A stretch of DNA of 64,000 nt from Octopus sinensis (lineage: Eukaryota). The notes beneath the pieces are model-generated. The model had not been told where the DNA came from and did not search any database. It saw nothing but the letters and a program-made list of their open reading frames with translations. Of this stretch, positions 1-64,000 are shown piece after piece. Position 1 is the first letter of the stretch; each line of letters opens with the position of its first letter. A program made the translations under genes and the position numbers. The stretch is from the NCBI RefSeq assembly GCF_006345805.1, contig NC_043012.1, positions 58,342,001-58,406,000 on the forward strand, read 5' to 3'.

Positions 1-31
<31 letters not shown>

Positions 32-33
<2 letters not shown>

Positions 34-289
34 GCTCAGGAGTGGCTGTGTGGTAAGTAACTTGCTACCCAACCAGATGGTTCCGGGTTCAGTCCCACTG
101 CGTGGCATCTTGGGAAGTGTCTTCCGCTAGCCCCGGGCCAACCAATGCCTTATGAGTGGATTTGGTAGACGGAAACTTAAAGAAGCCTGTCGTATATATG
201 TATATATATGTATATTTATATAATACATATCTGTGTGTATACACGCATATATACATACGTAACTTACATATCTACCTCTCTCTCTCTTC

Positions 290-327
<38 letters not shown>

Positions 328-720
328 CTCAGGAGTGGCTGTGTGGTAAGTAACTTGCTACCCAACCAGATGGTTCCGGGTTCAGTCCCACTGCGTGGCA
401 TCTTGGGCAAGTGTCTTCCGCTATAGCCCCGGGCCAACCAATGCCTTATGAGTGGATTTGGTAGACGGAAACTTAAAGAAGCCTGTCGTATATATGTATA
501 TATATGTATGTGTGTGTATGTGTGTCTGTGTGTCTGTCTTTGTCCTCCTAGCATTGCTTGACAACCGATGCTGGTGTGTTTACGTCCCCGTAACTTAGCG
601 GTTCGGCAAAAGAGACCGATAGAATAAGTCTCGGTTTCGATTTGCTCGACTAATGGCGGTGCTCCAGCATGGCCGCAGTCAAACGACTGAAACAAGTAAA
701 AGAGTAAAAGAGTAAAAGAG
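32..720 (+). mobile_element. SINE family A (tRNA-derived head, CORE-like segment, internal microsatellite, stem-loop tail), head duplicated in tandem
   Basis: A-box-like TGGCTGTGTGG, B-box-like GGTTCAGTCCC, CTTGGGCAAGT. Head at 32-192 is repeated at 324-490. Tail CATGGCCGCAGTC-AAAC-GACTGAAAC followed by (GTAAAAGA)n. Many further copies in the window. Confidence 0.9.
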
Positions 721-737
721 TATATATATAATATATA

Positions 738-1637
738 TAAAACTTAGATAAAACTTAGATATGTTTCGACCAGAGATTGGTCCAGGCCATGTCTAACTTA
801 ATAGCACCACCTGATAGGATTATTCGAATCCTGTTTAAGTCAAGTTTTGTTCAAGTAGTGAGTTCTTGTTGGGTGAGTTGTATCCAGTTTTGTTCAAGTA
901 GTGAGTTCCTGTTGGGTGAGTTGTATCCAATTATGGGTGGCTTATCTGATATTCTTTGAAGGAATCTATCCAGACTCTGTTTAAAGTTGATGGGATCCTT
1001 TTCCTCTTTGATCTCCCTGGGACAATGTTAAATAGGGCAGGGCCTGTTGAGGAAAAGAAATAATGTTGCAGTTACATGTATGTTGTGATCTTGAATTTGG
1101 CAGGGGACGTATAGCCCGTGGTCCAAGTCTTGGATGAACCTTGAAGCTAATGTTTAGGTCGTTTGGGCAAAGTTGGCGGTATATTTTTCACATCGTACAA
1201 ATGATGTAGCCGCTCACGGCGACGCTGGAGGGAGAAGTTTCAAGGCTTTAAGGCGATCCCAATAATCGAGAGCAGCCATGCCTTCAATTTGTTTAGTGAG
1301 AGCCCTCTGGGGTGACTCAATTCTGGAGATGTTTTTGTCTTGTGTGAGGAGACCACAGTGGCAGCAGTATTCAAGGTGTGGCCGTACAAAGGAGAAAAAA
1401 GTGGTATGATGACACCTTGTTCTCTGGACCGGAAAGTTCTTAAGATCCAGGAACTCATCCTACGAGCTATATCGACCTTCTTGTTGATGTGTGCACTCCA
1501 ACTGGGATCGTCATCAACAATTACACCCAGGTCTCTGATATTGTTAGAGGCTGTGAGCGGTTCCCCTGAAGGAAGAGAGTATGGTTGTTTTAGTGAGGAA
1601 TTTCTTCCAAAATGCATCAGCTCAAATTTTCCCTCGA
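738..1637 (-). mobile_element. 5'-truncated CR1/L2-like LINE (C-terminal RT region and 3' UTR), degenerate
   Basis: ORF 1240-1617 reads IRDLGVIVDDDPSWSAHINKKVDIARRMSSWILRTF, typical post-RT CR1-group sequence, with frameshifts. 3' stem-loop GACCA-ATCTC-TGGTC and tandem tail (ATCTAAGTTTT)x2. Confidence 0.85.
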
Positions 1638-1843
1638 ATATATATATATATATATATATATTATATAGATAAGAAAGTTTGTTTGGTAAAGCACGTGGGT
1701 GAATATATAAGAAAATAGTAAAGTGTGAAAAAACGACAGAAGGCTTAAATGTTAAAAAATATATATATTTGTGTCAAAATGTCTGGAGAATATTGAAAAA
1801 AATTTTTTTTCCTTTCCTTAAAATGACATAATTTAAAATTTTT

Positions 1844-1883
1844 AAGAAATTACCGGTTTCGCGTGTAGCTTTTCAAATTTCTT
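1844..1883 (-). ncRNA. Minimal type I hammerhead ribozyme, U3-A8 variant core
   Basis: AAGAAAT-TTGAAAA-GC tacac GC-GAAA-CCGG-TA-ATTTCTT. 7-bp helix I, palindromic helix III. Confidence 0.8.
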
Positions 1884-2018
1884 GTGACGTTATGTTTATA
1901 TTGCATGGAGTTATCGTTGTTTTTTTTTCCAGGAGATTTCTAATAAGGGGAGGTAGTGAGTGATTTCTTTCGGTGTAGGGGAGATAATCGCTTAAAACTT
2001 TTTTTTCCCTTTTCCTTG

Positions 2019-2471
2019 TTAATTTCTCTGTGTCAGTATGTTCGGATGGTTGAGTCTGTGTTTGTACTTTTCAATGAAGAATGTTTCCTTGTTCAGTCTC
2101 ATTTGTGTTGATGATCCGAAAGCACATTGGTAAAATGGGAAGATTAAAAATTGTGGCAGTAGTTGCTTTGCGCATTTCTCAATGTGCTCACTAAAAGGTA
2201 TCATTCTATATTCTGGGAATGCAATCTGTTGTCGATGCAGTGTGCATCTACGCCTGAGTGATAGTCCCGTGGAACCTACGTAGTCTTGGTGGCAGCCCGA
2301 GCATTTAATAACATAAATTATGTTTTCAGAGGCACAAGTCAAGTTAGATTTGATCTTAAATTTCTGTCCCTCTTTAAAGAAGAATTCTGATCCTTCCAAT
2401 AGGTTAGGACATGTTGCACAGTTCGATCTACCACATATTTTTACTTTTGCATCCGTAATTTTAGAAGACAA
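2019..2471 (-). pseudogene. GIY-YIG endonuclease domain of a 5'-truncated PLE ORF
   Basis: Motifs IIYVIKCSGCHQDYVGSTG and RLNKETFFIEKY. No RT core and no true start codon. Confidence 0.88.
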
Positions 2472-2730
2472 TTTTGCCTTTGTGAGAATCTTTTTAAGAG
2501 ATTTAGGCTGTTTGTAGCTTTTAATGATTTGGTGTATGTTTAGAATTTCCTTTAATTTTGGGTTTTTATGAAGTATTGGTAAATTCTGGGTGATGATGGT
2601 GAAGGCGTCTTTGTTTCTGGGGTTGTATGTAGATATGTAAGGTAGAATTTTCGGGGAAGGTGTGTTGTTGTGTTGAACTTTTCTTAAAGTTTCTATGTTG
2701 ATTTCTGTTCTATGTTGATTTCTGATTTCT

Positions 2731-3455
2731 GATCGAACTGTGCAACATGTCCTAACCTATTGGAAGGATCAGAATTCTTCTTTAAAGAGGGACAGAAATT
2801 TAAGATCAAATCTAACTTTACTTGTGCCTCTGAAAACATAATTTATGTTATTAAATGCTCGGGCTGCCACCAAGACTACGTGGGTTCCACGGGACTATCA
2901 CTCAGGCGTAGATGCACACTGCATCGACAACAGATTGCATTCCCAGAATATAGAATGATACCTTTTAGTGAGCACATTGAGAATGTGCAAAGCAACTACT
3001 GCCACAATTTTTAATCTTCCCATTTTACCAATGTGCTTTCGGATCATCAACACAAATGAGACTGAACAAGGAAACATTCTTCATTGAAAAGTACAAACCC
3101 AGACTCAACCATCCGAATATACTGACACAGAGAAATTAACAAGGAAAAGGGAAAAAAAAAATTTTTAAGTGATTATCTCCCCTACACCGGAAGAAATCAC
3201 TCACTACCTCCCCTTATTTAGAAATCTCCTGGAAATAAAAACAACGATAACTCCATGCAATATAAACATAACGTTACAAGAAATGTGAAAAGCTACACGC
3301 GAAACCGGTAATTTCTTTAAAAATTTTAAAATTATGTCATTTTAAGGAAAGGAAAAAGAATTTTTCCAATATTCTCCAGACATTTTGACACAAATATATA
3401 TATTTTTTAACATTAAGCCTCTGTCGTTTTTTTTCACACTTTACTATTTTCTTAT
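2731..3455 (+). mobile_element. Inverted duplicate of the PLE 3' end (GIY-YIG and pLTR)
   Basis: Near-identical reverse complement of about 1700-2428. ORF 2760-3014 is frameshifted. Confidence 0.9.
3278..3317 (+). ncRNA. Hammerhead motif, damaged core (GTGAAAA)
   Basis: Same as 1844-1883, but the first core base is T>G. Confidence 0.65.
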
Positions 3456-3490
3456 ATATATATAATAATATATATATATATATATATATA

Positions 3491-3537
<47 letters not shown>

Positions 3538-3545
3538 TTATTATT

Positions 3546-3576
<31 letters not shown>

Positions 3577-4376
3577 ATATATATATATATATTATATATA
3601 TATATATATATATAACAAAATAGGACTTGTAAAATTTATTAATGTCATTTATTCACCATCACACATGTCTAGTTTGGTAAAAGAAATTACAGAGGTTTAA
3701 AAGTTCAACAGACATTAAAATTTGAAATATCGTATTGGAAATTCTTCAGACAGAGAAATTAAATATTATTATTTGATATACATACTATGTAATATTTAAC
3801 GTATACATATATATACATACACGGTGCCTATAGCAAACTGATGAACTAGATTTCTTTATATGCATTAATTTCACAATACATATTTGTATTCTATAAAGCT
3901 AAGCATACATACTAACGCAAACATATGGGTATAGCTTCTTGCATTTAGTTTACCGATATTAATACTGCACGTTAAAGGTTTCGAAACAGCTGTAACTTTA
4001 TGGACGTAATGTGGTTAAGTAAATATATATCCACTATATATGAGTGTGTGTGTGTGTGTGTGTATACATATATACATACATACATATATATATATATATA
4101 AACTAAACAGAATTCGTCTATATGTTATAATGATGTTTGTTAGATATGTAACAGAAATGAGTAAGCTGGCAGTTAATGCCAAAGGAGATAACTAGGTTAA
4201 TATAGTTTAATATATTATATATATATATAATATATAATTAAAATGAGGGTGTCTAAGAACACCAACATGCCGAAATAGCAGTCGAAACTCTGACTATAAA
4301 AACCACGTTAAGGGTTCGTGTCGCACCATGAGATAAGACAGATAGACAAAATATACAAGCAAAAATTATTGAATAA

Positions 4377-4433
4377 TTCAAGATCCAGGATTTCTGGTTT
4401 TGCTTTAAATAAGCTTTACCGTCATCGGTTGAA
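4377..4433 (-). ncRNA. Type I hammerhead, CCGAUGA core (array copy 1)
   Basis: TTCAA-CCGATGA-c-GGT..GCTT..AAGC..ACC-a-GAAA-TCCtGGA-TC-TTGAA. Confidence 0.72.
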
Positions 4434-4853
4434 TATATCAAGAGTACATAAATACAGATATATACATGCAGAACAAACGATATACTTACATTACGAACGT
4501 CCATACATAAATACATATGCACGTATGCACGCGGCCAGTTAAATTACCCGCCGAATCATCCCAAAGTACGACACGGTTAAAATAACACCGCAGTGAAAAT
4601 AATAACGAATTATATATATTTATATATGAGGATAATATCGATATTTAAGTATCCATATTATCTAGTGGTCAGCATGGGAAAAATACCGTACAAAGGTAAT
4701 AATTTTTAACAATTAAAAATGAGGGTGTCTAAGAGACACCAACATGCCGAAATAGCAGTCGAAACTCTGACTATAAAAACCACGTTAAGGGTTCGTGTCG
4801 CACCATGAGATAAGACAGATAGACAAAATATACAAGCAAAAATTATTGAATAA

Positions 4854-4910
4854 TTCAAGATCCAGGATTTCTGGTTTTGCTTTAAATAAGCTTTACCGTC
4901 ATCGGTTGAA
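4854..4910 (-). ncRNA. Type I hammerhead, CCGAUGA core (array copy 2)
   Basis: Identical motif 477 bp from copy 1. Confidence 0.72.
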
Positions 4911-5132
4911 TATATCAAGAGTACATAAATACAGAATATACATGCAGAACAAACGATATACTTACATATACGAACGTCCATACATAAATACATATGCACG
5001 TATGCACGCGGCCAGTTAAATTACCCGCCGAACGCGTGCATACGTGCATATGTATTTATGTATGGACGTTCGTATATGTAAGTATATCGTTTGTTCTGCA
5101 TGTATATATCTGTATTTATGTACTCTGATATA

Positions 5133-5189
5133 TTCAACCGATGACGGTAAAGCTTATTTAAAGCAAAACCAGAAATCCTGGATCTTGAA
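5133..5189 (+). ncRNA. Type I hammerhead, CCGAUGA core (array copy 3)
   Basis: ttcaaCCGATGAcggtaaagcttatttaaagcaaaaccaGAAAtcctggaTCttgaa. Confidence 0.72.
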
Positions 5190-5610
5190 TTATTCAATAA
5201 TTTTTGCTTGTAATTTTGTCTATCTGTCTATCTCATGGTGGCGACACGAACCCTTAACGTGGTTTTTATAGTCAGAGTTTCGACTGCTATTTCGGCATGT
5301 TGGTGTCTCTTAGACACCCTCATTTTTAATTGTTAAAAATTATTACCTTTGTACGGTATTTTTCCCATGCTGGCCACTAGATAATATGGATACTTAATAT
5401 CGATATTATCCTCATATATAAATATATATATAATTCGATATTATTTTCACTGCGGGTTTATTTTAACCGTGTCGTACTTTGGGATGATTCGGCGGGTAAT
5501 TTAACTGGCCGCGTGCATACGTGCATATGTATTTATGTATGGACGTTCGTATATGTAAGTATATCGTTTGTTCTGCATGTATATATCTGTATTTATGTAC
5601 TCTTGATATA

Positions 5611-5666
5611 TTCAACCGATGACGGTAAAGCTATTTAAAGCAAAACAGAAAATCCTGGATCTTGAA
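5611..5666 (+). ncRNA. Type I hammerhead (array copy 4, indels around helix II)
   Basis: Same motif with single-base indels. Confidence 0.6.
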
Positions 5667-6997
5667 TTATTCAATAATTTTTGCTTGTATATTTTGTCTA
5701 TCTGTCTTATCTCATGGTGCGACACGAACCCTTAACGTGGTTTTTATAGTCAGAGTTTCGACTGCTATTTCGGCATGTTGGTGTCTCTTAGACACCCTCA
5801 TTTTTAATTGTTAAAAAATATTACCTTTGTACGTATTTTTCCCATGCTGCCACTAGATAATATGGATACTTAAATATCGATATTATCCTCATATATAAAT
5901 ATATATATATAATATCATATATATATATAGATATATATATATATATATATATACATATGAATAACACAATACTAAAGTTTCATTTATATAATTAATAAAT
6001 GAAATATAAAACGACAACGTAAAATACCATAAATAATAAAATAGAATTTTATTGTATTCTATAATTTATGCATATCTTCCCTATTTTCAAAGAGCGGTGG
6101 AAAGTATTTAGAGATTAAACAGATAGAATTCAGAGAAAATTAACGAAAGCCTAAATTTTGCAAGGAAATTCGTCTGAAGAATTTTAATATTGAAAGTGAA
6201 CTCAAGAATCTGAATTGAAATAGCCGTCGGCATGGGCTTAGAATTAATTACAGAATGAAATCTGATTGTGTTTCTTAAAATTTCATATTCTTGAAAACGA
6301 AAGTCTGAAAATAAACTCTTATCTAGACTGTTTGTTATTTTCTGGTTTAATATTTTCATTTTGAGCTGTCGAAATACAAGGAAAATTTTATCATTTAATA
6401 TGCATATTAATTAATTAAACTTTTCACAGTTTTACTTCATTGCAACAGAATTTGGTAACTGAAAGATAATAGAGAAATTGTTATATTTTGAAGATGGGAA
6501 AACTGCTGAAATAATTGAAGCTGTAGAGCAGCGTATTGAATACCTTGTCGTATCTAGGTCCATGTTTTTTTTATGTGTTTTATTTCAGTTCTACTGGGAT
6601 CCTCTGTATCTTCCATTTCGTCTGGGTACTATGATTATCTTTCTATCTTTCTCTGTTGTTGTTTGTTGTTAGTCCGCTGTCTACTTTCGTAATCATTTCT
6701 CTGCCGCCATCCACATCTGATTCCCTTGAAAGTGTAGATATGCATAATCAAAACAGCTGCTTGCAAAAGTCTGTTTTTTCATTCTTTAAAGAAGTTCTAT
6801 ATTTGCAACTAATTAATTCATCTGTCAGTAAGTAGCAACTCTTTTTCACCAACAAGAATCGACTAAGACGGAAACGTTGTGATACCTGCAATGTCTGGCC
6901 GAAAGTGTTTAGCGATTCCAAGCAAAAATATTTTCCGCTTTATTCTACCACAGATTTTCTTCTGGAGATTTCTCTCTCAATCTTATGACTAAGCAAA

Positions 6998-7372
6998 CTT
7001 TGGTCGGCCCGAGGCTATAGTAGAAGACACTTGCCCAAGGATTGAACCCGGAACCATATGGTTGGTGAGCAAGCTACTTACCGTAATTACTGTGCTGGGT
7101 TGGAGAATTATTTACAGAATTGATTTGTGTCTCGGAAGAAGCTGCAAGAACAGGACAAATAATAACTAATCAATGAAAATGAAACGTATATCATCAAAGA
7201 ATGTATCTTTTATTCTTTTACTTGTTTCAGTCATTAGATTGTGGCCATGCTGGGACACCACCTTGAAGGAATTTTAGTCGAGAGAATCGATCCCAGCATT
7301 TTTCTTTTTCAAGCCTGGTATTTATTCTATCGATCGCTTTTGCTGAGCCGCTATGTTACGGGGGACGTACAC
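6998..7372 (-). mobile_element. Two SINE-A fragments (head 6998-7083, tail 7205-7372)
   Basis: Similarity to full SINE-A copies. Confidence 0.75.
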
Positions 7373-7627
7373 ACATATTTATATATGATGTTGAGGTATA
7401 TTCGATAACGGTTACTGTTTCTTTGATGTCTGATTTGGGAAAAATACCAGGAGTGGGGGTGGAGAGGCATAGAAATTTAGATAATTAAAAAATTCCAAGC
7501 ATTCTTCCTCCTTTTTTATTCCAGCGCATACATACAAACTAGTGTATGCAATTTATATAGGGTGAGTTGTCTCTAGCTGACCATCGTACATGAAGACGCA
7601 ATTCACGAGGCAACATAATAGGATTTT

Positions 7628-7710
<83 letters not shown>

Positions 7711-7809
7711 CATATATACATACATACATTCATACATACATACATACATACATACATTCATACACACATAGATTTGATATATATATATATATATATATAT
7801 ATGCATATA

Positions 7810-8005
7810 TTTCACTACCATAAGCGAAATAGTTAGTTTTGACTGCTATTTCTAAATTTCGGTATGTTGTGAACGCTAATTGTAATTATACTAATAATTA
7901 CAGAATTTTTGTATAAGTTTACCGATAATGGTTCTTTTAACATACCGAACTACTTGGTAAAATTATTAATAATTAATTAATTAATTAATTAATTTTACCC
8001 CTTAT
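7810..8005. mobile_element. Degenerate PLE pLTR-type remnant in (TA)n
   Basis: 7925-8002 resembles the reverse complement of 54490-54552. Shares the CTGCTATTTC motif with the 4.2-5.9 kb and 54 kb elements. Confidence 0.55.
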
Positions 8006-8037
<32 letters not shown>

Positions 8038-8704
8038 ATATAGCACGAGACAATGGTTTTACTATGCAAGGCAGTGCGGTTTATCAACTTGAAACATTAC
8101 ATCACCATACAGCATAAGATATATGTATTAGCAAATTTATCAGACCGTAGTCCATTGTTTAACACAAATCTGTTAACTTCTAAATACAATAGAGACCTAT
8201 ATCCCGAAAATGAGATTACACGGATACAAATGTTTGTTGGATCAGTTTCTAGTGGGGTTGGGATAAAATGCATTTTATTGTGAGCTCGAATCCTATGAAA
8301 TTATCTATTATATCTTTAACCTCACGCTGGTTATTTTTGTGTTTTCCATGGTCAGCCCGTATCAATCTGTCATAAAATTAAAGGCATCTGAGCCATGAAA
8401 AATCAGTCTATTTTCAACAATTAAAAAAAATATTGGACTACATTATCCAATGTCTTTTTTTAATAGGAGAATTGGCTACTATTTTTAACAGGTTGAAAGA
8501 CCATATGGAGAAACTTTACTGCGAAGTAAATATCATATAAGAGAACATATGGAGAATCTTTACTGTCGTTTAAGATATCTGTCTAAATATGCATGTCCAA
8601 GGCTGTCTGATTGGTGAATCATATATCACTGTGTCTCAAGCATATCTCATTGAATTATGGTGCTATTGTAAGTTTCTACAGGGTGAAATAAAGCCTGACT
8701 GAAC

Positions 8705-8945
8705 ATGAGTTTGCCTTAAGAAGAAAGAATGGAATGGTACTCAGAAAACGCGTGGGATGGTCATATCGACAGATAGCAGATGCTATCAATGCACATCATC
8801 CCAGAGAGACCATCATTGTCTTTCGCACAATCCTACATATCTTTCTCACAGGTAGTGTCTTGGAGAAACCGCGTTGCGGACGACCAAGTTTTACGGGTGA
8901 AAAGAAAGATATCGTGGCTAAGATATTTGCTAAACTATGTATTCA
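8705..8945 (+). pseudogene. Tc1/mariner transposase N-terminal HTH remnant
   Basis: GWSYRQIADAINAHHP...TGSVLEKPRCGRPS, with a stop and frameshift near the start. Confidence 0.75.
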
Positions 8946-9581
8946 AATTTTACAGTCACCGTGTATATTTTGAAAATGAAGGTTAGATGTTTACTTTAAG
9001 AAGTTTCAAGTCCTCTGGCTACACTATTTCATCAGAAAAAGTGTCATTCAGATAAATACTGAAATAGTAATACGAGCGGTGAAAAATGAAATACCACTGT
9101 AAAGTCAAATTTAATATATGCTAACACGTTTATATTAATTCAGTCAGTTACGACAAGAAAGATGCCTCCAGCGCTTTGTGTTTCATTATAATAAAGACTG
9201 AAAGAAAGAAAAGAAATAAAACCACAAACTTGGTTTAGTAGCAAATTAAAATGTGCGAATTTATTTGCCAGATAAAGTTATCCGTGTTTCGTTGAGTTGC
9301 TGAATGTCAGATATGAAATCAACCAGATTTTTTCTCTTTTTGATTTTCTTTGGTTTTTTTCTTTTCTCTCTTTTCTTTTTAGTCTTTCAAATTTATTTCA
9401 GTTTAGATTTTATTGAATAGACCCACCATCAAAGATTTTTGGTCGTGACCACCCAGTTTTTAGGGACTTTTTATTTCGCAATTTGTCTAATGCATTAGTT
9501 CCCATGGCTCACTTTAATTCCTATTTCGCTCAGGTGGTCCCGCGTAATCATTTCATGCTTAAGAAATTCTACAGTAATTTT

Positions 9582-10008
9582 ATACTCTTTTACTTGTTTC
9601 AGTCATTTGACTGTGACTATGCTGGAGCATCGCCTTTAGTCGAACAAATCGATCCCAGGACTTATTTTTGTAAGCCTAGTACTTATTGTATCGGTCTCTC
9701 TTGCCGAACTGCTAAGTTACGGGGACGTAAACACACCAGCATCGGTTGTCAAGCGATGTTGGGGAAGGGGGCAAACACAGACACACAAACACACACACAC
9801 ACACATACATACGCACACACATATATACATATATATTCACATATATACGACGGGTTTCTTTCAGTTTCCGTCTACCAAATCCACTGACAAGGCTTTGGTC
9901 AACCCGAGGCTTAGTAGAAGCCACTTGCCCAAGGTGCCACGCAGTGGGACTGAACTCGGAACCATATCGCTCGTAAGCAAGCTACTTACTACACAGCCAC
10001 TCCTACGC
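9582..10008 (-). mobile_element. SINE-A, full length
   Basis: Complete head, microsatellite and tail in reverse orientation. Confidence 0.9.
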
Positions 10009-10037
10009 TTAATTATAATTAAATATAATTAAGAAAG

Positions 10038-10428
10038 TAAGGCTGGCAGAATCGTTAGTATGCCGGGCACAATGATTAGTGGTATTTCGTCTGCCGCTGC
10101 GTTCTGGGTTCAAATTCCGCCGAGGTCGACTTTGCCTTTCATCCTTTCGGAGTCGATTAAATAAGTACCAGTTACGCACTGGGTCGATATTATCGACTTA
10201 ATCCGTTTGCATGTCCTTGTTTGTCCCCTCTGTGTTTAGTCCCTTCTGGGTAGTAAAGAAATAAGTATTTCGTCTGCCGTTCTGAGTTCAAATTCCGCCG
10301 AAGTCACTTTGCCTTTCATCCTTTCAGGGTCGATAAATTAACAACCAGTTGCGTATTGAGGTCGATCGAATCGACTGGTCTCCTCCCCAAAAATTTCGGG
10401 CGTTGTGTGTAGAGTAGAAAATAATATT
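10038..10428 (+). mobile_element. SINE family B, compound copy (body+tail1 followed by body+tail2)
   Basis: GCTGGCAGAATCGTTAG head, GTTCAAATTCC B-box, TTTGCCTTTCATCCTTTC..GTCGAT central domain present twice. Confidence 0.85.
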
Positions 10429-10429
10429 A

Positions 10430-10569
10430 TTAGGGGAAAGTAAAAAAAAAAATTGTTAAAATATTTTGTGCACTGTAAAAATATAACCAGTTTATTGCAC
10501 ATAATTTTTTACTACAAAATGTTATAAGGACTCCCAAAGGGCCATGTGGAGCCCGCTTGAAAACCACTG
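10430..10569. mobile_element. hAT-type MITE terminus
   Basis: Ends TTGAAAACCACTG (reverse complement CAGTGGTTTTCAA, hAT-Charlie-like TIR). Other end not seen. Confidence 0.45.
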
Positions 10570-10851
10570 GTCTAAAGTATCACAACATCTTTTCTTTCTT
10601 TTTATCTGAAGAAGACAGTGTTTGATTTTTAACTGATTGCGCTTCTAAAGTCGCTGTTCTCAACCTATTCCAGTAGTAGCCCTTTTTCTGCAAATCACCA
10701 ATCCCTACCCATACCAGCCTCGACTCACCTTTGTCACATCTGCATCACTTCCTACGTCCTTTGTCTGGCTTTGGCTCTTGACAAGATCTCACTTATCTCT
10801 TCGTGCTATTTAAATTGCTTCGAATAGTTTTAGCCATTTAATGACAATACA

Positions 10852-11085
10852 TATTTCTTTATTACCCACAAGGGGCTAAACACAGAGGGGGACAAACAAG
10901 GACAGACATAGGTATTAAGTCGATTATATCGACCCCAGTGCGTAACTGGTACTTAATTTATCGACCCCGAAAGGATGAAAGGCAAAGTCGACCTCGGCGG
11001 TGTTTGAACCCAGAACGTAACGACAGACGAAATACTGCTGAGTATTTCGCCCGGCGTGCTAACATTTCTGCCAGCTCGCCGCCTT
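10852..11085 (-). mobile_element. SINE-B, full length, directly downstream of the tRNA terminator
   Basis: Reverse complement AAGGCGGCGAGCTGGCAGAAATGTTAG...GTGGGTAATAAAGAAATA. Confidence 0.9.
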
Positions 11086-11093
11086 AAAAAAAA
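11086..11093 (-). terminator. Pol III terminator (T8)
   Basis: Run of 8 T starting 6 nt after the tRNA discriminator base. Confidence 0.8.
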
Positions 11094-11098
11094 TATTC

Positions 11099-11170
11099 TG
11101 GAGATGCCGGGGATCGAACCCGGGGCCTTTCGCATGCAAAGCGAACGCTCTACCACTGAGCTACATCCCC
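11099..11170 (-). tRNA. trnA-UGC: tRNA-Ala (anticodon TGC)
   Basis: GGGGATGTAGCTCAGTGGTAGAGCGTTCGCTTTGCATGCGAAAGGCCCCGGGTTCGATCCCCGGCATCTCCA. 72 nt, full cloverleaf, G3:U70 alanine identity pair, intact A and B boxes. Confidence 0.97.
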
Positions 11171-12369
11171 CGATAATACAGCACAGACGGCACATCTGTT
11201 CAAGCAGCTATTTTATGGTTGGGCCAGAACCGAAAACAACCTCGTTTCTTCAATGCCATGAATAGCACAAATAAATGGACAATGCTACAACTGTACCATA
11301 CAATGCAAAGCTTCAAATTAAATATTCAATGCGAAATATTTAATTAAACTCTATATATTATTTCGTTAATATTCCGTTTATGTATTTAATTCTCAAGATT
11401 CCTGATTTGAAATCGTTGTTGAAACATATTGTTATACTTGATGATGGTCATCTTTTGCCGATTAAACATAAACACTTGTTCATTTGACTTACACCTTTGC
11501 TATACTATCGCTGTTCTTTTATATGTTGCGAAATGCAATAATGCCTCGATATACAAATTAATTCTTTCCCGGAGAAAGCTCATAAATTCGAAAACTCGTA
11601 AACAGAAATAAAACTCGTAGACCCGGGGTCTCGTAAAGTGAGGTATTACTGTAAACTAGAGATAAATGCAAGTCAACTCTTACTGGTTGGAATTAATTAA
11701 TTTTTCTGTTTTATCATTCTATTGATAATTGCAACAACACATTTTCGTTTGGATCATTACCTTTTGACCGACAGATTTAAAAAATAATTTTTTCTAACTA
11801 AACACTTTAAAACTTCGGACACTGGTAGAAGGTATCATATAAAAGATCTTTTACTCTTAGCATTTTTGAGAAAAACTTATATTTACGAAGTTATTTCACG
11901 TTAAACTAGTCCTATTTCAGTAATTTCAACCAATCAATGACGTGTATTCAGCTGAATAAAATTACAGCTCGACTAAAGGCGGTACTCCAGCATGGCCGCA
12001 GTCAAATGACTGAAACAAGTAAAAGCGTAAAAGAGTAAAAGAGAGAGTAACCAAAGAAAGAGTCTGGATTTAGGTAACACAGTCCACAAGCGATTGTTAT
12101 ATGAGTTCATTTATGAGCGTAAATTGAGTACATGTGTTGCGTGTTTGGAAAGTATGTGTATGTGTGTTTGGTTTACTTAATGAACAGGTTTTTTAGGGAT
12201 TTTAGGAAGCATAATGTTTTGCAGATCCTGCTTGGATATTTGTGGATCACGATTTTTTATTATATAGGTCACTGAGAGCATATATATCAATCAGCTATGA
12301 AACGTGTTTCTTGCATTTCCAAGTAGTAGTCGAATTTAAGGGTTTGATTTGTTTATTCTGTGTGACAAT

Positions 12370-12852
12370 GTTAGTACAACGAGTTGCCAGAACCATTAAC
12401 ACGCCGGACAAATTCCTTGGCGGCATTTCGTCCGTTTTTACATTCTGAGTTCAAATTCCGTCAAGCTCGGTTTGGGCTTTCATCTCCTTTCGGGGTCGAT
12501 GAAATAAGCGCCAGTTGAGTACTTGCGTCGATGTAATCGACTCCCCGCACCCTAAAATAGGACTCAAGTTTTGTAGAAAGGAACACACACACACACACAC
12601 ACACACATATTATTTAATTTGTTTCAGGCATTTGAATGGTCCACGCTGGAGCACCGCCTTTAGTCGAACAAATCAACCCCAGAACTTATTCTTTGTAAGC
12701 CGAGTACTTATTCTATTGGTTTCTTTTGCCGAACCGCTAAGTTACAGGGATGTGAGCACACCAACATTGGTTGTCAAGCGATAATGGGGACAAACACAGA
12801 TACAGACCGACACAGACACACACGCTCACTCACACACACAGAGACACACACT

Positions 12853-12898
<46 letters not shown>

Positions 12899-12930
12899 AC
12901 GAGCTTCTTTCAGCCTCCGTCTACGAAATC
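12370..12930. mobile_element. Old SINE-B (+, about 12370-12580) and partial SINE-A (-, about 12612-12930)
   Basis: Similarity to other copies in the window. Confidence 0.75.
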
Positions 12931-12951
12931 TACATACACACACACACACAC

Positions 12952-12993
<42 letters not shown>

Positions 12994-13269
12994 CTTTTTG
13001 TGAACGATGTTTCAGACGAACATAAATAACATAAATATGTTGTAATAATAAGCAGTAATTTATATGCATATAAGTGAATCATGTATTGTTGAAATGACTG
13101 TAATGAAGAAATATATGTAACGCCACAACCTCCCTTCTTCAAGTTCCTGTATGCACGCATACAAACAACACACACACACACACACATACACACACACATA
13201 TATATATATATATGTATGTATGTATATGTATATGTGTATCTATATATATGTATATATATATATATAAAT

Positions 13270-13488
13270 AATTGAGTAGTTGAATGAATTATCTTATTAT
13301 GGATAATTCGGTTAACCGATACCTGGGTAGCAAATTCACGTCAGAAAAACACGGTTGAAGCTACATGCCTAGGGCAGAGATCACGTGCTATCGTGTGGAA
13401 ATTTGTGTGTTTTTTTTTAAATACAAATAAATGAAACAATGGAGTTGAACGACGAATTAACAACTCCGTTCAACTCCATTCTTTCATT

Positions 13489-13492
<4 letters not shown>
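13270..13492. mobile_element. PLE pLTR-like remnant with short terminal fold-back
   Basis: Homologous to the reverse complement of 19810-20015. Inverted arms AATGGAGTTGAACG / CGTTCAACTCCATT. (TA)n flanks. Confidence 0.6.
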
Positions 13493-13519
<27 letters not shown>

Positions 13520-13534
13520 ATGTGTGTGTGTGTT

Positions 13535-13840
13535 GAGGCGCAATGGCCCAGTGGTTAGGGCAGCGGACTCGCGGTCGTAGGATCGTGGTTTCGATTCCCA
13601 GACCGGGCGTTGTGAGTGTTTATTGAGTGAAAACACCTAAAAGCTCCACGAGGGCCCGGCAGGGGGTGGTGGCGATCCCTGCTCTTTCGCCGCAACTTTG
13701 TCTCACTCTTTCTTCTGCTGGCTTGCTCGCTTAGCCAGCGGGGTGGCATCATTTGAAGGCTAAAACAATGCGAAGCGCATTGTGACCAGCGATGTGTAGC
13801 AACACCCTATAGCCTGGTCGGTCACGTGATCACGTGATAT
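13535..13840 (+). mobile_element. SINE family D (well-preserved tRNA-like head)
   Basis: GGCGCAATGGCCCAGTGGTTAGGGCAGCGGACTCGCGGTCGTAGGATCGTGGTTTCGATTCCC head, then a non-tRNA body. Related copy at 37330-37472. Confidence 0.8.
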
Positions 13841-14804
13841 ATATAAATATATAAATATAGATATATCCTTAAATCCTTAAATCCTTAAAAATGTTTCAGC
13901 CCGAAGGCTGCGGCCATATGTAATAAGTATGCGTATTTGTGTGTATGTCTCTATGTAAATACGTACGCGCGTCGTTCTTTCTGAAAAATAAGGAATAAAC
14001 TACAATATTCAAAGAATATTTTTTTCTTTTTTTCAGTTTGACTTCACGTCGTTATCATTTTGATTGCTTTGCGTGTGACTTGTTACGGAACCCGATCGCA
14101 GACATCGAGATACTGTAATTAATAATATAGGATATACAAAACATAAGTTAAGAACCGCGAGATGAAGTCGAGACGAACATTTAGGGCGTAACAATTTCGC
14201 AGGAACAAAAAAAAAAAAACTAAAATATCTCACAAGAAAACAAGGGCTTTACACATCTCATTTTACGTTAACATATCCTCTCCACAATTTCTTTAAAATG
14301 TATATTTATTTCCATTCTGATTCATACGGATGCACATCGCGATTGGCCTCTCAAGTTTAGAGTTTATACTTGTAATATAATGGAGGTTGGGTGAGAGAAA
14401 TTAGGAGAGGCGAGAAGATCTGGCATAATCCATACATCTTATATATTGTTTATGTCAAACGTATTGTGAATGCTGTGTTTATAAGATGCCATCTATATTG
14501 CTCTTGCCACGGCCTCCCACAGGATGTTTAAATTCATTTTGAGACTGTGTTATGGTGATTATAATTAATGTGATTATACATACGTACATGCAAACATACC
14601 TATGCGTATACATATAGTAGGCACGGGCACACGCACACATACAAGCACACACACAAACATGCGCACACAGTATGTATGTGTGTTTGTGTGTGTGCGTGTG
14701 TGTTTGTGTCATGTCTAGAATGTTCTGTATTTGTGAAATAATACAATTGTTTGGTCTTAGAAGGGTGGAATTGAAGTAACACACGGTGTTGCAAATATCC
14801 AAAT

Positions 14805-14807
14805 CCA

Positions 14808-14863
<56 letters not shown>

Positions 14864-15063
14864 AATTTATCTATCTATCTGATCCCTTTTGATCGAAATT
14901 TTACATTTGTTCCCTTTTTTTTTTCCTTTTCCATCTCCGAAAAGAAAAGCTCTACATTTGTAATTGTCCCCTCTGTGTCCAGCCCTGTGTGGCCAATAAA
15001 GAAATTTATCTATCTATTTATCCATTCTTTTATTTATCCATCCATCCATCCATCCATCCATCC

Positions 15064-15137
<74 letters not shown>

Positions 15138-15138
15138 A

Positions 15139-15189
<51 letters not shown>

Positions 15190-15232
15190 ATAATTATCTA
15201 TCTATCTATCTATATATCTGTCTGTCTGTCTG
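14805..15232. repeat. (ATCT)n/(ATCC)n microsatellites with an embedded retroposon tail fragment
   Basis: Direct reading. 14955-15005 resembles SINE-B tail 1. Confidence 0.9.
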
Positions 15233-15830
15233 TACATTCAAACATATGTGTGTGTGTGCATACATAGTACAAATGTGTGTGTGTGTATAATTGTATATAT
15301 TATTAGAGATTGTTATATAGGTATTTGTCTCCTTAAGTGCATTAAACATATTGTGAATAAAGAACTCTGTCTTCAAAACAATGTCTCGGCGATATGTCAT
15401 CGATTCAAATCCTGGAATCCACTTCCATCCCTATTTCATACTTCAGTATCTCTGTTTTCTACGACTCTATACAAAAAGCCACTTTGGAATCATTTGATTG
15501 ACTTAAAAGAGAAATTGCTTGGTTGTGTGGTGAGAAGTTTTTTTTTGCTTCCCAACTACATGGTTGTGAATTCAATCCTACTCCGTTGCAGCTTGGGTGG
15601 GCAAACGTCTTCTACTATAGCTTCGGGCCGATCAACGCCTTGTGAGTAAATTTGGAAGAGAGAAACTGAAAGAATCCCGTCGTATGTATGTATATATATA
15701 TTTATAACAATAAGGGTTTTTGCAACAAGTTCCATTTACTACAAAAATATGTCTCCACAGACAACAATATTTGTAACTCACATATGGCAAAAAAAGAAGA
15801 AAAATAATGAAATCAAACAGTCTTCGGTTA

Positions 15831-15889
15831 ATTATGGACGTACGTTTCTGGATTAGAATCATAAGACTCATTTCCTTCATCAACATAAT
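15831..15889 (-). ncRNA. Type I hammerhead, UUGAUGA core, GUC cleavage site
   Basis: ATTATG-TTGATGA-a-GGA...TCC-a-GAAA-CGTACG-TC-CATAAT. Confidence 0.75.
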
Positions 15890-16173
15890 ATTCAGATAAA
15901 TCTAGAAATGCTAGGAAAACTTACCTCCTATATTTCCGATCAAGCGACATCGGAATATATAAAATCTAATTAGCATATCCACATTTATATAGACAAGTGA
16001 ATTCGTATTTCCCTCCATGAGTATATATATATATATATAACATTTAAAATAATGAGGGTGAAAAATTGAATATTAATTTGATTGATGTCAATTTTAAACC
16101 AGTGCTCTGGCATATAGAAAAATCTGAAGATTCAGAAAAAATTATATTACATACATATAAGATGGATGACAAC

Positions 16174-16257
16174 TAAGTGGACATCCATTATGCTAGAAGT
16201 CGACCCTTATGGTAAGACCATAGGGGGTCGACTTCTAGTACAATGGATGTCCACTTA
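16174..16257. repeat. About 40-bp-arm hairpin (fold-back end of a pLTR-like remnant, 16050-16270)
   Basis: TAAGTGGACATCCATTATGCTAGAAGTCGACCCTTATGGT and its near-perfect reverse complement. Confidence 0.85.
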
Positions 16258-16268
16258 ACGTATATCTC

Positions 16269-16308
<40 letters not shown>

Positions 16309-16980
16309 GTATTATTTATGTGTGCGTTTGTCCCTCCTACCGTTTGACAACCGGTTTTGGCATATTTACGTCCCCATAACCTGGCAGTTTGACAATAAAG
16401 ACAGACAGAATGATTACCAAGCTTTAAAAAAGTAATAAAACTAAGTTCTGGGGTCGATTCGTTCGAACTAAAATTCTTCAAAGCGGTGCCCCAGAATGGT
16501 CGTAGTCTAATAACTGAAAACAGGTAGGATAATAGTTAGATCTTGGATATACACTAAGAGGAAAGAGCGAAAGCCGAAAGGCGTTTGATTAAAAATCTGT
16601 TCGTCATATGCAGCCTGCAGCTAAACAACTACATCAAAGACTATTATGGATTCATTGCAGAAGTATTGTGTTCAATGGATTCGTGTACAAATGTAAAGCA
16701 ATAATAACGCGTGAAAATCAGTTCATGCGCGGCTAACATTTTAGAGCGAATTAGTACTGCATCAGGAATATCACAAGATCGTAGCGGAATCAATACTAAA
16801 ACTGGTGCTGCTAACCGAATTCGATAAAATCTTCAGTAACCACTCTTTCTAATGCTACTTTCGTATACCGAGAGCTGTTATAATTCTATGACTTTTGCAT
16901 TTGCGGCTTTCTTTGTAATAAGACTGCTATTGCGGTAAGACAAAGAGAGAGAGAGAGAGAATATGTGTAAATGATATAAA

Positions 16981-17305
16981 GAGCACTCCGTCGGTTGCGA
17001 CGATGAGGATCCCAGCTGATACGATTAACGGAATAGCTTGCTCGTGAAATTAACGTGTAAGTGGCTGAGCACTCCACAAACACGTGTACTCTTAACGGAG
17101 TTCTCGGGGAGATTCAGCGTCACACAGTGTGTGACAAGGCTGGCTTTTTTGAAATGCAGGTACTACTCATTTTTGCGAGCTGAGTGAACTGGAGCAATGT
17201 GAAATAAAGTGTCTTGCTGAAGGACACAACGCGCCGCTGGGAATTGAACTCACGACCTTGCGATCATGAGCTGAATGCCCCTAACTACTAAGCCATGCGC
17301 CTTCA
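16981..17305 (-). mobile_element. SINE family C (tRNA head, CORE-like GTGTCCTT.AGCAAGACAC)
   Basis: Reverse complement TGAAGGCGCATGGCTTAGTAGTTAG...GAGTTCAATTCCC. Related copies at 22033, 35825, 38710. Confidence 0.85.
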
Positions 17306-17545
17306 TTGTAAATGATATAATGCGTGCTAGCAATGATTTAACGTGTTAAGGTGGCGAGTCGGCAGAGACGTTAGCTCGCCGGGGCAAATTGCTTAGCGGC
17401 ATTTCGTCCTGCTCAGTTCAACTTATGCCACGGTCGACTCTACCTTTCATCTTTTTGGGATCGATAAAGGGACTACCAGTTGAGTACTTACCCAAACACT
17501 CTCCCGAAATTACTGGCCCTGTGCCAAAATTTGAAGACAATAATA

Positions 17546-18126
17546 TAGGGTGGAGCATAACGATCTCCCACATTGTGAATTAATATAAAAAGAGAACACA
17601 ACCATCAAGGACAACATTTGTTATGTTTCTGAAAAGCACATACAAAAACAGTTTATTATACTGGATTATAAAACTATTATACTGGGTTTTAAAAACTATA
17701 TTAGGCAAATGGAGGCTGTTGCTTTCTATATATTGATGCAGTCGTTCCTGGAAATTCTATGACTCTCCCTGTCATCTCAGCTGGTATTGCATTGATTTCC
17801 TCACGAATCCTTTCTTTCAAATCCTCAAGAGTTCGAGGACAGTGTCGGAATGCTTTTCCTTTGGGTTTACCCAAAGGAAAAATTCACAAGTGCTTAAATT
17901 TGGTGACCTTGCCGGCCACCCCACTTCTCCCCTCAAAGTTTTTGAATAATTAATGATGAATACGGAAATGATAGAATCTAAAAAAAGAAAGATACTTTTG
18001 TATAATCAATACTAAAGACAAAAGTGGTAGGTTTGCTACCAAATGCTCCCTGTCCCGTTTCTCTACTTTTATCTAAGTCCACATACTGCTTCCTCAAAAT
18101 GTAGGAGATCTCTATGCTCCACCATA
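17546..18126 (-). mobile_element. Internally deleted mariner-like DNA transposon
   Basis: TIRs GGTGGAGCATAACGATCTCCCACATT / AATGTAGGAGATCTCTATGCTCCACC, TA flanks. Minus strand WPARSPNL...LEDLKERIREEINAIPAEM. Confidence 0.82.
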
Positions 18127-18853
18127 TATAAAGTGACAAGATGGTGAGCTGGTGGAATCGTTATTACCCCGGGCAAAATGCTTTGCGGTATTTCCCCGAC
18201 CTTTACGTTTTGAGTTCAAATTCCACTGAGGCCAACTGTGCCTTTTGTCCTTTCGGGGTGAATAAAATAACCACCATTTGAGCAATTACACCTTACACCA
18301 AAATTGCTGGCCTTGTACCAATATTTGAAATCAGTAATGTAAGATGTTCGAATTTACAATACTAGCAAACTCGCTTGCTATGCTGCGCTGGGGTAACATT
18401 GAAAGTATTGATTTGATTCTTATAAGAGGTTGCATGAACACTAGTAATTAATCAACGGACACTATTGATTCTCTCAAATATGCGGTATGAAACTTCGTTT
18501 AAACTTCACTCCTTAGTTATTAATTAGTTAGTTGCATGATTATATATATAAAAAAAATTATAATCATGCAACTAGCTTCCACACCCTAAAACGTCTGGCC
18601 TCGGTCCAAATTTCAAAACCATTATTCTTACTATTACCTTTAAGTTGGCGAGCTAGTAAAAGTGTTAAGTATGCCGGGTAAAATGTTGGTTGAATTGCTT
18701 CAAGGTCCGCTGTTTATTTTTCACTGTGGTGTATTTCAAAACATTTGTATATTTAAAAACTGATATGCATCGATCCATGGCCCAATATAAGTTTATATAA
18801 ATTGTTGAATCTTTTGGAAGTATCCTTAGAATTTACATAAGCACACACTAATA

Positions 18854-18888
<35 letters not shown>

Positions 18889-19344
18889 TGTACTAGTATA
18901 TATATTAGACAAGAACAGATAACAAAGCCAAAGCTGTGAGGAGTTTTCAGGATATTTATGAGGAAAGAGATATAGTCTTACAGCTGTTTCTGGGATATTA
19001 AGGATATCCCTAAGTGCGAAGTAAGGAAATTATTATGGAAAAGTAGAAGATAGGGAAAATAGGGACAATATATACTATTGTACTAGTGTATATATATGTA
19101 TATTTTACTTTTTTATTCTTTTATTTGTTTCAGTCATTTGACTGCGGCACTGCTGGAGTCCTGCCTTTAGTCAACCAAATCGATGCCAGAGCTTATTCTT
19201 TGTAAGCGTATCATTTAACCTAATGGTATCTTTTGCCGAAACACTAAGCTACGGGGATCGGTTGTCAAGCGATGTTGGAGGAACAAACACACACACAAAA
19301 ACATATACACTTACATACATGCATACATACATACAAACATTCAT

Positions 19345-19412
<68 letters not shown>

Positions 19413-19469
19413 ATGGTGAATTGAAGAAATGGAGCTGAACGCAGATTGAACAGAAATCGTTTTATTTCA

Positions 19470-19549
19470 TTCTACACGTGTTTCGAAAGGCACAAATTCC
19501 AAAATCCGATTGAATAATGGGAACCATATTGTGTCTGTCTCTTCAGGAA
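19470..19549 (-). ncRNA. Type I hammerhead with extended helix II
   Basis: TTC-CTGAAGA-GACAGACACAA...TTGTGCCTTTC-GAAA-CACGTG-TA-GAA. Confidence 0.75.
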
Positions 19550-19724
19550 GAAAAAAGAAATCCGTTGGAAAACAAAAACAGAACAGAGGGGAGCAAAAAA
19601 CAAATCGAACTGTGCTCCTAAGAGCCCATGGCGAAACTCGCCATGGCTCTTAGGAGCACCGTTCGATTTGTTTTTTTGCTCCGCTCTGTTCTGTTTTTGT
19701 TTTTCCAACGGATTTCCTTTTTTT

Positions 19725-19802
19725 CTTCTGAAGAGAAGACACAAGATGGTCCCATTATTCAATCGGATTTTGGTAATTTGTGCCTTTCGAACACGTGTAG
19801 AA
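19725..19802 (+). ncRNA. Hammerhead copy lacking one A of GAAA
   Basis: CTGAAGA...TTCGAACACGTGTAGAA. Confidence 0.55.
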
Positions 19803-20236
19803 TGATAAAACGATTTCTGTTCAATCTGCGTTCAGCTCCATTTCTTCAATTCACCAATAATGTTTTAATTTCAATTATCCGCACCAACGCACGGTTGCAA
19901 CGCCAATGGTTGTACCTCCAACCGTGCTGTTTACTGCTGTGATTTTTTGCTACTAAGTATCGGTTAAACTTTTGATTAATCTACTACAAGATTATTCATC
20001 TTTCTATTTCACATAATATATATATATATATATACGACGGGCTTCTTCCAGTTAACCTCTACCAAATCCACTCATAAGGCTTTGGTCGCGTCCGAGACTA
20101 TAGCAGAAGACACTTGCCCAAGGTGCCACGCAGTGGGATTGAACCCAGAACCATGTGGTTGGTAAGCAAGCTACTTGCCACACAGTCCCTTCTGCGCCTA
20201 TATACATATAGATATATATATATTAATATGTGTATG

Positions 20237-20267
<31 letters not shown>

Positions 20268-21037
20268 TATTAATATGTGTATGTATATAGTATTCATCTC
20301 AACTGTCCGACGATCGGAAACGTGAAGCTCTGATTCAGATTTGGGAAAAATTTGCAGGTTTAATAAAAGCATATTACTCTACCGTTTCGTTTTCGAATAC
20401 TATTTTCCTACCTTGTTTAGCATCTATGTGCTTACTTGTGAGTCGGTGTGTGCGTGTGTGTACAATATGTATGTATATATATATATACATATACATATAT
20501 ATATATTCTTTTTGTTGTTTTGTTATTATATTCTTTGTTGTTGTTGTTAGTGAAGATTAACCAATAAAATCAGCGTGATGAAAATGTTATATAAGATTTC
20601 ATCACACTTTACGTTATTATTTTTCATAATTTAAAAGTAATAAGTTTTCCACAAGTTTATCCTCACAACCTTTTTTTTTTCTTCATAATATTACGTTAAG
20701 GCTTTTAATGTAGTTTTTTCTCTCTCTTTTTCTTTTCGCTGATTGCCAGCAAATACAAAAACCACACCTTCACAGCGTTCATTGCTTTTACCTTTTAAAC
20801 GGTTGAAAGGATATATTAATTTGAAATCTAATTTTTTTTTTCTAATAAGGATGTTTATTATTATATAATAACCCCTTAAATACGTAAGCTCAGTTTCTTT
20901 GTTCGGTTTATTTTTGAAACAGAATTAAAGAGAAGGAATAATTAAATTAGGAAATATATTTCTAATGAACTTTGGTTCGTTCAATTTTATTAATACTTTA
21001 ATTAAATTTGCGCATATATATACTTATGCATGTATGA

Positions 21038-21079
<42 letters not shown>

Positions 21080-21089
21080 TATATATTAT

Positions 21090-21121
<32 letters not shown>

Positions 21122-21173
21122 CATATATGTATACATGTATATATATATATTTGTGTGTGTGTATATGTATATA

Positions 21174-21241
<68 letters not shown>

Positions 21242-22032
21242 CTACACGCGCACGTAAGTGCTGTTTCTTTTTCATAATTATTACTTCTACACATAATTAT
21301 TTTCCCTTAATGTAAATTACATTAAAAAGGGTTCTTGTTACACAATTAAACCCGGTTCACCAAGAGTTGTGCAGTTGTGCATTAAGAGAGCAATTGAAAG
21401 AAAATACACAACTGCGTTAATTCATAATTTATACAACTTTAAGATGAGAGCCGCACATAAATGAGTCAATAGCAATAGCAGAGACAACGCCTTGGTGTTA
21501 ATAGTCGACCAAAAACACCGCCTTTGAGTCTGTAACCAACGCACTTAGCTCTCAAGTGAGCAACACTTTGTGAAATGTTTGTGTTTTCTATTTGTGTACT
21601 AATTATTATTTTCCAACACAGACTATTACCAATGCTTTACTATTTATTATATTCCTTACTGTTTCGGTAACGATTGAAGTTTTCCTTTCATAAGTGTTTA
21701 TCCTTAGTGGTCATGGTGACGAGGAGCTAGCCAGCTGACCATCGTCCTCCTTTTGCGTCAAGATGGTTCAGATGGTGAATGCATTCCACTAATGGTTCCT
21801 ACGTAGAATACTGAAGCCCACCTATAGAGTCAGAATAAATTCTAAAATCCTGAGAACATTCAATAAGACCCAGCCGAGCACTGGTATCAATTTGATCAAT
21901 TTAAGCCCAGCCCACTCCCGGAATAGCTGGTCTTATGCCAAAATTTGAAGCCATTATTAGTATTGTTTTTAAGGTGGTGTGCCGATAAATTCATTATCGC
22001 TGCGGACAAAATGCTTGTATATATATATATAT

Positions 22033-22383
22033 AAAAGGATAACGAGTAAAGACCCACTTAAGTCATGAATGCCCATGGGATTGAACCTACAAAGTTCCCT
22101 CCTAGGCACAAGTCCAGGCAACATTCTTTCATGGAAGAACAGAAGTCGTCCATGCATACCAGCCTTCTCTCTCCACGCCACCGATGTTATCTAAGGGAAA
22201 GGCAAAGGCCGATACAGCGTGGCACCAATGGCGTTGCAATTCAATTCTACAGCTGTGTGAACTGGAGCAACGTGAAATAAAGTATCTTGCTCAAGAACAC
22301 AATACACAGCCCGGTCCGAGAATCGAATTTACTACCTCAAGACTGTGAGACCGACGTTCTAACGACTGAATCAATCGCCTTCA
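22033..22383 (-). mobile_element. SINE with family-C-like head and a different 3' tail
   Basis: 22255-22383 matches the SINE-C head and CORE-like segment. 22033-22250 is unrelated to the SINE-C tail. Confidence 0.7.
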
Positions 22384-22391
22384 CATAGATC

Positions 22392-22480
<89 letters not shown>

Positions 22481-24084
22481 GAGGTTGACATAGGTAGCCA
22501 TTTTATGTACAGAAACTGTAGAATTGCAGAAAGTCTCTTTCGTTGAAAAGGAAGTAATATTTGAAAGTTGATCTGAGGCCAGGCTTTGAAACTGAAATAA
22601 TTAGTAGAAGCGACAATCTTGTCATTTAATAACAGACAAAAATGTTACATTTATTGTAGCACTATTAGTAGATCATGTTTGTGCAACAAACATTCTAACA
22701 ACTTTTGAAATAAATTTAATGTGAATTTAAATGATTTTAGAACGAATTTCATGTGTTATGAAATGGCTACAAACACTCTTCTCCGATGCCATTGTAAATT
22801 TATTTTTGGCTGGCGGCAGGAATAATACCTATAGCCACAGATCTTGAGCCAAAGTTTTACATCTGGCAGATTTTGATACAGGGAAAGTATTTTATCTTTT
22901 ATCAACGTCAGTCATTTGATTTCGGCCATGCTGTTGCGCTGCCTTGATGGGTTTTATTTGAAAAGAAACCGACGCTCGGTACTTTCCTTTTTTTAATGTC
23001 TGGTACTTAATCAATCGCTACATTTTGCCGAACCGATAAATTTCAGGAACAGGAACAAACAAACACCGGTTGTCAAGCAGTTGCAGGACACGCTCACACG
23101 CCCGCCCGCCCGCCCGCGTGCACACACACAATCAAACAGATTGCAAAGAGATTGGTGATCGTTTGCGTCTTAAAGACTTATACCATTTAAGAAAATCGAC
23201 GAAAAGAGTACTGTGATCTTATCGTGGGGAGTGGGATATGAAGCATATATGTGTGTTGGCAGGGTATACATGAACCACCTCCTCACAGTTTCAGTCCATC
23301 AAATTCATTCACAATCTCACGAGGCATTGATCGACGCAGATCTATATTAGAGGACACTTGCTGAACCGGGTGTCACGCAGAGGGGCTGAAACCGAAATGG
23401 TGTGATTGCCGTGCAAGCTTCGTGAGAGCGGTTAATTTGTATCAGTTACTACAAATCATTCGTCTCTTAGCACAATAGCAGCTTTGGTGGGGTAGAGTAA
23501 TATTCGAAGACCATACAGTCGTGACTATCCCATCTTAAATTCACTACACATATTTACTCCATTACCCAGTAAATTTTTTCCATTTTTCTTCTAAATGATA
23601 AACCGTGCATCTGAGGCAGTATTATTTGCTATATTTATCAAGGAGATCGACCAAGCAAAGAATCCCCTGTGAGCTCGTTTTACAATTCAGCTTAATAACA
23701 TTCCACCATAAGCCTATAGCGAACTACCTGAACTAAGATGGCGGTTCAGTATCTGATGCAGACATATAATTGTGACTCGCTGAAGAACACTTAATTCTAG
23801 ATTGCTTCAGTCCAATTAACTGTCAGCAATAGATATCAAAATATATAAGAAAAAAGCCAATTATGATAATAAGTTAATGGACAGCATAGAAAAGTATTAA
23901 TAATGGTTTCTGTTCTTCGGTTAGAAATAGGCTTTGGTAAAAGATGATTAATTTTGTTTTTTTGCAGAGCTGTGAATTAGTAGAGTGTTTAGCGCATCGA
24001 ACGAAGTGCGATGCGGTATTCATTTGTGTCTCTTGAAGCTGTAAGTTCAGATGTTGTCCATGGTCAATGAGGAAAATACTTAAC

Positions 24085-24480
24085 GGAGGGAATGAATATT
24101 GGGTCGAGCGGTTGAGTGGAGGACTGACCATTGGGTTGATCAGTTCAATGGAGAAATGAGTATTAGGACAATCAGTTCAGTGGAGGACTGAGCATAGGGT
24201 TGAGCAGTTGAGTGAAGGAATGAGTATTGGGTCGAGCAGTTGAGTGGAGGAATGAGTTTGTGTCGAACAGCTAAGTGAAGGAATGAGTTGATAAATCGAG
24301 TGAGACTAAGAGAAATATTTTGAATTGTTCAGTAAAGGAATGAAGTTTGAGGCAACTAGTAAAGTGAGTGATTGAGTATTGGCTAGTTGAGTTAGGAAAT
24401 GTTTACTAAATCGACTAGTTGAGTGTAAGAATGAGTACCGGGTAGACATACTGTGTGAAGGCATGGGTATTGAGTCAACG
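24085..24480. repeat. Degenerate 32-bp minisatellite
   Basis: Unit about AGGAATGAGTATTGGGTCGAGCAGTTGAGTGG. At least 6 clear copies, then decay. Confidence 0.85.
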
Positions 24481-25668
24481 TGTTGGCACACCGGATAGAT
24501 TGTTTAGCGGCATTTCTCCCGTCTTTAGGTTCTGAGTTCAGTTTTTGTCGATGTGGACTTTGTCTTTCGAGGGTCGATAAAATAAGTAACACTTGAGCCC
24601 TGGGGTCGATGTAAACGACAAGCCCCACCCCCACCACCACCATCACCACCATGTCTCCCAAAGTTTCAAGTCTTGTGTCTATAGAAATAAGGATATTTAA
24701 ATAATAGTTTGTAAATGTGGGGAGCTGGCAGAATCGTTAAGGTAACGGGGGACGGGAAATGCATTGTGGTATTTGTTCCAAACATCATCGTTCTGGGTTC
24801 GAATCCTACCGAAATCATCTTTGCTTTTTATTCCTCCGGGATCAGAAAAATACCAGTCATGTACTATGACGGACGGCATCGATATAACCCTCCCTTCAAA
24901 ATTGCTACTAATGTACCTAAATCAGTAACTTTTATTAATAATTGTTTCTCGAGGCCTGATATTTGAAGAAAGTTTGAAGTTCATACGATCGACCCCACTA
25001 TTTCATTGGTACTTTACCATATCGACCTCCGTGTTACATGAGTCGTAAATGAATGCAAATATTTCTACCCAAAGATTGAGGCTACCTCGTAATATAGGTT
25101 TGTCTCCTGAGAATCACGTGCTATAAAACAATTTGAACTACTTAAAATAAGTCTAACAGAGTGTATGTGTTGTCATATAAGGAGGAACACGTGCATAGGT
25201 ATTAGGTTGAATAAGCAGAGGGTACATATACATACATACACAAATATACATATATATATATATATATATATATGTGGGTGTGTGTATGTGTGTAAACATA
25301 CACACACATATATATATATATTGATCTTTATCTTCAAAACATTCTCATATCTAACAGATTTCAAATATAGAGATGACAAATAAAAGAACCTCAAGAACTG
25401 ATAATAAATTCTGCGTTATTATTCTTTAAAGAATTATCTCCACGAATGCAAAAATATATTGAAATGTTAGAGGACACATTATGCCAACAAAATAAATACA
25501 TAAATAAATAAAGTAAATAACACACACACACAGACATATTCATATATATCTGTGAAACAGTAGAAGTAAGGTAATAAAAGCCAAAAAAAAATAGAAGCAA
25601 AATTGGACTTCTTTCATTCTTTCATCAAAATAATGGTAAATATATATATATATGTCTGTGTGTGTGTC

Positions 25669-25699
<31 letters not shown>

Positions 25700-26193
25700 A
25701 TGTATAAGAAAAGTAAAAAAGAAAAAAACTGTTTAGCTTGATATATGGGCTATCATACAATAATGAGACAGTTATGTTCCATATTTGAATCTCCATCATT
25801 GAAAAACTACTCGCCACATATTGAATAAATGAAATCTTACAACATCATCTAACAAATAAACGATGAATGAGGAGACACATTTACAAGAATAACAGTGGCG
25901 ATGTATTGGAATTGTCTGTTATGTTTATAACAGAAGTTAATAAACATCTTAGTCTACCAATGTCGTAAAAATTGACGTCCATTTCAATCAAAGTCTTTAG
26001 ATGAATTCTGTTTGTAGTTATAAAATGTCGAATTTTTCCTACCCCTTGATTTTTGTCTCTTTTTGTTTCTTGTTGTTTTTTGTTTTGTTTTTATGCGTTT
26101 GGATGGATTAATCTCTGATGTCTTTTCATCACTCTGAAGAAATGTTGAATGTATGTGTGTGTATATATATATATATAGAGAGAGAGAGAGAAC

Positions 26194-26236
<43 letters not shown>

Positions 26237-26237
26237 A

Positions 26238-26319
<82 letters not shown>

Positions 26320-26592
26320 ATATATATATTATATATATATATATGCAAACACACACTTATATATGTAAACATGCACATATCTATACGTACTTTACATACA
26401 TGCACATATATTTACGTATATTATGTATAAATGGTGTATGTACAAGCACACACTCACACACATACACGCACACATACACACACACATACATACATACATA
26501 ATACATACATACATACATACATACATACATACATACATACATAATACATACATACATACCTACATACATATACATACATGTATATATATATA

Positions 26593-26663
<71 letters not shown>

Positions 26664-27455
26664 GAAATGATCAAATGCAATTTTAAAGAATTATATTGTG
26701 CAGTTCATCAAATATTTATCAAAGAAAAGAATTTCTCTCACGGAACTGCTTCAGCGTGAAATCACAACCTCGCTGTCAATTCATCTCGCATCAGTAGAAC
26801 TCCCGTTGAAAAATAAACATCTCGAGAGATAAAAGAATGAAACGTGACACCATATATAATTGAATAAGGACTGATGCAGATCCCATAAATCATGGAACAC
26901 TATTTCGCACTTCTATTCCTCTAATTAGGTAGCTCGATGACATGCAGTGTATCAGGGACATTTCAACCCAGCCGTTGTCAATGTTTCTGCTGTTTAGACT
27001 GACCCAGGTTACACCCTAACCGAGTACAAATATGGCCAAAGATACTCTGGCCTTGACCGTTTTGTTTGTTTCAGTAAGACTTCGTTATTAAATGTGTCCT
27101 GTTGTAATCTCGGGATGGTCATTATCCCGATAATAAAAGCACGTATATTGGCTCTATTACACTTCTTTCTCTTTTCTTTTTTATTTCTGTCGATTGGTTA
27201 TCTATCTAACCAATTAACTAATTGATTGTTTGATGTGATCGATCTTGTGGTTAATCATTCGATCAGACCGTGAGCAGAAAGGCCATGCCATTTATGTGAT
27301 CGCGAATGGCGACGATAGAAGTTTCTCCTTTCTCCCGTAAGAGTTGTTGCTGAGATACGGTCATCATCGATTTGGTCGGAATTAGAATATCCAGGACAAT
27401 AGTGGAAATGAACTTGCTATAGCGATCGAATAATAATAATAATAATAACAATAAC

Positions 27456-27489
<34 letters not shown>

Positions 27490-27518
27490 TAATAATAATA
27501 ATAATAATAATAATAAGG

Positions 27519-27578
27519 GACACAGAGCTGCGCTCGGTAGTGAAGTGAAAGCACGCTATAAAAATAAAACTACTGAAT
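27519..27578 (+). mobile_element. Extreme 3' end of an R4/Dong-like retrotransposon in (TAA)n
   Basis: CACAGAGCTGCGCTCGGTAGTGAAGTGAAAGCACGCTATAAAA is identical to the 3' UTR at 43390-43433. Confidence 0.8.
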
Positions 27579-27602
27579 GATAATAATAATAATAATAATA
27601 TT

Positions 27603-27641
<39 letters not shown>

Positions 27642-27728
27642 TAATAATAATAATAATAATAATAATGATAATAATAATAATATTTAAATAATAAAAATAA
27701 TTAAATAATAATAATAATAATTAAATAA

Positions 27729-27767
<39 letters not shown>

Positions 27768-27920
27768 CATCGAAAAATACCTTATGAATGAGAATCCAGG
27801 TTCGAAATTTCCCAAGACACCTAATGAAGGCTGGAGGGTTTATCAGCCGAAACGTTGTGTAAACAACAAACAAGATGAGGACAAAATACCCGTCAAATTT
27901 AAATAATGTAAATAATGTAA
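27768..27920 (+). mobile_element. About 150-bp HHR-bearing element adjoining (AAT)n
   Basis: Second copy at 45970-46117 (-). Confidence 0.8.
27817..27860 (+). ncRNA. Minimal hammerhead, G5A-mutated core
   Basis: ACAC-CTAATGA-a-GGCTG..CAGCC-GAAA-CG-TT-GTGT. Confidence 0.7.
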
Positions 27921-28184
27921 TATAACAAGGATTTATTTAAGCCAATCACCTGAAGTAGAATTTTTTTTTACCAATATGCTACGAGTGTAAAAATATGTCG
28001 AAACAGTTTTAGTGGTGTTAAATAAAGGCTGTCTTTCAATTTATTTCCTATTATTTATTTATCTATCTATCAATCTATCTATCTGTATGTATGTAAAATT
28101 TAGGTTCAGATGAATATGCTACTTAAGTTAAAGGCACCAGAATTTAGTATGGTATTATCCATATAATTCAAAATGGGGTGATTA

Positions 28185-28369
28185 TAATCAAAATAAGCAA
28201 CAAGGATACCCAGAGGTAATGCAGTACGATCGTTTCATGCGACTCCATGTAATTGAAGATTGCTCTACATTTTAAATTGATGTAATGTTTGCATTGTTCA
28301 ATTAAATGGAGTTGCATGAAACGATCATACTGCATTACCTCTGGATATCCTTGTTGCTTATTTTGAGTA
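28185..28369. repeat. Inverted repeat with about 73-bp arms, each carrying the 3' half of a hammerhead
   Basis: Arms 28185-28257 and 28297-28369. GAAA-CGATCG-TA-CTGC motif. 5' core absent. Confidence 0.8.
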
Positions 28370-29939
28370 TCTGTATGTATGTATAAAGGATATCTTAGCT
28401 AGAACAGCTAAGTAACTGCTTGTTCATGGTTGGTCAGGGATGCAAAAGAAAAAAAACAGCAGCAACAAAGCAACTGGTATCTCAATAGATTATATTTTGA
28501 AGCTACGCTGTACAAATAGTTTTCCAGTAATACTGTTTGTATTATTTTTTTTACAAAGCAGGACATATATTTTTTTTAGGCTCTATTATTTTACAACAAA
28601 ACACAATAAATATAGCTGCTATTTCTCGTAGGTCGTGTGACCACGTCATGGTTCTTCATCTACGCCTCGCTTTGAAACTAGTTTCATTTTCATGTAGTAT
28701 GGTCACAATGAAAAAAATTAGTTGATATGATTTAATATATATATATCAAACTCTATCGAATTTCACATTTGACAGGAATGATAAGAAGTGAAATGAATTG
28801 AAAAGAAATGAAATTCTGAAATGTCCTATATTAAATCTCATTCTTTATCGAAATTCCTGATTGTGCTGATATAAATGTAGTTATTTTTAGTGACTCGAAT
28901 CCTTTAGACACAATTCTACAATTCGCTATTGTATTAATAGCAAAACAATATTAATATATTGTTTTGCTATTGATAACATAGCGAGAAAATATATTTCTAG
29001 CAAATATAGGTTAAAACCAAACTTTAAGGAAACTGAAAAAAGCAAAATAAATAAATATAAATAAAATAAGTATCTAAAGAAATCAAAAAAAAAAAAAAGA
29101 CTTGTTCGACTGAATGAAAAATGTGTGGTTGTCACGTTTAAATATTTGTACTTGTGAAAGAAAATAATTTTTTTCTTCTGCTTCTGGTTTAAATTTCAAC
29201 GTGCTTGTTTATATGGAATGACTAGCTCATAAATTTATTCATAATATCAATTCTATGTTGCAAGAAAAAGAAAAAAAAATTATTTTAATGTCTACAAATA
29301 ATTTTTGGTTTTTTTTTTTCTTTTTTCTAAATCTTATTTTCGTTCCAACTTAGTTGTATAGTGGCAATGCTTATACGCTCTCGGAATGTTATATAAGTGA
29401 AACTGTTTCGATTCTCAGCTGAGCTAGTCTTATCTCGTTGGCAACCACTGCACAGCGGCTTAGTCCAGTGTCTACTACAATAGCCCTAAAACGACTAATT
29501 GCCTCTAAATGAATTTACTGGACGGAAATTGTGCGGAAGCCCATTATATTGTGTGTGTATGTGTGTGTATTTGTCTTCCACCATTACTGCTTGATAACCG
29601 GTGTTAGTTTGTTTACGTACCTATAACCGAGTCGTTCTGCAAACATGGTCGATAGTATAAGTATTACACTTCAAAATTCAGTATCGCGATTAATTTGATA
29701 GAATAAACTCTTCAAGGCGATGCTCCAGCATGACCGCATTCTAATGAATGAAATAAGTAATAAAAATACGATAAATTAGAGATATACGAAAGCCTGTACT
29801 GATTTAATCCAGGACTTGTGTCACTGATTTCATAACAGAATAATTAAACGGGCGCAGGGGGACACAGAAACAAAACACAAAAGCTATCTAACTAGTGTAA
29901 ATAGAGCCGCAAACACGCGCTGCTATTAACACGGCAGGA

Positions 29940-30732
29940 TTCTGCACCGCATCTGTCTGCAATTTTCCCTCCCGGGGCGAAAGTATTTGTTAATCTGGGG
30001 TCTTGCTCAAAGTAAGAAGCGATTAAGGACGAAATCGAATGTATGCGATTACGAAACGAACTTTTGAATTGCATAATTACGTTTGCACCCGTGACGCACA
30101 TAGAACGGACAGCACACTTCACAGTTTCTTGTCCATCAAATTCCCCTGACAAGGCAAAACATTTGTCATCTCACGGCCTTGCTCGAAGCGCAACGTAATG
30201 GGGGCCGAGCTAGTACCAAACCACATGGATACGAAGCCACTTCTGTATTACAAAACTATGACGGCGCCAACTCTCCACGCACGTTTATGTCTACGAAATA
30301 CCACTCGGGAAGCAACGCATTCCTCGCTCAAAGAATAACGAGCAGGAAAGAAAGCATAGCGATTATGAAACGAGTCTTGAACATCAAAATATGATTTGCC
30401 TGTAACACATGTGCGCTCGACAGCACTTCACATAGTTTTGTCCACGAAATTCTGCTCGTGAAGCAAAACATTTGTGAACCCGCAGGCTTGCTCAAAGTGT
30501 AAGAAGTGGTCCTGAGTGGGAGCGAGATTACAAACCACGAACTTACTGAACGGACTTTTGAATATCAAGACTATGACGTCTGCGCTTGTGAAACATATTC
30601 ACATGAGAGCCTTCAGCACAGCTGTGGTCCACCGGGGGCCTTGCTGTAATATGTAACGATTGTAGTCGAACTAACTCAAGACCACGTGATTATGAAGCGA
30701 TGTTTTGAACACTGTGAGTACGACTGCGCTTG
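29940..30732 (-). repeat. Ancient tandem array of about 5 SINE-A-like heads (unit about 155 bp)
   Basis: Recurring ...GTCCA..AAATT...AAAACATTTGT...CTTGCTC.AAG...ACCAC...TTTTGAA...TATGAC...GCGC units, alignable to the reverse-complement SINE-A head. Confidence 0.6.
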
Positions 30733-30779
30733 TGTTTTAGCTATTTCAATTACTTTGCTATATTCTTTAAGGGCTAGGT

Positions 30780-31128
30780 GCACACGTGGCGGTGTGGTAA
30801 GAAATTTGCTTCCCAACTATGTGGTTCCATTCTAGTCCCCTAGTGTGGAACCTTGGGCAAGTATCTTCTACTAAAGCCTCGGGAGGACTAAAGTCTTGCG
30901 AGTGGGTCTGCTAGATGGAAAATGAAAGAAACCTGTCGTATATATGGCTGTGTGGTAAGTAGCTTGCTTACCAGCCACATGGTATCGGATTCAGTCCCAC
31001 TGCGTGGCATCTTGGGCAAGTGTCTTTTGCTATAGCCTCGGGATGACCAATGCCCTGTGAGTGGATTTAGTAAACGGAAACTGAAAGAAGCCTGTCGTAT
31101 ATATGTATATATATATATATATATATGC

Positions 31129-31167
<39 letters not shown>

Positions 31168-31171
31168 CGCG

Positions 31172-31226
<55 letters not shown>

Positions 31227-31440
31227 TTGTGTGTCTGTGTTTGTTCCCCCAAAATCACTTGACAACCGATGCTCGTATGTTTACGTACCCGTCACCTAGC
31301 GGTTCGGCAAAAGAGACCGATTGAATAAGTACCATGCTTAACAAAAAGTACGTTCTGGGGTCGATTCGTTCGACTGAAATTCTTCAAGCCGGTTCTACAG
31401 CATGGCCGCACTCTATTGACTGAAACCCGTAAAAGATGAA
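30780..31440 (+). mobile_element. SINE-A nested behind an older SINE-A head
   Basis: Diverged head 30780-30940, younger copy from 30946. Confidence 0.85.
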
Positions 31441-33036
31441 CGATGAGTCACAAACGTTTCACACTCCATTCAGTAATTCACTTATACATAACAGATTGGG
31501 TGATGGTGCCGTAAACCTTTTAAGTCTCGTGTGGGTAGATTATATTCCATCGCTGTAGTAATCTGAGTTGTTGCACATTATTTTTTTTTTTTTTTTGTGA
31601 TGACGGGTAGGGAACCTAAATATCGTGGGATACAATAAAGTTAGCAAATATGTTTTCTTTGCATAAACTTAGAAATCAGAACTAAGAACACGTCAAGTCT
31701 GATTTAGATTTAACATACTACCAGTCTTAATAAAGACAAAAACATGGCGACCATATAGCACCAATGGCGTCTGAATTAGCGAAATGTTTACGACACCATA
31801 AAAAAGAAGTGAGCCACGTTTATTAATCAGTATACTTACGTGTATAGAATTACTTACTATAGAACACCCTTCCTCCACAGACACACACTCTCGCTCTCTC
31901 TTTCTCTCTCCTTTTCCTTCTTGTTACTCATTGTCTTGCTTCCCGCGTTCACATTTATAAACGTACTCAGTGAATTAAACCATATTAATGTATAAATCAT
32001 TGATTCTAACAAAGGTGCAGAGCCACATATTTCAGAGAAAGTTTGCAGAAGATTATGTTGACCACAATACTTTAATGTTATTTATTGAGTGACCCAGGTA
32101 GGACGAAAAAGAATGTCGACTACGGCGTGGTTTTGAACATAAAATAACGCAAACAATGGAAGTATCTATAATTTATATTACAGATTGTTTGCCGCACTAG
32201 TAATGGCGTTCCGTCCATCCATTCATCCAAAAACTGAAATGAGATTGGGCGCAGCTGCTTGATCGCAGAATATTTGGCATGGCTGGTTGGACATTAAACC
32301 GAAATATACTGTTTTGGCGACAGTATATTTCGGTACTGGCGGCAAGCTCTTACGTGTGCGCGTAAGTATAGATATATACATATATAATGCGTGAGAAAGG
32401 GAGAGGGAAATTACACATACATGCAAACATAACTAGATGCTCACAGAGAGAGAGAGAGTGAGAGAGGAAGGGGAGGGAGAGAGAACGAGAGAAATATTAA
32501 AACGCCTGATATAAAAAGTCAGCGTCGAATCATCGATGTCAAAACGGCAGCGCCAAAACGGCAATGCTAGAACTCTTTATACCCGCCCACCATATAACCA
32601 ACTACACAGTCCCTACCCAACCAACCCTCTATAAAATCAACCATCTAACCAAATAGCCACTAACTGTTTCAACAACGAGACAAAATCCATTGACCAAGGG
32701 TGTTGTAGATGCAGAGCAATATAATGACGGTTATTTTAACCTGGTGACTTTTTTCTTTTATCCAGATATGGTTGTCCTTGACATACCTGGGAAGTCATAT
32801 TTCTGAACCTGTTGGTTGAGAATACATGATTAGATGGGAGGGAGTGGCTGTTTGGTTGGAACATCACCCACTCGACCACGAAAGAGGTTGTGCTACGTCT
32901 CGTGGCACCGGTAGTTTTTAGAACTGGTCGCTCTGTAATACCCGCTCAATAATTCGTTCCAATTTAGAAAAAGGTAAACGATGTTGAACAGATGGGACAT
33001 AGTCGATGGCATCAAATGCAATACTTGACTGGTACT

Positions 33037-33095
33037 TCATTATCATCATCATCATCATCATCATCACCACCACCATCATCATCACCACCATCATC

Positions 33096-33126
<31 letters not shown>

Positions 33127-33419
33127 CCATCATCATCATGATCATCATCACCACCATCATCATCATCATTATCACCACCATCATCATCATCATCATCACC
33201 ACCACCACCACCACCACCACCATCATCATCATCGTCATCACCATCATCATCATCATCACCACCATCATCACCATCATCATCATCATCATCATCATCACCA
33301 CCATCATCATCATCATCACCACCATCATCATCATCATCATCATCATCACCACCACTACCACCACCAACAACATCATCATCATCACCATCACCATCATCAC
33401 CATCATCATCATCATCATC

Positions 33420-33451
<32 letters not shown>

Positions 33452-33462
33452 TGTCGTCATCG

Positions 33463-33508
<46 letters not shown>

Positions 33509-33535
33509 ATCATCATCATCATCATCATTATCATC
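33037..33535. repeat. (CAT/CAC)n trinucleotide array
   Basis: Direct reading. Confidence 0.95.
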
Positions 33536-33562
33536 AAGACTTATTTCATCTCTTAAATTCAG

Positions 33563-33651
33563 CTACCCGTTCTTACACTGCTGATAAAGCTGCAGCATCA
33601 TACCCTAACGTAGCAAGCCTGTCAGCTTCAATGTCCTTGGGGGCTATGCAG
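33563..33651 (+). CDS. Candidate internal coding exon of an unidentified host gene
   Basis: tttcatctcttaaattcag|...ATGCAG|gtattt. Open frame xTRSYTADKAAASYPNVASLSASMSLGAMQ, ends in phase 0. Confidence 0.35.
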
Positions 33652-34239
33652 GTATTTCATAAATACTCGATGCCAAATTTTGTTAATTTTCAAGAGAAAT
33701 TGATGCTAGTTACTTTTTCAGATTTTTCTTTGAATAGTCAGATGTCATTTTACCCGGAAAGAAAACAATGCAGTTACTGATAAGAAATGTTGAAATTAAT
33801 GCATGCAAGATTTCACAGCTCTATTGTCACTTCTTTATGGGAAGACTACGAAGTTTTTTTCAGCCTGCCCCCCTATTATAAACGACATCAGAAGGATGAA
33901 AGTCAAATTTGGAGTCTTCAGTATATGAACGTAGAATATCAACCGGAAGAAATGTCGGAAAGGATTTTGATCAACGAGGTAACGACTGAGCTGTGCCGTA
34001 GTATTTCTACGTAACATAAATAATTCTGTCGAATTTTCGGAGGTCAGCAATTTTAAAAGGAAAAAAGGTAATTCATTTCTTGGTTTGTAAATTCAGTTAA
34101 GGTAGAAAAATTGTAAAAAAATAAACGGTGGAGTTGATCTAGGCTGGATCTGAAGTCAGAATATAAAGAGAAAGGAAAGGAAAAAAAGATTTTCGCGAAG
34201 TTCAAATGTGCTAAAGATTGCCATTTCAACGGTCTTATA

Positions 34240-34607
34240 TTTACTCGTTTACTCTTTTAATTGTTTCAGTCATTTGATTGTGGCCATGCTGGAGCACCGC
34301 CTTCAGTCGAGCAAATCGACCCCAGGACTTATTCTTGTTAAGCTTAGTACTTATTCTATCGGTTACTTTTGCCGAACCGCTAAGTTACGGGGACGTAAAC
34401 ACACCAGCATCGGTTGTCAAGCGATATTGGGGGGACAAACACAGACACACAAACATATACACAAATACATACATACATATACATATATACGACGGGCTTC
34501 TTTCAGTTTCCGTCTACCAAATCCACTCACAAGGCTTTGGTCGGCCCGAGGCTATAGTAGAAGACACTTACCCAAGGTGCCACGCAGTGGGACTGAACGC
34601 GGAACCC
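34240..34607 (-). mobile_element. SINE-A, young, 5'-truncated
   Basis: Near-consensus sequence. Confidence 0.9.
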
Positions 34608-34758
34608 GGAACCCCTTCGTTTCTCATTCATAAACACAAAAGTAATATTATAGTAGATTATCTCAATAACCATGGGAGCTGTGAAAAAAATACAAAGCCC
34701 AGCATCACCACCGGATCATTCTACATATCTGTGTAATTTTTCGCGCAATTCCACCCAG

Positions 34759-34812
34759 CCGTTCGACCGTGAATCTCAAGACAATACAGAATCGCCCATG
34801 TCAAATTTGCAG
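34759..34812 (+). CDS. Candidate 54-nt coding exon
   Basis: ttccacccag|CCG...TTGCAG|gtatag. PFDRESQDNTESPMSNLQ, phase 0-0, compatible with 33563-33651. Confidence 0.3.
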
Positions 34813-35284
34813 GTATAGCGTTACAAACTACTTGCAGTAAACACGAATTTTGGTGACCCGTCCTTATAAATACACTGAGTCTGTGTTACCCGTCATATGA
34901 GGGATAGCGGGAAGTATACTTTTAGATCATGTTTATATCACCATCAATATGGCGTACATACAATAATTATAATTTAATTTTTATCAAATTTATTGTTACT
35001 TATATAAAATGAGAAAATGAAGACTTATTTTCAAAGCGAAAATAATTTCTATGAGATAAAATTAAAGAAAACAACCAACACTTTTGTATATTTGCAATAA
35101 AGATGATATTATTTTTCTAAATTTTATCAACAAAATCTCAATCTTCTCAACAGAAATCCTATCTCTGCAAAATTTCGTATTAAAAAACGTGTTTTTCAGA
35201 AATTTATAAGAACTAAAATAGATGTTGGAGCGTGAAAGTGAAGCTATGCCTATCTCCTTCTCTTTCTCTCTGGACACACACGCG

Positions 35285-35321
<37 letters not shown>

Positions 35322-35824
35322 GCGCACACACACACACATACTCACACGCGCACTCTCTCGTTCCCTCTTACTCATTCACTGATTCACTTACATATCCACA
35401 TACACATATATCCGTTATTTACAACAGAAGCAGTATTAGATTAAAATATCTATTTATATATGAAACTGAATGTAAATACAATGTGATAGACAAAATTTGC
35501 CGCATTATTCGTCCGGAGATGATTTCACCTATGGCCTGTTGTCCAGACATAATATCACCTACAACCTATGGAGCAATCTATACATTCCAGGGAGGTGTAT
35601 TTCGTACCAGCTGCGGCGAGTGAGAATCCTTGATGAATTTCTGCCTCATCATGCGTTATCAATTCTGTGTACTCACGGGCATGCTTAGACGCAATCCGAC
35701 ACAACAGGTACATATGAAAACAGTGAATAAAAACACTCACTGTTACTGCATGTAATCATTCGGGTGAATAAAATTTCGTAGAAGCTGTATTAAATGGAAA
35801 TAGTTATTTATGTATCATACAAGC

Positions 35825-36492
35825 CGCCGTGTATCGAACTCACGACCAAACGAACATGAACCGAATGTGCTAACCACTAAACCCTGAGCAAACGCTGCTC
35901 CAGTACACTAAGCTGGCAAAAGAGAATCGTACCTGCATTTCTAAGGGCCAGGTCCTATCACATTCTGTCTCACGTTGAATCTCAATCAGAACAGTACACT
36001 ATGGTTACGGGTGTCTGTAGAGTGCTTCGTCACTTACTCTTTAATTTCACGAGTAGGCTGTTCTGTTGATCAGATCTGGAACACTGCTTTTCTGTTCATC
36101 AAAACTACTGGAATACTGCTGTTCTGTTGACCAGATCTACTGGAACACTGCTGTTCTGTTGATCAGATCTACAGGAACATCGCTGTTCTCTTGATCAGAC
36201 CTACTGGAACACCGATTTTCTCTTGATCAGATCTAGTGGAATATTGCTGTTCTGTTGATCAGATCTACTGGAACGTCGCTGTTCTGTTGATCAGATGAAT
36301 TGGAACACCGTTGTTCTGTTGATCAGATCTACTGGAACACCGTTGATTTATTGATCAGATGAATTGGAACACCATTGTTCTGTTGATCAGATCTACTGGA
36401 ACACCGTTGTTCTATTGATCTGATGAACTGGAACACCGTTCTTCTGTTGATCAGATCTATTGGAACACTAGTCGTCGCAACCGATGGAGTGC
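35825..36492 (+). mobile_element. SINE-C with inverted head and tail expanded into a 32-bp minisatellite
   Basis: Head in reverse at 35825-35890, body forward 35893-36055, about 12 units of GTTCTGTTGATCAGATCTACTGGAACACYGCT, then normal end ACCGATGGAGTGC. Confidence 0.8.
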
Positions 36493-37070
36493 TTGTTATG
36501 TACCATATATATTGTCGAAATGCTATAAAAATATCATTTGTAAGTTTAATGAAAAGAATATTGGAATAAATTGCCAATTTGCAATTAGATATCTTCCAAA
36601 CGACCAAACCGAAATCTAAACCAGCAATTATTGAGTTCAAATTTTGGCACAAGACCAGGAATTTAGAGAGAGGGATAAGTCGATTACATTAATCAAAGTG
36701 AGCTACTGGTGCTTATTTTATCAAGCCGGAAAGGATGAAAGGCAAGGTTGACCCCCGACAGCATTTGAACCCAGAACGTAAAGTCTCACGAAATGTCGCT
36801 CGGCATTGTGCCTGGCATGCTAAATATTTTACCATTTCGCTGCCTTAAACCGGCAATTAATTAATTTGGTATTATCCTCACTTGTCCCTTAGCGATGACG
36901 TAGCTGCGAAGAAAATATGTTGCCGAAAAATTAAAAGTGACAGTTGAGCTGAAGCATATAGCTTCAGTTTCTTGGTGGGTATTTTATGCTGTTGTGCATA
37001 TTCATTCCTATGCAAAGTATAATTTGCAACTAAACGCTTCCCATTTATCCACAGCATTTTTGAAATCTAA

Positions 37071-37124
<54 letters not shown>

Positions 37125-37152
37125 CAGCAGCAGCAGTATTAGTAGTAGTAGT

Positions 37153-37472
37153 GGCACTCCGTCGGTTAGGTTGACGTGGATTCCAGTCGATCCGATCAAC
37201 GGAACGGCCTGCTCGTGAAATTAACGTGCAAAGCAGCTGAGCATTCGACAGTCACGAGTACCCTTAACGTAGTTCTCGGGGAGATTCAGCGCGGCACGGA
37301 ATGTGATAAGGTTGGCCCTTTGAAATGCGGGTACAAAAGAAACAGGAAGAAAGAGCGACAAAAAGTTGAGGTGAAAGAGTTCAGCAGGGTTCACCACCAC
37401 CCCTGCCGGAGCTTCGTGGAGCTTTAGGCGTTTTCCCAGTCCGCTGCCCTAACCACTGGGCCATTGCGCCTC
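37153..37472 (-). mobile_element. Chimeric SINE: family-D head and body with family-C tail
   Basis: 37340-37472 matches 13535-13720 with an internal deletion. 37153-37335 matches 16981-17163. Confidence 0.8.
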
Positions 37473-38067
37473 TAGTATTAGTAGTAGTGTTAATGGTAAC
37501 AATATTTGTTTTTATGAGAGGTCATATATGTCAGCGCTTTCTTAATATGCCAAATGACCTTTCAGTACTTTTAAGTTAAATGTACTAATTTTTACAAGGA
37601 ATAAGTTGACAGAGTCTTCGAAGTTTCAATAAGATTACAAAATCCTAAAGCAATGAATTATAACGCTGTAGATGCCGAAATGGAATTAATTAATTACCAA
37701 TGCTATCTAGCATATAAACACTAGAAAACTGGTATTATATGGTATGATCCTCCATACAACATATCTGCAAAACATTTTCTTTCTCTTTTCGGACAACATT
37801 TCCGGAACGATTATTAAACGGTGAGCTATCGTTGCATGAAAAAAAAAAAAAAAATGAACAATGCATATTGCTGTTAAAAATCATTTAACAATTCTATGAT
37901 TAAGAAATCTAGAGCAAAATACTCGCCGCTGGACATAGGTATTTGTCCCTAAAAAAGCAATAATCTACAAGAAATCATTGTTTGCTGTGATATCTCCTAG
38001 CTCTACATCAACGACCTGCATAAGGCTTACATAGTGCCCCGTCTTACGCAGTCTGCAACATTATACT

Positions 38068-38314
38068 TACTTTTACTTTTACTTGTTTCAGTCATTTGAC
38101 TGCGGCCATGCTGGAGCACCGCCTTTAGTCGAGCAAATCGACCCCGGGACTTATTCTTGTAAGCCCAGTACTTATTCTATCGGTCTCTTTTTGCCGAACC
38201 GCTAGTTGACGGGGACGTAAACACACCAGCATCGGTTGGCAAGCAATGCTAGGGGGACAAACACAGAAACACAAACACACACACATACATATATATATAT
38301 ATAATATATATATA

Positions 38315-38358
<44 letters not shown>

Positions 38359-38520
38359 CATACGACAGGCTTCTTTCAGTTTCCGTCTACCAAATCCACT
38401 CACAAGGCTTTGGTCGGCCCGAGGCTATAGTAGAAGACATTTGCCCAAGATGCCACGCAGTGGGACTGAACCCGGAACCATGTAGTTCATAAGCAATCTA
38501 CTTACCACACAGCCACTCCA
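38068..38520 (-). mobile_element. SINE-A, young
   Basis: Near-consensus sequence. Confidence 0.9.
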
Positions 38521-38709
38521 GCAACTTATTCTTGTATAACTACATTGAAGACCCCATTTTAAAGCGCGCTAGAAAATGGAATGAGAGTAGAGACAACCAG
38601 TGACGAATGAACATTGTTAAAAACAAGCAGGGAGAGTAATATCGGATCTAAGTATTATTTCTGTCATCCAGAAAAATACTTCATCATGCACCATATTTTC
38701 CTATTCGCG

Positions 38710-39022
38710 AAGGCGTATAGTGTAGTAGTCAGGGTATTTCACACAAAATTACAAGGGTGTGAGTTAGATTCCCAGAAGCGTGTTGTGTCCTTAAGTGAGA
38801 AACTTTATTTCACGTTGCTTCACTCCACTCAGTTAGCAAAAATGTGTTGTACCTATATTTCAAAGGGCCAGCTTTGTCAGATTTTGTGTTACGCTGAATC
38901 TTCCCGAGAACTACGCTATGGGTATGCTCTGTCCTCAGCCACTTTCACGCTAATTTCGCATGCAGGTTGTTCAGTTGATTGGATCGCATGGTGGTACACC
39001 GGGTGTCGTAACCGACAGAGCG
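38710..39022 (+). mobile_element. SINE-C, diverged
   Basis: Matches the reverse complement of 16981-17305. Confidence 0.75.
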
Positions 39023-39481
39023 CCAGTTTTCATTTCGCTACTCATAGATTTAAACACTCCAACACACACACGCACACATTCTTATTTGACAAATTTCAAA
39101 GAAGTTCCTGATGCATGGATGACAGCAGCTGTCGATCTGATTTCACTAACAGTTTTTACTGTAAATCTGTTCATTTCATTTCCAACCCGGCTGAAGGGTC
39201 GATCGAGCAAAGACCACTATATGAGCCGTAATCCCTGTGTCCCTCACATATATTTCATTGTATTTGAAAGTTTGCATGCGCGTGTATACGTTTGTGTGAG
39301 TATGTATATGCTACAACTAATATAAATATTGCCACGGAAGTTGGAGTTTATTTCTAGTTTCGTTCATTAATCAGTTTTGTATATTAATTCCGTCTCCATT
39401 ACCGACATCTATTTTGTCAGCTGCTCGACAACGAAACTAGTTAACTTGACCGAACTAAACTGCAGAATACCACAATCACTT

Positions 39482-39500
39482 ACATACATACATACGTACA

Positions 39501-39536
<36 letters not shown>

Positions 39537-39639
39537 TAGACATACATACATACATGCATACATCATACATACATGCATACATACATATATATATATATAT
39601 ATACATACATACATACAACATATATAATACATACATACA

Positions 39640-39675
<36 letters not shown>

Positions 39676-39888
39676 GACATACATACATACATGCATACAT
39701 ACATATATATATATATATATAGACATACATACATGCATACATACATACATACATACATGCATACATGCATACATACATACATGCATACATATATTTAGAC
39801 ATACATACATACATACATACATGCATACATACATAATACATGCATACATACATACATACATACATATATATATATAGACATACATACA

Positions 39889-39922
<34 letters not shown>

Positions 39923-39953
39923 CATACTTACATACATACACACATACATACTT

Positions 39954-39990
<37 letters not shown>
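39482..39990. repeat. (ACAT)n/(TA)n/(CA)n compound microsatellite
   Basis: Direct reading. Confidence 0.95.
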
Positions 39991-39993
<3 letters not shown>

Positions 39994-40397
39994 GCTAACA
40001 ATATGTACACAGGCGCGTCGGTTCTTAAAGCTGATCACACAATGGAATATATATATGGTGTAGGCACATCAATGAATGCTACTCTTCTATCATGGCATCT
40101 AATGCATCTATCTAACAATGAACGATGAATGAGAAAATTAAACACATCTGCCGGAATATTTTATTAAATGACATTTGACTAACTGTGATAAAGAAAAGCC
40201 GCTATCTTTGTAATATGAAACGATGCCAACTAGATGACTTCCTACCTTCATGTTGGCTCTCTTCTCTTGCAGACGTTGTTGAGTAAACACAGAATGGAAA
40301 GCATCCTAATCCATCAAAAATTTATTATCGACCATATGAATGCTCCTTTTGACATTTAGCTTTTAGCTCATTCAACGATACTTCTGTCACAAATGAA

Positions 40398-40436
40398 CAG
40401 CAGTGGCAGCAGCAGTGGAAGTAGTGGTAGTGGTAA

Positions 40437-40468
<32 letters not shown>

Positions 40469-40481
40469 GTAGTAGTAGTAT

Positions 40482-40555
<74 letters not shown>

Positions 40556-40649
40556 ACGGATAGCAGTAGCAGCAGCAGCTGTAGTAGTAGCAGCAGTAGC
40601 AGCAGTAGTAGTAGTAGTAGTGACAGATCGCAGCAGTACCAGGAGTAGT

Positions 40650-40726
<77 letters not shown>

Positions 40727-40818
40727 TAGTTGTTGCTGTAGTAGTAGTAGTAGTAGTAGTTGTTGCTGTAGTAGTAGTAGTAGTAGTAGTGACGGATCGC
40801 AGCTGTGCTAGGAGTAGT

Positions 40819-40850
<32 letters not shown>

Positions 40851-40858
40851 TTGTAGTT

Positions 40859-40929
<71 letters not shown>

Positions 40930-40962
40930 GGTGGTGATGGTGGTGGTAGTGGTGGTGGTAGT
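40398..40962. repeat. (AGT/AGC/GGT)n array with higher-order interruptions
   Basis: GTGAC(G/A)GAT(A/C)GCAG recurs at about 40553, 40620 and 40789. Confidence 0.92.
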
Positions 40963-41130
40963 TGGAGTGGGCTTGTGGGAGTGGGCTTGTGTGAGGCACT
41001 GTCAGATTATGGAGCTGGAGGTTGGAAGCGGCAGTGTGCCTGGTGGATTGTGACAGATGTCACCGAGTGCGAATGGAATTATCGAAAGCATGATTTTTAA
41101 GACAAAAATATCGGTCTTGATGAAAGATAC

Positions 41131-41175
<45 letters not shown>

Positions 41176-41254
41176 ATTAATAAATTTAAATAAATTTCAA
41201 TATCGAGAGAATAGGTTAATGAGAGCGAATTTCAATGTGAATTTATTATTATCG

Positions 41255-41497
41255 GACTGACTCTCTGGCCACTACAACACAAGCTGGAAGCGCTCAGAGG
41301 TATGCCGCATCACCTAGGAAGTGAGAGATGTGTGTCGGCATATGCCGACGACGTCAACGTAAGTGGTGTCGGATCATAAACACACAAAAATGGTAGGCAC
41401 CGCTCTCAGGAACGACGAGGCGGTTTCGGTAGCGACAATTAGACAAGAAATATAAGTGGGATTATGACGCGGCACATGGAGAAGCAAGTCCATGTCA
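41255..41497 (+). pseudogene. Non-LTR retrotransposon RT fragment (Tx1/L1-like)
   Basis: Translates to ...KLEALRGMPHHLGSERCVSAYADDVNV...EAVSVATI...GTWRSK, including YADD, stops and a frameshift. Confidence 0.7.
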
Positions 41498-41851
41498 GTA
41501 TACCCACCATGACTACCCGTCTGAAAAGGGTTCACCAAACATATACATCACAACCATATATATGTACGATATATGATTATCTCATATCAAGATAAACTGC
41601 ACTTGACCTTAACTGTTAGGCCCAGTAAGAACATACTTCACGTCGAGTACCCCTATCCCGCTTAAAAGGTCCCTCAATAAGGCTTGTTTAAGGATGTTGA
41701 ATGAAACACCCATGCGTATAGTTATTATTATCATTATTATTATTTCTTTTCCTGGGTTGTCCGCGTTACGGCTCAGCTCCTTATCGCAGCTTTGAAACTC
41801 AACACTTTCTTCGACATTCGTGCTGTTCCGAGTATTGCCGTCAAATATGTA

Positions 41852-42806
41852 CAGGGTGACTGAAAAGTAACTCCTTATTTAAACATACTCTTTTTTTTTG
41901 TTGTTTCAGTCATTTGTCTGCGGCCATGCTGGAGCACCACCTTTAGTCGAGCAAATCGACTCCAGGTCTTATTCTTTGAAAGCCTAGTACTTATTCTATC
42001 GGTCACTTTTGCCGAACCGCTAAGTTACGGGGGTGTAAACACACCACCATCGGTTGTCAAGCGATACTGAGGGGACAAACACTGACATGCAAGCATATAC
42101 ATACATACACACACACACACAAGCACACACACACACTATATATATATATATATATATATAACGGGCTTCTTTCAGTTTCCGTCTACCAAATCCACTCACA
42201 AGTGTTTGGTCGGCCCGAGGCTATAGTAGAAGACACTTGCCCAAGGTGCCACGGAGTGGGACTGAACCCGGAACGATGTGGTTGGTAAGCAAGCTACTTA
42301 CCACACAGCCACTCCTGCGTCTCATTAATTCTTTTTTTTTTCTCAATTTTTTTTTTATTTTTGAAGTATGAGAATTTAATCTTTAATCGTATTGCTCTTG
42401 TCTTTCGTTAATGGCTGAATACCCACATACCCGGGAGATGGTTGAGTCGTCGTGGTCCTCGTGAGTGGCCAGCCAGGAGTTCCGACTTAACACCCTTCAA
42501 CTTCTTTCTTTGGGGTTGGTTAAAGGAACAAGTCTACTGTATCTAACCATAGACTTTGGAAGAAATTTAAGGGCGAATACCAAAAGTTATATTTTCCATC
42601 TCACACGAGTTCTTGTGAAATCAGTTGACGGGAATCCTAGACAACTGAAGAGGATGGTGCGACATCTGGTGCCCATATCGAATTTTAAATAAAACCTCAT
42701 AATAAAAGCTATTCTCTCATAGCCATTTTTCTTTATTTGTAAAAATTACAATTGATAAATAATTTATAAGTATTTTAAAATAGAGAGTTAATTTTCTATC
42801 ACCCTG
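41852..42806 (+). mobile_element. Mariner-like deletion derivative with TIRs and TA target duplication
   Basis: ta-CAGGGTGACTGAAAAGTAACTCC ... GAGAGTTAATTTTCTATCACCCTG-ta. Internal WPARSSDLTPFNFFLWGWLKEQVY. Confidence 0.85.
41890..42321 (-). mobile_element. SINE-A inserted in the mariner element
   Basis: Near-consensus full copy. Confidence 0.9.
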
Positions 42807-43129
42807 TACGTCCATTTGCAGCTTTACATGCTAGGATATCGCTTTTCTTTGAGATTGTCTCGAGAGCACAGATCACGATAGGAATCCCTCATTTTCGAGG
42901 TTCTATGGATGCGTTTCTGTGCCAATGTCAGGTTTTAGTACTTCTCGAGTTTCTCCTTGTCTGTGTTCACAATATTCTGGTCGGCAGGTATAGCTACGTC
43001 GATGACAGTCGATGCTTTGGGCCGTCAGGAGAATGATATCTGATCGGCTATAATGCAGATCTTTATCAGCGCAGATTGTCATATCCCGCATGACTTTCAA
43101 CCGATCATTCTCTGCTACTGGCAAAGGCT

Positions 43130-43440
<311 letters not shown>

Positions 43441-43457
43441 AAAATAATGATAATAAT

Positions 43458-43509
<52 letters not shown>

Positions 43510-43511
<2 letters not shown>

Positions 43512-44663
43512 GAAAAATAAGGAAACTGTTGACAATGCATAGAATGCACCACCCTAAGGCAGATACAGAACGACTCTATCTGCCAAGAAAAGAGGGAGGC
43601 CGTTGTCTTTTACAACTGGCAATAACAATGAAGATTGCTACAATTGGCCTAGACACCTACCTAAAAAACTCTGAGGACTGGATGTTAAAACTTGTCTCAA
43701 AACATGAAAACAAGAAAGCATCATACTCAGTCACAAAACAGGCAAAGGAATATCTAAGTGAATTCCGAATATAACCAATTTCGGAATTAGAGATAGACAT
43801 ACAAGAAACAAGCACAGAAAAACCTAAGCGCATGAAAACCCGTGCCAAAACTGCGGCCTTAGATATTCTGAATAATAAATGGCAAGAAAAACCTCTCTAT
43901 GGCAAATACCCAAAGAGAGCGAATAATGCAGATATCGACAAAGCCCTGACCCATCAATGGCTAATGGCCTCTGGCTTAAAATCTGAAACAGAGGGTTTAT
44001 CATAGCAGCTCAAGATCAATGCCTACCAACAAGAAACTACCAGGCCAACATATTAAAGAACGGCAGTAGCCCAACATGTCGTGTATGCCGACAACAAAAT
44101 GAAACAATTGATCATGTTGTCTCCAAATGCAGTCTTCTAGCGCCTACAGAGAACCTCAACAGGCATGATAGAACTGCACAATATATTCACTGGGTAATTT
44201 GCAAAAACCTGGATTTGCCCCATGAAAAAAACTGGTGGGAACACAATCCACCTCCAGTGCTTGAAAATGACCACATCTCACTCCTCTGGAACTTCACCAT
44301 TCAAACTGACAGGAAGATAGATGCAAATAGGCCAGACATCATATTGAAAGACTTCAGACAAAGAACATGCCTCCTCATTGATATGACTGTCCCAATCGAT
44401 ATAAACGTATCTGTCAAGACCTACCAAAAGCTGAGCAAATATAAAGATCTTGAAATAGAAATCAGCAAAATGTGGAAGCTGAAGACTAAAACAATACCTG
44501 TTGTCATAGGTGCCCTGGGAATGATAGCGAAAGGGACTGATTTGCTACCTAACTCAGATACCAGGAAACCCCAAAATGGCAGAAATTCAAAAGATAGTGC
44601 TCATGGGAACTGCTCATATCCTACGCAAAATACTCTCTATGTAATCCCAAGGTTTAAAACAAA

Positions 44664-44697
<34 letters not shown>

Positions 44698-44887
44698 ATT
44701 TTATTTTATTTTTTTTATTTTTTATTTTTTATTTTATTTTTATGTATTAGACATTCACTAGCACAACACCAAAAAAAAAAAAAAAAAAAATATATGGCAC
44801 AGAACTTCCAACCTGTTGTCTTTTGAGGTCTCTGGGTGAGACTTGGAGCCAACTTGTACAGACATAAAGCAAAAGTCAAACATAGAA
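43510..44887 (+). mobile_element. 5'-truncated R4/Dong-like non-LTR retrotransposon (zinc knuckle and restriction-like endonuclease), pseudogenised
   Basis: HPKADTERLYLPRKEGGR, CRVC..ETIDHVVSKC (CCHC), RHD, RPDII..LIDMTVP..K..KYKDL. One stop and frameshifts. (TAA)n on both sides. Confidence 0.9.
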
Positions 44888-44892
44888 TAATA

Positions 44893-44949
<57 letters not shown>

Positions 44950-44983
44950 TGATAATGATGATGATGATAATAATAATAATAAG

Positions 44984-45905
44984 TAGTGGGGGAGCATCAT
45001 AGCCATGTGTTGAGAGGGATTCTTTGGGGTTTGAATAATTCACCTCTGGAAAGATGGGTGTTTCGTTCAACATCCTTAAACAACCCTTATTCAGGGACCT
45101 TTTGAGCGGGATGGGTTACTCGACCAGAAGAAAATTCTAACAGAGCTCCACCTGCAAGGTCATGTGCTGTTTATTTTGAAATGAGATCACCATGTCGCAC
45201 ATATATGGTTGTGATGCATGTGCTTAGTGTACTCTTATCAGACGGGTAGTCATGATGGGTATACTGGGCTTCGTATATTTTACCCCTGTGTCACTTTGAT
45301 GGCATGCACTGCTCTCTCACTCAATAGTAATAATAATGATGATGATGATGATGATGATGATAATAATAATAATTTTTATTATTATTATTATTGTTGTTGT
45401 TGTTGTTTTGTTGTTGAGTGAGATAGCCGCTCACGCCATCAAAGTAACGTTGGGTCGCAAATATACGAAGCCCAATATACCCATCAAGATTACCCGTCTG
45501 ATAAGGGTACACCAGACACATGCATCACCGGTGTGTTTGCGTGACATGGCAACTAATATCAAAACAAACAGCACATGACGTTGCAAGTGGGGCCCAGTTA
45601 GAGTTTACTTCGTTGAACAAAAATCCTTGAATCGGGGTTATTTAAGGAGGATAAAAAAACCTCTATGTTTCCAAGGGTGAATTATCCAGATTTCAAAGAA
45701 TTCCTCTCAACGCATGATTATGATGATCCCTATATCTCCTGCTCATGATCAGAGATTTACATATCGTCAGCCACTTATAGACGTGCTCAAATGTGTGAGG
45801 TCAAGCAAACGACAAGCAAAATTGTGGTTTTGAGCAGAATATTTGCCGTAGCCCATCATTTACAGCAAGACAAACTACGTATATGTTTGCACTTCCAATC
45901 ACTTA
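44984..45905. mobile_element. Two tail-to-tail copies of a non-coding (AAT)n-tailed retroposon (44984-45323 +, 45415-45905 -)
   Basis: Mutual inverted similarity, both ending in ...CTCACTCAA next to (AAT/AAC)n. Third fragment at 41500-41715. Confidence 0.7.
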
Positions 45906-46023
45906 AGACCAGAAGCTATAAGAGCCACTGCCTGGCGTTGCAATATTATTATTGCTATTATTAGTATTATTATATACATTATTTACATTTGACGGATATT
46001 TGTCTTCATCTTGTTTGTTGTTA

Positions 46024-46067
46024 ACACAACGTTTCGGCTGATATACCCTCCAGCCTTCACCAGGTGT
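46024..46067 (-). ncRNA. Minimal hammerhead, A6G-mutated core (element 45970-46117)
   Basis: ACAC-CTGGTGA-a-GGCTG..CAGCC-GAAA-CG-TT-GTGT. Confidence 0.7.
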
Positions 46068-46114
46068 CTTGGGGGAATTTCGAACCTGGTTTCTCATTCC
46101 TAAGGTATTTTTCG

Positions 46115-46203
<89 letters not shown>

Positions 46204-46209
46204 GTTGTT

Positions 46210-46412
46210 GTTAGTTAGTTAGTTAGTTAATTTGGCTCAAAAGCAAATAGCAAGGCCATGTAGGGGGACATGGAGTTAAGTACAGGGTGGTGTTCATGTA
46301 AAGAGTTCAGGCCACTTGAGGTCAAGGGAGGCTTTGAACAAAGCGGTCGTCGGCATCTTCACCATCTCGTCTGGCAGCTTGTGCCACGGATCCGCAACCC
46401 GGACGGAGAAAG
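46210..46412 (-). mobile_element. CR1-like LINE 3' end with (TAAC)n tail
   Basis: FSVRVADPWHKLPDEMVKMPTTALFKASLDLKW. Confidence 0.8.
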
Positions 46413-46443
46413 TTGTTGTTATCATAAAGGCGGTGAGCTGATG

Positions 46444-46789
46444 CAATTGTTCTCAAACGAGGTTCAAATGGTCCCTAGGGGTTCATGTAAAAATTTTGGT
46501 GGACTCCATGTAAGAAAATAGTAAACAGGGGATCCACAATTTTATTATTTTAAAAGTCTCTGAAAAAATTTTGCTTTAATTGTATGTAATGGTATGTACT
46601 GGAAGAAATAGGTTTAATTTCTCTGACGTTTTACAAAGTTCAAACTAGACAAGTGAATGTGCGGGGAGGATGCATTTCAAAAGAAGTTTCTGAAAATTTC
46701 GTTTTTAAACGTCGAATGGCTAACGGGGTCCACCTGAATACAATAGTAATCAAAGGGATCGATAGGTAAAAAAATTGTTCAGAACTCCT
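46444..46789. mobile_element. hAT-type MITE
   Basis: Degenerate TIRs CAATTGTTCTCAAAC / GTTCAGAACTCCTG and subterminal GGGGTCCA motifs. Confidence 0.55.
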
Positions 46790-47080
46790 GAGATAGACAA
46801 AAGAGCCACGTCCGCCACCGTGATTGATTTGGAACAGTACAGAACAGGCAGCGTAAAGATTGGTTAACTATCTACTATTTTAAGCTATCAGACAATACCA
46901 TACCCCGTCTTCCGCATCGTAATTTGCTTGGATTATTACCAAGCATGACAGTTCTGTCGATTCTAGCAAATTCTTTGACAAACGCTCGCCACTGTAATCT
47001 GTTTTGGACAGCTCTCAAGAGATGGCGTACAGATTTTTTTCTTTCTTTTTTTTTTCTTTTTGTCCATCCACTGTTTTAAG

Positions 47081-47168
47081 CTTTCGTTCAGTTGCCGTAG
47101 TAGTCTCCTGCGCAAATTCTCACTCGGGTCAGATCGAAATGTGACGGCTTCCTCGAAACCGTCAAATG
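47081..47168 (+). CDS. Candidate coding exon
   Basis: Long polypyrimidine tract, ttttaag|...AATG|gttagc. Only frame 0 is open: LSFSCRSSLLRKFSLGSDRNVTASSKPSN. Confidence 0.33.
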
Positions 47169-47453
47169 GTTAGCGACAAAAAATTCAGTCATAGATATTC
47201 CAAACACACATTCATTATGTGACTTCACAATAAGAATAAGATTATACCATCACTCGATTGGGACTAAACAACACCAACAATAAATACAATATATATTTCA
47301 GAAAAATAAGCTGTATAAGCTTTGATAACGGTTGAATGACATGGCCGACTGGACGATATAGTATTCGGCTACATCCAGCACTAACTCAGTACAATTCTGT
47401 TCTTGGGTTTCTGAACAGATGACTTAAAACTGTCGAGCGGTGTAGAATACGCT

Positions 47454-47695
47454 CTTCTTCTTCTTCTTCTTCTTCTTCTTCTTCTTCTTCTTCTTCTTCT
47501 TCTCCTCCTCCTCCTTCTCCTCCTCCTCCTCCTCCTCCTCCTCCTCCTTCTTCTCCTCCTCCTCCTCCTCCTCCTTCTTCTTATCCCCCTCCTCCTCCTT
47601 CTCCTCCTCCTCCTCCTCCTCCTCCTCCTTCTTCTTCACCTCCTCCTCCTCCTCCTCCTCCTCCTCCTTCTTCTTCTTCTTCTTCCTTTTCTTCT
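47454..47695. repeat. (CTT/CCT)n polypyrimidine array
   Basis: Direct reading. Confidence 0.95.
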
Positions 47696-48494
47696 TGAAG
47701 CATCTTTAACGCATCGAACAAAATGCTCAAGTGGAATTCTTCCAGCTGTTTATATTTATGTTTAAAATACAGCCAAAGTCGATGTAATCGACTGGCACAT
47801 TCCACCAAAATTACTGCCTTTACTTCCTATAGTTGAAAAACTATTGTTATTATTATTATTATTATTGTTATTATTATTGGAAAAAATGTTTAGAGGAATT
47901 TCGTCCGTCTATGCATTTGAGTTCCAATGTCAGCGAGGGTGATTCTGCATTTCATCCTTTCGAGGTCGATAAAGTGAGTGTCAGTCGAGCTCTGGAGTCT
48001 CAACACCGCTTGATAACCGGTGTTGGTGTTCTTACGTCACTGGAACTTACCAGTTCAGCTAAAGGCCCTGATAGAATAAGAAGTAGGCTTTAAAAAAATC
48101 CTGGAGTCGAATTGTTTGACCAAAAACCTTCAAGGTGCTGCCCCAGTATGGCAGTAGTCAAGTGACTGGAACAGTAAACGACAAGAAAGAACGAGCAATC
48201 TGATGAAGTGAGTGATTAATCTTTTATTTAATTAATGTTTTTTTTAAAGTTTACGCTTCATAAACCTGAATCTTATGATTTGTAAAACGGATTACTAGTT
48301 TACCTTTTATCCCAAAACATGATGGTTCATTTCAGCGGGTGGATGATGGTGTGTGTGTGTATTTGTGTGCGTGAGACACACACACACACACACACACATA
48401 CCCCCCCCCACACACATATAGTCGATTGATTTGAATTTAGTACATCATTTGGTTTTGTGTTTGAATGGAAGTAAAAGCGAACATTGAACTGTCA

Positions 48495-48913
48495 TAGGCG
48501 TAGAAGTGGGTGTGTGGTAAGTAGCTCGTTTACCAGCCACATGGTTCTGGGTTCAATCCCACTGCGTAGCACCTTGGGCAAGTGTCTTTTACTATAGCCT
48601 CGGGCCGACCAAAGCCTTGTGAGTAGATTTGGTTGACGGAAACTGAAAAAAGCTCGTCGTATATATATGTATATATATATATATGTATGTATGTATCTAT
48701 GTGTGTGTGTGTGTGTGTGCGTATATTTTTGTGTGTCTGTTTGTCCCCTCAACATCTCTTAACAACCGATGCTTGTGTGTTTACGTCCCTGTAACTTAGC
48801 GGTTCAGCAAAGAGACCGATAGAATAAGTCCTGGGGGTAGATTTGCTAGACTAAAGGCGGTGCTCCAGCATGGCCGCAGTCAAAAGACTGAAACAAATAA
48901 AAGTGTAAAAGAG
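48495..48913 (+). mobile_element. SINE-A, full length
   Basis: Head, microsatellite and tail present. Confidence 0.9.
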
Positions 48914-49723
48914 TCAGTTGTACAATATTCCTGATGCAAACTTTAACGTTATTTCTCGGGTATTGTAAATATTTCTGCTGTTGTTGTTGTTGTTGTTATT
49001 CTTGTTGCTTTCGTTTAATTGACTTTAACCGACGTAATGAAAGTTGATGTTCCAATGTGTGTTATATTGTCAATGCCCCAAAATTTACCATTCCATAGCA
49101 GACCGTTAAATCTAATCTACACTGCTAAGTGAATAAATTAATGTCAAATCGATTTTATTTATACGCGTTTGGATATCCAATATATGACTTCAGTAGAACA
49201 TAACATAATCAATAATTATCAATATTTTACTAAAGATATTCTGAAATATTTTTCCATTGCAAAAATTAAACAACAACAACAACGACGACGACATCGACAA
49301 TAAAAAAAAAAGAATGGTAAAAATATTTGCAAACCATTTTATTTATTTCTTATTTTCTACATCCTATTTCAATTTCGACTTTTTTTCCCTTTTTTGCCAA
49401 GGAACATTTCATCAACACCTTATTCCTTTAACAAACAGGCAATTAAGTTTATCAATTGAAACTTGTATTGTTTCGAATCCTTTATTTGGCGAATAATATA
49501 ATTAATGAATGAAACACAGAAGGGGAATGCTGTTGAGAATCTTTTCACTACTGAAGCTATATATATATAGATTTCTAAGGAATGAATTCACTATTCTTTC
49601 CGTGGTAATTTATCGATCTGATAGACGTAATTTCTGGGGAAAAAAATGGTTTTCTTTTATTTAATTTATATGTGCATGCATGCATGCGTATATATTTAAT
49701 ATATAATATATATATATATATAT

Positions 49724-49757
<34 letters not shown>

Positions 49758-49805
49758 ACATGTATGTGTATATATACCTATATATAGTCTGTGTGTATAC
49801 ATACA

Positions 49806-49849
<44 letters not shown>

Positions 49850-50321
49850 GTGTGTATATGTATGAATATATATATATAATATATATACATATATGTATAT
49901 ATGTCTGTGTGTATACATATATATATTATACACACACAATATATATATATATGTATATGTATATATGTATTTATATATTTATGTATATATAAATATGTGC
50001 ATGTATATATACATGTATATATAATACATGTATATATATATACATACTTATATATATTAATGCATGTATATATGTATATGTATATTCATACAAACATACA
50101 TACACACACATATATATACATATAAAATACATGCATATATATATCCTTATGTATGCATACACACACATACATATATGCGTGTGTATGTGTGTATATGTAT
50201 ATATAAATACATATATGTACATGCATTTTATATGTATATACATGTATGTATATGTATATATATATATATTATATATATGTTTATTGTATATAAATATATG
50301 TATATATATATTATATATATA

Positions 50322-50354
<33 letters not shown>

Positions 50355-50775
50355 CATTTGCATACACAAATACACGAACGAGCACCCATAGAAACACATA
50401 CAAATAGTCCCCTGGACCACAGAAATGCCATTTTGTTGCCCATTGGCCATTTTATGTGACTGTATGTGTGTGAGTATGCTTGTGCTGCGCGTGTGCATAC
50501 GCCCATATATATATTGGCGTATGCATGTCAGTATATACCTATATGTATATTGAGAACAATGTAGTCAGAATGTTGGATGATTATATACATTTTTATTTAC
50601 ATTTTAAGCACTTCAGTTATCGGATTTATTAAAAAAGTATATAAGTATATATATATATACATATATACATATATGTACTTATATATTTGTATGTATATGT
50701 ATATTGTATATATATATGTTTGTATATACATATATATTTTCATACATGTATATATATATATATGTATATAATTAC

Positions 50776-50853
<78 letters not shown>

Positions 50854-52306
50854 GTACAACACGCAATCAGCTGAGGAAGAGGAATGTTCCTGTGGTGTAT
50901 GTCTTGATCTCTGTTTTTTCGTTGTTAAAATAAGTCCGTTTCCATGTTTTGTTTTTATGTTTTCGTTTCTCGTTGTGCTCTACGTTTTTTGTTGTGGTGT
51001 CTTGTACCCATATATGCATGTTTATATATACATATAGATGTAGGTATGTACATATATGTATGTATGTATGCATATGTTTTTTTTTATTAAATTGTTATTA
51101 TATATATATATATATATATATATACGACGTGCTTCTTTCAATTTCTAGCTATCATATCTCACACTGACAAGGCTTTCGTCGGCCCGAGGCTAGAGTAGAA
51201 GACACGCAGCCATGGTACCACACAGTGGGACTGAACCTAGAGTCATGTGGTTGCGAAGCAAACTTCTCACCACGCCGCCGCATAAATATGCGTGTATGTC
51301 TGTGTTTGTGAGTGTTTGAGTGTGCATGCTTCTGTATATGTGTGTATGTGTATGTGCGTGTATGTGTGCATGTATGTATAATGTTCACAGACACACACAT
51401 GCACACATGCACACGTTCACAATTTGATTCGAAACTCCCTTTACCATTAATATAAGCCATTAAACAAAGGAAGTCTGTCGAGGTCAGATGAGCTTCTTAG
51501 TGTATATCCCGTCTCTCCCTCCCTTCTCCTTCTCCCCTCACTCTCTCTCCATTTCTCTTTTTTCTTCTCTCTCTCTCTCCCTCTATCACTCTTCCTAGCG
51601 TCCTTTATTCCTCCCATCTCTTCATCACCACTGTCATGTACTTCCTTAGTGCACTTATTAACACGACTCACCCTACCCTAGTCCTCGTGTTGATTGACAA
51701 ATCAGCGAGATTCCAGGAGGGCTGGGTTTACTACACAGTCAGCAGCCCAGTCTATTCACAGTATTTGAACGTAATATGCTCGGATAATTATATAGTATTA
51801 ACATTATAGTGTATCATTTTTGTTACTATGAATTCAATGAACATATTTCCGCATCATTTGATGACAACATGTGCCTAAAATGTGTAAAAATATTATATCG
51901 AAAATATCTGCAACAGAATCAGAAAAAACAATATTTGGAATATGTTCATAGGAATTGGCTTGGCTATGTGGAAAGACGATTGCTTCCCAACCACATGGTT
52001 CCGGGGTCAGTCCCATTCTGTTGCACCTTCTGCAAGAGATTTTTTACTATAGCCTCGAGCCGACCAAAGCCTTGTCAGTGGATTCTGTAGGCGGAAACTG
52101 AAAGAAGCTCGTCTTATAAATGTATGCCTGTGCCGCACGCGTCTACGTTTGCACTCATCACAGCTAGACAAACGGTGTCGGTTCTTTTACGTACCCGTAA
52201 CTTAGCGGTTCGGCAAAGTAGGTCGATAAATTAAGTAGCAGGCATTAAAAACCAAGTAGTGGGGTCAATTAATTCGACTAATGACTGAAAAAGTAAAAGA
52301 TATATA

Positions 52307-52382
<76 letters not shown>

Positions 52383-53931
52383 CACTCTGTGTAAGTACAT
52401 AAATAGTACTCGAATATTTTTGCTGTCTCCGTTTGTTCGTTTTTGTCTTTGCTGCCGTACACATTCGTTAGCTTTGTTACAACGGGGTCTAATACTCTTA
52501 GCTTATACTTCTTTGGGGGCAACCAGATCGAACCATTTCAAGTGTAAATGCCCGAAATGGTCGTGACTTTTGGAACTTGACTGAGGAAAGAAAGCCACGA
52601 ATGACCCGACATTTTTGCCTGTCCTTCTAATTGATGTTTCACTTGTCTGCCTTTGTATCGTTTATCTGTCCGAATATTTCAATGTCCTCTATTGCGTTTT
52701 TGTTCCATGTTCATAAATATATGTTTGTATGTCTGTGTTTATACCCCTACCATTGCTTGACAACAGATGCTGGTGTGTTTATGTCCCCGTCACGTAGCGG
52801 TCCGGCAAAACTGACCGATAGAATACGTACTAGGCTTATATAGAATAAGTTCTTGTGTCGATTTGTTCGACTAAAGGGCTTGCTCCAGTATGGCCACAGT
52901 CAAATGATTGAAAAACATAAAAGAATAAATATATACATCGACAATTTTATATGTCAACAATGAAAAATTATTACGAATTTGCATAGCATTACTATTAATT
53001 CTTTTAATATTTATACATCTTTATATACATATGTATATATATATGACGGGCTTCTAACGTTTCCCGTCTACCAAATTCCCTGAAAAGGCATTGGTAGACC
53101 CTAGATTATCGTAGAAGACATTTGCCAAAAGCGTCCTGTCGCACAATGGAACTCAACCCAAAATCACACGGTTTCAAAGAAAAAAGCGGACTCAACAATG
53201 ACTGCGGCTAATTAACCAACAAAAATATAAACTATGCTAATTAGAAGCAACGGCGTACTTTATTTAGTTTAAAAAAAAACAAATTCCGTAAAAGGTAGAT
53301 AAGCATTTCTTTGAACACGCGCACTCACATCAAAATTCTGATAGGTCTTGATGAGAATTCCATAGATTTCGACCAAAATCCGTTTCTCCATATCCTCTAT
53401 ATCCATTCCTCCAGTCACGGTTATTTGAACCTAGACTAAAAATTATATTGTATGTGGGTGCTAATATATGTAAAATTAAATCTCTCATCCTCTGTATGAA
53501 ATGCAACATGCGTCTCTACTGAAACCTTCTTACAAAGTTGTTTTTACTGGTCAAGCTGTATTTGTATTTACGTTGGGAAATACCAAATAAGGAGGAATAT
53601 AATTCTTTAAATTCATATTTACTTTTTACTTAACCGACAATTCTATTTTCGACTTAAGGTTTTTAGTACATTGGTGGGTAGTACTAGTACTTGGGAGTAA
53701 TTTCTGCTTTATAAAGTTTTTAAATTTAGTATATTTTGTAAAGAATAGGTCAAATATTCATAGACAGAAATAGGTGCTGTAGGTCGTAATTAATTATCTA
53801 GCCAAATACTATACGGCTAAAGAAGTCTAGAAAGGGAGTTAAGTATGTTTGCATGTATGTATGTATATGTATGTATGTATATATATATATATGTATTTAT
53901 ATATATGTATATATATTATATGTATATATAT

Positions 53932-53973
<42 letters not shown>

Positions 53974-53978
53974 GTATA

Positions 53979-54009
<31 letters not shown>

Positions 54010-54205
54010 ACATTATATATAAAAGGCTTAGTAAAATAAATTACTTTGCCGCACATACTGAACTCATTAGAAATAGCAGCTAAAAAAAACTTTTTTAAAA
54101 CTATTTCTAATACTTAAAGAAAACCTCTCTCATATAGTGTTTGCTCAATTCAACTCACGAAAGTATGGGGGTAAAGACATTAAAAAATCAAATGCAAAGG
54201 TTATT

Positions 54206-54257
54206 TGAGAACGTACGTTTCAAGATTAGTCAACTCGACACTTCTATCATCAGCTCA
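54206..54257 (-). ncRNA. Canonical-core type I hammerhead
   Basis: TGAG-CTGATGA-t-AGA..GTCGAGTTGAC..TCT-t-GAAA-CGTACG-TT-CTCA. Confidence 0.85.
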
Positions 54258-54553
54258 GAACTCCTTGGTTTGGATTTGAAAACACTGAAAGTGGGAGCAT
54301 ACCCTTTCGGCTTCTTTATCGCTTCTGAAGATCTGCTCGAAACTAACAGTGCCAGCAAACTCAAATATGCAAGCGAAGAATTTCTGCTCTCCCCTTTCCA
54401 CAGCGTGGGTTAAAATCAGTAAACACTATGCTTTTTTCGGTAAAATCCGAGGCATTAAATAGAGAGAGATGAATTATAATTTCAACAATTGAGGGTAAAA
54501 TTAATTAATTAATCAATTTCACCAAGTATTCAGTATGCAAAGGGACCATCATC

Positions 54554-54605
54554 TGAGCTGATGATAGAAGTGTCGAGTTGACTAATCTTGAAACGTACGT
54601 TCTCA
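54554..54605 (+). ncRNA. Canonical-core type I hammerhead
   Basis: tgagCTGATGAtagaagtgtcgagttgactaatcttGAAAcgtacgTTctca. Confidence 0.85.
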
Positions 54606-54814
54606 AATAACCTTTGCATTTGATTTTTTAATGTCTTTACCCCCATACTTTCGTGAGTTGAATTGAGCAAACACTATATGAGAGAGGTTTTCTTTAAGTA
54701 TTAGAAATAGTTTTAAAAAAGTTTTTTTTAGCTGCTATTTCTAATGAGTTCAGTATGCGGCAAAGTAATTTATTTTACTAAGCCCTTTTATATAATGTAA
54801 TAATTTGAATTCGC

Positions 54815-55678
54815 CTTAAATGGTCCTCTAAACATAGCTACACAAATTTCGTCGAAACAATTCAATTTTCGACTTTTCCCAGAATGTATCAGATTTATCT
54901 TTATGTTCATAAACAAATTTTAAACGGGCATCTCTATGCCTTTTAGTCAACAGCGGAGTTTTTCTAGGAGAATGTGACTTCAGTTCATTCCTATGAAGTT
55001 CATTGCTGATTGTTCGTAGTGTAACACTAGTCCCTGAAGCTAACAAATCTTCTAGCAACTCCTTTCTGGTGATCATAGCATTTTATTTCGATTCTTCGAT
55101 TCATTTTTCTTAAAGATTTAGGGGAAATCTTGCATGGTGCACCGGATCTTATTCTGTTTTCAACAGTTCCTGATTTTTTATATCTTTGAATAAATGAACA
55201 TATAGAAGAAAATGGAATACAAAGGGTCTCTGATATTTTCCTGTAACTTTTGCCTGCTTTCCACTGTTCAATAATTAAGTTTTTTCACTTAGTTTGTAAG
55301 TTCTTTACTTTTCGCCATTATTACGATACTTATGTTGTCTCAGTGTTGAATGAAGAAGCTAGAGTTTTGACACTTAAAAATGACAACTGATAAGATTATT
55401 GGAACAACTGAGAAAGTTCTAGTAAAAAACAATATTATTTTAACAATATTTTGTAGCATAGAAAATCGTAAATTTTTTCTGTATGAAGACTTTTTTCACC
55501 CCTAAATATTTATAATTGTATATCAATTCCTTAGTTAATATAATTTATTAGTTTCTTCTGCATATTCTTAGTTTATGCATGTGTATGCAAATATAGTATT
55601 GGTATATCCCATTTATGTTCATAGAAAGTAAAGTAAATAAAGAATTTTAACATGTACGAATATTTATTTCCCCCCCTG
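54815..55678 (-). mobile_element. Tc1-like DNA transposon, 5' half (transposase pseudogene from ATG 55318)
   Basis: TIR ta-CAGGGGGGGAAATAAATATTCGTACA. MAKSKELT*...GKSYRKISETL...RSGAP...RKTPLLTKRHRDARLKFV...SKIELF. Truncated next to the HHR element. Confidence 0.88.
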
Positions 55679-55735
55679 TATATATATATATATTATATAT
55701 ATATATATATTACATATATATATATATATACACTA

Positions 55736-55801
<66 letters not shown>

Positions 55802-56279
55802 CATATATATACATATATATACATATATATATATATGTATATATGTATGTATATAAGTATGTATATATATATGTATATATGTATATATATATATGTCTGT
55901 GTATACATGTATATAATTATGTGTGTATGTGCATATGTATGAATGTATATGTATATATATATGTATTATATATACGTATTTGTGTAAATATATATAACTG
56001 TATGTGAATATATATGTATGTATGTATGTATGTGTATATATATATTTATGTTTATATATATATATATAATATACATATGTATATATATATTTATATATGC
56101 GTCTTTACATTCACACACGCGATATATATATATATATAATATATATACATACGCACTCATATATGTGTGCATGTATGTATTCAATGTTATATATATATAG
56201 TAATAATATATATGCATGTATGTAAAATGCGTGTGCTTGTGTCTGTATGATCGTCTGTTGTATAGGACATCCATTTTAC

Positions 56280-56311
<32 letters not shown>

Positions 56312-56319
56312 ATATATAA

Positions 56320-56358
<39 letters not shown>

Positions 56359-57163
56359 ATATATAGACAGACATACACAGATATTTATCTATATGCATAT
56401 ACCTACCTATACATATATCATTTTAAATGGACAAGGTATAACATTTATTACATAGTATATTTACAAATTTACTTCTGTTTATCATCTGTAACTCTGATCT
56501 TATTTGATAAAGGTCGAAGTCTATGCGAGCTTTTGTTTTATATTATTTTAGATTATTTTTTTCTTCACTCTAGCTGTTATTGTTTGTCAGAAAGTGACAC
56601 CTTCAGAAGCGATTGAATGATGAAATGGTTACAAATAAAATTATGGCATTTCAAGGATGATCAATTCCTATCACGGTTGAAAGATCTACAATCCTACTCT
56701 TTCCTCATCGTTTAATTTATATTGACTTTCTTCTAATCCATTTTGCCTTCTTCCATCAAATTCTTGCAGTTTTCTTCCATCTTCATTTTTCTATCTCATA
56801 TGTGCTCCCTCACTCTCCTACTCTCTCTACATATATATCTACATCTCTCAATCTCTAATTCTCCTTCTCTGCTGTAGTTTTCTATCACTCATCGATACTG
56901 ATTTTCCAACACAAAACACCGTTTATTATATATTATTTTTTTGTTTTGTTTTTCATTTCAAATCTGTCATGCACCATTTATCATATAATCCTTTCTGTGA
57001 TGTTATATTTTCTCATTTCAGAAAGTATTTCTAGCGGACATGTTTTTCTGTCTCCTCTCTTCAATTTAGGTCACTTTAGAATTCAGTAAAAGAAAACAGA
57101 AGCCCTCAAATTAATAAAGAATTTATGGAGAAAATCTCGTTTACGTTTCCTTATTTTCATTTC

Positions 57164-57228
<65 letters not shown>

Positions 57229-57519
57229 TGTGCGCGCGTGTGTGTGTGTGTCTGTGTGTGTGTATGTATATTATATTTTATTTGTTTCATTCACTCGATT
57301 GTGACCATACTGGAGCCGCGCCTTGTGTGTGTATGCACACACACACACACATATAGGTCGGGCTTTTTTCAATTTCCGTCTACCAGAAGCACTCGCAAGT
57401 CTTTGGTCGGCGTCGGGGCTATAGTAGAAGACAGTTGTCCAAAGTTCCCCCCAGTGGGACTGAAACCGGACCCATGTGGTTGGTAATCAAGATACTTAAC
57501 ACACAGCCACTCCTATGCC

Positions 57520-57553
<34 letters not shown>

Positions 57554-57563
57554 ATATAATATA

Positions 57564-57611
<48 letters not shown>

Positions 57612-58233
57612 CATATATATATATATATGTATATATATAGATAAACACAAAAACCGCGAAAATTTAATTTACTGCATCAAATGCCCAAATTGTGAAGAAA
57701 TATATGTAGGTCAGACGGGAAATGCACTATCAGAATGCTCACGCGTACACCGACAACAGATTAGAGACCCATAGGTCCGTCAGATACCTTTGAATAACCA
57801 CCTAGCAATATGTGGTCGGAAAATATATATAATATTTCCATTCTACAAATTACACAACCCGGGTGAAATCGAGAGGAAAATCAGAGAAAAGAATTTTATT
57901 GATAAATTCGAACCCAAGCTAAATAAGCAAAAATAATAATAATAGTTAGAGGTACTACTTCTACTGCTACGACCATGACCACTAACAACAACAACAATAC
58001 TAAAAGTGATCAAGATGAAGATAGCAGGAAAATTATCTTATTTAGGGTTAAAAGTTCTATTGCCACCACCATCACCACTAGCAACAATAATTAAGGTGCT
58101 GACAATGATTATGATGACAATTGAAATATAAAAATCGCTGACAAAGGCTATTTACAACATTTCTAAAAATAACCCAACAATTGCTGCCTCAGCCAGGGTT
58201 AAGATACAGGACTCTTGACATGTTCAACAAAGC

Positions 58234-58374
58234 GTGACGCCTAAACCAACCAATCAGCTTAAGTAATTGAGTGATGCTACACACTGATTGGTCAGAATAC
58301 AGTTTGCAAAACTTAGCAATCTAGAGCCCACACAGCTCTATTTAAGGCACAGATTTAACCATCTCGCTACAGTC
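58234..58374 (+). promoter_or_regulatory. Putative Pol II promoter of the PLE pLTR
   Basis: CCAAT 58250, ATTGG 58287, TATTTAA 58339, Inr-like CAGTC with the A 32 nt downstream of the TATA start. Confidence 0.55.
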
Positions 58375-58409
58375 AAAAATTGTGAAGCACGACTGTCACC
58401 ACTACTACA

Positions 58410-58454
58410 TGAAACTGAAGATTGCATAATTTAATGCATGAAAGTACTAGTTCA
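58410..58454 (+). ncRNA. Type I hammerhead
   Basis: TGAAa-CTGAAGA-t-TGCAT aattta ATGCA-t-GAAA-GTAC-TA-gTTCA. Closing pair of helix I is mismatched. Confidence 0.75.
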
Positions 58455-58511
58455 ATCAGAATGAACATTTAGCATTCTATTCTTTTATTTTATTTTATTA
58501 TATTCTATTAT

Positions 58512-58551
<40 letters not shown>

Positions 58552-58739
58552 TAAACAGTAAAAATAATTATAGACATGGACAAGAACATGAAACACCACA
58601 GAGACGACACAAGAACCACAGGACGGGACATTCGAAGCCCTCAGTCATCAGTCAAGAACCAGATCATCTTAGCAATTTCGGCTGATTAAATGCATATATT
58701 TATATATTATTTATATTATATATATACGTATGCATATTG

Positions 58740-59553
58740 TTTTATTATTTTACTTCTTTCATTCATTTGACTGCGGCTATGCTGGGTCACCGCCTTAGAG
58801 GGCATTTTTAGTCGAAGACATCGATCCCATGACTTATTCTTTGAAAGCTTGGGACTTATTCTATCTGTCTCCTTTGCCAAACCGCTACGTTTCTGGGACA
58901 TAAACACAACATCGCTTGTCAAGCGGTGGAGATGGCATAAACATAAACGTAAGGACACACACATAAATATATATGTGTGTGCGTGTGTGTGTATGTGTGT
59001 ATGTGTGCATGTATATGACAGGCTTCTTTCAGTTTCCGTCTAAGAAATCCAATTGTAAGGACTGAAACCGGAACCACGTGGTTGAGAAGCAAACTTTCTA
59101 CCACACAGCCCTATTTCTTTATATATATATATATATTCTTTTAACCTTTTATCTGTGTTAGTCGTTTGACTGTAGTCATGCTGGAGCACCGTCTTTAGTC
59201 GAGCAATTTGAACCCAAGATTTAGTCTTTGTAAGCCTAGTACTTATCCTATCGGACACTTTTGCCGAATCGGTAAGTTATGGGGAGGTAAAGACACCAAC
59301 ATCGATTGTCAAGCGATGGTCGGTAGAGACAAACAGACACACAAACATACACACACACGCACACACACACACACACACATATATATAATTGCCGGGCTTC
59401 TTACAGTTTCCGTCTACTTAATCCACTCACAAGGATTTGGTCTACCCGAGACTATAGCAGAAGACACTTGCCCAACGTGCCACGCAGTGGGACTGAATCC
59501 GGAACGATGTGGTTGGTAAGCAAGCTACCTACCATACAGCCACTCCTGCGCCT
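58740..59553 (-). mobile_element. Two consecutive SINE-A copies
   Basis: 58740-59112 (head partly deleted) and 59135-59553. Confidence 0.85.
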
Positions 59554-59782
59554 ATTAATTAAGATATATGTATAAATGAAATATTACATTTATATGAATA
59601 AATTGCTGCGAACATTCTAAAATCATGACTATATTGTTTCATAGGGACGTGCACAGAATGCTGCTGTTCCTCTTCGTAACAACAGTAGCGAAATGTCACT
59701 CATACCACACACTTCATCATATTCGAAAATGATCGAAGGACATTGGGTTATATGCTGCCTCTTAATTGCACCGTGACTGAAA

Positions 59783-60403
59783 TATTCTTTTCTACTCTAG
59801 GCACAAGGACTGAAATTTTGGGGGAAGGGGGCCAATCGATTAGATCTACTCTAGTATGCAACTGATCCTTAATTTATCGGCCCCGAAAGGATGAAAGACA
59901 AAGTCGATATCGGCGGAATTTGAACTCAGAACGTAAAGACAGACGAAATACCTCAAAACATTTCGCCTGGTGTGCTAACGCTTCTTATTTCTTTATTGCC
60001 CACAAGGGGTTAAACGTAGAGGAGACAAACAAGGACAGACAAAGGAATTGATTCGATTACATCGACCCCAGTGCGTAACTCGTACTTAATTTATCGACCC
60101 CGAAAGGATCAAAGGCAAAGTCGACCTCGGCGGAATTTGAACTTAGAACGTAATGGCAGACGAAATACCTATTTCTTTACTACCCACAAGGGGCTAAACA
60201 CAGAGAGGACAAACAAGGACAGACAAACGGATTAAGTCAATTATATCGACTCCAATGCGTAACTGGTACTTATTTCATCGACCCCAAAAGGATGAAAGGC
60301 AAAGCCGACCTCGGCGGAATTTGAACTCAGAACGTAACGGCAGACGAAATACCGCTAAGCATTTCGCCCGGTTTGCTAACGTTTCTGCCAGCTCGCCGCC
60401 TTC
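59783..60403 (-). mobile_element. SINE-B trimer (tail1, tail1, tail2)
   Basis: Central domain repeated three times with junctions at about 60170 and 59985. Confidence 0.88.
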
Positions 60404-60893
60404 CTGGGACGAAATAATAATACCTATAACCTCTTTTATCATAGATCGTTCTTCACGCCGGTGACTTGGAGCTGAATAACACCATAGTAACAAATACTAT
60501 AACAACTGCGACCAAAGAACAACGCAGTTCCATATGGAACTAGTAATATTTTTAAACACTAACACCTATTGCTGAATGGAATAACGGTCGGATTGAGTCG
60601 TCTTGATGATGTGTAGTCTTAAACAGGCAAGAAGCTGATTTTTTTTTTTATTCTATGGTTTGTGTAACAAAGATTTTGTGTCAAAACCATTAATGGATCA
60701 AAGCAGCAGTGCAAGTACTGTTTTCTTTCAGTGGACCGGTTTATCTTTCCTATTTCAGTTTCCGTTCTTGTAATATGTAACATCCTTTTACGCTGAAAAT
60801 CCTAGATGTGAGATGGCACACAACAACATTCGAATGATTATTGGTCATCGTAGACATTGAATTAACATAGATACATTGCTATATTAGACATTA

Positions 60894-61125
60894 AAGGCGG
60901 CGAGCTGGCAGAAACGTTAGCGCACCGGGCGAAATGCTTTGCGGTATTTCGTCTGTCGCAACGTTGTGAGTTCAAATTCCACCGACGTCGACTTTGCCTT
61001 TCATCCTTTCGGGGTCGATAAATTAACTACCAGTTACGCACCGGAGTCAATATAATCGACTTAATCCGTTTGTCTGTCCTTGTTTGTTTCTCTGTGTTTA
61101 GCCCCTTGTGGGTAGTAAAGAAATA
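60894..61125 (+). mobile_element. SINE-B with target-site duplication
   Basis: TATATTAGACATTAAAG at 60880 and 61126. Confidence 0.92.
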
Positions 61126-61334
61126 TATATTAGACATTAAAGTATGAGTGTGTATGTGAGTCAAAAGACACACACACACATACACACACACACATGATGA
61201 ATGAGCAAAAAACAAAAGCGGGATAAAAGTACCAATTAAGAACCGAAAAGGAAAACAGCAATCGAATACAAGCTTATGTATACACACACACACAAACACA
61301 CAAATATATATTTATATGCATATATTTACAAATC

Positions 61335-61712
61335 TTTTATTTTTTACTTGTTTCATTCATTTGACTGCGGCCATGCTGGGACACTAATGAGGAGGGTTTT
61401 AGCCCAACAAATCGATCCTAGGACTTATTAATTTTTGACGCCTAGTTCTTATTCTATCGATCTCTTGGGTGGAACTGCTAAGTTACGGGGATGTAAACAC
61501 ACCAATGCCAGTTGTCAAGCGGTGGTGGTGAGCAAACACACACACACACATACACGAGAACATTTTTTTCACTTTCTGTCTACCAAATCCATTCTGAAGG
61601 CTATGGTCGGCACGAGGTTATAGTAGAAGACACTTACACAAGGTATCACGCAGTGGGACTGAATCCCGAACCATGTGTTTAAGAAGCAAGCTTCTTATCA
61701 CAGAGCCACGCT
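61335..61712 (-). mobile_element. SINE-A, diverged
   Basis: Similarity to other copies. Confidence 0.8.
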
Positions 61713-62719
61713 GATTATTGTTTTTCTTCTTTGAATGTTGGATTTTTAAGCAGATAATCTGTAAACCTCCATGTAAATATTGGGTAAAAAGTATCCGCTT
61801 AGATAGAAAACGTCGAATGTTGCCTGTGGAACTCAAACCCATATCTCCTGTAAAAATGACAGATGTTCTACGATTGGACCAAACAAATACTTCGAGTTTT
61901 TCTATTAATATTAGAAACTATATTTTTAATAGCGGGATTTATATTTTACTGACATCATAAGAATTTAAAAACTTTAAGACAGGATTGAATAATTCTTTAT
62001 TGGAATATAGGACCTTGAGGCAAATAAGTTGTAAATAATAGCTTGTGATTTTTACAGCAGAGCTGGGATCCGATGCCATAAGGAGCCTTCATCGTCTTTT
62101 TCTACCCCAAGTGTTTTTTGTGATACATGGCATGACATGTCAATATGCCAATTGAATGTATCTTAAAGCATGAAACTATTGTAATTGTGTATATTAAACA
62201 ATGTTTACGTTTCTCTGGATGGAATACCTTTTTGATGATCTTACCTATACTGTAACAGTAACCAACACACACACATATCTACCTTACAAAATTTGTAAAT
62301 ATCATACATGCTAATTAGGGATCCATCGTAATTAGTTTCATCGTGACATTTTCTAATTACTCTGCTCAAAATATCCGTCCACAAACCTTAGACTGTATGG
62401 GGAAATAAGAAAAGGTAAGTCACCAGCATGAATAAAATATGCGTTATATATTACGCCATAGCAGCCCTTCTGATGAAAAACTTTGTGTCGTGGTCTATGT
62501 CTCTCTTCAGGCAGTGTAAAATAGATATGATGCTTGTGTTACCAGGATTATCATGTTATCAATGGTATTGCATATTCTACCGGAATAGCAGAATGAACAA
62601 AACAGGAATATGTTATATTGATCTGAAAAGATTTATGTATTTATTCATTTATCTTTTTATCTCGCTAGTTCTCTCTCACGCTTTCTGCCTATCTATCTAT
62701 CCGTCCTTTTGTATCTATT

Positions 62720-62769
<50 letters not shown>

Positions 62770-62911
62770 CATTCATACATACATGCAATTTCACATATAC
62801 ACATATAGTTATTTATATATGTATATGTATGTATATATATATATATACATATGTATATATGTATATATATTATATTATATATATATTATATATATATATA
62901 TATATCCATAT

Positions 62912-62996
<85 letters not shown>

Positions 62997-64000
62997 GATA
63001 TATATATATATATGTATATATATATGTATGTATATATATGTATATATATATATATATATAATATATATATATATATATACATGACCGCGCACTCACACGC
63101 ACACATATATGTATGAATACATATATGCCTATTCATACGAACATGCATGTACGCAGAAAGGCTCGCGCACATGCACTGGCATACACGCGCACATACATAC
63201 ATAGTATGTTTTTCTTCATATGACAGCCATTCAGCATTTGAAATGAAAGATACCATATTAGTAAAATATTATCTTCAAATAGAATATTGTGAAATATTTG
63301 GAAGTTTTTTCAAATTCCTGCTACTTCTTTATAAGCAATCTGAGAAGAAATAAAACGATGGAAAAGAGAAAAAGACAAATGGAATGAAAACAGAAAAAAT
63401 AAAACTAAAGAAAAAGCGTAAGAGAAGTAAAACAATAACTGCAAATATAATGAAATTTTTGGTTGTCATCGCTGTTGTTTAAAATTTATTAGTATATTTA
63501 ACATTAATCAATGCAAGCTTGCTTATGCTGCCAATCTGACTTTGCAAAGGACTCGGCCATTGATAGAAAATGTATTTCTTGCACATCCTGTCTGTAAATA
63601 TTTGAATTTTTTCATTCATTCACTCATTCATTCTCTCATTCACTCCTTCATTCATACAGAGGCGTTTGCTGTCAGGTTTTAACAATAGAAGTTTTAATCA
63701 CACCATACCTGCCAAAATATAATATTCTTGCACATAACTCAGAGAAACAAACATCGCCGTATTAATTTGGTTGCATGCTCGCTAATTGCTATTTAGATAT
63801 TTTTGTTGTTCTTTGTCTTGATTTTTTCTTTGACTTTTATGGCAAGAGTCACAGACAAACACGGCCATCCATTTCACATGACAGTCATTTTTGTATCAGG
63901 GGAAAAATTTCTCCTTCAGTGTGATTTATTTGTCAATGTTTAGCTGCTGCCACAAATAATTATAATCAAGCTGAAATCCTTGACGCTTTTTTTTCTCTCT

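What the first reader, a model, noticed from the sequence alone, without database searches (positions are those of the whole stretch)
4236..5897. 477-bp tandem HHR array folded into a 1.66-kb palindrome: retrozyme-like unit with a CCGAUGA core
Seen: four copies of a non-coding unit, two per strand, with one HHR per unit at 477-478 nt spacing and an inversion at about 5032. All four cores read CCGATGA instead of CTGATGA. Established: metazoan non-LTR retrozymes are tandem non-coding units with one type I HHR each and yield unit-length linear or circular RNAs. Inference: transcription in either direction gives two HHRs in cis, allowing dimeric helix III and release of an approximately 477-nt monomer. 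Read-through also forms about 800 bp of dsRNA. Caveat: the copies differ mainly by 1-nt indels, which could be long-read error or a fold-back assembly artefact.
Basis: partly seen in the sequence, partly recalled or inferred. Interest (0 to 1): 0.75.

Follow-up and report, generated by a model that had tools for sequence, protein, structure and literature searches.

The report
Penelope-style retrozyme with altered hammerhead core
This palindrome is one young copy of a scattered, protein-free repeat family with a hammerhead-ribozyme motif, likely pasted in by a Penelope-type transposon enzyme, and its odd core letter is shared by the whole youngest subfamily, whose self-cutting is untested.

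Summary
The palindrome, four CCGAUGA hammerheads and 477-nt spacing are real. It is one copy of a dispersed non-coding family: 125 exact CCG-core matches in the genome. The mirror shape is the ordinary Penelope-like (PLE) insertion footprint, not an artefact. In 22 of 24 two-armed loci one arm ends at unit position ~322 and the other at ~422, mostly into (TA)n, while inversion points vary. A coding PLE 0.8 kb away has the same build. Older subfamilies have canonical CUGAUGA, and stems I and II covary, so the hammerhead is genuine. U4C is fixed in the youngest lineage, is not CpG decay, and probably preceded a pair-keeping stem II change. Read-through of the palindrome is predicted to bury the hammerheads in ~765 bp of duplex, so it would not release monomers. 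Cleavage, expression, circles and junction reads are untested. Verdict: a non-LTR retrozyme, new variant of a known kind. This scan found similar two-armed families at least eight times in this genome and a CCGAUGA retrozyme in another.

The parts
4236..4555 (-). Outer partial unit u1-322; 3' end at fixed site A, running into (TA)n
4556..5032 (-). Full 477-nt unit (u1-477), left arm
5032..5033 (.). Inversion junction joining the 5' ends of the two arms (u1 and u23), no microhomology
   Evidence: not checked against reads
5033..5487 (+). 5'-truncated unit u23-477, right arm
5488..5909 (+). Outer unit u1-422; 3' end at fixed site B
5810..5909 (+). 100-nt 'tail' present on one arm only (u323-422)
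   Evidence: compare the 30-40-bp PLE tail in PMC8557442
4376..4434 (-). Type I hammerhead motif, CCGAUGA core, predicted cut after 4382
4853..4911 (-). Type I hammerhead motif, CCGAUGA core, predicted cut after 4859
5132..5190 (+). Type I hammerhead motif, CCGAUGA core, predicted cut after 5184
5610..5667 (+). Type I hammerhead motif with 1-nt indels in stem II (likely sequencing error), predicted cut after 5661
4210..4235 (.). (TA)n target microsatellite, left flank
5910..5958 (.). (TA)n target microsatellite, right flank

Best explanation
This is one young two-armed insertion of a dispersed, non-coding 477-nt hammerhead repeat family (a non-LTR retrozyme), likely copied into (TA)n microsatellites in trans by the reverse transcriptase and GIY-YIG endonuclease of a Penelope-like element. 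Shown: the family, the two fixed 3' ends (u322, u422), variable inversion points, the TA target, circularly permuted tandem units, no reading frame, covarying hammerhead stems, and U4C fixed in the youngest lineage. Inferred: a unit is transcribed from a tandem array, is cut (probably slowly, as a dimer) at two hammerheads 477 nt apart and may be circularised. Each end of the cut TA target then primes cDNA at one of two AU-rich sites 100 nt apart (both a hairpin followed by CCUCAU in this subfamily), copying can run more than one lap, and the two 5'-truncated cDNAs are joined back to back. The palindrome is a by-product of integration. Read-through of it would give double-stranded RNA that hides the ribozymes.
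For: Family: 2112 first-look candidates, 40 scored, 65 matches; 125 exact CCG-core matches, control 0. Ends: of 56 non-redundant loci 24 are two-armed; 22 of the 24 pair one u322 end with one u422 end and none pairs like with like; 76 of 80 3' ends fall at these two sites, 61 of the 76 with a TA-rich flank. The same two ends occur in subfamilies of about 80-86% and about 70% identity. Copies that extend 5' of u1 continue into u477, closing the circle; 7 of 19 distinct insertions carry two or more same-strand hammerheads. Internal control: the coding PLE at window 1672-3459 is also a palindrome with two fixed ends 40 nt apart, both CTTAT + (TA)n, and its family has open frames of about 800 aa at 94-97% identity. 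PMC8557442 describes this build (inverted 5'-truncated copy, one-sided tail, TA target) for PLEs. Hammerhead: stems I+III 96.8% paired in 38 distinct rows, 3 pairs with changes on both sides, against 16-54% paired when slid; stem II has three double changes between subfamilies. U4C is not CpG decay: CTG 108 matches, CCA 2 matches, neither of the family. In a tree built without the hammerhead, CCG copies with the old stem II branch below those with the new stem II.
Against: No autonomous partner with shared sequence was found: the neighbouring PLE family does not match the unit, and two chance adjacencies to PLE fragments were not pLTR links. So the helper enzyme is inferred from the footprint alone. 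No cleavage, expression or circle data. U4C lowers activity considerably in vitro (PMC3088659), and only 1 of 9 predicted Xenopus dimers cleaved (bioRxiv 10.64898/2026.07.22.740005). Since U4C the hammerhead has not been clearly more conserved than the rest of the unit (3 of 59 against 26 of 313 fixed changes). In the youngest subfamily the predicted isolated fold loses outer stem II (P 0.012). The whole-circle fold shows no compensatory double change. The tree has one exception nested in the young clade (L163, CTG with old stem II), one CTG copy with the new stem (L056), and unsettled bootstrap values. The tail is 100 nt, longer than the 30-40 bp reported for PLEs.
Confidence: 0.8

Rival explanations
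1. The family is mobilised by PLE machinery but its ribozyme is now dead or dispensable. U4C inactivated it, and long linear transcripts of tandem arrays serve as template, so no 477-nt circle is made.
For: Predicted loss of outer stem II and two competing hairpins over the core in the youngest subfamily; no significant excess conservation of the hammerhead after U4C; insertion ends lie 148 and 248 nt from the cut site, not at it; most predicted Xenopus dimers were inactive.
Against: All three fixed hammerhead changes after U4C keep stem II pairing and no other core base changed; a U4C viroid hammerhead stays functional in vivo (PMC3088659); older subfamilies also misfold as isolated monomers in prediction.
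Confidence: 0.35
2. The units are truncated pLTRs of an unseen coding PLE, not an independent non-autonomous element.
For: The build is that of PLE insertions; most PLE hammerheads in genomes belong to truncated copies (PMC4209133); my tblastn used one PLE protein and most flanks were only 1.5 kb.
Against: Upstream of u1 the sequence returns to u477, for up to five same-strand units (L008). Of 88 loci scanned (partly redundant, a few not of this family) 5 had PLE hits and none was a pLTR link; 0 of 29 other copies of the PLE next to L113 carry the unit.
Confidence: 0.08
3. The palindrome is a long-read fold-back or assembly artefact.
For: The copies differ only by 1-nt indels; the junction was not checked against reads.
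Against: The flanks are not mirrored, the arms end at different fixed sites and the centre is offset by 22 nt. 22 of 24 two-armed loci repeat the asymmetric pattern, including diverged subfamilies whose arms differ from each other. The unit is held at half of its words or more by 11 of 24 listed runs, one of which may be the assembly's source.
Confidence: 0.03

Closest known systems
Metazoan non-LTR retrozymes (PMC7229834, passages and Discussion read; bioRxiv 10.64898/2026.07.22.740005, parts 1-3 of 5 read)
   Same: Non-coding, low-GC (34%) tandem unit with one type I hammerhead each; dispersed monomers, dimers and multimers; co-exists with PLEs.
   Different: U4C core fixed in the lineage; extra nucleotides on both sides of stem II; two-armed insertions with two fixed ends into (TA)n, which I did not see described for retrozymes in the parts read; expression and circles not shown here.
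EN+ Penelope-like elements, insertion structure (PMC8557442, passages read)
   Same: Partial tandems, inverted 5'-truncated copy, one-sided tail, (TA)n target.
   Different: No RT or GIY-YIG frame; tail 100 nt instead of 30-40 bp; tandem units are a closed circular permutation.
PLE pLTR hammerheads (PMC4209133, parts 1-2 of 4 read)
   Same: Extra nucleotide between A9 and G10.1, G10.1-C11.1 pair, palindromic helix III suited to dimers; opposite-strand pairs 100-700 bp apart were noted there.
   Different: Here helix III has 3 bp, stem II is long and bipartite, there is a further A before G12, and the core is U4C, not U3/A8.
U4C viroid hammerhead variant (Ambros and Flores 1998; not held, known only through PMC3088659 passages)
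   Same: Same core substitution, reported as weaker in vitro but sufficient in vivo.
   Different: There a viroid variant; here fixed across about a hundred genomic copies of an animal retroelement.

Membership tests
Non-LTR retrozyme | Tandem non-coding units, each with a type I hammerhead | tested here: met
   no ORF of 150 aa or more over the element
Non-LTR retrozyme | Hammerhead fold supported by covariation | tested here: met
   (events between subfamilies, not independent rows); no Rfam hit
Non-LTR retrozyme | Canonical CUGANGA/GAAA/UH core | tested here: not met
   U4C in the window's subfamily; canonical in older subfamilies
Non-LTR retrozyme | Dispersed multi-copy family, low GC, no coding body | tested here: met
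Non-LTR retrozyme | Self-cleavage to unit-length linear and circular RNA | not testable with these tools
   needs cleavage assay and RNA; no RNA holder listed
Penelope-like element (autonomous) | RT and GIY-YIG reading frame between pLTRs | tested here: not met
Penelope-like element (insertion footprint) | Inverted 5'-truncated copy, one-sided tail, microsatellite target | tested here: met
   22 of 24 two-armed loci
Non-autonomous PLE derivative | Sequence similarity to the pLTR of a coding PLE in the same genome | tested here: inconclusive
   none to the two PLE families examined; other families not surveyed

The most novel reading that the evidence does not exclude
The lineage kept amplifying after fixing U4C and evolved a conformational off-switch: four of the five fixed changes since the CUGAUGA ancestor strengthen two small hairpins (ACCG/CGGU and CCAG/CUGG) over the catalytic core while the active stems stay possible. 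A slowed, switchable hammerhead would cut nascent multimers but spare the finished 477-nt circle, which a PLE reverse transcriptase then primes at two hairpin-marked sites. This would answer how animal retrozyme circles avoid re-cutting. Predicted outer stem II probability falls 0.97, 0.82, 0.60, 0.012 along the lineage, but random pair-keeping changes do as much in 5-11% of trials, and 34% by energy gap.
Probability: 0.15. Interest if true: 0.7.

Novelty: new variant of a known kind. Interest (0 to 1): 0.42.

Why it matters
It gives a graded natural series (about 70%, 80-86%, 89%, 99% identity) of one retrozyme lineage in which a catalytic-core change arose and then spread. That allows a direct test of whether animal retrozymes need efficient self-cleavage to move. 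The two fixed priming ends also tie a non-coding hammerhead repeat to the PLE integration mechanism, which published work infers mainly from co-occurrence and pLTR similarity. The locus itself is ordinary for the family, and the scan has noted the same two-armed pattern in several other families of this genome.

Tried and rejected
Rfam: no hammerhead hit; the miRNA-model hits are repeat-driven hairpins below gathering score. Junction support from reads was not obtained, so it stays open. Autonomous partner: the neighbouring PLE family shares no sequence with the unit. PLE N-terminal fragments downstream of L006 and L113 looked like a parent, but 0 of 29 other copies of the L113 fragment have the unit upstream, and L006 is a 99% copy beside a decayed fragment (not tested further). 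Four of five fetched loci of other TTCAA-stem motifs held no family unit and no adjoining RT frame. CpG decay as the source of the CTG/CCG difference was rejected. Whole-circle structure: z -6.0 sense and -3.2 antisense against 60 shuffles, but no compensatory double change between subfamilies, so not claimed. The off-switch idea was not significant against my own nulls, one chosen after seeing the data. Literature searches: hammerhead+Penelope+octopus, octopus+hammerhead ribozyme (50), hammerhead+U4C (17), retrozyme+inverted+Penelope+microsatellite (71); none listed a paper on this family. Only open-licence papers are searched, and no supplements or Repbase/Dfam entries were seen, so the family may already be catalogued. 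Look-up of earlier notes by this sequence found nothing.

Full report
Observation. The inverted repeat is real: 4236-5809 at 96.8% identity. With U = reverse complement of 4556-5032 (477 nt), the left arm is u1-477 plus u1-322 on the minus strand and the right arm is u23-477 plus u1-422 on the plus strand, ending at 5909. The sense strands point outward from the junction at 5032/5033, which is offset by 22 nt and has no microhomology. Four CCGATGA cores lie at 4428, 4905, 5138 and 5616, with predicted cut sites 477 nt apart on each strand. Over u23-322 the copies differ by 0 substitutions and 4-7 gap columns. Both flanks are (TA)n.

Family. A search of the window's genome gave 2112 candidates, of which 40 were scored. 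An exact pattern with the CCG core matched 125 times, control 0; by my count of the 100 rows listed, 79 have the window's stem II, 19 an older stem II and 2 are unrelated. The CTG pattern matched 108 times; of the 100 rows listed 91 are older subfamilies, 2 have the window's stem II and 7 are other motifs. A still older group of about 70% identity was reached through a chance hit. Median divergence within groups is 1.0% for the window's subfamily (29 copies), 4.1%, 5.0% and 5.9% for the older ones. The loci are the best-scoring or first-listed hits, so they are not a random sample.

The palindrome is an insertion footprint. Of 56 non-redundant loci (14 redundant ones dropped), 24 are two-armed; 22 of these join one arm ending near u322 and one ending near u422, and none has two like ends. 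76 of 80 3' ends fall at these two sites, 61 of them with a TA-rich flank (L169 and L170 have arms more than 60 nt apart and were counted as one-armed). Inversion points vary widely. Both end sites are a hairpin followed by CCTCAT in this subfamily and CCTTAT in the older ones. A fold-back artefact would mirror the flanks and give equal ends. PMC8557442 (passages) describes partial tandems, an inverted 5'-truncated copy, a 30-40-bp tail on one end and (TA)n targets for PLEs. The window holds its own control: 1672-3459 is a palindromic 3' fragment of a coding PLE with a C-terminal GIY-YIG (weak Pfam hit, E 0.015; the Neptune-like label is my reading of its linker motif), a minimal U3/A8 hammerhead, and two fixed ends 40 nt apart. 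Its family is young, with open frames of about 800 aa.

No coding parent found. Copies that extend 5' of u1 continue into u477; 7 of 19 distinct insertions have two or more same-strand hammerheads. tblastn with one PLE protein on 88 loci gave hits in 5. L089 and L058 are opposite-strand neighbours. L006/L009 and L113 sit upstream of decayed N-terminal fragments; 0 of 29 other copies of the L113 fragment carry the unit. The neighbouring PLE family shares no sequence with the unit. The helper enzyme is therefore inferred, not identified.

The hammerhead is genuine but atypical. Layout: stem I 6 bp, core CCGAUGA, an extra C, stem II GGU/ACC plus an inner 4-bp stem, an extra A, GAAA, helix III of 3 bp with a near-palindromic loop, and UC. 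Across 38 distinct rows, stems I and III are 96.8% paired with 3 pairs changed on both sides; slid controls give 16-54%. Stem II shows C-G to U-A, U-A to C-G and A-U to U-A changes between subfamilies (4 of 38 rows with indels left out). These are a handful of events, not independent rows. Rfam does not detect the motif. An extra base between 9 and 10.1 and dimer-type helix III are known in PLE hammerheads (PMC4209133).

U4C. If CTG copies came from CpG decay of CCG, CCA copies should be about as common; there are 2 CCA matches and neither belongs to the family. A tree of 77 rows built from the flanks with the hammerhead left out is ladder-like: CTG, then CCG with the old stem II, then CCG with the new stem II (clade support 96/91), with two exceptions (L163, L056) and rough bootstrap values. 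After U4C the hammerhead took 3 fixed changes in 59 positions, all keeping stem II paired, against 26 in 313 outside. This is consistent with continued selection but is not a significant excess. U4C is reported as weaker in vitro yet sufficient for viroid infectivity (PMC3088659, passages; the original paper was not held). Only 1 of 9 predicted Xenopus retrozyme dimers cleaved in vitro (bioRxiv 10.64898/2026.07.22.740005). I put the chance that this core still cleaves usefully at about one half.

Folding. The 477-nt circle folds at z -6.0 (sense) against -3.2 (antisense), but without compensatory double changes between subfamilies. In the isolated motif the predicted outer stem II probability falls from 0.97 to 0.012 along the lineage as two competing hairpins form; nulls reach this in 5-11% of trials, and 34% by energy gap, so it is a lead only. 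PMC7229834 (Discussion) leaves open how animal retrozyme circles avoid re-cleavage. No promoter was mapped.

Mechanism. Shown: family, ends, target, circular permutation, covariation, fixation of U4C. Inferred: transcription from inside an array, slow dimeric cleavage, possible circularisation, priming by both ends of a PLE-cut TA target at two sites 100 nt apart, more than one lap of copying, and back-to-back joining. Untested: activity, expression, circles, junction reads, identity of the helper.

Prior art and verdict. Four paper searches listed nothing on this family; supplements and repeat databases were not seen. Earlier notes of this scan, read after my own reading was fixed, report two-armed PLE-style retrozyme families at least eight times in this genome (one note calls the host an octopus, which I did not test) and a CCGAUGA retrozyme in another genome; none matched this sequence. 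They are unchecked and not used as support. Verdict: it works like a non-LTR retrozyme and meets the structural criteria except the canonical core. New variant of a known kind, interest 0.42.

Noticed in passing
window 1672-3459: Palindromic 3' fragment of a young coding PLE (C-terminal GIY-YIG) with a minimal U3/A8 hammerhead (core at 1876, minus strand), a 40-nt tail and (TA)n flanks; at least 150 copies at 94-97% protein identity.
   Followed up: yes
window 3940-4010: Looks like a decayed PLE-type hammerhead remnant (GAAA, palindromic loop, TA) just left of the element; seen by eye only.
   Followed up: no
window 11099-11170 (-): tRNA gene match, 73.7 bits.
   Followed up: no
L051-L053 (G000 C10, C11, C15): Other hammerhead families share stem I TTCAA/TTGAA and extra bases either side of stem II; L051 is a short palindrome and its stem II loop shares a 16-17-nt stretch with u236-255 of the unit.
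   Followed up: partly
L020-L025: One two-armed insertion with its flanks is present six times (one chromosome, five small contigs), pointing to a segmental repeat or redundant contigs.
   Followed up: no
L006:1024-2280: A one-armed three-hammerhead array with non-TA flanks, an atypical end (u393) and a possible 7-nt flanking repeat, next to a decayed PLE 5' fragment; may have inserted by another route.
   Followed up: partly
L163 (G000 C17:52442000-52443300): CTG core and old stem II inside flanks that group with the young subfamily; possible mosaic of two templates.
   Followed up: no
window 43987-44826: 279-aa open stretch resembling the C-terminal zinc-knuckle/endonuclease part of a non-LTR retrotransposon (recalled resemblance).
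   Followed up: no
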